A DNA stretch of 30,640 nucleotides from a virus (lineage: Duplodnaviria > Caudoviricetes): IMG/VR virus record IMGVR_UViG_3300032290_000817, positions 1 to 30,640 of that record. One strand, given 5' to 3'. A model generated the notes under the pieces. The model was given only the letters and a program-made list of their open reading frames with translations. It made no database searches and was not told the DNA's origin. Position 1 is the stretch's first letter. Every line of letters begins with the position of its first letter. Positions 1-30,640 of the stretch are shown one piece after another. Position numbers and translations under genes: made by a program.

Positions 1-2273
1 CCGCGAGGCCCCTCAGGCCCCTTGTGCAGCACCTGGGCGGCCTGATCGAACATGTTCATGGCGTCCTGCGTGTCGCGCCTCTGGCCGCCTCGTGTGGCAT
101 AGGCGTCGATGCGCTGCGCCTGGGCGCCGGAGAAAAGACCCCACACGGTTAGGGCGCTGAAGTCGTTCTCGGCCTTGATCGTGTAGGCGGTATCGAGCGA
201 GGCGACGACATACTCCATGGGCGGGAACACGCTAGCCTCATAGAGGCGCCACCACTCTCGCTTGATGACGCCACCACCACGCGGCGTCGGCTCCTGCTGG
301 AACTGGCCGGCTGTGGCGTATGGCCCCATGACCTTCTTGTCGCGGGCGACCACCTCGGCAGGGAATCGCTCAGGGAACAGTAGCTCGCCGGCCTCCGTGC
401 GTGGATCTATGAACCCCAATTTGGTCGGGAACGCACGAGCGGGATCGAACTCCATCGGCAGCATGAGATGATCGTATCCAAGCCGCTTATCCAAAATGAC
501 GCCGCTCACGTCTTCCTCGTGCAGACGCTGCATGATGACGACGATGGAGGACCGGATAGGATCATTGAGACGGGTCGGGATAGCTTCAAGGAAATTGTTG
601 ACTTCAGCTTGCCTTTGAGTTTCGGAGGCGGCGGAGTCAACGGAATGTGGATCGTCACAGTTGGATACTAAAACTCCTTTACCGCTCCCCACAAAGAAGC
701 TATGGTTGTCTTCCACTGAGAGACAGAAGGTGTCTTCGGCATGACCGACTTCACGGACGAAAACTGGAAACCTATCCCCGGTTTCGAGGGTCTTTACAGC
801 GTAAGCGATTTTGGCCGCATCAGGAGCGAAGGGAGAATTGTTCCTCGAATTGGCCGGGGGACGCTCACCATTGCTAGTAAAATTATAAAAACTCCTCCAA
901 CCAAAGGATACCCTCGATTCAACGCCAGCATCAATAGTATACCTCAACAAATTTTTGTCCACCAAGCTGTTCTGCTTGCCTTTGTTGGCAAACCTGAACC
1001 TGGACAAGAAGTTAGACACAAAAATGGAGACAGAAGCGATGCAAGACTTTGCAACCTCGAATACGGCACAAGGGCTGAAAACATTGCCGACGCCAAAAAG
1101 CATGGCACTTTCCCCCTTCATGAAAAGAGGCCGGGGGCAAAAATAACCAGAAACACCGCCAAAATCATCGCAGAAAGCGAAGCGTCCGCCGATGAACTGG
1201 CCGCTAAATTTGGCGTTAAAAGAGGCACCATTCAACAAATTAGAAGGGGAGAAACTTGGGCTGAGTTTACTCAAAACATTAGAAAGGAAGATTACTACCT
1301 CAGAGGCGAAAAATCCTCCAGTTCCGTCCTTACATCCAATGATGCTGTTATTATTAGCCAATCCAAAGAACCTCAAAGGGTTTTGGCGCGAAAGTATGGA
1401 GTAACTCCCAGAGCTATCTGGTCCATTAAAAACGGACATTCCTGGAAGCATGTGACTGGAATTAAGAAGAGATGCAGCGATCCATCCTGAATTAGTCCAT
1501 ACCTTATGGTCTGGCGTGCATTTAAAAACAGAACCATCAGACAGTCCGACTTCAACAATCGGGCTGCCTGGGTTCTTTTTCCACGAATATATGTTTTTTA
1601 ATTCAGCCTTATTACTTCCTGGCTTTGACGACCAAACTCGAATATTCTTTTTCTCATTTACAATTTCCCCAATTTTCATTGGGCCATTTTCTGTGTGAAC
1701 AATTTCATCATGCGGAAAACAAATAACCCTATCACCCCTGATACCTGTCAGGCTAGTGATCGCCGTAGCAATACGGAAGCCGCCAACGCTATTGACAAAA
1801 TTCAGCTTTTCATTCTGATCCTTGGCCAGCTTGACAAGATCGCCCCATCGGGCCTGATACCACTCAGACGTGATCAACTGTCGCATACGCCTGCTATCGC
1901 GAGCCGACAGATTCTCGACCTTGTGCGCCGCGCACACATAGCGCAAGTGCGGCATGTTGCATGGCCCCCACTCCCAAGCAGGCCAGAACACATTGGTGAT
2001 AAGAGACTTCATTGTGCCCGGAGGAACGTTCACAAGCAGGCGATTGTATAGCGTTCCGTCAGCTAATTCATGACCATCAGTAATAGCCTCAAGATGCTCG
2101 CAAATAGCGTCAATATGCCAACCATGCGTGTATGGCTGGCCGGGCTCAACTATGGACCAAGCCATGCGAATGAACGCAACAAGGCTCTCTGCTGCCTCCG
2201 CCTTATCTAGATCAATCAGAACTTTGTCAGCGTCAAGAACAAGCCCGCCAACACGAACAAGCGTTGCGCTCAC
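1..2273 (-). CDS. terL: Terminase large subunit precursor containing an intein; 3' end runs off the window
   Basis: Manual translation gives an uninterrupted frame from GTG at 2273 (GTGA overlap with the terS stop) to the window edge. Motifs: Walker A-like RLLVNVPPGTMKS, Walker B GDRVI/CDDPH (split by the intein), IVVIMQRLHEEDV, AGQFQQEP, and nuclease motif VASLDTAY...NDFSALTVWG. Probably absent from the ORF track because its stop codon lies outside the window. Confidence 0.95.
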   Translation of the reverse strand, partial: MSATLVRVGGLVLDADKVLIDLDKAEAAESLVAFIRMAWSIVEPGQPYTHGWHIDAICEHLEAITDGHELADGTLYNRLLVNVPPGTMKSLITNVFWPAWEWGPCNMPHLRYVCAAHKVENLSARDSRRMRQLITSEWYQARWGDLVKLAKDQNEKLNFVNSVGGFRIATAITSLTGIRGDRVICFPHDEIVHTENGPMKIGEIVNEKKNIRVWSSKPGSNKAELKNIYSWKKNPGSPIVEVGLSDGSVFKCTPDHKVWTNSGWIAASLLNSSHMLPGMSVFNGPDSSGSYSILSRQNPLRFFGLANNNSIIGCKDGTGGFFASEVVIFLSNVLSKLSPSFSPSNLLNGASFNAKFSGQFIGGRFAFCDDFGGVSGYFCPRPLFMKGESAMLFGVGNVFSPCAVFEVAKSCIASVSIFVSNFLSRFRFANKGKQNSLVDKNLLRYTIDAGVESRVSFGWRSFYNFTSNGERPPANSRNNSPFAPDAAKIAYAVKTLETGDRFPVFVREVGHAEDTFCLSVEDNHSFFVGSGKGVLVSNCDDPHSVDSAASETQRQAEVNNFLEAIPTRLNDPIRSSIVVIMQRLHEEDVSGVILDKRLGYDHLMLPMEFDPARAFPTKLGFIDPRTEAGELLFPERFPAEVVARDKKVMGPYATAGQFQQEPTPRGGGVIKREWWRLYEASVFPPMEYVVASLDTAYTIKAENDFSALTVWGLFSGAQAQRIDAYATRGGQRRDTQDAMNMFDQAAQVLHKGPEGPR
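678..706 (+). promoter_or_regulatory. Candidate sigma70-type promoter for the antisense HNH gene
   Basis: TTTACC (678-683), 17 bp spacer, TATGGT (701-706). Each hexamer matches consensus at 4/6, and the -10 ends about 35 nt upstream of ATG 741. Confidence 0.4.
741..1490 (+). CDS. NUMOD4-HNH homing endonuclease with two C-terminal HTH-like repeats, encoded antisense inside the intein
   Basis: NUMOD4 motif ENWKPIPGFEGLYSVSDFGRIRS; HNH_3-type VHQAVLLAF...VRHKNGDRSDARLCNLEYGTRAEN; two repeats LAAKFGVKRGTIQQIRRGETW and LARKYGVTPRAIWSIKNGHSW; SD-like GAAGGT at 726-731. Confidence 0.92.
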   Translation: MTDFTDENWKPIPGFEGLYSVSDFGRIRSEGRIVPRIGRGTLTIASKIIKTPPTKGYPRFNASINSIPQQIFVHQAVLLAFVGKPEPGQEVRHKNGDRSDARLCNLEYGTRAENIADAKKHGTFPLHEKRPGAKITRNTAKIIAESEASADELAAKFGVKRGTIQQIRRGETWAEFTQNIRKEDYYLRGEKSSSSVLTSNDAVIISQSKEPQRVLARKYGVTPRAIWSIKNGHSWKHVTGIKKRCSDPS

Positions 2274-2737
2274 TTCTTCGCCTTAGCCGCGACCATCACA
2301 GCACGCAATGCGTCACGCTGCTCAGGCGTAAGATCGCCAACGTCAATCGTCGTCGCCTCTACCCTAATCGGCCCGCCATCAGGTCCAGACAATTCCTGCT
2401 TCTGAGAATCAATCCAACCAGATGCGGAGCGACTACGATTCCGCAAACCCAAACTAATAATCTGAGAGTTTCCAGGTGAACCGCCAGCAGTGTTCAGTGC
2501 CCTTTCTTCCCACCACGCAAGCGCTTTGATGCGCCCTTCGTGAGTAGCCTGCGAGAATTCAGGGTGCTTTGCCTGCCAATCATACAAGCACCTAATAGGA
2601 ATATCCAACTTAGCAGACGCGGCTTCAAGAGAATAACCCTGAGCCATCACCTCAACAATCTTTTCGCAATATTCTGGCCTGTAATTAGAAGGACGACCAC
2701 GCTTACTTTTGGCCTCTAATTCCTTACCTTCTGCCAT
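2270..2737 (-). CDS. terS: Terminase small subunit
   Basis: GRPSNYRPEYCEKIV...YDWQAKHPEF HTH-type N-terminus and QELSGPDGGPI tail; directly upstream of and overlapping terL. ATG 2737 is preferred over GTG 2800, which lies upstream of a terminator hairpin. Confidence 0.9.
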   Translation of the reverse strand: MAEGKELEAKSKRGRPSNYRPEYCEKIVEVMAQGYSLEAASAKLDIPIRCLYDWQAKHPEFSQATHEGRIKALAWWEERALNTAGGSPGNSQIISLGLRNRSRSASGWIDSQKQELSGPDGGPIRVEATTIDVGDLTPEQRDALRAVMVAAKAKK

Positions 2738-2750
2738 AATTTTCTCACAT

Positions 2751-2787
2751 AAAAAAAGGGCACCAGACGACAATTCGTCAGGCGCCC
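2751..2787 (-). terminator. Intrinsic terminator just upstream of terS
   Basis: Minus strand reads GGGCGCCTGACGA-attg-TCGTCTGGTGCCC followed by seven T residues. Confidence 0.7.
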
Positions 2788-2813
2788 TCAATATAGACAC
2801 GAAAAGCGATCAA

Positions 2814-3092
2814 TCAATCGTTTTCTTCATCATGACCATTTTCCATAACCACCTCGCAGACAACGCTGTGAGTCTCAATCGAGCATTTTAGAATTTTGAC
2901 GCGCTCCATGTGCGCCGAGTAGCCGGCGCGGAAGCCAATGGAAAACTCGTCCTTCTCGTATCCGTCCCCACCGGCACGGTGCCGGAGGCTGCCAGCGGAC
3001 CCACGGAAGACAGCCCCCAAGGTTGTCTCCTCACGGGCTGCCGCGAGACCATTTTGGAAACCCTGCTTGAGGTTAACGACATCGTTCTTCAT
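2814..3092 (-). CDS. Hypothetical protein (92 aa)
   Basis: ORF packed 2 nt behind the upstream gene in a run of co-oriented small genes. Confidence 0.6.
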   Translation of the reverse strand: MKNDVVNLKQGFQNGLAAAREETTLGAVFRGSAGSLRHRAGGDGYEKDEFSIGFRAGYSAHMERVKILKCSIETHSVVCEVVMENGHDEEND

Positions 3093-3094
3093 GA

Positions 3095-3295
3095 CTACAG
3101 GCCCATTTCAAAGGTTGCGGAGGGGGTAGTTTCGGCTTCCTGGCGCAGAGCGCGCAGGGCAGCGATATCGTCACGGAGCCACGTGCGCAGGATGGCGCGC
3201 CACGCGACGTCACGCTCATTGATCCAGTCGCGGACCTGGGAGGCTAAGTCGGCTTCGGCCTGGGCGAGGATGGTCAGGATGGACTGCTGGGCCAT
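3095..3295 (-). CDS. Hypothetical protein (66 aa, MAQQSILT...)
   Basis: ATG 3295 sits 1 nt after the stop of the upstream gene; helical, amphipathic sequence. Confidence 0.6.
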   Translation of the reverse strand: MAQQSILTILAQAEADLASQVRDWINERDVAWRAILRTWLRDDIAALRALRQEAETTPSATFEMGL

Positions 3296-3296
3296 G

Positions 3297-3692
3297 TCAG
3301 GCGGCCAAGTCGATGGCGGTGCCGGTGGCGTCGTCCAGGGCAACGCGGGCGGCGCCGAGGGTGATGTGCGCCTCGCGAAGCTGGGCGCGGCGCCGGTTCA
3401 GCATGCCAAATTCGATGGAGCGGAGGCGGCGGCGGGCCTCCGGGGTGCGGGCGCGGTTGGCGTCGCCAATGGCGCGGCGCTGGAAGGCCACCAGACGCTC
3501 AAACTCGCGAATTTTGGCTTCTGCGTTTAGCACCGCGCGACGAGCAATTTCGGCAGCGTCAGGGGTGTAGGGCTGCACCGCCACATGCAGCGGCTGGCCG
3601 ATCATGTGAGCCACGTCGGCCAGGATGGCGTCAGTCAGACGGCCATCGGTGAAGCGCTCAGCGGCAGCGAGAACAGCGAGGTTACGGATCAT
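3297..3692 (-). CDS. Hypothetical protein (131 aa)
   Basis: Good RBS (AGGAGA), preceded by a promoter-hairpin cassette; GC-rich codon usage. Confidence 0.7.
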   Translation of the reverse strand: MIRNLAVLAAAERFTDGRLTDAILADVAHMIGQPLHVAVQPYTPDAAEIARRAVLNAEAKIREFERLVAFQRRAIGDANRARTPEARRRLRSIEFGMLNRRRAQLREAHITLGAARVALDDATGTAIDLAA

Positions 3693-3764
3693 GTCATCGT
3701 CTCCTATCTAATCGGGCTGCGTTGCCCGTGCCCCTTACATACATCCGCCTAATTTTAAGCGCAA
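3693..3764 (-). promoter_or_regulatory. Early-type promoter/leader cassette
   Basis: TTGCGC-17-TATGTA, then a CACGGG...AGCCCGAT hairpin and GGAGA RBS; closely resembles 11006-11075. Confidence 0.55.
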
Positions 3765-3813
3765 TACGATAAAGCGTGTTTTTTGAAAAAAATGCCCTCG
3801 CGAATTTTCAGAC

Positions 3814-4386
3814 TCATGGGGCATTTTTTAATTTCAAATAAAATCTAGCTTTAGACACGCGAGGAATTTTTGTAATAACTGCATCAATAGGAACATGTGA
3901 CCTCCGGCTATACCGAACTCCTGTTCGAGCATCTGCATAATCAAATCTAGGAGTTTTTCTCCCTTCATCAGTTTTCCCATCTGATGTCCAATTAGCAGCA
4001 CGATAAATAATACCACTATGGCCAACCGACGGATCAGCATAAGAAACTAAAGCATGAACATTAGAACAATTTTTTCTAATATAACGAACAGCTTGCGATA
4101 TTAAATAAGATTCGGCATTTTTGGGGACATCATCGCTTATCCATAGCCTCGCCAATTCCCAAGTCAGCCCACCATATCTTACGGCAGTTTCTCTCGGAGG
4201 AAGCGCAAAAACAATTGTGCCTAGCAGTTTTCTTTCGCGCTTCAGACCTAAAACCAAAGTGCAAACACCGGGCCATTTACCAAGATAATGAGACTTGATG
4301 AATTTATCAACCTCATGTCGAAAAACAGGCTCTACAAAACAAGACAGTCTCCATTCACGATCAAATATAGGTCCGGTAGGCTTCAT
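3814..4386 (-). CDS. Mom-family (GNAT-like) DNA adenine modification protein
   Basis: Motifs HYL, WELARLWISDDVPKNAESYLIS and LVSYADPSVGHSGIIYRAANW are typical of Mu Mom-like proteins. The gene is visibly AT-rich relative to its neighbours. Confidence 0.8.
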   Translation of the reverse strand: MKPTGPIFDREWRLSCFVEPVFRHEVDKFIKSHYLGKWPGVCTLVLGLKRERKLLGTIVFALPPRETAVRYGGLTWELARLWISDDVPKNAESYLISQAVRYIRKNCSNVHALVSYADPSVGHSGIIYRAANWTSDGKTDEGRKTPRFDYADARTGVRYSRRSHVPIDAVITKIPRVSKARFYLKLKNAP

Positions 4387-4521
4387 CAAACGCGCTCCAT
4401 CTCATTTTTTGGTAAAGGCGCCACGAAAACCCGCGACCCCTCCCACGAAACCTCCCACGAAAATATAATTTCGTGGGAAATGCGCCGAGTGCCTATCACC
4501 ACGGCGCATCCCCTTTTTGAG

Positions 4522-4815
4522 CTACACGCGCTCCATCACGGCATTGCCCAGAGGGGTATTGGCAAACTCGCCGAGGGCACGACGATACACGTCAAGAAGC
4601 GCCTCTCGATTTTGGCGCTTGGTCTGGTCCTCCGCCCGCTCCCGGATCAGAGCGCGCAGCGCAGTCCCGTCGTATCCAGCCGACTTGGCTTCCAGGAAAA
4701 TTTCCTTCTGATCTTCCTTGAGGGATTTAATCTCATCGTTGATACGCTCAACACGCTCCACGATGGAAGCCAAGTGCGTAGTCGCGTTGTGGCCGTGGTT
4801 TCCAGTGTCCGTCAT
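4522..4815 (-). CDS. gapR: GapR-like (DUF2312/UPF0335) nucleoid-associated DNA-binding protein
   Basis: LASIVERVERINDEIKSLKEDQKEIFLEAKSAGYD...LIRER...REALLDVYRRALG matches the DUF2312 pattern; AGGAG RBS. Confidence 0.88.
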   Translation of the reverse strand: MTDTGNHGHNATTHLASIVERVERINDEIKSLKEDQKEIFLEAKSAGYDGTALRALIRERAEDQTKRQNREALLDVYRRALGEFANTPLGNAVMERV

Positions 4816-4878
4816 GTCTCATCTCCTGCATCTGATTGCCCCAGGACTTAGATGCGTCGGGCCTGGGTATCTGACACC

Positions 4879-4974
4879 CCTCTAGAAGCCTCTAGGAAGG
4901 CCATAGAAGGCGGTAAGGGGAGGCTTGGGTAAAGGGACAGCCAAAACCCCTACACCGGCCTCTACGGGCCTCTA
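4879..4974. repeat. Four CCTCTA hexamers in two 10-bp-spaced pairs
   Basis: CCTCTA at 4879, 4889, 4959 and 4969 in intergenic DNA upstream of the GapR-like gene. Confidence 0.55.
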
Positions 4975-4987
4975 CAGGGTCTAAACC

Positions 4988-5605
4988 TCAGAACGGGATT
5001 TCGTCGTCAATCAGGCCCTGCCACTTGATCCCTTCAACAGGGTCATCGAGGCGCCGGGTCGAGGTCACTCTGGCGCCTGGGAAGGCCACCAGCACATCAA
5101 CTGCCGCCTGATAATGCTCCAGCAAGGCCACAATCTCAACAAGCGAAACTACAACTTTGGCCCTGCCATCATTCTTGACCCTTGACGCATCAATGTGGGT
5201 CTCAACAACACACAAAACCTTGCCATCACCTTGGTGTATTTCAAGCATTTTAGGGTCCAACATATCCGCCCCACTTTCCGTGGCCGCCCTATCAAGCGCA
5301 CGATATGCATTCACTGTGCGTTGCGACTCAACCTGAATTTGTGCGCTGTCTGCCTTCTCAATCGCCTCATTGAGCTTCCAGCGCTGAGTATCAAATCGAG
5401 CCTGCAAGTCAGGGCTCACAAGCAACCTCAACCTATCCACTCCCCATTTTTTATCCATCTCATGCGCCAAGATGTCAACCGCCTGAATACAAGCATGACC
5501 ATGAAAATAGCTTTCGGGCGTCTTAGCCCACGGCCCTCGTTTGGTCTGCTCTGAAACGGGCAGGGTTACCTTCTGCCTGCCTTGGGTCTGGCTTGCGCGA
5601 GTCAT
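4988..5605 (-). CDS. Hypothetical replication-region protein (205 aa) ending in DDEIPF
   Basis: Strong RBS AGGAGG before ATG 5605; lies downstream of the primase-helicase; acidic-IPF C-terminus. Confidence 0.8.
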   Translation of the reverse strand: MTRASQTQGRQKVTLPVSEQTKRGPWAKTPESYFHGHACIQAVDILAHEMDKKWGVDRLRLLVSPDLQARFDTQRWKLNEAIEKADSAQIQVESQRTVNAYRALDRAATESGADMLDPKMLEIHQGDGKVLCVVETHIDASRVKNDGRAKVVVSLVEIVALLEHYQAAVDVLVAFPGARVTSTRRLDDPVEGIKWQGLIDDEIPF

Positions 5606-5745
5606 GCTCGGGTTCCTCCTACTCAATTTTCCGCTCGGGACTGTTGCGCGAGTCATAGGCCCCCCCCTAAAGGGGGGGCCTTATATGAACCCGCGCAGTC
5701 CCTCCAGTCCTGGCTGCGCGAGTCTGCGCGAGTCTTGCGCGAGTC
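5594..5745. repeat. Five TGCGCGAGTC repeats plus a GC hairpin; candidate replication origin
   Basis: Exact 10-mers at 5594, 5645, 5715, 5725 and 5736. Hairpin AGGCCCCCCC-ctaaa-GGGGGGGCCT at 5657-5681. Immediately downstream of the primase-helicase gene. Confidence 0.7.
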
Positions 5746-5789
5746 TAAAATACAACCCGCGCTGTAACGAATTTCCCCTGGCAGGCACC

Positions 5790-8075
5790 TCAGTAGAGTC
5801 CCGCGAGGCTCTTGCCGGCTTCGGCATACGTGACTTTGTGGCGGCGCTCATCGAGGCCATCGACACAAACAATTGCACCTTGATCCACCCAAACCTTGAT
5901 AATCTGATCGACTTTTGCGACGGCAACCTTATCAACTCCACCTCTCAAATCAACCCCCAAGATGGTCGAAACATAATTCCCAACCCAATTTTTAGACCGC
6001 TTATCCATACGAAGGTTCGACGTATTTGGAGTGCCGTCTGAGTTTCGTGCCTGACTTGCGAGGTGGCGCAAGACAACTGAAACATGATCCCCGGTCACTC
6101 CGTCCATCGCATTTGGCCACTCCCATTTGGTGACAACACCAACGCTGTCGCCAAATTCTCCGTCTACTCCATTCTCCAAATACACGGATTCCATCTTATA
6201 CCAATCCGCCTTATCAGACGGTAGAGCAAGATTATTCTTGCCATTATTAACCCTGAAATACCTATATCGAGTGTCGACGCCAGCCTTCTCTTGCTCACTC
6301 TCAGACATGCGATTCAGCACCCAAGCGGTGCGAACAGCATCACGAAGCGCAATAGCGCCGCGTCCATCTTCAACCGAAATCTCGGTCTCTGACGTTTTCC
6401 GGGCGTGATGCACGACGTTGATGGCGCATCCCGTCTCGGCTGCGATGCGGACAAAAGTCTTAGCCACACGGTCGATGGCGTTGTTATCGTTCTCGGTAAC
6501 ACGGTGGCTGGAGACGAAGGGGTCGACCACCCAGTAGTCAATTTTGTTGTCTTTGATCGCCTGCACGCAGGCTTCCACGACTGGCGCATATATGGCTGTG
6601 CCATCTCGCGTCTGCTCTGCGATGGTGATGAGAGCGTCTCTCCCATTGTTCACGAAGAGATATCCATCGAGGTCTGATTTTTTCAGACCGTAGAATTTGG
6701 CAGCAGACTGGATACGGCGTTGCAGTTCTTCCATCGGGTCTTCACCATTATAGAGCCACACGCGCAGCTTGCCGGGTGGCTGGATGCCGAGGAGGGGCTT
6801 GCCTGACGCCATGGCCAGGGCTTCCGCAATCATCAGTGCCGACTTCCCCAGGCCACCTGGGGCGATGGTCATCGAGAGCATGGTGCGGAGGTATTTGTAG
6901 CCGTAGAGCCATTTGCGGGGCGTGATTTGGGTAGGGTCGATCCACTCATATTTGGGGGCATAGACCATGCCTCCTGATGCTGGCGCGGCACTGGCGTCCC
7001 ACTCCTCAGTTGATCCTGATGATATTACGGGGCTTGATGCCGCTATGGGCTTGGCTGCCGGCTTCGCTAGGGGGTCAGTGGCTGATGAGTATGATACGGC
7101 ACTTGGCTGCGGCTTAGGGCGCTCTGGTGGCGCGATGAGGGCATGCCGGGCAACCTTCTCGTCCCACTGATCCATCGCTGCGCGCCATTTTGCCTTCAGC
7201 ATGGTGATGCCTCGCCCCTCACGCTCCAGCAAGGTCTCCTGCGGCGTGCCGGGCTCAACAAGGCGGGACTTCACTCGCAGCAGGTAGGTGCCCCAGGCGG
7301 CCATAAGATCGGCGTCACCGACTGGCTTGATGGGACAATCCCGGTATAAATTGACGACGGCTGCCCAGACGATCCGCGTCATCACGTCTTCGCGATTGTC
7401 GACTATGACGCCGAAGGCGTCTTTGGCCGTGTCTGGCGTGCCGGTGCGCTCTATCGGCCCCGTGTGGCTACCGCCACCGTATCGCTGGATGAGGTCGTCT
7501 ATGGCTTCCGTCAGCCACCCAGGAGCCTCCTGCACGTCCACTGCGCCCGGCGCCCGTCCTGGCGCCCAGGCGTAGCTGGTGCCGCTCTCGTGGGCGCTAG
7601 GCGGCAGCATGGCGAAGCCACCCTGCCCCCGGATGTCGATGCCTTTGGTTGTCTTGTTGGTAGGTGGCGTCCATCCCTCCGGCGCACGGAAGAACAACTG
7701 GACGCCGCCGCCGCCTGTAATCTGCTTAGGCGTAGCCGGCTCGATCCCATGGCAGTAGGTCGACAGCATCTCCGACCACCACTCGCGGGCAGAGTCCGAC
7801 TTGTAGAGGTCGAGGTCGATGACGAAGACGCCGCTCGAGCAAGACCCGGTAAGGAGACCCATGTTGGTCCGGTCACGCCACTGGCCGTGCGGTCCATACA
7901 TGCCGTCGAAAGCTTCGGCATCGACAAGTTGGTCTTGCAAGTTGCGCCATGGGATGGCTGGCCGCTTCCACTGCTTACCCGGCTCCGGCCGCAGCGCGGG
8001 CACAACCTGCCAACCGGCGGAACGATACAGGCGCGCGTAATCGCTAGGACCGAAGAAATCCATATCAACTGTCAT
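5790..8075 (-). CDS. Bifunctional primase-polymerase (Prim-Pol) fused to an AAA_25/RepA-like helicase
   Basis: Prim-Pol motifs NMGLLTG, VFVIDLD, TGGGGVQLFF, IDIRGQGGFAMLPPSAH. Helicase motifs APGGLGKS (Walker A), YNGED, WVVDP, VVHHARK, GRGAIAL. Start at ATG 8075 avoids overlap with ruvC. Confidence 0.92.
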   Translation of the reverse strand: MTVDMDFFGPSDYARLYRSAGWQVVPALRPEPGKQWKRPAIPWRNLQDQLVDAEAFDGMYGPHGQWRDRTNMGLLTGSCSSGVFVIDLDLYKSDSAREWWSEMLSTYCHGIEPATPKQITGGGGVQLFFRAPEGWTPPTNKTTKGIDIRGQGGFAMLPPSAHESGTSYAWAPGRAPGAVDVQEAPGWLTEAIDDLIQRYGGGSHTGPIERTGTPDTAKDAFGVIVDNREDVMTRIVWAAVVNLYRDCPIKPVGDADLMAAWGTYLLRVKSRLVEPGTPQETLLEREGRGITMLKAKWRAAMDQWDEKVARHALIAPPERPKPQPSAVSYSSATDPLAKPAAKPIAASSPVISSGSTEEWDASAAPASGGMVYAPKYEWIDPTQITPRKWLYGYKYLRTMLSMTIAPGGLGKSALMIAEALAMASGKPLLGIQPPGKLRVWLYNGEDPMEELQRRIQSAAKFYGLKKSDLDGYLFVNNGRDALITIAEQTRDGTAIYAPVVEACVQAIKDNKIDYWVVDPFVSSHRVTENDNNAIDRVAKTFVRIAAETGCAINVVHHARKTSETEISVEDGRGAIALRDAVRTAWVLNRMSESEQEKAGVDTRYRYFRVNNGKNNLALPSDKADWYKMESVYLENGVDGEFGDSVGVVTKWEWPNAMDGVTGDHVSVVLRHLASQARNSDGTPNTSNLRMDKRSKNWVGNYVSTILGVDLRGGVDKVAVAKVDQIIKVWVDQGAIVCVDGLDERRHKVTYAEAGKSLAGLY

Positions 8076-8118
8076 GTATTTTCTTTCGCGGGGAGTTACG
8101 CCGCCGTAGGCGTCATCA

Positions 8119-8652
8119 TCAATCGCGCCGGTCCAGCACAGTCGCGCCATACCATGCCATGAGGGCGGCGTCGGCGCGCCCGTCATGCTTCTTCAGCTTG
8201 AAGAGGCTGGCGTAGGCAGGGAATAACTCCATCGCCCTGGCACGGGCGCCGTCCTTGCCGTCGCGCACCTGACAGGCTGATTGCCAGAGCTTGGGCGGGA
8301 CGATGGTGACGGGGTAGCAGTAGGCTGCCAGGACACCTTCAACGATGCCGACTGACCGGCCGAAGGAGAACATGGACGTGACGCCCTGGCCGGGCATGGC
8401 GCCGACCCGCTCCATGATGACTTTCGGGATAGGCTGGAGGTGCTGGAAATCCGATAGCTGATTGGCCATCATGATTGGCGACAGTTCATGCTTGGTTTTG
8501 CCGTTGCGCGTGATTTCCAGCGTCGGCATGTCGAAGATATCGAGGCGCCCTGCGCGCGGGCGAAAGACGGCAATGGCTCCTGACTTTCCGGGGTCGATAC
8601 CGATAAATGCTTGATTTGATGCAGTTATTTGACCGTTCACGGGTATTCTCAT
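8119..8652 (-). CDS. ruvC: RuvC-like Holliday junction resolvase
   Basis: FIGIDPGKSGAIA, IMERV, QGVTSMFSFG, DGRADAALMA. Confidence 0.88.
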   Translation of the reverse strand: MRIPVNGQITASNQAFIGIDPGKSGAIAVFRPRAGRLDIFDMPTLEITRNGKTKHELSPIMMANQLSDFQHLQPIPKVIMERVGAMPGQGVTSMFSFGRSVGIVEGVLAAYCYPVTIVPPKLWQSACQVRDGKDGARARAMELFPAYASLFKLKKHDGRADAALMAWYGATVLDRRD

Positions 8653-8693
8653 CTTTTATGGGTTTTGAAGGTGCGACGGGGCAGAGGCGCGTG

Positions 8694-8915
8694 TCAACCG
8701 CCGTGGGTGGCCCGCTTCCGTTCATACGCGAAGCGCTTCCGCACGAAGTTCAGGGCCAGGAGCGCCCGGTGGCAGGCGGTGCGATGCGCGATGACTTGCC
8801 GATAGGTGCCGGGCGCGATCTGGTGGCTCTCCTCCAGAGTGCGCACCTTCGCGAGATGGTCAGGAGGGTGGCCCATCCACACAGAGCCACAAAATTGTTC
8901 AGTGAAGTCTGGCAT
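8694..8915 (-). CDS. Hypothetical protein (73 aa)
   Basis: GGAGG RBS before ATG 8915; first gene of the leftward replication unit. Confidence 0.6.
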   Translation of the reverse strand: MPDFTEQFCGSVWMGHPPDHLAKVRTLEESHQIAPGTYRQVIAHRTACHRALLALNFVRKRFAYERKRATHGG

Positions 8916-9008
8916 GCGAGCCTCCATACATATATGATGACGCCAAACGTCGGCGCTGTCGAGACGTTGAGATTGTTTTTTGGTTTTGTCAATCTGGTTT
9001 TGTCATGT

Positions 9009-9090
9009 GCCCACATGGCGGAATGGTAGACGCAACGGACTTAAAATTCGTCGCATATGCATGCCGGTTCGAGTCCGGCTGTGGGCACCA
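9009..9090 (+). tRNA. trnL: tRNA-Leu (anticodon UAA) with encoded CCA
   Basis: Acceptor stem GCCCACA/TGTGGGC + A-CCA; D arm GCGGAATGGTAGACGC; anticodon arm ACGGA-CTTAAAA-TTCGT; extended variable region; T arm GCCGG-TTCGAGT-CCGGC. Confidence 0.95.
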
Positions 9091-9121
9091 AAATCTTTTT
9101 CCAAAATTTGGCGAACCCCCG

Positions 9122-9150
9122 TTGACGATGGTTCTCGCGACCGTTATACA
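9122..9150 (+). promoter_or_regulatory. Sigma70-type promoter candidate
   Basis: TTGACG-17-TATACA, followed by a CGCCA/TGGCG hairpin and a GGAGA RBS. Confidence 0.5.
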
Positions 9151-9196
9151 TCTCCCCACGCCAATGATGGCGCCAAAGATGCATATGGAGATACCG

Positions 9197-9481
9197 ATGA
9201 ACGTGTCCAACCTCCCCCTCGCTGACCGTTATGCCGCCGCCAAGGGCGCTCTGGACGCTGCACAGAAGGCGGTGGACGAACTCAAGGCTGAGATCAAGGC
9301 GGCCGGCATCCCCCGTCTGGAGGGTGCGTTCTACGTCGTGGAGGTTGGCCTGTCCGAGCGTGCGACGCTCGACAGCAAGCTGGCCAAGGAGATGCTGAGC
9401 GCGGAGCAGGTTGCGGCCTGCACCAAGGTCTCGATGGTCGAGACCGTTCGCATCAAGCCGATGGCCGCGATCGGCAAGTAA
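9197..9481 (+). CDS. Hypothetical protein (94 aa, MNVSNLPLADRY...)
   Basis: GGAGA RBS and strongly biased codons. The ORF-track extension to 9005 runs through the tRNA and is spurious. Confidence 0.8.
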   Translation: MNVSNLPLADRYAAAKGALDAAQKAVDELKAEIKAAGIPRLEGAFYVVEVGLSERATLDSKLAKEMLSAEQVAACTKVSMVETVRIKPMAAIGK

Positions 9482-9486
9482 TAGGT

Positions 9487-9505
9487 CGGGGGCTTCGGCC
9501 CCCCG
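9487..9505 (+). other. Stable hairpin with a cUUCGg tetraloop after the stop codon
   Basis: CGGGGGC-TTCG-GCCCCCG with no U-tract, so a stabiliser or processing element rather than a clear terminator. Confidence 0.5.
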
Positions 9506-9549
9506 CCACCTACTCCTCTTCTCCTCAAAATAAAAGGTAACCCCACCCC

Positions 9550-10119
9550 ATGATTACCATCAACGACCCCGCCTTGTTCGTCGCCGCCGCCCTCTGCACC
9601 AGCAAGGAACAGACCCGCCCCTACCTCCACGGGGTCTACGTCCAACCAGCCATCGGTGGCGGAATCCTGCTGACCGCAACCGATGCCCATATTCTCTTTC
9701 ATGGTTACGACCCCCATGGCACCGCCGAACGCGCCGCCATCGTGGTTCCTGACAAAAGCAAGCTCCCGGCCCCATGGGCCAAGGGCGGCGCGATAACGGT
9801 TGACCTCGCCCAAGACATTATGCGGCACACAACCGGCGGGCTAATAGCGGGCTGCCGCGAAGAATGCGGCTCTTTCCCCAATTATCCCAACATCATCCCG
9901 CGCGAATTTTCTGGCAAAGTCGCGCAGTTCAACCCGGCCCTTGTGGCGCGGTTCGGCGACATCGCCCAAATCCTAACAAAAGGCAGTTTTCCAGGAGTCC
10001 ACCATAATGGTGATGCTCCTGCTCTTGTGACCTTTGATCGGCGGGATTGCTTCGGCGTTGTCATGCCAATCCGCATAACGGCCGGTCTTTCTATGCCGAC
10101 CCTTCCATCCGCTATTTAA
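9550..10119 (+). CDS. DNA polymerase III beta-clamp-like protein (short, 189 aa)
   Basis: SKEQTRPYLHGVYV, LTATDAHIL, GSFPNYPNIIP, FNP and VVMPIR parallel DnaN middle and C-terminal domain motifs (TRxxLNG, VATDGHRL, GxFPDYxRVIP, VVMPMR). Confidence 0.72.
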   Translation: MITINDPALFVAAALCTSKEQTRPYLHGVYVQPAIGGGILLTATDAHILFHGYDPHGTAERAAIVVPDKSKLPAPWAKGGAITVDLAQDIMRHTTGGLIAGCREECGSFPNYPNIIPREFSGKVAQFNPALVARFGDIAQILTKGSFPGVHHNGDAPALVTFDRRDCFGVVMPIRITAGLSMPTLPSAI

Positions 10120-10160
10120 TATCCCCCCCCCACCACCTACCCCAACATCAGGAGACTACA

Positions 10161-10535
10161 ATGCACAAGCTACCATCTGCCCAAGAGGTCTTTGATATCG
10201 TGGTAACCCACCTCATCACGCAGAGGCGGCCTGCCTACGACAGCAGCAAGTGTTGCATGTATCGTGCGCCAAGCGGTCTGCGCTGCGCCGTCGGGGTGTT
10301 GATCCCAGATGACCTCTACGATAAGGAATTTGAGGGAGACACGTCTGATTGTGTTATCCAAAAGCTTTTTAACAAAGACCTTGCGGATTGGCGCGAACAC
10401 AAAGAATTACTCCTCGCCTTGCAAGAGGTCCACGATGAGTGTTTTGTCATATCAAGAGGCACTTTCAGCATTAAGGATTTGCGCAATCGCCTGCTTGCTG
10501 TCGCAGAAGAGTTTTCTTTGGAGTATCGCCGGTGA
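10161..10535 (+). CDS. Phage hypothetical protein (124 aa; CxYR...CAVG motif)
   Basis: AGGAG RBS before ATG 10161; motif CMYRAPSGLRCAVGVLIPD...LQEVHD. Confidence 0.8.
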   Translation: MHKLPSAQEVFDIVVTHLITQRRPAYDSSKCCMYRAPSGLRCAVGVLIPDDLYDKEFEGDTSDCVIQKLFNKDLADWREHKELLLALQEVHDECFVISRGTFSIKDLRNRLLAVAEEFSLEYRR

Positions 10536-10553
10536 ATATCCCTGCATTCTGAT

Positions 10554-10589
10554 TTGCAAATGCCGGCGATGACCTATATGTAGGTGACA
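10554..10589 (+). promoter_or_regulatory. Early-type promoter cassette
   Basis: TTGCAA-17-TATGTAGGTG; near copy of 11006-11037. Confidence 0.55.
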
Positions 10590-10626
10590 GCCAGGAGGGT
10601 CTGGCTATTAATCAGGAGAGAGAATC

Positions 10627-10920
10627 GTGAGCGACTTTGTCATCAGCAACCACATTCCGGTGCCCGTGAAGCGGATTGTTGCTGTGCGTAAGGGGCGCAA
10701 GGCGCGCTACCCGTTTGAAGCTCTGGAGGTTGGTCAGAGCTTTTTTGTGCCGAACGCTTGCCTTAGCAAGAACGCGCGCAAGGAAGGTCAGATTGTGTTC
10801 TCGGCCGTGCCGGCGCGCAAGCGTCACCCGGATCGCAAGTTCATCTGCCGCGCCGTGGTGGAAGTTGAGCATGGCGTCGAGATTTCTGGCGTTCGCGTTT
10901 GGCGCGTGCCGGCTGAGTAA
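10627..10920 (+). CDS. Small basic putative DNA-binding protein (YPFxxLEVGxSFFVP...GVRVWR family)
   Basis: AGGAG RBS; motif shared with a paralog at 18422-18961. Confidence 0.75.
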   Translation: MSDFVISNHIPVPVKRIVAVRKGRKARYPFEALEVGQSFFVPNACLSKNARKEGQIVFSAVPARKRHPDRKFICRAVVEVEHGVEISGVRVWRVPAE

Positions 10921-10949
10921 TCACACGTAGCTTTGCATTTTAGCGGGTG

Positions 10950-10985
10950 AATGCGCTTGGGGGAAACCTCAGGCGCATTTTTTTG
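10950..10985 (+). terminator. Intrinsic terminator
   Basis: AATGCGCTTGGGG-gaaa-CCTCAGGCGCATT followed by a T-run. Confidence 0.8.
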
Positions 10986-11005
10986 TGTTTTTTGAAAATA
11001 CCATA

Positions 11006-11075
11006 TTGCAAAGTCCGGCTGGTGCTGTATGTAGGTGTCACGGGATTAGCCCGATAAATCGTATGGAGATAGCAC
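11006..11075 (+). promoter_or_regulatory. Early-type promoter/leader cassette for the helicase gene
   Basis: TTGCAA-16-TATGTAGGTG, CGGG-atta-g-CCCG hairpin, GGAGA RBS. Confidence 0.55.
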
Positions 11076-12578
11076 ATGACCTTCACCCCCTCGCCGCAGC
11101 AAGCAGACTTCCTGAACTGGGTGTCTAACGGGTCTGGTTCGTGCGTGCTGGAGGCCGTTGCGGGCGCCGGCAAGACCACCACCCTGCTGGAAGCAGTCGA
11201 CCGCACTGGTGGCGGCGTGGCCATCCTGGCCTACAACAAGATGATTGCGGAGGAGATTAAGGGGAAGCTGCTGAAGCGTGGCGTCGACTGGAAGACGGCC
11301 GAAGCCGGCACCGTCCACAGCTTCGGCTTCCGCGCCTATCGCAAGGCCTTCCCCAAGGTCCAGGTTGAGGGTGGCAAGACGTTTGCTGTCCTGGATCAGA
11401 TGTTCAAGGGCGCACCTGCGCACCACATCAGCCGCACGCATGGCGCCGGCATTGCCAACCTCGTCTCCCTGGCCAAGCAGCGCGCCATTGGCGTGACCGG
11501 CTCCATCGACAACCGCAAGCTGTGGAGCGACATTGTCGACCACTTTGGCCTGTTTGGCGATGATGGCGATGATATGATTGAAGACCTCATCGAGGTCGCC
11601 ATTGCGGCACTGAAGACGTCGAACCTCACCACTGACGTGATCGACTTTGACGACATGGTCTACCTGCCGCTCGTTCATAAGGTGCGCTTCTGGCGCTACA
11701 AGTGGGTTTTCGTTGACGAGGCGCAGGACACCAACCCCGCCCGTCGCGCCCTCGTGAAGGCCATCCTGGCGCCGTCTGGGCGGGTGGTGGCGGTGGGTGA
11801 CCGCGCCCAAGCCATCTACGGCTTCACGGGCGCCGACGCCGACAGCCTTGACCTGATTGCCGACGAGTTCAACGCCATTCGCATGCCGCTGACCACCACC
11901 TACCGCTGCCCCAAGGCGGTTGTCAGCTTTGCCCAGCGTTGGGTCTCGCACATCACGGCGGCTGACACTGCGCCTGAGGGCGAGGTTCTGAGCATCGAGG
12001 CGCGCGAGTTCTTTGAGCGTCAGGATTTGGGGCGTGGGTCTGCCGTCCTGTGCCGCAACACGGCTCCGATCATTAGCCTCGCCTTTCAGCTTATCCGCCA
12101 GGGCATTGGCTGCCGCGTCGAGGGTCGCGACATTGGTCAGGGGCTCATCAAGCTGGCTACGAAGTGGAAGACCGTGAAGACCCTTGCCGGTCTGGAGAGC
12201 GCGCTGGAGAAATGGGCAGACAGGCAGATTGCCCGCGCTCAGGCGAAGAACGCGGCTGCCGTGGCCCAGACCATTGCCGATCAGCGTGAGACGCTTCAGG
12301 TGGTCATCGACCGCTGCCGCGAGCAGAAGCGGGACGGCATCGACCATGTCGTGGATGCCATCAAGGGCATCTTTGAGGACAACGTCACGGGTATGCTGGT
12401 CCTCTCGACCATCCACAAGTCCAAGGGTCGCGAGTGGGATACCGTGTTCTGGCTGGATCGTGACGGCACTTTGCCGAGCAAGTATGCTCGCCAGAAGTGG
12501 CAGCTTCAGCAAGAGGACAACCTCTGCTACGTTGCAGCCACACGCGCTAAGCAATGCCTCATTGAGGTTGTAATTTAG
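11076..12578 (+). CDS. UvrD/Rep-family SF1 DNA helicase
   Basis: AVAGAGKTTT, LAYN, TVHS, VFVDEAQD, AVGDRAQAIYGFTGAD, TYRCP, LCRNTA, STIHKSKGREW, YVAATRAK. Confidence 0.95.
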   Translation: MTFTPSPQQADFLNWVSNGSGSCVLEAVAGAGKTTTLLEAVDRTGGGVAILAYNKMIAEEIKGKLLKRGVDWKTAEAGTVHSFGFRAYRKAFPKVQVEGGKTFAVLDQMFKGAPAHHISRTHGAGIANLVSLAKQRAIGVTGSIDNRKLWSDIVDHFGLFGDDGDDMIEDLIEVAIAALKTSNLTTDVIDFDDMVYLPLVHKVRFWRYKWVFVDEAQDTNPARRALVKAILAPSGRVVAVGDRAQAIYGFTGADADSLDLIADEFNAIRMPLTTTYRCPKAVVSFAQRWVSHITAADTAPEGEVLSIEAREFFERQDLGRGSAVLCRNTAPIISLAFQLIRQGIGCRVEGRDIGQGLIKLATKWKTVKTLAGLESALEKWADRQIARAQAKNAAAVAQTIADQRETLQVVIDRCREQKRDGIDHVVDAIKGIFEDNVTGMLVLSTIHKSKGREWDTVFWLDRDGTLPSKYARQKWQLQQEDNLCYVAATRAKQCLIEVVI

Positions 12579-12586
12579 GAGATGTG

Positions 12587-12754
12587 ATGAAGGACGGAAA
12601 AGAATGGGGCTACTGGCTGGGCGATCAATGGATCGTCCTGCCACGCCTACCTCTAATTAGGGCAGGTTTTTTGGAACCACCCTTTGATGTTGAAAGGCCA
12701 GACGGTAAAATTCTTCACGTCATCGCCAGAAATGTAGTTGACAAGCCTACCTAG
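12587..12754 (+). CDS. Small hypothetical protein (55 aa, MKDGKEWGYWLG...)
   Basis: AGGAG RBS right after the helicase stop; below the ORF-track size cutoff. Confidence 0.5.
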   Translation: MKDGKEWGYWLGDQWIVLPRLPLIRAGFLEPPFDVERPDGKILHVIARNVVDKPT

Positions 12755-12771
12755 TCGGGCAATCATTATAC

Positions 12772-12850
12772 GTCCAATGTTTTCGCATTGGTCCGTTTCC
12801 TCCCTAAACTAGCCGGTCTGATATCTACCCGATATTAGACCGGTCTTTTT
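12772..12850 (+). ncRNA. alpha-r8/MmgR (Rfam suhB)-like small RNA
   Basis: TTGACA at 12738; 5' hairpin CCAATG/CATTGG; single-stranded TTTCCTCCCT core at 12796-12805 in the context GTTTCCTCCCTAAACT; 13-bp terminator stem 12813-12843 plus a T-run; about 79 nt. Confidence 0.7.
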
Positions 12851-12858
12851 GGGAATTG

Positions 12859-13620
12859 ATGGAGAATATATTGGATAACCCGTTTCAGCGATTTGGTATC
12901 GCTCACCTGTCTCCATCGACGGCAAATCTTTTTGCAAAGGCGCCCGCGTCTTTTGTGATGACGAAGATTTTTGGCTTTCGTGGTCAGGTTGGCGTTGCCG
13001 CGTTTCGTGGGACGGCTGTTGAGTCTGGCATTGCCCACGGGCTCGTGAATGGCGCAGAAGTGTCCGAATGCGTCGACCTCGCCAGGAAGGAATTTGCTCG
13101 CCTCAGTGCTTTCTCGACCGATCCTAAGAAGGAGACTGAGCAGGGCAACATCGCCGACATGGTCAAGATTGGTCTATACGAGTTGCTGCCTTATGGGCGG
13201 CCGACTTCGACCCAGGGTGCCGTTCGTGTGGATGTTGATGGGCTGTCTGTTCCCATTATTGGATACTATGACTTCATGTGGGCAGATCACGGCATCATCG
13301 TTGACTTGAAGACAAGCTCTCGCCTGACTAGCAAGGTGGAATCCGCGCATGCCCGTCAGGTGTCGTTGTATTCTCGTGCGATGAACACCAAAGATGCTCG
13401 CATTTGCTACGTGACGCCGAAGAAAAGTGCCGTCTACACGGTTGAAAACCTTGACGGTCACTTCAATTCTCTTGTGCAAATCTCTTTGGCGATGCAGAGT
13501 TTCCTGTCAAAGGCGCAAACAAAGGAGGATGTTGCATCCATGATTGCGCCTGATATTGACAGCTTCTACTACAACGATCCCCTTCAGCGCCAACGCGCTT
13601 TTGAGATTTGGGGGATTTAG
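12859..13620 (+). CDS. PD-(D/E)XK (RecB/Cas4-like) exonuclease
   Basis: HLSPS, RGTAVE, IIGYYD, IVDLKTS, QVSLY; adjacent to a putative SSB. Confidence 0.85.
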   Translation: MENILDNPFQRFGIAHLSPSTANLFAKAPASFVMTKIFGFRGQVGVAAFRGTAVESGIAHGLVNGAEVSECVDLARKEFARLSAFSTDPKKETEQGNIADMVKIGLYELLPYGRPTSTQGAVRVDVDGLSVPIIGYYDFMWADHGIIVDLKTSSRLTSKVESAHARQVSLYSRAMNTKDARICYVTPKKSAVYTVENLDGHFNSLVQISLAMQSFLSKAQTKEDVASMIAPDIDSFYYNDPLQRQRAFEIWGI

Positions 13621-13684
13621 AACTTCGCCCATTGGGGCAAGAGCGAGTGGTGGGCTAGATCACCACATTCTGGAGAATGGTAAA

Positions 13685-14413
13685 ATGGCTCTGAATTTTG
13701 GTTTCATGAACCAGCCCGAAGGCGGTCAGACGTTCCTCCCCTTCGTCAAGTATGACTCGCGTGCGGGGCGCATGTTTCGCGTCGACAAGAAGGCGGATGG
13801 CTCCACTGAGAATGTCGACATCACCCGGTCGTTCAAGGCGCTGGTTGACTTGGAGAATGTTGAGACGGGCTGGATGCACTTCGCTGCTGGCGCCGCGCCG
13901 ATCTATGCGCTGAGCCGGCACGACGAGCCCAACCCGCCGAAGCCTGTGGCTGAGGCTAAGGAGGGTGTGCGCTTGGTGTTGCAGCTTGGCGCCGCCTGCG
14001 GCGGTGACGTGCGCGAGATTTCCAGCAACGCCAAGAGCATGCTGGTGGGCATCAGCGACCTGCACAGCGCCTACGAGGCGGGTCTGAAGGACAACCCTGG
14101 CAAGCTGCCCATCGTCGTCCTGTCCGACACCAAGCCGGTCGTGACGACGGGCAAGAACGGCTCTTCCACCAACTACATGCCTGTGTTTGAGATTGTCGGT
14201 TGGGCGCCTCGTTCGTCCCAGCTTGTGTGGTCTCCTAAGGGCAACACGGTCATGGAGGCTGCGGCACCTGCTGCGCCTGCGGCTCCGGCGGGCGGGTCGA
14301 TGTTCTCTGGCGCTCCGCCGCAGACTGGCTCCACTCTGGTTGCACCGCCGGCTCAGACGGCCACCTTCACGGCTCCTGCGGCAACCAAGGTTTCTGAAGA
14401 CGATTTCGGCTAA
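13685..14413 (+). CDS. Putative single-stranded DNA-binding/annealing protein (242 aa)
   Basis: GGAGA RBS; follows the exonuclease; beta-rich core, Ala/Pro linker and acidic-Phe tail (SEDDFG); strongly biased codons. Function is inferred from architecture and context. Confidence 0.6.
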   Translation: MALNFGFMNQPEGGQTFLPFVKYDSRAGRMFRVDKKADGSTENVDITRSFKALVDLENVETGWMHFAAGAAPIYALSRHDEPNPPKPVAEAKEGVRLVLQLGAACGGDVREISSNAKSMLVGISDLHSAYEAGLKDNPGKLPIVVLSDTKPVVTTGKNGSSTNYMPVFEIVGWAPRSSQLVWSPKGNTVMEAAAPAAPAAPAGGSMFSGAPPQTGSTLVAPPAQTATFTAPAATKVSEDDFG

Positions 14414-14422
14414 CCTGACTAC

Positions 14423-14446
14423 GTAGTGGGGCGCAAGCCCCACTAC
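14423..14446 (+). other. Perfect 10-bp hairpin with a GCAA tetraloop
   Basis: GTAGTGGGGC-GCAA-GCCCCACTAC after the SSB stop; no U-tract. Confidence 0.55.
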
Positions 14447-14464
14447 ACCATCAAAGGACAAACA

Positions 14465-14785
14465 ATGCGATTTCTAGTGACGATGAATATGGGCTCAGGC
14501 AACAACAACCTAGTCCATCAGTTTGTGTTTGACCATGAATCTGAGTCTTTGTCGGCTCTCCTTGAATACATCAACGACAATAACTTTATCCTCGTAACTC
14601 ACTATTATTGGGATAAGGAGCGTCGTGGCCTTCGCAATATGGGGCGCATGGTCATCAACACCTACCATATGGGCAAGGTGGTTGAATACACGGGCGCTGG
14701 CGGTGAAGTTGCTGACACGACAGGTCTTTCGTTGCTGTCGCCAAGCACCGAGAATGGACCGCAAAGGCGCTTGACAAGAACGTAA
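14465..14785 (+). CDS. Hypothetical protein (106 aa, MRFLVTMNM...)
   Basis: AAGGA RBS before ATG 14465. Confidence 0.75.
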   Translation: MRFLVTMNMGSGNNNLVHQFVFDHESESLSALLEYINDNNFILVTHYYWDKERRGLRNMGRMVINTYHMGKVVEYTGAGGEVADTTGLSLLSPSTENGPQRRLTRT

Positions 14786-14829
14786 AACAAGACAAGATAG
14801 CCATCTAAATATGGCTTATGGAGATAGCT

Positions 14830-15096
14830 ATGTCTGAAAATACTACAACCATGGACGACTTTCTCAAAGCAATAGATCAGGTAAGAGCAAACGAAATAGA
14901 AAGAAAATTCTTTGAAGATGTTTTGAACGAAGTCGAACAAATTCCCACTCTTGTCGCTGCTATAGCGTTCATCATCTGCCGACTTTCCACAAAAGAGGCA
15001 AATGATAGTGTGGAGGAACGTGATTCAATAGGCTTTTTAAGCATGATAGCTGCTTTGATTTTGGAAACCAAAGTGAACAAGTATTCCTTGAATTGA
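14830..15096 (+). CDS. Hypothetical protein (88 aa)
   Basis: GGAGA RBS before ATG 14830. Confidence 0.7.
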   Translation: MSENTTTMDDFLKAIDQVRANEIERKFFEDVLNEVEQIPTLVAAIAFIICRLSTKEANDSVEERDSIGFLSMIAALILETKVNKYSLN

Positions 15097-15164
15097 TATA
15101 GCGGGAGGAAAAAATGACCGAACGTATGGAGATGCTGAAGGTCATAGCGACGGCTACCACATAG

Positions 15165-15392
15165 ATGACCGCAAGCAAGGTCATCGACATGGCTGGGCGC
15201 AGCATTAATGACTGGTATGTCGTTAAGCGTGCCTATGGAGTTGGGGCAGGCGCCTCAAAAGCAAAGTGGTGGGTAATCTGCCCTGCTTGCAGCGTGCAAC
15301 ACTACGAAACCGGCAGCAAGCTCCGCGCCGCAGAAGAAAATCGCTGGATTATATGGTGCCGCGCTTGCGGCTTGAATGGAGTGAAAGAATGA
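15165..15392 (+). CDS. Small Cys4 (CPAC...CRAC) zinc-binding protein
   Basis: IDMAGRSINDWYVV...WWVICPAC...LR...CRAC resembles the Cys-containing N-terminal module of some phage endonucleases; ATGA overlap with the next gene. Confidence 0.6.
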   Translation: MTASKVIDMAGRSINDWYVVKRAYGVGAGASKAKWWVICPACSVQHYETGSKLRAAEENRWIIWCRACGLNGVKE

Positions 15393-15703
15393 CCCGCTTG
15401 CAAGCGTTGGAGGCCGTGGCCACAAGAGTGCGGATATGGTGCGCGACTCGTCCTGAGTTGAACAAGGGTTTTGACACTTTGCACGACACACAAGCGCTGT
15501 TCGACGCGATCCAAGCCCTCGACGCCCTCCCCGCCGATCCCAAGCCCGCGCGTGGGGAGGTGGTGGAGGTTGCGATGTGGTGCAGTTCAAACGGACGACT
15601 TGAGTTCAGCATTGCTGGATCGTTTGAGGACAGCGCCGCCAGCGAAACTGGCGAACGCCTCGGCATCACCCGCCTCTCGCTGGTGAAGGGGGCTGGGGCA
15701 TGA
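15389..15703 (+). CDS. Hypothetical protein (104 aa)
   Basis: ATGA overlaps at both ends. Confidence 0.65.
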   Translation: MTRLQALEAVATRVRIWCATRPELNKGFDTLHDTQALFDAIQALDALPADPKPARGEVVEVAMWCSSNGRLEFSIAGSFEDSAASETGERLGITRLSLVKGAGA

Positions 15704-16056
15704 GCGCGCCACCGCCAGTCGGAGTGATTGCCCTGGCTCTGATGGGGCGCACGACCGTCATGCAAGAGCGTGTTTCGCCGCTGGCTTTGCGGCAAGCAGA
15801 CGCCATCCTCTCCGCCCTCGCCGCTGCTGGCCACGTCATCGAGCAGGACTGGCAGCCGATTGAGACGGCGCCGAAAGACGGGACACGGTTCATCGCTTGG
15901 TGGCAACCGTGCGCGCAGCTTCCCAATGGCGGCTGGCACGAATGCCAGTGGCTAGGCGGTGGCTGGTATCACCCGTTCTTCGCCGAGCCGACGCACTGGA
16001 AACCGCCGCCCGTTGATGGGCCTCATCTCACCGCAGCCAAGGAGACGCAGGCATGA
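15700..16056 (+). CDS. DUF551-like protein
   Basis: WQPIETAPKDGT...PTHWKPPP. Confidence 0.75.
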   Translation: MSAPPPVGVIALALMGRTTVMQERVSPLALRQADAILSALAAAGHVIEQDWQPIETAPKDGTRFIAWWQPCAQLPNGGWHECQWLGGGWYHPFFAEPTHWKPPPVDGPHLTAAKETQA

Positions 16057-16421
16057 GCGCGCTGTTGCCGTGCCCGTTTTGTGGTGGGCGCAATCCTGGG
16101 CTTTGGCATCAGGACGTAGGCGTGAAATCCTTTCCACGCGTCAACTGCGGTGCTTGCGGTTCTGGAACCGGGTTCAGCCCCAAGTGGTCAGACGACGACG
16201 CCATCGCCGCCTGGAACCAGCGCGCTACCCCCGCCGAGGTCGAAAAGCTGCGGGCGGATGTGGAGAGGTTGCGGAAGGCGTTGGAGCGGATTGCCAACCA
16301 CCCCGAGGCCAACGTGGTGCTGACAGACTACGGGCCAGACGGCAAGCAGCGAGTGTGGCCAACCGTAGAACAAGAAGCCCGCGCCGCCCTCACACACAAG
16401 GAGCCGGGCGATGAAGGTTGA
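16053..16421 (+). CDS. Lar-family (restriction alleviation-like) zinc-binding protein
   Basis: LLPCPFCGG...VNCGACG...AIAAWNQRA. Confidence 0.8.
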   Translation: MSALLPCPFCGGRNPGLWHQDVGVKSFPRVNCGACGSGTGFSPKWSDDDAIAAWNQRATPAEVEKLRADVERLRKALERIANHPEANVVLTDYGPDGKQRVWPTVEQEARAALTHKEPGDEG

Positions 16422-16710
16422 GGATGTGCCGGAAGAGTGGGTGCAAGCGGCATGGGAGGCGTGGGCACTGACGCAGGATGACGCCGCCGGGATTTGTATG
16501 AAGCACATGCTCGCCGCCGTCATCCCCGCCATCCAGAACGCGGCGTTGGAGCGGGCGGCGGAAGAAGCGTTCAACGAATACCTCGCCGCTGAAAACGACG
16601 TTGAAACGGCCGGGCAAAGCGATGTTGTGGCGCGGCTGCATTCCGAAGGTGCCGCCAGCACCGCGAACCGTATCATGCAAACCATCCGCGCGCTGAAGGA
16701 GGGGACATGA
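16411..16710 (+). CDS. Hypothetical protein (99 aa)
   Basis: AGGAG RBS; NAALERAA...IRALKE is a common phage early-gene module. Confidence 0.7.
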   Translation: MKVEDVPEEWVQAAWEAWALTQDDAAGICMKHMLAAVIPAIQNAALERAAEEAFNEYLAAENDVETAGQSDVVARLHSEGAASTANRIMQTIRALKEGT

Positions 16711-16774
16711 CTTTCCCTGAACGCATGGTGGAGGCGGCGGCAATCGCAGCCATACTCGCGGGGAGGGTGACGCT

Positions 16775-16993
16775 GTGAATGGGGATTGCAGGCCGCCCGC
16801 AGGAACGCCACCAGATACCGAGTGCTGGCTGCAACACATAGACAGTGCCATGATGATGATAGCAAAATGGGACCGATGGAAAGGCCGGAGAGGCATCTGG
16901 TATTGTTTTGGCGTTGCCAATGGCCTAACGCCACTTCAAATGTATAAAAATGGCTGGCGTTTCCATTCTATCGTGGAGTGGCCTCATGAATGA
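16775..16993 (+). CDS. Trp-rich hypothetical protein (72 aa)
   Basis: GGAGGG upstream of GTG; co-oriented with neighbours. Confidence 0.55.
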   Translation: MNGDCRPPAGTPPDTECWLQHIDSAMMMIAKWDRWKGRRGIWYCFGVANGLTPLQMYKNGWRFHSIVEWPHE

Positions 16994-16999
16994 GGGAAC

Positions 17000-17028
17000 T
17001 TCACTTGTAGGCAGCCAAATGGTATGCT
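17000..17028 (+). promoter_or_regulatory. Sigma70-type promoter candidate
   Basis: TTCACT-17-TATGCT with an extended TG, in intergenic DNA. Confidence 0.35.
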
Positions 17029-17085
17029 AAATAGCTCTGCCCTGAGCGACACGGGTTGTATCGGGGAATTATATAGGAGAAAACG

Positions 17086-17349
17086 ATGACAAACGAAGAA
17101 TACCTAGAACAAATTGCTGCGGTATTCCCTTATTTAAACAAAAAAACGCGCCTAGTGCAAATTGCAGTTGCAGAATCCAATGACGGCGATCTGGAAGCGG
17201 CTGTAATTACAGAAAGCCTTAGCGTTTCGCAGGCCTGGAATTATCTGGAGAATAGCTTTGCGGCGCCTCATCGCATTGCTATCGTTGAAGTTCGTATTCC
17301 TGTGCGCCAAGTGCCTGTCATCCCCGGTAAGGCGAAGGAGCCGGAGTGA
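17086..17349 (+). CDS. Hypothetical protein (87 aa)
   Basis: AGGAGA RBS. Confidence 0.7.
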   Translation: MTNEEYLEQIAAVFPYLNKKTRLVQIAVAESNDGDLEAAVITESLSVSQAWNYLENSFAAPHRIAIVEVRIPVRQVPVIPGKAKEPE

Positions 17350-18038
17350 TGAGCAAAGAGGTTCTTGCATGGCATTTTGTAGGGGATGCCTTGCGTGATG
17401 GGCGCCCCGTTCCTGCTGATAACGTGACACTGAAACACACAGGGAAACTTGAACTGTGTGCGTCTGGGTTACATGCAAGTGAGCGGCTTATTGACGCTTT
17501 GGAACATGCCTCCGGCCCGATATTGTGCCGCGTCCAGATGGGCGGGACAATCAAAAAAGATTCCGATAAACTGGTTGCAAGGCAGCGCACAATTCTTTGG
17601 CGGATTGATTCAACGGATGTATTGCGGAAGTTTGCCCGGCAATGTGCGCTGGATGTGGCGCATCTGTGGGATATGCCGCCCGTGGTGAGGCAATATCTAG
17701 AGACAGGCGACGAAAGCATTATAGATGCTGCCAAGGCAGCTAGGACTGCCGTTAAGATTGCCTGGGGGGCCATAGGGTTTGGCAGTGCTGCCACCAGTGA
17801 AGCCGCTAAAGCTGCCGCCATGTATGCCTTTGCGGTTGTTGATAGGGGGGCCTCCTGGGCTGCCGTTGAATATTCCGCCTTGGAAGCTGCCAGAGAAGCT
17901 GCCAGGGCTGCCGCCTGGAATGCCGCCAGTTATGGCGCGCAGGGCGCCGCCAGTATTGCCGCCAGGGCTGCCGCCAAGGACGCCCAAAACACCCACTTGA
18001 CTGAAATAGCTATGGCATTAGCCCCGGAGAAGTCATGA
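17346..18038 (+). CDS. Phage protein with LCASGLHAS domain and Ala-rich C-terminal repeats
   Basis: CASGLHAS...ILCRV...KLVAR, FARQCALDV, and AAREAARAAAWNAA repeats. Confidence 0.8.
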   Translation: MMSKEVLAWHFVGDALRDGRPVPADNVTLKHTGKLELCASGLHASERLIDALEHASGPILCRVQMGGTIKKDSDKLVARQRTILWRIDSTDVLRKFARQCALDVAHLWDMPPVVRQYLETGDESIIDAAKAARTAVKIAWGAIGFGSAATSEAAKAAAMYAFAVVDRGASWAAVEYSALEAAREAARAAAWNAASYGAQGAASIAARAAAKDAQNTHLTEIAMALAPEKS

Positions 18039-18211
18039 TGAATCCTGAAGACGCAACCCGGTTCAATGGGCCAGGGCAACCAGACGCAGACGAGGTTCTG
18101 CGCCGCGAGGTGAATTGGGATGTATGGGCATTTTGGTCGATAGTAATCGGCGTGTGGGGAGTCGTTCTGGGATACGTGATTGCGTGGCTGTGGGGGAAAA
18201 TAGTAGGATGA
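18035..18211 (+). CDS. Small single-pass membrane protein (58 aa)
   Basis: GGAG RBS and ATGA overlaps at both ends; hydrophobic stretch VWAFWSIVIGVWGVVLGYVIAWLWG. Not in the ORF track. Confidence 0.65.
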   Translation: MMNPEDATRFNGPGQPDADEVLRREVNWDVWAFWSIVIGVWGVVLGYVIAWLWGKIVG

Positions 18212-18414
18212 TGCTTCAGCTAAACCCATCTATGCCTGTCAAAACGCCACAAGGCGTAGCCATGGCCATAGGATGGATAGATTACGGCCCAGAGCATGAC
18301 CTTATCTGGATTGTCATAGACGACAACACAAGGGAATGCTGGTGCGTGAGCAACAAAAATATCAGATTTGGATCAAACGAAACATACGGAAGAAAAATCC
18401 CAAGGGATATGTGA
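18208..18414 (+). CDS. Phage hypothetical protein (68 aa, MMLQLNPSMPVKTPQG...)
   Basis: ATG 18208 is coupled to the upstream stop; QLNP.TP.G..IDYG.EHDL.W..CW pattern. Confidence 0.75.
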   Translation: MMLQLNPSMPVKTPQGVAMAIGWIDYGPEHDLIWIVIDDNTRECWCVSNKNIRFGSNETYGRKIPRDM

Positions 18415-18421
18415 CAAAGCC

Positions 18422-18961
18422 ATGGGTAGAGAGAATAATAAAAACTTGATTTTGCTTCCAGTAGAAAAAGGGATACCCATCCCTCCTGTTGAAAAGTTCC
18501 CAAAATGGAGGAGGCCAATCAAATACAAAATCTCCATTAAAAGGCTTTTTATTGGAGACAGTGTCTTTATACCAGAATCAGACCAGCCACCCCAGGCGGA
18601 AATGTCTCTTCTTAGAAAGAAACTTGGACGCAATCACGTATACAGAAAGATAAAGTCAGATGATGGCGCTGTATTAGGCATAAGAATTTGGAGAGTAGAA
18701 GACCAGCCGGATCACTTAGTAGCTCCAGAAGTAAAGAGGAAAAGTAAAATGGAAGAAACAAGGCAAATAAAAAAAATTGAAGACACACAAAAAAATGAAC
18801 TTCAAGCTGATGCGCCGAAGCAGCCAGAGTTGAAAAAGGAAGACGACCGCAAGAAGCCCCGGATGAGGAATTGCTTGTGGTGCGGCCTGCCGTTTGAAAG
18901 CAAAAACGCAGGTGACAGGTATCACCAGAATTGCAGGGACAACGCAAGGAGGGCCGGATGA
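18422..18961 (+). CDS. Putative DNA-binding protein: paralog of 10627-10920 plus a C-terminal CxxC...HxxC module
   Basis: IPIP...KY...LFIGDSVFIP...GIRIWRV; RNCLWCGLPFES...RYHQNC. Exact start uncertain. Confidence 0.7.
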   Translation: MGRENNKNLILLPVEKGIPIPPVEKFPKWRRPIKYKISIKRLFIGDSVFIPESDQPPQAEMSLLRKKLGRNHVYRKIKSDDGAVLGIRIWRVEDQPDHLVAPEVKRKSKMEETRQIKKIEDTQKNELQADAPKQPELKKEDDRKKPRMRNCLWCGLPFESKNAGDRYHQNCRDNARRAG

Positions 18962-19155
18962 CGAACATAGTAGACGCCGTCAAGGAAGACCTTGATAGAC
19001 GTGCCGCGCTTGGTCTTAAAAAGTATGGCGTTAGCCTGGAGCGAACAGACCTGACGGAAATTGATTGGATTCAACACGCCTACGAAGAGGCACTAGACCT
19101 ATCATGCTATCTTCGCAGGTTGATAGAGCTTCGCAAGATGGTAACGCGCGAGTGA
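18958..19155 (+). CDS. Small all-alpha protein, possibly nucleotide pyrophosphohydrolase-like (65 aa)
   Basis: GLKKYGVSLERTDL...WIQHAYEEALDLSCYL (EExxD acidic helix); ATGA overlap with the upstream gene. Confidence 0.6.
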   Translation: MTNIVDAVKEDLDRRAALGLKKYGVSLERTDLTEIDWIQHAYEEALDLSCYLRRLIELRKMVTRE

Positions 19156-19163
19156 TGGCGTCG

Positions 19164-19436
19164 TCACTTGACGATGTTGATGATCCTGGAGTTTTCCTCT
19201 AAGGCCCTGAAGCCGTGAGGTTGCCTGGGCTGCCAATCCAGGACTGAGTTATTGAAGGCATCCGCCTCAATGACCCACCCAGGCCCGAATATCTCGAACC
19301 TGCCCCGCTGCACGATAGTGATGTGGACGTTTGTCTCATCGTGATCGTGCAGCGGCAATTCGTCCCCGACTTCAGGGAAGTCATACACTGAGGCCAGCAG
19401 CCGGCCGAGTTGTAGCTGCTTGACGGCAAGCGTCAT
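19164..19436 (-). CDS. Cupin-fold protein (last gene of the virion operon)
   Basis: LPLHDHD...HITIVQRG...PRQPHGFRALE cupin metal-binding motifs. Confidence 0.8.
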   Translation of the reverse strand: MTLAVKQLQLGRLLASVYDFPEVGDELPLHDHDETNVHITIVQRGRFEIFGPGWVIEADAFNNSVLDWQPRQPHGFRALEENSRIINIVK

Positions 19437-19666
19437 GCAACAGGAACCGGAGGTGAGTTGGGCGCGCCATTGCCCTCAGCCTGCTGGGGCTGCGGCGGCG
19501 CAGGTGGAACGGGATCAGTGCCATCCCACGGGAAGCCCGGAGAGGCCTGCACGGAGCCGGTGTAATGCACCAGCGTGAGGCCTTCAGGAGGCGTGTATTC
19601 CGCCACGCCATCATACTCTATGACGTTGTCGATGATGCTGTTCGCGTCAATCAGAAGCCAGGGCAT
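19433..19666 (-). CDS. Tail-fibre-associated small protein (assembly chaperone-like)
   Basis: Follows the tail fibre gene; IIDNVIEYDG...PGFPWDGTDPVPP pattern. Confidence 0.6.
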   Translation of the reverse strand: MPWLLIDANSIIDNVIEYDGVAEYTPPEGLTLVHYTGSVQASPGFPWDGTDPVPPAPPQPQQAEGNGAPNSPPVPVA

Positions 19667-19671
19667 GATGC

Positions 19672-21174
19672 TCACCATTCAAAGAAAACAACGCCAGCCC
19701 TGCCGGCTGTGGGAGAGGCAGAATCACCAGTTCCCCCCGCGCCATATCCTCCACCACCAAAGATGGATGCAGCGCCAATATTTCTACCATAATTTGCGCC
19801 ATAAACGCCAGCGCCGCCAGCAATAGAAAGAGTAGGAGAACCAGCAGTTACGCTTCCGCCACTGCCGCCAGTCGTAGAACCTGTTCCGCCAGTTGTAGTC
19901 ACAGTAGTAATGGCCTGAGTGCCAGATGAAATGCTGCTACTGCCACCACTACTTCCGGCGCCAGATGTTCCAGCAGCGCCGCCAGTGCCGACTGTCACTG
20001 AAATTGTATTGCCGGGAGTAATGGAGGATAGGTAAGTAATTGCGGCAGCGCCAGACCCACCGCCACCAGCAATAGAACTTGGTAAACCACATCCGTTAGA
20101 AACGGTTCCAAGTGACCCGCCACCACCGCCACCAACAATAGTCACCTTCACAACAGTTACGCCAGTAGGGATGGTAAATGTTCCCGATGACGTAAAAGCC
20201 TGACTAGACTTGATGGCCGCAACTGACACAGATCCGGCACCATTGGTAATGGTGATGCCGTTCCCCGCCGTCAGGGTAGCCCGAGTGAACCCGGTCCCAT
20301 TGCCGATATCAATCTGCCCGTTGGATGGCGTCGTGGTGAGGCCAGTTCCGCCGTTCGCGATAGGCAGGGTGCCGGTGACGCCCGTTGTCAGAGGCAGGCC
20401 GGTGGCATTGCCCAAGGTGATCGTGGGGCCGCTGCTGAGGACCACGTTGCCGGTGCCGGTGCTGGTGGTGACGCCAGTGCCGCCAGACGCCACAGGCAGC
20501 GTCCCAGAGGTCAGGGTGGTGGTGCCTGTGGCATAGATGGCGCCGCCCGACGTGTAGCTCACAAGGCCCGTGCCTCCGCTGGCCACAGGCAGGGTGCCAG
20601 AGGTCAGGGTGGTGGTGCCGCTGGCGTAGATGGCGCCGCCAGACGTGAAGCTGGCAAGGCCTGTGCCGCCGCTGGTGGTGCCGAGGATGCCGCTGAGGGC
20701 GATGGTGCCGCTGGAGGTGATAGGGCTACCGCTGACCGTCAGACCGGACAGGCTGGTGGAGAAGGCGACGCTGGAGACCGACTGCGTCGTCCGCATGCCG
20801 GAGGCAGTGCCGTCGCAGGAGACGTTGATGAGCGCCCCAGGCGGAACCGTGACAGCCGATCCGCCGGCAGCCGAGGAGATGCTGAGGACAAAGGCGCCAG
20901 TGGCGCCGTTGTAGACCATCCACTGGCCACCAACCGCCGAGGGGACGACGTAGTTGACGTTGGCCGTCAGGACGCCGCTGATGGTAAGTGTCAGGGGAGA
21001 ATACTGCGCCGACGACAAGGTCTGATTGCCGGACAGGGCGGTGACATTCAAAGATGTCGAACCGCCAAAGGCAGTATCAATCTGACTGAGGGAGGTATTG
21101 ACCGTCGTGCCCCACCCCGTATCACTGAGGGCAGGTTCGCCAATAGCTTTGTTCGGTGTGTATGACGTAGCCAT
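19672..21174 (-). CDS. Tail fibre protein with Gly-rich C-terminal domain
   Basis: Gly/Ser/Thr-rich; LPVASGGTG and LPIANGGTG repeats; FTSSGTFTIPTGV..VKVTIVGGGGGG; ends GVVFFEW. Confidence 0.85.
   Translation of the reverse strand: MATSYTPNKAIGEPALSDTGWGTTVNTSLSQIDTAFGGSTSLNVTALSGNQTLSSAQYSPLTLTISGVLTANVNYVVPSAVGGQWMVYNGATGAFVLSISSAAGGSAVTVPPGALINVSCDGTASGMRTTQSVSSVAFSTSLSGLTVSGSPITSSGTIALSGILGTTSGGTGLASFTSGGAIYASGTTTLTSGTLPVASGGTGLVSYTSGGAIYATGTTTLTSGTLPVASGGTGVTTSTGTGNVVLSSGPTITLGNATGLPLTTGVTGTLPIANGGTGLTTTPSNGQIDIGNGTGFTRATLTAGNGITITNGAGSVSVAAIKSSQAFTSSGTFTIPTGVTVVKVTIVGGGGGGSLGTVSNGCGLPSSIAGGGGSGAAAITYLSSITPGNTISVTVGTGGAAGTSGAGSSGGSSSISSGTQAITTVTTTGGTGSTTGGSGGSVTAGSPTLSIAGGAGVYGANYGRNIGAASIFGGGGYGAGGTGDSASPTAGRAGVVFFEW
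20473..20673 (-). repeat. Tandem 93-nt (31-aa) repeat in the tail fibre gene
   Basis: SGGTGLASFTSGGAIYASGTTTLTSGTLPVA / SGGTGLVSYTSGGAIYATGTTTLTSGTLPVA / SGGTG. Confidence 0.85.
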
Positions 21175-21182
21175 GACTTACC

Positions 21183-23399
21183 TCAAATAGCTTCGTTGGC
21201 GAGAGAGAGGGCTTTGACGATGCGTTCGTCAGGCGCCTGCAATAGCGGCTCCGTCGTCTTACTCTCCTGCTTCTTAGCGGTCTCTGCGGCGCGAACCAAG
21301 GATGCAGCACGAGCAGAGTGGTCGATGCCTACGCGCCCACCTTCCCGCCGCTCGATGCGGCCTCCTGTGGCAGCAACCATGCCGTGTTGTCGCATCCAGT
21401 TCTGCTGATACGTCTGGGGAGTTAGGCCTCGATTAAGCGCAAGAGCTTCAGGAGAGATGCGCCCTTCTGAGTTGCCTGTATACCAGACTAAGGGAACCTT
21501 GGAGACATCACCGCCGTGCCGCGCCAAAATGTCCTCTACTGCGCGGGCTGCAACTGCGTCCTGAACCTCAGGAGGTGCGTGGCGGGCGCTGGAATATTGA
21601 GTGCCAATACCATACTTTCTTGTCCAATCGCGCCATGTTGGGTCTGTAATCTGGTAGGCGCCAGAAGCAGTGGAGCGAGGATCGGGATTTTTAGACCGAT
21701 ACGGGTCGCGCTCTCCGCCACTTTCGCGCACCTTAATGGTGTTGAGGACGCGCCCAACATCACCAGAAGGCGCCTGAGGCGCTTGAGGCTCCCCCATGGC
21801 ATTCCCAATTTGATAAGCCCCGTAAGTTACCGGCTTGCTGACGAGGGGGCTTAGCTTACTAGCCTGCCCCAGGCGGTAATTCACCTCTCCCATAGCCCTG
21901 GGAGACGACGCCAAAATACCCCAAGCCATATGAGGCGAGAAGGCGGCGGTGCCATACATAAGCGCCATATCTAAAAGGTTTCGTGCGCCGCCGGGGGTAA
22001 ATGAATGCAGGGCATGGCCAGCAAGCATATACGGAAGGGCTCGTCCAGATTGAGTGCTGGCGATTTGGTCAAAAAGCTGTTGGCCTGCTAAAGTTTTGGT
22101 ATTCTTGAGTGTTTTTGCAATTGAAGAAAACGCAGCAGACCTTGTCCCCAACGTGCTGGTAAGGTTATTGATATTATCAAGAGAGCTTTTGTATTTATCC
22201 ATAAGCTGGGCATAACCCTTATCATGTGCGATAAGAGAATCCCTTGCTCCATGATAAACTTGCATAATAGCATTTTGCGCTGTGCTATTGCCAGTTTGAT
22301 CGCGCAAGTCCCAAAGGGCTTGCTTTAAGTTATCTAGCCTTTCAAGGGTTTTTTCGCTTTGAGGTAAATTTTTATAGTTATTTACAATCAATTCAGCCTC
22401 GTCTAGCGCCTTATTGGCTGGCGTAAACGTCCCTGGGATTTGGCCATAGCGTTGCCGCGCATCAGCTAAGGCAGTATCTAGGGGAGCCATGTTTATTGGG
22501 GTATTTGGAATGCCTAGCTTTTGCTTTTCTGCCATATATGCAGCGCTATCACTGGCTTTAATTTCACTAATTGATTGCTTTAAGGCGGTTGCTATCTCAG
22601 CAGGATCACCTTTGCCGCTCAGATGAGACAGGAATGCACCACGAAGCACAGGATCAGAAGTCGACCCGGCTTCGCTGGCAACCTTCAGTAAGTTAGGGGA
22701 GACGCCTGTGGAGAGACCTTGGGCCGACCGCATGACGGCTCCTGCCCCCTGGCCTACCCCTTTGGCGACAGCCAAACTGGCTTGGATGGGGTCCATCAAG
22801 GCGCCGGCGACGGACGCGGCCTTGCTGACCGCTCCCAATGACTTTGGCAGCGCGCTAGCGCCCAGCGTGAGCGGGAGAGAAACGTCCATACCAACGCTGA
22901 AGGGGTCGGTAGCCAGGGCGCGCTTAAAGCCGCCCTTGGTGCCGTATTGCTCGCCATAGTGGGCGCCGAGGGCATCAAGAATCTGCTCAGACTGCGGGTT
23001 GCGTTGGCCACCCAGCGCCCCAGACACTTTGGAGTAGGCGCCTTGCCCGACTTGCTTAAACGCCTCCAGAGTCTCGGATGGGTTCATGATGGCGTGACCA
23101 ACATCCGTGAACGCTTTCTTGGCGCTAGGGATGAGGTTCTGTGCGGCGCTGCTGGCGACTTCAGAAAGCGGCATGTTCGCGTATCGCTGCAACTCTTCCT
23201 CGCTTACGCCGGGGCGAGGTTGACGGGGTTGCTGTTGTTGCGGCGCCTGTTGCGGTTGGAAAGAAGAAGATGGGCCTTTCAAATCGAGCCCTGCAAATGG
23301 ATCAATGTCTTCCATGCGCGAAACGGCTGGAAAGTCATTCCCCATGCGAGGAGATGCTTGAATATCAAGCCCACCAAATGGATCATTTTGATTAATCAT
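21183..23399 (-). CDS. Internal virion/ejection protein with C-terminal lysozyme-like (transglycosylase) domain
   Basis: Helical Ala/Gly-rich body; IKVRESGG...STASGAYQITDPTW...APPEVQD lysozyme-like motif. Confidence 0.78.
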   Translation of the reverse strand: MINQNDPFGGLDIQASPRMGNDFPAVSRMEDIDPFAGLDLKGPSSSFQPQQAPQQQQPRQPRPGVSEEELQRYANMPLSEVASSAAQNLIPSAKKAFTDVGHAIMNPSETLEAFKQVGQGAYSKVSGALGGQRNPQSEQILDALGAHYGEQYGTKGGFKRALATDPFSVGMDVSLPLTLGASALPKSLGAVSKAASVAGALMDPIQASLAVAKGVGQGAGAVMRSAQGLSTGVSPNLLKVASEAGSTSDPVLRGAFLSHLSGKGDPAEIATALKQSISEIKASDSAAYMAEKQKLGIPNTPINMAPLDTALADARQRYGQIPGTFTPANKALDEAELIVNNYKNLPQSEKTLERLDNLKQALWDLRDQTGNSTAQNAIMQVYHGARDSLIAHDKGYAQLMDKYKSSLDNINNLTSTLGTRSAAFSSIAKTLKNTKTLAGQQLFDQIASTQSGRALPYMLAGHALHSFTPGGARNLLDMALMYGTAAFSPHMAWGILASSPRAMGEVNYRLGQASKLSPLVSKPVTYGAYQIGNAMGEPQAPQAPSGDVGRVLNTIKVRESGGERDPYRSKNPDPRSTASGAYQITDPTWRDWTRKYGIGTQYSSARHAPPEVQDAVAARAVEDILARHGGDVSKVPLVWYTGNSEGRISPEALALNRGLTPQTYQQNWMRQHGMVAATGGRIERREGGRVGIDHSARAASLVRAAETAKKQESKTTEPLLQAPDERIVKALSLANEAI

Positions 23400-23400
23400 G

Positions 23401-26400
23401 TCAGCCTCCCGACATAAAGTAGCGGCTTAGGCCTCTAATGCCTGTATTCCTGTATAGATATTCTTCAGCTTGCTGAGAAGAAGCATTGCCCTTCTTCATT
23501 AATTCAATTGCTTTTGCCCCTTTGGGATTCATCATAAGCATTTTAAATGCCTGCTGTTCCCTGTTGTATTTTTCCTGACCATTTGTAGAATCAAAGTCAG
23601 TGGCAGCATTATAGGCAGTTCCTTGCGGAGAATAAGATACGTATTGGTCAAGATGAGCATTTTTGTCAATTAAGCGCTGGTTGTGAACAAGCGCATGGGC
23701 AGATAGCTCAGCAGCGGCATCAGGAGGCATAGCAACGCCCGGCTGCGACCGCAAAGCCAACTCAAGTGCTTGCAGAGATCGCTGATCGGCTGCGCTAACA
23801 TTTTGACCAGCCATTGCGTTGTTCAATTTTGCAAGAATAGCAGCGTTTGTATCCGCTGTCCCAGCAATATCTCCGGCGCCAATCATTCTTCCAAATGTAT
23901 TAGCCATGTTTGCAATTTGGGCGCGTTCTGCCGCATATGCACCAGGAGTGCTAAGTGCGTTCCTGTCGCCAGACGTAATTGCGTTTGCAATTGTGCTTGC
24001 AGCTTCAAGGGTATTAAATCTGCCTGCCCTTGCCGCCTCGGCGCCGCTTCTTGTAGATTCCATATATCTACCGCTTTGCTTAATTTGATCTTCGTAATTT
24101 GCGCCCTGCAAATTTTCAGATTGAGCGGTAGCAGGATTAAAGGAAATTCCGCTGCTGACCGCAGGCTCGGAGGGAGCAATAGGCGCGTTTGCCGCGCTGG
24201 CACCTTCATATGGAGCGCCGGAAGGAATGCCTACGGTTTGAAGTCGTTCGCCAGCCGCCACGCGACGCCTGTATTCAGACATCTGCATGGGAACAGTGGC
24301 GCCAGTCTTGGGGTCGATGACAGCCACGACCGGGCCAAGGCCGGGAATGGGAGTGAAAGCAAGGCGAGCCGCGCCAACCTGCTGCATCCCGGTTTCGGCC
24401 TCCGCCTTGGCGCGCTGAGCCATCTGGTTCTGCACATTCCCGTAGGAGCCGGCAGCACCAGCAAGGCCCTGAAGAAAAGCCGAACCTGCGAAGCGGCTAG
24501 GCGACGCCGCCATGGTGCCGACGCCAGTCAGAAGAGGGACAAGCCAGTCCTGGTTGCGCGAGAACCAGCTTCCCTTAGACCCCTCATCCGCTTTTTCAGG
24601 GCGAGCCGCAGGCATGCCGCTCACTCCAGGCGCGGGCGGCTGCATGGCGCCCTGACCCGCCGGAGGAGCGGCAACGCCAGTTACGTCGACCGAAGCGCCT
24701 CCCGGCGTAAGCGGATGCGGACCAACCAACCGATCGCGACCAAGCTCTGGCGCTTGCCGGCGAGGAGAGGCGCCGCCGTCCGAAGAAGACGCAACAGAAG
24801 AAACGCCTCCCGGAGGAGGGGCAACATTTTCCGGAGGAGGCGGAATGCTAGAGCCAATAGGGTTCCCCATTGGGTCGACTTCAGGCATGGAAGGCGCAAC
24901 GCCCGCCCGCCCGCGATTAAGCAGAGCAAGCAATTCAGGGCTATACGAACTACGGTCGGGCGGCGTGTCTCTCAGCCCTTGTAACCCAGGAGGCAGTTGA
25001 GCGCCCCACATCGCCGAAGTGTTGCCTGTCCTGGGGTCGATAGAAGGCTCCAGCGTCATAGGAACACCCCCTCGCGGGAATGTTATCATGGGATTGTTAT
25101 TGTTGGCAATTCGCTGACTAGAAGGCAGCCGAGCTCTTTGTGCCTCTAATGTCATAGGAGCACCCCCTCGCGGGAATGTTATCATGGGATTATCATAATT
25201 GCTGTAATTATTTTGGATTTGCGGCTGATCCGTATCTATCCCCGGAAGAGATAAATTGCCGCGCTCAATATTTTGGGGATTTGGAGTGATGTTTCCTTGC
25301 CCAGCATTTTGATTTACAAAATCACCAAGAGAGCCAACTAGCGGCCCGCCGAAGTTTGCTCCACCAAGATTCCCGCGATAAACTTCTCCAACAGGCAATT
25401 CTCTTTGCCGCTGAGCCTCAGACCTATCATATTGACGCTGCCGCCACTCCGGACGAAGCAGCCGGTTGACATCGTCGCCTTCCTCGCCGGGCTGGCCGCC
25501 CGCTTGGTAGCCATGCCGAGGCGCAATTCCACCATAGGCAAAATGACCACGATGCGCGGCATCTTCGGTAGCACGCCCATAGTCAACGGTCTTGTAGTTA
25601 CCGGCAACACCAACGGCTTCAGGGTGCTTGCGCTCAACTTCCTGCGCAATCAAACCAATCTGCGTCTCGGGATGACCCTTGTAGTTGTATCGATAAACGG
25701 GCTGACCATCAAAAGTCTTGCCAATCTGATGGATGTTTTCCTTCAGGCGCTTGTCAGAAAAAAGAGATGCAAAGCCTGCTATAGAACTGCCAAGCTTAAT
25801 TATATCGCCACCAAGGCCACCGGACTGACCAGAACCAGCCGGTGCGGTCTTAAGAGCGGGGATATCTAGCTTTTCGTTTGGAACAAAAGAAGGAACGCCA
25901 TAAGGACTTGCATCATCCTCATTGTTCACGCGCCCATTTGTGGCGTAACCCCTGATTGCGCCGCCATGCGCTTTCTTAAAAATAGACTCGTAAAGTTCAG
26001 TGCCTGCATCAATAAGTGTTTTCCCGGCTTTAACATTTTCTGCAAAATGGCGATAATCATCTCCAGTGCTAGCCTGAGCCGGCGGAGGAGAGGCAACTGC
26101 CAAACGCCCAGGCGACATGCTGCCTTGCGGGATGTTGAGACCTTGCGTTTGACCGCCAAGACCAGCACCAATTGGCGTGCCATGAACCCTGTTTAAGATA
26201 TGAGTAAAATAATTATCAGACATAAAAGGCTTATCAACCATACCGCCGAAGGCAAAACCTTCGCCAGCACGCTCCGGCACAACGCCACCACCCATAGACG
26301 CGCCGCCATAGGCAAAGTGCCCACGATGCGCTGCATCCTCAGTGGCACGATCATAGTCTACAGTCTTGTAGCCGCCAGCAAGACCGACAGCTTCAGGATG

Positions 26401-27690
26401 CTTGCGCTCAACGTCCTGTGCAATCAAACCAATCTGAGTGCCGCGCTGCCCCTTGTAGTTGTAGCGGTAGATCGGCTGCCCATCGAAGGTCTCGCCAACC
26501 TGATGGACATTCTCCTTGAGGCGCTTGTCAGAAAAGAACGAGGTGGGCTGCGTCGTTGTCGTCGTAGAGCCCGAATTGGCGCCAGTCCCCATGGCAATGT
26601 TGGCAAGGAACTGCGCCGTCTGGAACGGGTAGCCCTGCTGCTGGAGGAACTGATTATAGAGGGCAGAGTTCTGCGCCTGCTGCGTCTGCTGTTCCTGCGT
26701 TCCGGCAGCCAACTGCGCCGAGGCACCCTGCAAGGCGGCGCCCTGTGCGCCAGTGCCAAGGGCGGCAAGGTTCTGAGCCGTCTTCTCGCCCATGCCATAG
26801 ATGCCCTGACCCAGCCCGGCAATCTGCTGGCCAGCCGTCAGGCCCTGCCCAAATTGCTGCTGCCCCAGGCCTGCAAGCTGACCGGCAGTGGCGGCGCCCT
26901 GGCCAAACTGCTGCTGGCCAATACCCATCATCTGGCCGGCGCCAGCCTGCAAGGCGGCGCGATTAGCCTGCTGAGCGCCAAGGCCAAACCCCTGCTGCTG
27001 CTGCGCCGTCCCCAGCGCCTGCCCGTAGCCGGTGTTGTAGAGGTTCGCGATGGTCTGCTGATTGGCAAGGTTCTGCTTATAGGCGAGGTTGGCCGCCGCG
27101 ACGCCCGCCCTATCCCCGCCAAAGGCGCCAGACCTGATGGCGTCGCTGGTAAGCTGCGACTGCTGCTCCTGGTTCTGCTGGTTCATCGCCTGCATGGTCG
27201 CGCCGACCACGTTGTTGAGGTATGGCGACATATACTGGTTGATTGCGCCCTGCCCCAGGTAGGTCGGGTTTACGGCCTGCGTGCCTGCCAGGGCAAGGCC
27301 AGTGGCGGCCTGATTGTAGGGCTGTGCGGCGGCTTGAGCGCCCTGTAGTGCCCCATACGACTCCTGGCCAAGCTGCGCCCCCAGGCCGTAGGCGCCGCCA
27401 TACACGTCCATCGCGGCGCCGTAGTAGGGGGTCGCGGCCTGCTGGCCTTGCAGGAGGGATTCGGTGGCGCCAGTGAAGTAGGGCTGGGCCTGCCCGGCGG
27501 CCTGATTGACGTTGGCAACCGCAGCGTTCTGCGTGCTGGTCATCGGCGCCACAAACTGCCCCTGGTAGGGCTGGTAGGGCGTCTGCGCAACATCGGAGGC
27601 ATACTTATTGACGGCGTTGTATCTCGCCATAACATCCGGCGGAATCTGAACGCTGGAGGTCGAAGTCGAGGTCTTGCCGCTGCCGCTCAT
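23401..27690 (-). CDS. Large internal virion/DNA-transfer protein with two internal peptidase S74 domains
   Basis: Gln/Ala/Gly-rich N-terminus (NQYMSPYLNNVV...GAFGGDR); SDKRLKEN...IGLIAQ.VE...PEAV...YKTVDY at residues 387 and 645. Confidence 0.82.
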   Translation of the reverse strand: MSGSGKTSTSTSSVQIPPDVMARYNAVNKYASDVAQTPYQPYQGQFVAPMTSTQNAAVANVNQAAGQAQPYFTGATESLLQGQQAATPYYGAAMDVYGGAYGLGAQLGQESYGALQGAQAAAQPYNQAATGLALAGTQAVNPTYLGQGAINQYMSPYLNNVVGATMQAMNQQNQEQQSQLTSDAIRSGAFGGDRAGVAAANLAYKQNLANQQTIANLYNTGYGQALGTAQQQQGFGLGAQQANRAALQAGAGQMMGIGQQQFGQGAATAGQLAGLGQQQFGQGLTAGQQIAGLGQGIYGMGEKTAQNLAALGTGAQGAALQGASAQLAAGTQEQQTQQAQNSALYNQFLQQQGYPFQTAQFLANIAMGTGANSGSTTTTTQPTSFFSDKRLKENVHQVGETFDGQPIYRYNYKGQRGTQIGLIAQDVERKHPEAVGLAGGYKTVDYDRATEDAAHRGHFAYGGASMGGGVVPERAGEGFAFGGMVDKPFMSDNYFTHILNRVHGTPIGAGLGGQTQGLNIPQGSMSPGRLAVASPPPAQASTGDDYRHFAENVKAGKTLIDAGTELYESIFKKAHGGAIRGYATNGRVNNEDDASPYGVPSFVPNEKLDIPALKTAPAGSGQSGGLGGDIIKLGSSIAGFASLFSDKRLKENIHQIGKTFDGQPVYRYNYKGHPETQIGLIAQEVERKHPEAVGVAGNYKTVDYGRATEDAAHRGHFAYGGIAPRHGYQAGGQPGEEGDDVNRLLRPEWRQRQYDRSEAQRQRELPVGEVYRGNLGGANFGGPLVGSLGDFVNQNAGQGNITPNPQNIERGNLSLPGIDTDQPQIQNNYSNYDNPMITFPRGGAPMTLEAQRARLPSSQRIANNNNPMITFPRGGVPMTLEPSIDPRTGNTSAMWGAQLPPGLQGLRDTPPDRSSYSPELLALLNRGRAGVAPSMPEVDPMGNPIGSSIPPPPENVAPPPGGVSSVASSSDGGASPRRQAPELGRDRLVGPHPLTPGGASVDVTGVAAPPAGQGAMQPPAPGVSGMPAARPEKADEGSKGSWFSRNQDWLVPLLTGVGTMAASPSRFAGSAFLQGLAGAAGSYGNVQNQMAQRAKAEAETGMQQVGAARLAFTPIPGLGPVVAVIDPKTGATVPMQMSEYRRRVAAGERLQTVGIPSGAPYEGASAANAPIAPSEPAVSSGISFNPATAQSENLQGANYEDQIKQSGRYMESTRSGAEAARAGRFNTLEAASTIANAITSGDRNALSTPGAYAAERAQIANMANTFGRMIGAGDIAGTADTNAAILAKLNNAMAGQNVSAADQRSLQALELALRSQPGVAMPPDAAAELSAHALVHNQRLIDKNAHLDQYVSYSPQGTAYNAATDFDSTNGQEKYNREQQAFKMLMMNPKGAKAIELMKKGNASSQQAEEYLYRNTGIRGLSRYFMSGG
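25055..25191 (-). repeat. 41-nt direct repeat (NPMITFPRGG[A/V]PM), 96 nt apart
   Basis: 25055-25095 and 25151-25191 differ at one base. Confidence 0.85.
25528..26532 (-). repeat. Direct duplication of a 231-nt S74 module (26302-26532 and 25528-25758)
   Basis: 77-aa units identical at 66/77 positions by manual alignment, 774 nt apart. Confidence 0.9.
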
Positions 27691-28178
27691 CTAGGATGAT
27701 CCTTCAACAACTTCGTCGTCGCCCCATAGAGGAAAAAAGCTCCGGTGGGCTCTCCGAATTTCCTCTTATAAAGCCTGACCTTGGCTTCTGTCCGATTGTT
27801 GCTCAATACACCAATAATCAGTGGGATGCCAAGGCTATCCGATACCTCTTTCGCAAAGTCGCAAAGCTTCCCGGCCCGGCCGCCCTTGGCGCTCCTGTAT
27901 TCCGGGTGAACGAAAATCGCTTTCTCTTCAATGACATCCTGGTCAGAATACCACATCTTGCCGGTTCGCAGGAGAATCGCGGCTTCCAGCTTGTGTCCAG
28001 GCTCACCGATAACGCCCATGATGCCATGATCGTTGTTTAACGCTGGCCAAATATCTTGAAGAAGTTTTGCCGGGTTAGGGTCAACAAATCCATTTTCATC
28101 AGTAGCCATCATGGCCAACTCCATAACCGCGTCAATGTCGGCAGGAGTTCCAATCCGAATCTTGATGTCTTCAGACAT
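27687..28178 (-). CDS. GNAT-fold acetyltransferase-like virion-operon protein
   Basis: IKIRIGTPADIDAV...IFVHPEYRSAKGG...RLYKR; located next to internal virion protein genes. Confidence 0.8.
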   Translation of the reverse strand: MSEDIKIRIGTPADIDAVMELAMMATDENGFVDPNPAKLLQDIWPALNNDHGIMGVIGEPGHKLEAAILLRTGKMWYSDQDVIEEKAIFVHPEYRSAKGGRAGKLCDFAKEVSDSLGIPLIIGVLSNNRTEAKVRLYKRKFGEPTGAFFLYGATTKLLKDHPR

Positions 28179-28185
28179 AAATGCA

Positions 28186-28815
28186 CTAATCCTTCTTTGG
28201 CCCAGGGAGGCTTTTGAGGGTTTTGACGGTTTTTGCCCTCATTTGCTTGACAAACTCATCAAGGATTTTATGGCCATCGTCAAGCGAGCCGCCACCAAGA
28301 TGCTCAACAGACTTGGGGTCGATTACATACTCGCCACCGGCGGCGACAATCGGGACGGTGCCTGTAGAACCACCTGCGGCCTTGTGGGGCATAGGCGCGC
28401 CGTAGGGCAGACCACGACCACCGTAAGGCGTGCCGGCGCCCATGAAGGGCGAGGAGAAGATGTTTTTGGCCACCTTGAAGCCGGCCATCGTGTTCCCCTC
28501 GCCCATGGCGCTGATGATGTCGGCGGGGATGACGTAGGAGCCGGAGGCGACGTGCATCGGCAGGTGGTCCGTGCGACCGGCCACAGGGCTGTGGATGGGG
28601 CCTGAATGAACCTTGGTTGTCGTGCCGCCCTCAAAGGCAGACGGAACGTCAGGCATCGAAGGCTCCGGCGGGGAGAAGGGGCCGCCACCAGCCTTAACCT
28701 TCCTGGCCGTGTTCAGCGCCGCCGCAATCGCCTGATCCTGCGGATGGCCAGCGTGGACCATCTCGCGGATGTTGTGGCTGATCGTCTTTTGGCTCTTGCC
28801 GGAAACTAGGGGCAT
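28186..28815 (-). CDS. Virion-associated protein
   Basis: [26 protein letters not shown] module, plus two related motifs [16 protein letters not shown] and [14 protein letters not shown]. Confidence 0.7.
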
Positions 28816-28824
28816 GACGTCACC

Positions 28825-30123
28825 TCAGACGGACAGGTTGTAGAACTGAAGGGTGGCAATGCCAGCGCCGGTAGGGGAGTTGTTTAGCCCTCGCGCTGCC
28901 ACGGTAAATGTGTCGCTGGCGCCAAACCCATTGCCAGTCAAGGATGCAGTCAGACCTAACTGAAGGTCAAAGTTATAGCCGGTGGGGGCCAAAATGTTCT
29001 GCGTTGCCTGATTGGTTGACGCTGCAAAATCAGACTGAGCAATAGCGTCGACAGATGGCGCAACCGCAACTGTAGCTGCGGTATCAACATCAACTTGGCC
29101 GGCAGAAATAGCACCAGCCGCCCACGTAGCCCCCGTAAGCGTTGCATTCTTGATTAAAGCAACTTCGTAGTTCCCGCTGGCTGTTGGCAGGAAATTAACA
29201 GTCGATGGAATGACGACAGTGCCATAATACGAAGAATTGATCCTGATTGAAACTAAAGGTGTAAACGTCAAGCCGGTATTGTTGGCGACAGATACGCCGT
29301 TGCCACTTGCTCGCGCCAGATATGGAAACGAAACCTGTTCATAACCACCTTCAGAAATGACCGTAGCGCAAATCTGCTGCAATGTGGCAGAAGATGCGGT
29401 GGTGCCCGTAGTCAGAATCTCATACCTAAGCGGCAGAGTGGCGGTCTGCATATAGACAGTTGTTTGCGTGTTGGCGTTTTGAAAAGTGTGCGCCGTCTGA
29501 AAGGCGCCATTTACAATAAACCCAACCTGAACATTGCCGACGCCAAGCCACTCAAATGACATGAACATGATCTGCGTCTTAGTCAAATCAAGCGTGATGC
29601 CACTAGGGCCGGTGCCGTTGAACTTATCGACGTTCCAATTGGCCTGGGTGACGAATCGGGAATTGTTGACAGAGCCACTGGTGTAAGTGCGAACAACGAA
29701 AGAAACCTGCGTTCCCGCCTGCTCCAGGTAGACGCCATTGTAGGCGCTGTAGTAGCCCACGCGCTGCGTTAGGTTCGCCTGGGCGGCAGCAAAAGAGAAG
29801 GTCTGAAGCGTCAGCAGGCTCTTGCCGGGCTGGTAGGGGAAGACGCGGTAGGTCTGGGCAAGAACATGCGAGCCTGATGTCGTCGTGACAGACAGGGCGA
29901 CGGCGCTCTGATTGGTGACGTAGGTTGCCGTGCCGCCTGTCGCTGTGGCAAAGCTGAATGACGCATCGGCTGCAAATCGGCTCTGAGAGTCGAACAGCGT
30001 GAACGGCTGAGAGACACGAAGCCGCCCGAAGGCGTCAACCGTGTTGCCAGTAAACTGAGAAATCTGCGCCGTGATAGCCGACGATGAGCCAGACCCAAGA
30101 GGCGGGAATTGGGTGATTGTCAC
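28825..30123 (-). CDS. Beta-rich virion structural protein (DAFGRLRVS motif)
   Basis: Thr/Ser/Ala-rich; DAFGRLRVSQPFTLFDS, YQPGKS, FEWLGVG, YMQTATLPLRYEI; GTGA overlap with the upstream gene. Confidence 0.72.
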   Translation of the reverse strand: MTITQFPPLGSGSSSAITAQISQFTGNTVDAFGRLRVSQPFTLFDSQSRFAADASFSFATATGGTATYVTNQSAVALSVTTTSGSHVLAQTYRVFPYQPGKSLLTLQTFSFAAAQANLTQRVGYYSAYNGVYLEQAGTQVSFVVRTYTSGSVNNSRFVTQANWNVDKFNGTGPSGITLDLTKTQIMFMSFEWLGVGNVQVGFIVNGAFQTAHTFQNANTQTTVYMQTATLPLRYEILTTGTTASSATLQQICATVISEGGYEQVSFPYLARASGNGVSVANNTGLTFTPLVSIRINSSYYGTVVIPSTVNFLPTASGNYEVALIKNATLTGATWAAGAISAGQVDVDTAATVAVAPSVDAIAQSDFAASTNQATQNILAPTGYNFDLQLGLTASLTGNGFGASDTFTVAARGLNNSPTGAGIATLQFYNLSV

Positions 30124-30536
30124 GTCGAGCTACCCCCGGATATCGTCACAGTGACGCCGGCAGCCGACGCATACCCCTGAATCGTCGCCCCAGCCCCAAT
30201 AATTTGGGTGCTTTCCCACAAAACGGTAGTGCCAGCAGGGACCGCAGTGTTGTAAAATATCGCGTTTCCTGTTCCGGCAACGCCACCAGAAGGCACAAAA
30301 AACAAATACACATTGATTGCAGAAGACGTGGTGTTGCAGATATTGATAGAGTTTACATGTGAACTTGCCCCAGAAGATGAGGTGTATAGCGTAGAAACTG
30401 ATGTGGTAAGCGCTGTTTGGCAAAGCTGAACTGTGGTGATGTTGTTATAAACGCTAAGAAGATAAGACGCAAGATTATTGATGGCAATTACGCCATTCTT
30501 TTGCGTCGTCAAAATATCAGAGAGGGATGCGCTCAT
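30120..30536 (-). CDS. Small virion structural protein (138 aa)
   Basis: In the late operon, TGATG overlap with the upstream gene; beta-rich (SINICNTT...). Confidence 0.7.
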   Translation of the reverse strand: MSASLSDILTTQKNGVIAINNLASYLLSVYNNITTVQLCQTALTTSVSTLYTSSSGASSHVNSINICNTTSSAINVYLFFVPSGGVAGTGNAIFYNTAVPAGTTVLWESTQIIGAGATIQGYASAAGVTVTISGGSST

Positions 30537-30640
30537 CAGAATTTACCATCCGGCTGGAGCCTATACCTAATGTTCCCAAGCCTCCAGAAGCTATCAATGT
30601 CGCTGCTGGCAATGCCGATTGAGACAAGGCGCCCACGGAA
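30536..30640 (-). CDS. 3' end of a tail tubular/DNA-stabilisation (P22 gp10-like) protein, partial
   Basis: Manual translation FRGRLVSIGIASSDIDSFWRLGNIRYRLQPDGKF*; this C-terminal pattern is one I associate with podovirus tail nozzle proteins. Confidence 0.6.
   Translation of the reverse strand, partial: FRGRLVSIGIASSDIDSFWRLGNIRYRLQPDGKF

Follow-up and report, generated by a model that had tools for sequence, protein, structure and literature searches.

The terminase large-subunit gene (terL) in the viral DNA that we analysed here (30,640 nucleotides, hereafter the window) is interrupted in its Walker B strand by a class 1 intein, and the strand opposite to this intein encodes an intact HNH nuclease resembling I-HmuI, which is likely the homing nuclease of the intein; we hold this reading with considerable confidence. 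The two-strand layout itself is real and is common to a widespread family of phages, providing a clean natural example in which 250 codons are read from both strands.

An intein and a nuclease gene on opposite strands

The terL precursor (positions 3..2273, minus strand; TIGR01630) reaches the left edge of the window with its frame still open, and no stop interrupts it from 2273 to that edge (757 aa), as had been claimed in a preliminary description of this DNA. The gene for the terminase small subunit (2270..2800, minus strand; phrog_309, E 1.1e-21) lies upstream. A full-length terL product, P0003, has 916 aa, or 562 aa without the 354-aa intein, and 562 aa is also the length of the empty terL alleles L007-L009, the first of which matches the terminase large subunit family phrog_38 with an E-value of 6.5e-76. 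The class 1 intein of 354 aa was located in the Walker B strand exactly at 660..1721 on the minus strand (GDRVI/C...VSN/CDDPH, with slashes at the junctions). The antisense of this intein, in the same triplet register, holds a complete gene for an I-HmuI-like NUMOD4-HNH-HTH-HTH endonuclease of 249 aa (741..1490, plus strand). Its ATG is the reverse complement of the intein codon for His327 and its TGA is that of Ser78, and intein codons 78-327 are therefore double-coded. On the position of the insert, the completeness of the antisense gene and the extent of double coding, the preliminary description proved accurate.

Such a layout could in principle reflect an assembly inversion, or a free-standing HNH gene whose antisense happens to be open; given the window's codon use, the chance of an open terL register is about 0.03, or 3%, for one such gene in this genome. 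Contigs from three other studies, however, cross both junctions (10/1288, 66/1786 and 11/1176 differing letters), and the same layout is found in 17 other loci and in a phage genome in GenBank. Assembly inversion is excluded by these junction-spanning contigs and by the relatives with the same layout, and we count this explanation, chance included, as refuted. An in-frame HNH domain is, furthermore, ruled out by blocks F and A/B, which overlap the ends of the HNH gene on the opposite strand.

The splicing domain and the linker

Profile searches of both frames, which had been proposed earlier, detected an intein on the minus strand and NUMOD4 and HNH_3 on the plus strand. In the intein frame, the NCBIfam models intein_Nterm (E 1.2e-10) and intein_Cterm (E 7.7e-4) scored over their curated cut-offs, and Pfam Intein_splicing gave an E-value of 9.8e-8 at a score slightly below the gathering score. 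From the AlphaFold model and matches to inteins in the PDB, the Hint domain comprises an N-terminal part (intein residues 1-98; 1428..1721, minus strand) and a C-terminal part with blocks F and G (residues 315-354; 660..779, minus strand). The mean pLDDT of the model was 84-95 per 10-residue block in residues 1-90, 99 residues reached a pLDDT of at least 90, and every match listed in the Foldseek search was an intein or a Hint domain (best, 5I0A; E 4.7e-7). The C-terminal tail and stop codon of the HNH gene are encoded opposite residues 78-98, and its codons 1-13 opposite residues 315-327, of which 319-327 form a strand inside the Hint fold. Since the predicted fold is made of residues 1-98 and 315-354, the overlap takes in residues of the splicing domain, as had been supposed. 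A mini-intein among the relatives, P0017, retains the matching DRLPVYITNLGD stretch of the C-terminal Hint part.

The two parts are separated by a Ser/Phe/Gly/Asn-rich linker (780..1427, minus strand) that is predicted to be disordered, with a pLDDT below 50 for residues 99-314; this low-confidence stretch amounts to 216 aa and not to the roughly 240 residues suggested earlier. In profile searches, no match to a nuclease family was found in the intein frame, and a canonical in-frame endonuclease domain is absent.

In terms of splicing residues, the intein has Cys1, T69-x-x-H72 in block B, Ser353-Asn354 at its C-terminus and a Cys at the +1 position, and C1, T69, H72 and N354 were invariant in 24/24 aligned inteins. 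The penultimate His and the Asp at block F position 4, which are usual but not obligatory, are absent and replaced by Ser353 and Cys333, the latter also invariant in all 24 inteins (the position in block F was judged by eye). Absence of the penultimate His is known from other class 1 inteins, according to the available part of a report on mycobacteriophage TerL inteins (PMC5050341). By the published class definitions (PMC2807308), class 3 inteins lack the N-terminal nucleophile and carry the WCT triplet (B12 Trp, F4 Cys and G5 Thr); this class was rejected, as the intein has Cys1 and carries Val74 at B12 and Val352 at G5, with only the F4 Cys fitting. The site is empty in 79 of the 80 terL relatives, and L007-L009 are 96.5-96.8% identical. 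The element is a class 1 intein that is predicted to splice out of terL.

Selection on the two strands

Both frames are open in 17 of the 18 relatives that were checked at the DNA level. In the same-register antisense, an HNH gene free of TTA, CTA and TCA leaves the terL frame open, and these three codons were used in none of the 452 Leu/Ser codons of 14 HNH alleles (74 expected); at least two antisense stops were present at 16 of the 17 loci that were found by the HNH search outside such inteins. In five gap-free alleles, pN/pS of the linker was 0.38 when read as HNH and 1.14 when read as intein, while in the two parts coding for splicing only it was 0.39 and 0.24 in the intein frame vs 0.98 and 1.23 in the antisense. 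For close pairs, the dN/dS values of the linker were 0.16 and 0.08 for the HNH reading, as opposed to 1.28 and 3.22 for the intein reading. Selection thus changes strand: the HNH frame holds the amino-acid constraint in the linker, where the sole demand of the terL frame on the HNH gene is the avoidance of TTA, CTA and TCA. The per-strand comparison that had been suggested therefore reveals purifying selection on the HNH frame.

These values also bear on two further ideas, namely that the insert is removed from the RNA as a group I intron and that the terL-frame linker forms an independent functional domain. We regard either as very improbable: a search of the window against Rfam gave no intron at gathering scores, purifying selection acts on the Hint blocks with the frame kept open, and the linker is predicted to be disordered and is unconstrained in the terL frame.

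The HNH nuclease

The product of the HNH open reading frame matched NUMOD4 (E 2.2e-11) and HNH_3 (E 1.4e-10), each above the cut-off, and showed weak HTH matches, with two HTH repeats predicted. Its match to the profile of I-HmuI (PDB 1U3E) had an E-value of 2.8e-12. Among the 14 alleles, H93, N105, N114 and D117 are invariant, and the start codon is always situated 24-27 codons from the intein end. The catalytic His and metal-site Asn expected in HNH_3 of an I-HmuI-like nuclease are thus in place. Two positions of I-HmuI that we take to belong to the active site, D74 and N83, are substituted: at the former, 12 of the 14 alleles have Arg (Arg92) and two have Cys, and at the latter, the clade of the window has Ala (Ala101), with Asn in 7 of the 14 alleles. 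One allele, L131, has an internal stop, so that decay does occur. The AlphaFold model of the nuclease (built with five sequences) had a mean pLDDT of 52, too weak for a fold search. The gene likely encodes the homing nuclease of the intein.

Candidate signals for expression of the nuclease

A Shine-Dalgarno-like GAAGGTG (726..732, plus strand) is positioned 8 nt 5' of the HNH ATG, antisense to the Thr(ACC)-Phe codons of block F, and a weak sigma70-like promoter, TTTACC-17-TATGGT (678..706, plus strand), is antisense to block F/G codons and scores 8/12. Near-consensus copies of the latter are seen in relatives, namely TTGACA-17-TATGAT in L140 and TTGACT-17-TATGAT in L138 and L139. AGG at the Shine-Dalgarno position occurs in 14/14 alleles vs 4.8 in synonymous recodings (0/2000 recodings reach 14), the -10-like box in 13/14 vs 7.5 (a test inflated because extein codon use is mostly GC-richer than that of the intein), and both boxes together in 9/14 vs 3.6; the positions of the promoter and the Shine-Dalgarno sequence were picked after inspecting the alignments, and the recoding counts overstate independence because the alleles are related. 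The -35 box alone was not significant (164/2000 recodings), and L126 has no -10 box at this position.

Alternatively, the nuclease might be expressed from a longer antisense read-through starting in or beyond the C-extein, with the -10 and Shine-Dalgarno sequences being by-products of block F codons. This possibility, which concerns only the expression step, would fit with the amino acids of block F, which force several bases of both signals, and with the -35 box, which is weak in several alleles. We nonetheless find it unlikely, as the signal-giving base is carried at free synonymous positions (His CAT in 12/12 and the xCC codon in 13/14), AGG survives a Thr-to-Ser replacement in L138 and L139, and the TTGACA-17-TATGAT of L140 is perfect. 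As originally envisaged, separate expression of the nuclease is accordingly retained here as the likely design, given the conserved Shine-Dalgarno-like and -10-like signals.

A generic promoter scan, which needs a score of 9/12, gave two sites vs 1.4 expected, none of them on the plus strand, and did not report the promoter at 678-706. Folding of the HNH 5' region was no better than that of shuffled sequences (z 0.24), and for this reason we claim no translation-blocking hairpin. Of four runs filed as RNA and aligned to positions 1-2800, the two that are truly RNA cover pieces of the extein only, and part of the intein is covered by the other two, which are doubtful and probably DNA; all four are contigs without strand and are hence neutral on transcription. 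We also noticed five terminator-like sites vs 1.5 expected, three of which are on the plus strand (963-978, 1559-1571 and 1668-1683).

Relatives and mobility

Relatives were recovered by alignment and motif searches and not by single-sequence searches; in the latter, viral contigs gave only six distant N-terminal matches for the intein and none for the HNH protein. A motif scan of genome contigs returned nine matches, none of which was in a terL frame after translation, and 10 of the 19 matches in a metagenome motif scan were likewise not terL. A member of the family is carried by a cultured Escherichia phage, BUCT618 (OM735461.1), in which the nuclease is unannotated; this phage was not mentioned in the literature found by our full-text search, the scope of which included few subscription papers.

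The search for empty sites and mini-inteins, as recommended earlier, found 79 of 80 relatives to be empty and a single mini-intein, P0017. The latter is nested within the antisense-HNH family (SH-aLRT 83-86) and is therefore more likely a deletion product than a precursor. The preliminary description had proposed invasion of a mini-intein by a free-standing HNH gene; invasion of an intein by a free-standing nuclease is also the published model, but the event was neither local nor recent, the antisense-HNH state being ancestral in a large family.

Empty and filled terL alleles co-occur in the same samples. In a quick version of the extein tree, intein alleles are scattered among empty ones, and the window is grouped with the empty L007 and L009 (SH-aLRT 100). 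Against this close background, a divergent tract resembling co-conversion surrounds the insertion point: a C-extein part (539..659, minus strand; 0 to +120 nt) and a short N-extein part (1722..1734, minus strand; -13 to -1). Compared with the empty L007, the tract has 36 differences in 134 nt (-13 to +120) vs 89 in 1075 nt elsewhere (Fisher p 5e-9; 0/2000 scan permutations), and it is closest to the intein-bearing L096 (75.8%), above L007 (74.2%); L096 is the sister of the window in the intein tree. The tract includes the +1 Cys codon (TGT, 657..659, minus strand), where all 79 empty alleles examined have Ile. This divergent tract of about 134 nt carrying the +1 Cys points to recent homing, and the mobility asserted in the preliminary description is borne out by the 96.5%-identical empty alleles, the shared samples, the tract and the patchy extein tree.

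It might also be considered that the intein splices but that the HNH protein is inactive here or aimed elsewhere. The intein would then be spread in trans or through ordinary recombination, while the HNH gene would be retained because it serves the phage as a whole, for instance by excluding competing phages. The weak promoter of the window allele (8/12), the two substitutions close to the active site relative to I-HmuI, the broken gene in L131 and the mini-intein P0017 would be consistent with this idea. It is nonetheless quite unlikely in view of the HNH-frame dN/dS of close pairs (0.08-0.16), the four invariant residues in the active-site region of 14/14 alleles, the divergence on one side of the insertion point and the patchy distribution among near-identical exteins.

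In the homing reading that we prefer, terL would be translated through the insert, and the Hint domain (1-98 and 315-354) would splice itself out with the 216-aa disordered loop, as suggested by Cys1, Thr69/His72, Asn354, the +1 Cys and the predicted fold. The HNH gene would be transcribed from the weak sigma70-like promoter and translated from the Shine-Dalgarno sequence, both antisense to block F/G codons; the signals are observed to be conserved, and from these we infer expression. The free nuclease would then nick the intein-free terL of a co-infecting phage, at a presumed position, and repair from the intein-bearing copy would move the intein together with mostly downstream flank. Transfer of this flank would turn the Ile of Walker B into the Cys required by splicing, the tract and the Ile-to-Cys change being visible in the alignment. 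Selection maintains both frames, through the HNH constraint in the linker and the bar on TTA/CTA/TCA from the terL frame.

Comparison with known systems

The preliminary description knew of no described case, and this has to be corrected. Gosselin, Arsenault and Gogarten (10.1101/2025.01.02.630785) reported non-canonical inteins whose homing endonuclease, of the LAGLIDADG or a VSR-like type, is encoded anti-sense; their main text credits earlier cases, Synechocystis DnaX and a Chloroflexus SpoVR-like protein, to Gorbalenya 1998 and Gogarten 2002. It describes such inteins as rare and, with an argument from phylogeny only, leaves open whether the nuclease is made or turns into a pseudogene. As in the present family, those inteins are contiguous in the host frame, their nuclease has its own ORF on the other strand, terminase large subunits host many of them, their spread is patchy, and a free-standing nuclease invading an intein is the model of origin. 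Unlike those, the nuclease here is NUMOD4-HNH (the main text gives HNH in frame only), signals are conserved in block F (promoter, ribosome and expression are absent from that main text), and the hosts extend beyond actinophages. Because its nuclease is NUMOD4 plus HNH_3, the present intein is, as far as that text goes, a variant and not a member of either antisense type. Full-text search, which covered few subscription papers, yielded no description of an antisense HNH gene within an intein; what would be new here is the antisense HNH version, the layout being already known for other nuclease types.

I-HmuI shares the NUMOD4 and HNH_3 catalytic core, in which the H75, N87 and N96 positions are kept, and a C-terminal helical DNA-binding region, but it resides in a group I intron instead of antisense within an intein, has 174 aa instead of 249 aa with two predicted HTH repeats, and has neither the Arg nor the Ala that the window nuclease has in place of D74 and N83. 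Cleavage by I-HmuI affects one strand, and flanking markers are co-inherited in its homing (PMC2761285, PMC2790892). The ShiLan element of actinophage methylases also conceals an out-of-frame HNH with an open host frame and signs of homing, and the idea that such elements import a splicing-friendly +1 residue by co-conversion was raised there; that element is, however, on the same strand (third frame) and without a splicing domain, in contrast to the antisense gene and full Hint here (PMC11855218). Fractured genes with split inteins, one locus of which is a terminase, similarly have a free-standing nuclease gene within the intein and short C-intein coding overlaps, but their intein is split, their nucleases are of the GIY-YIG or Vsr-like kind, and the three coding regions all share a strand (PMC2677866). 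Mycobacteriophage TerL inteins are in the same host protein, and they splice in a reporter, including TerL1-e, which is also in Walker B; in the available part of that report, TerL1-e is grouped with class 3, unlike the class 1 intein here, and lysates of expressed TerL1-b and -c had endonuclease activity, whereas the present intein has no nuclease in its own frame (PMC5050341).

More broadly, and with a little less than even confidence, we propose that these phages harbour two-strand inteins of a widespread and so far undescribed family, in which the gene for a nicking nuclease would be inseparable from the splicing domain: the first HNH codons would build a Hint strand, and the promoter and ribosome site would occupy synonymous positions of the catalytic block F. 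Host RNA polymerase would thereby give an early nuclease independent of late terL expression and of splicing, and one-sided co-conversion would import Cys into a Walker B site without a nucleophile. Terminase Walker B would then be a hotspot in which out-of-frame HNH inteins have had two or more origins (NUMOD4-HNH in antisense and zinc-ribbon HNH in the +1 frame). Annotation that allows one gene per stretch misses such genes, and inteins termed 'decayed' may therefore be active. The family supplies direct sequence evidence in the form of selection on the nuclease strand, signals within a splicing block and a homing footprint, and material for testing is at hand in the isolated E. coli phage BUCT618 and in the 96.5%-identical empty alleles as substrates.

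Architecture of the terL intein and its antisense nuclease gene

The preliminary description had placed an intein of 354 aa in the Walker B motif of terL, with a gene for a 249-aa NUMOD4-HNH protein antisense to it in the same register, and ORF and domain analysis found both. In this linear, partial phage sequence, terS (2270-2800) and terL (2273 to the left window edge) are on the minus strand, and the intein (660-1721, minus) is an in-frame terL insert preceded by GDRVI and followed by CDDPH. Profile searches of both frames placed both splicing regions above the NCBIfam intein cut-offs on the minus strand, and NUMOD4 and HNH_3 domains above the Pfam cut-off in the nuclease gene (741-1490, plus). 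The top PDB sequence matches of the intein were the DnaE and RecA inteins, and the sole one of the HNH protein was I-HmuI (E 2.8e-12). AlphaFold with a 24-row alignment confidently predicted a Hint fold for intein residues 1-98 and 315-354 and a disordered linker for residues 99-314 (pLDDT <50), and all matches listed by Foldseek for this model were inteins or Hint domains. The two frames have common codon boundaries, the HNH ATG being antisense of His327 and its TGA antisense of Ser78; given the above Hint limits, the splicing domain and the nuclease therefore share 21 N-side and 13 C-side codons. Cys333 (723-725) occupies position 4 of block F, and all 24 members of the family share it despite having Cys1; this position is described as usually Asp in class 1 inteins and Cys in class 3 (PMC2807308).

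An assembly artefact such as an inversion was ruled out by single contigs from three further studies, which cross both intein junctions (differing letters 10/1288, 66/1786, and 11/1176). The empty allele co-occurs with the filled one in the same samples: a contig of run X3 joins 590 to 1731, and loose ends at 1722 in run X2 read as the empty site.

Family of the intein

Searching related terL alleles recovered empty sites, one mini-intein, and other antisense-HNH inteins. Among 4030 candidate proteins, 26 matched, including that of the window: 17 other terminases share the intein together with its linker (31-56% identity), one has a 141-aa mini-intein (P0017) at the same site, and seven host proteins of other kinds align to the splicing domain only. 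Linker homology suggests that members known only as proteins also carry the antisense HNH gene. At the DNA level, 18 loci including the window have the whole intein, and the HNH ORF is intact in 17, L131 having one internal stop; the statistics below use 14 distinct alleles, leaving out the near-duplicates L108, L131, L135, and L141. One member (L126; 2723-3391, minus) belongs to the isolated Escherichia phage BUCT618 (OM735461.1), where GenBank annotates only terL at the intein locus and a 223-aa antisense ORF matching NUMOD4 and HNH_3 is unannotated. Among the different terminases of L126 and L131-L141, the intein sits at varying points of the Walker B strand, displaced by 1-3 codons with respect to the DD (N|CDD, N|CVDD, N|CLVDD, and N|CIIIDD/CLVLDD/CLIIDD), and the +1 residue is Cys throughout. 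The HNH proteins of L134/L135 have an extra Lys/Arg/Pro-rich stretch of ~30 aa, which the intein frame reads as Gly/Leu/Pro-rich extra sequence; neither frame is closed by it. Also, in L109 (1-354) and the protein P0020, this terL site holds a partial intein whose block F differs and which has the start of an antisense NUMOD4.

Selection on both strands

The terL two-strand intein is real and under selection. In five gap-free alleles of 354 codons, the most variable codon position moves from the third in the splicing-only parts (Hint segments outside the HNH overlap) to the first in the linker, namely the third position of HNH. With synonymous sites near saturation, pN/pS in the linker was 0.38 for the HNH frame versus 1.14 for the intein frame, and in the splicing-only parts 0.39/0.24 for the intein frame versus 0.98/1.23 for the antisense frame; in two closer allele pairs, dN/dS of the HNH frame in the linker was 0.16 and 0.08. 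Constraint in the linker thus falls on the HNH frame. In the shared register, the only HNH codons that create terL stops are TTA, CTA, and TCA, and the overlap is cheap because these alone are forbidden and each has synonyms. None of the 452 Leu/Ser HNH codons in the 14 alleles is TTA, CTA, or TCA, versus 74 expected from the usage in each locus's extein (terL minus the intein); the open terL frame opposite the HNH gene is enforced. As a control, 17 loci from the HNH search that do not lie in inteins of this kind were compared, some of these loci being near-duplicates: 16 have at least two such codons, and the lone exception is a weak 20-residue match.

Putative expression signals

The HNH start lies 24-27 codons from the intein end and directly downstream of an SD-like AGG in 14/14 alleles; AGG derives from the xCC codon of block F (ACC in 11, TCC in two), the 14th allele having AAGAGGTG in another register. 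A -10-like box (TATGAT/TATGGT/TATTAT) is present in 13/14 alleles, its key A being supplied by the His codon CAT in 12/12 His alleles. In synonymous recoding, which was post hoc and on related alleles, AGG occurred in a mean of 4.8 alleles (0/2000 recodings reaching 14) and the -10-like box in 7.5 (2/2000 reaching 13); -35 and -10 boxes together (9/14 alleles) were matched in 1/2000, and the -35-like box alone was not significant (164/2000; 14 alleles). L140 has the pair TTGACA-17-TATGAT, and the window has weak promoter-like boxes on the HNH strand (TTTACC-17-TATGGT, 678-706), which a generic promoter scan of the window missed. The HNH gene would be transcribed and translated from the antisense strand, presumably early, and the intein would splice out of the terL precursor.

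Mobility

The intein is probably mobile. Its site is empty in 79 of the 80 terL relatives that the N-extein retrieved, Ile standing at the +1 Cys position, and in an extein tree of 80 rows, built only in a quick version, intein alleles are interspersed with empty ones. The empty loci L007-L009 are 96.5-96.8% identical to the window extein. The window differs from L007 at 36/134 nt between -13 and +120 of the insertion versus 89/1075 elsewhere (Fisher p 5e-9; 0/2000 scan permutations), and from L009 at 38/134 in the same tract. The closest match to this tract is the intein-bearing L096 (75.8%), which is also sister to the window in the tree of inteins. These observations fit homing, with mostly downstream co-conversion importing the Cys; the HNH protein would nick terL, and co-conversion, presumably in this direction, would follow. 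For I-HmuI and MobE, homing that starts from a nick and carries flanks along has been described (PMC2790892). The mini-intein P0017 is more likely a deletion product, since it branches within antisense-HNH inteins, with modest support, and retains the strand antisense to NUMOD4. With BUCT618 in culture and near-identical empty alleles at hand, expression and activity of the HNH protein are directly testable.

Comparison with known inteins

The preliminary description knew of no described case. The two-strand layout is, however, already in print in a preprint on non-canonical inteins (bioRxiv 10.1101/2025.01.02.630785), which credits earlier anti-sense cases to Gorbalenya 1998 and Gogarten 2002 and proposes the same origin model as the preliminary description; an antisense-HNH version is absent from its nuclease types, and none inside an intein was found described in full-text literature, mostly outside subscription papers. 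The window element would work like the anti-sense-nuclease inteins of the preprint but differs in its I-HmuI-like putative nickase and in a nuclease gene truly overlapping the splicing domain, which secondary ORFs are said there typically to avoid.

A second, unrelated intein, also double-coded, occupies the same Walker B site (N|CDDPH) in L088 (996-2096, minus), L091-L094, L104, L107, and L112 (840-2003, plus). Its Cys-rich, zinc-ribbon-like HNH is encoded on the same strand in the +1 frame, over 323-343 stop-free codons, with HNH above the Pfam cut-off in L088 and L112, and this arrangement is outside the four types of the preprint. Four terminases (P0004, P0010, P0015, and P0019) have a second intein-like insertion elsewhere, in the Walker A region or the C-terminal nuclease part; that of P0004 has LAGLIDADG-like motifs, and the linkers of those in P0010 and P0019 resemble alternative-frame text.

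Other genes of the window

Long ORFs antisense to real genes at 11046-12644 (minus), 7464-8162 (plus), 23770-24984 (plus), and 26200-27348 (plus) had no Pfam match and are probably shadow frames. A Mom-family gene (3814-4389, minus; Pfam E 1.2e-29) is likely a DNA-modifying anti-restriction gene. The window also encodes a Prim-Pol/AAA_25 primase-helicase (5790-8186, minus), a UvrD helicase (11076-12578, plus), a PD-(D/E)XK nuclease (12856-13620, plus), a Lar restriction-alleviation protein (16053-16421, plus), a tail protein of 1429 aa containing two Peptidase_S74 stretches (23401-27690, minus), and one tRNA (9009-9087, plus; Rfam, 60.4 bits).
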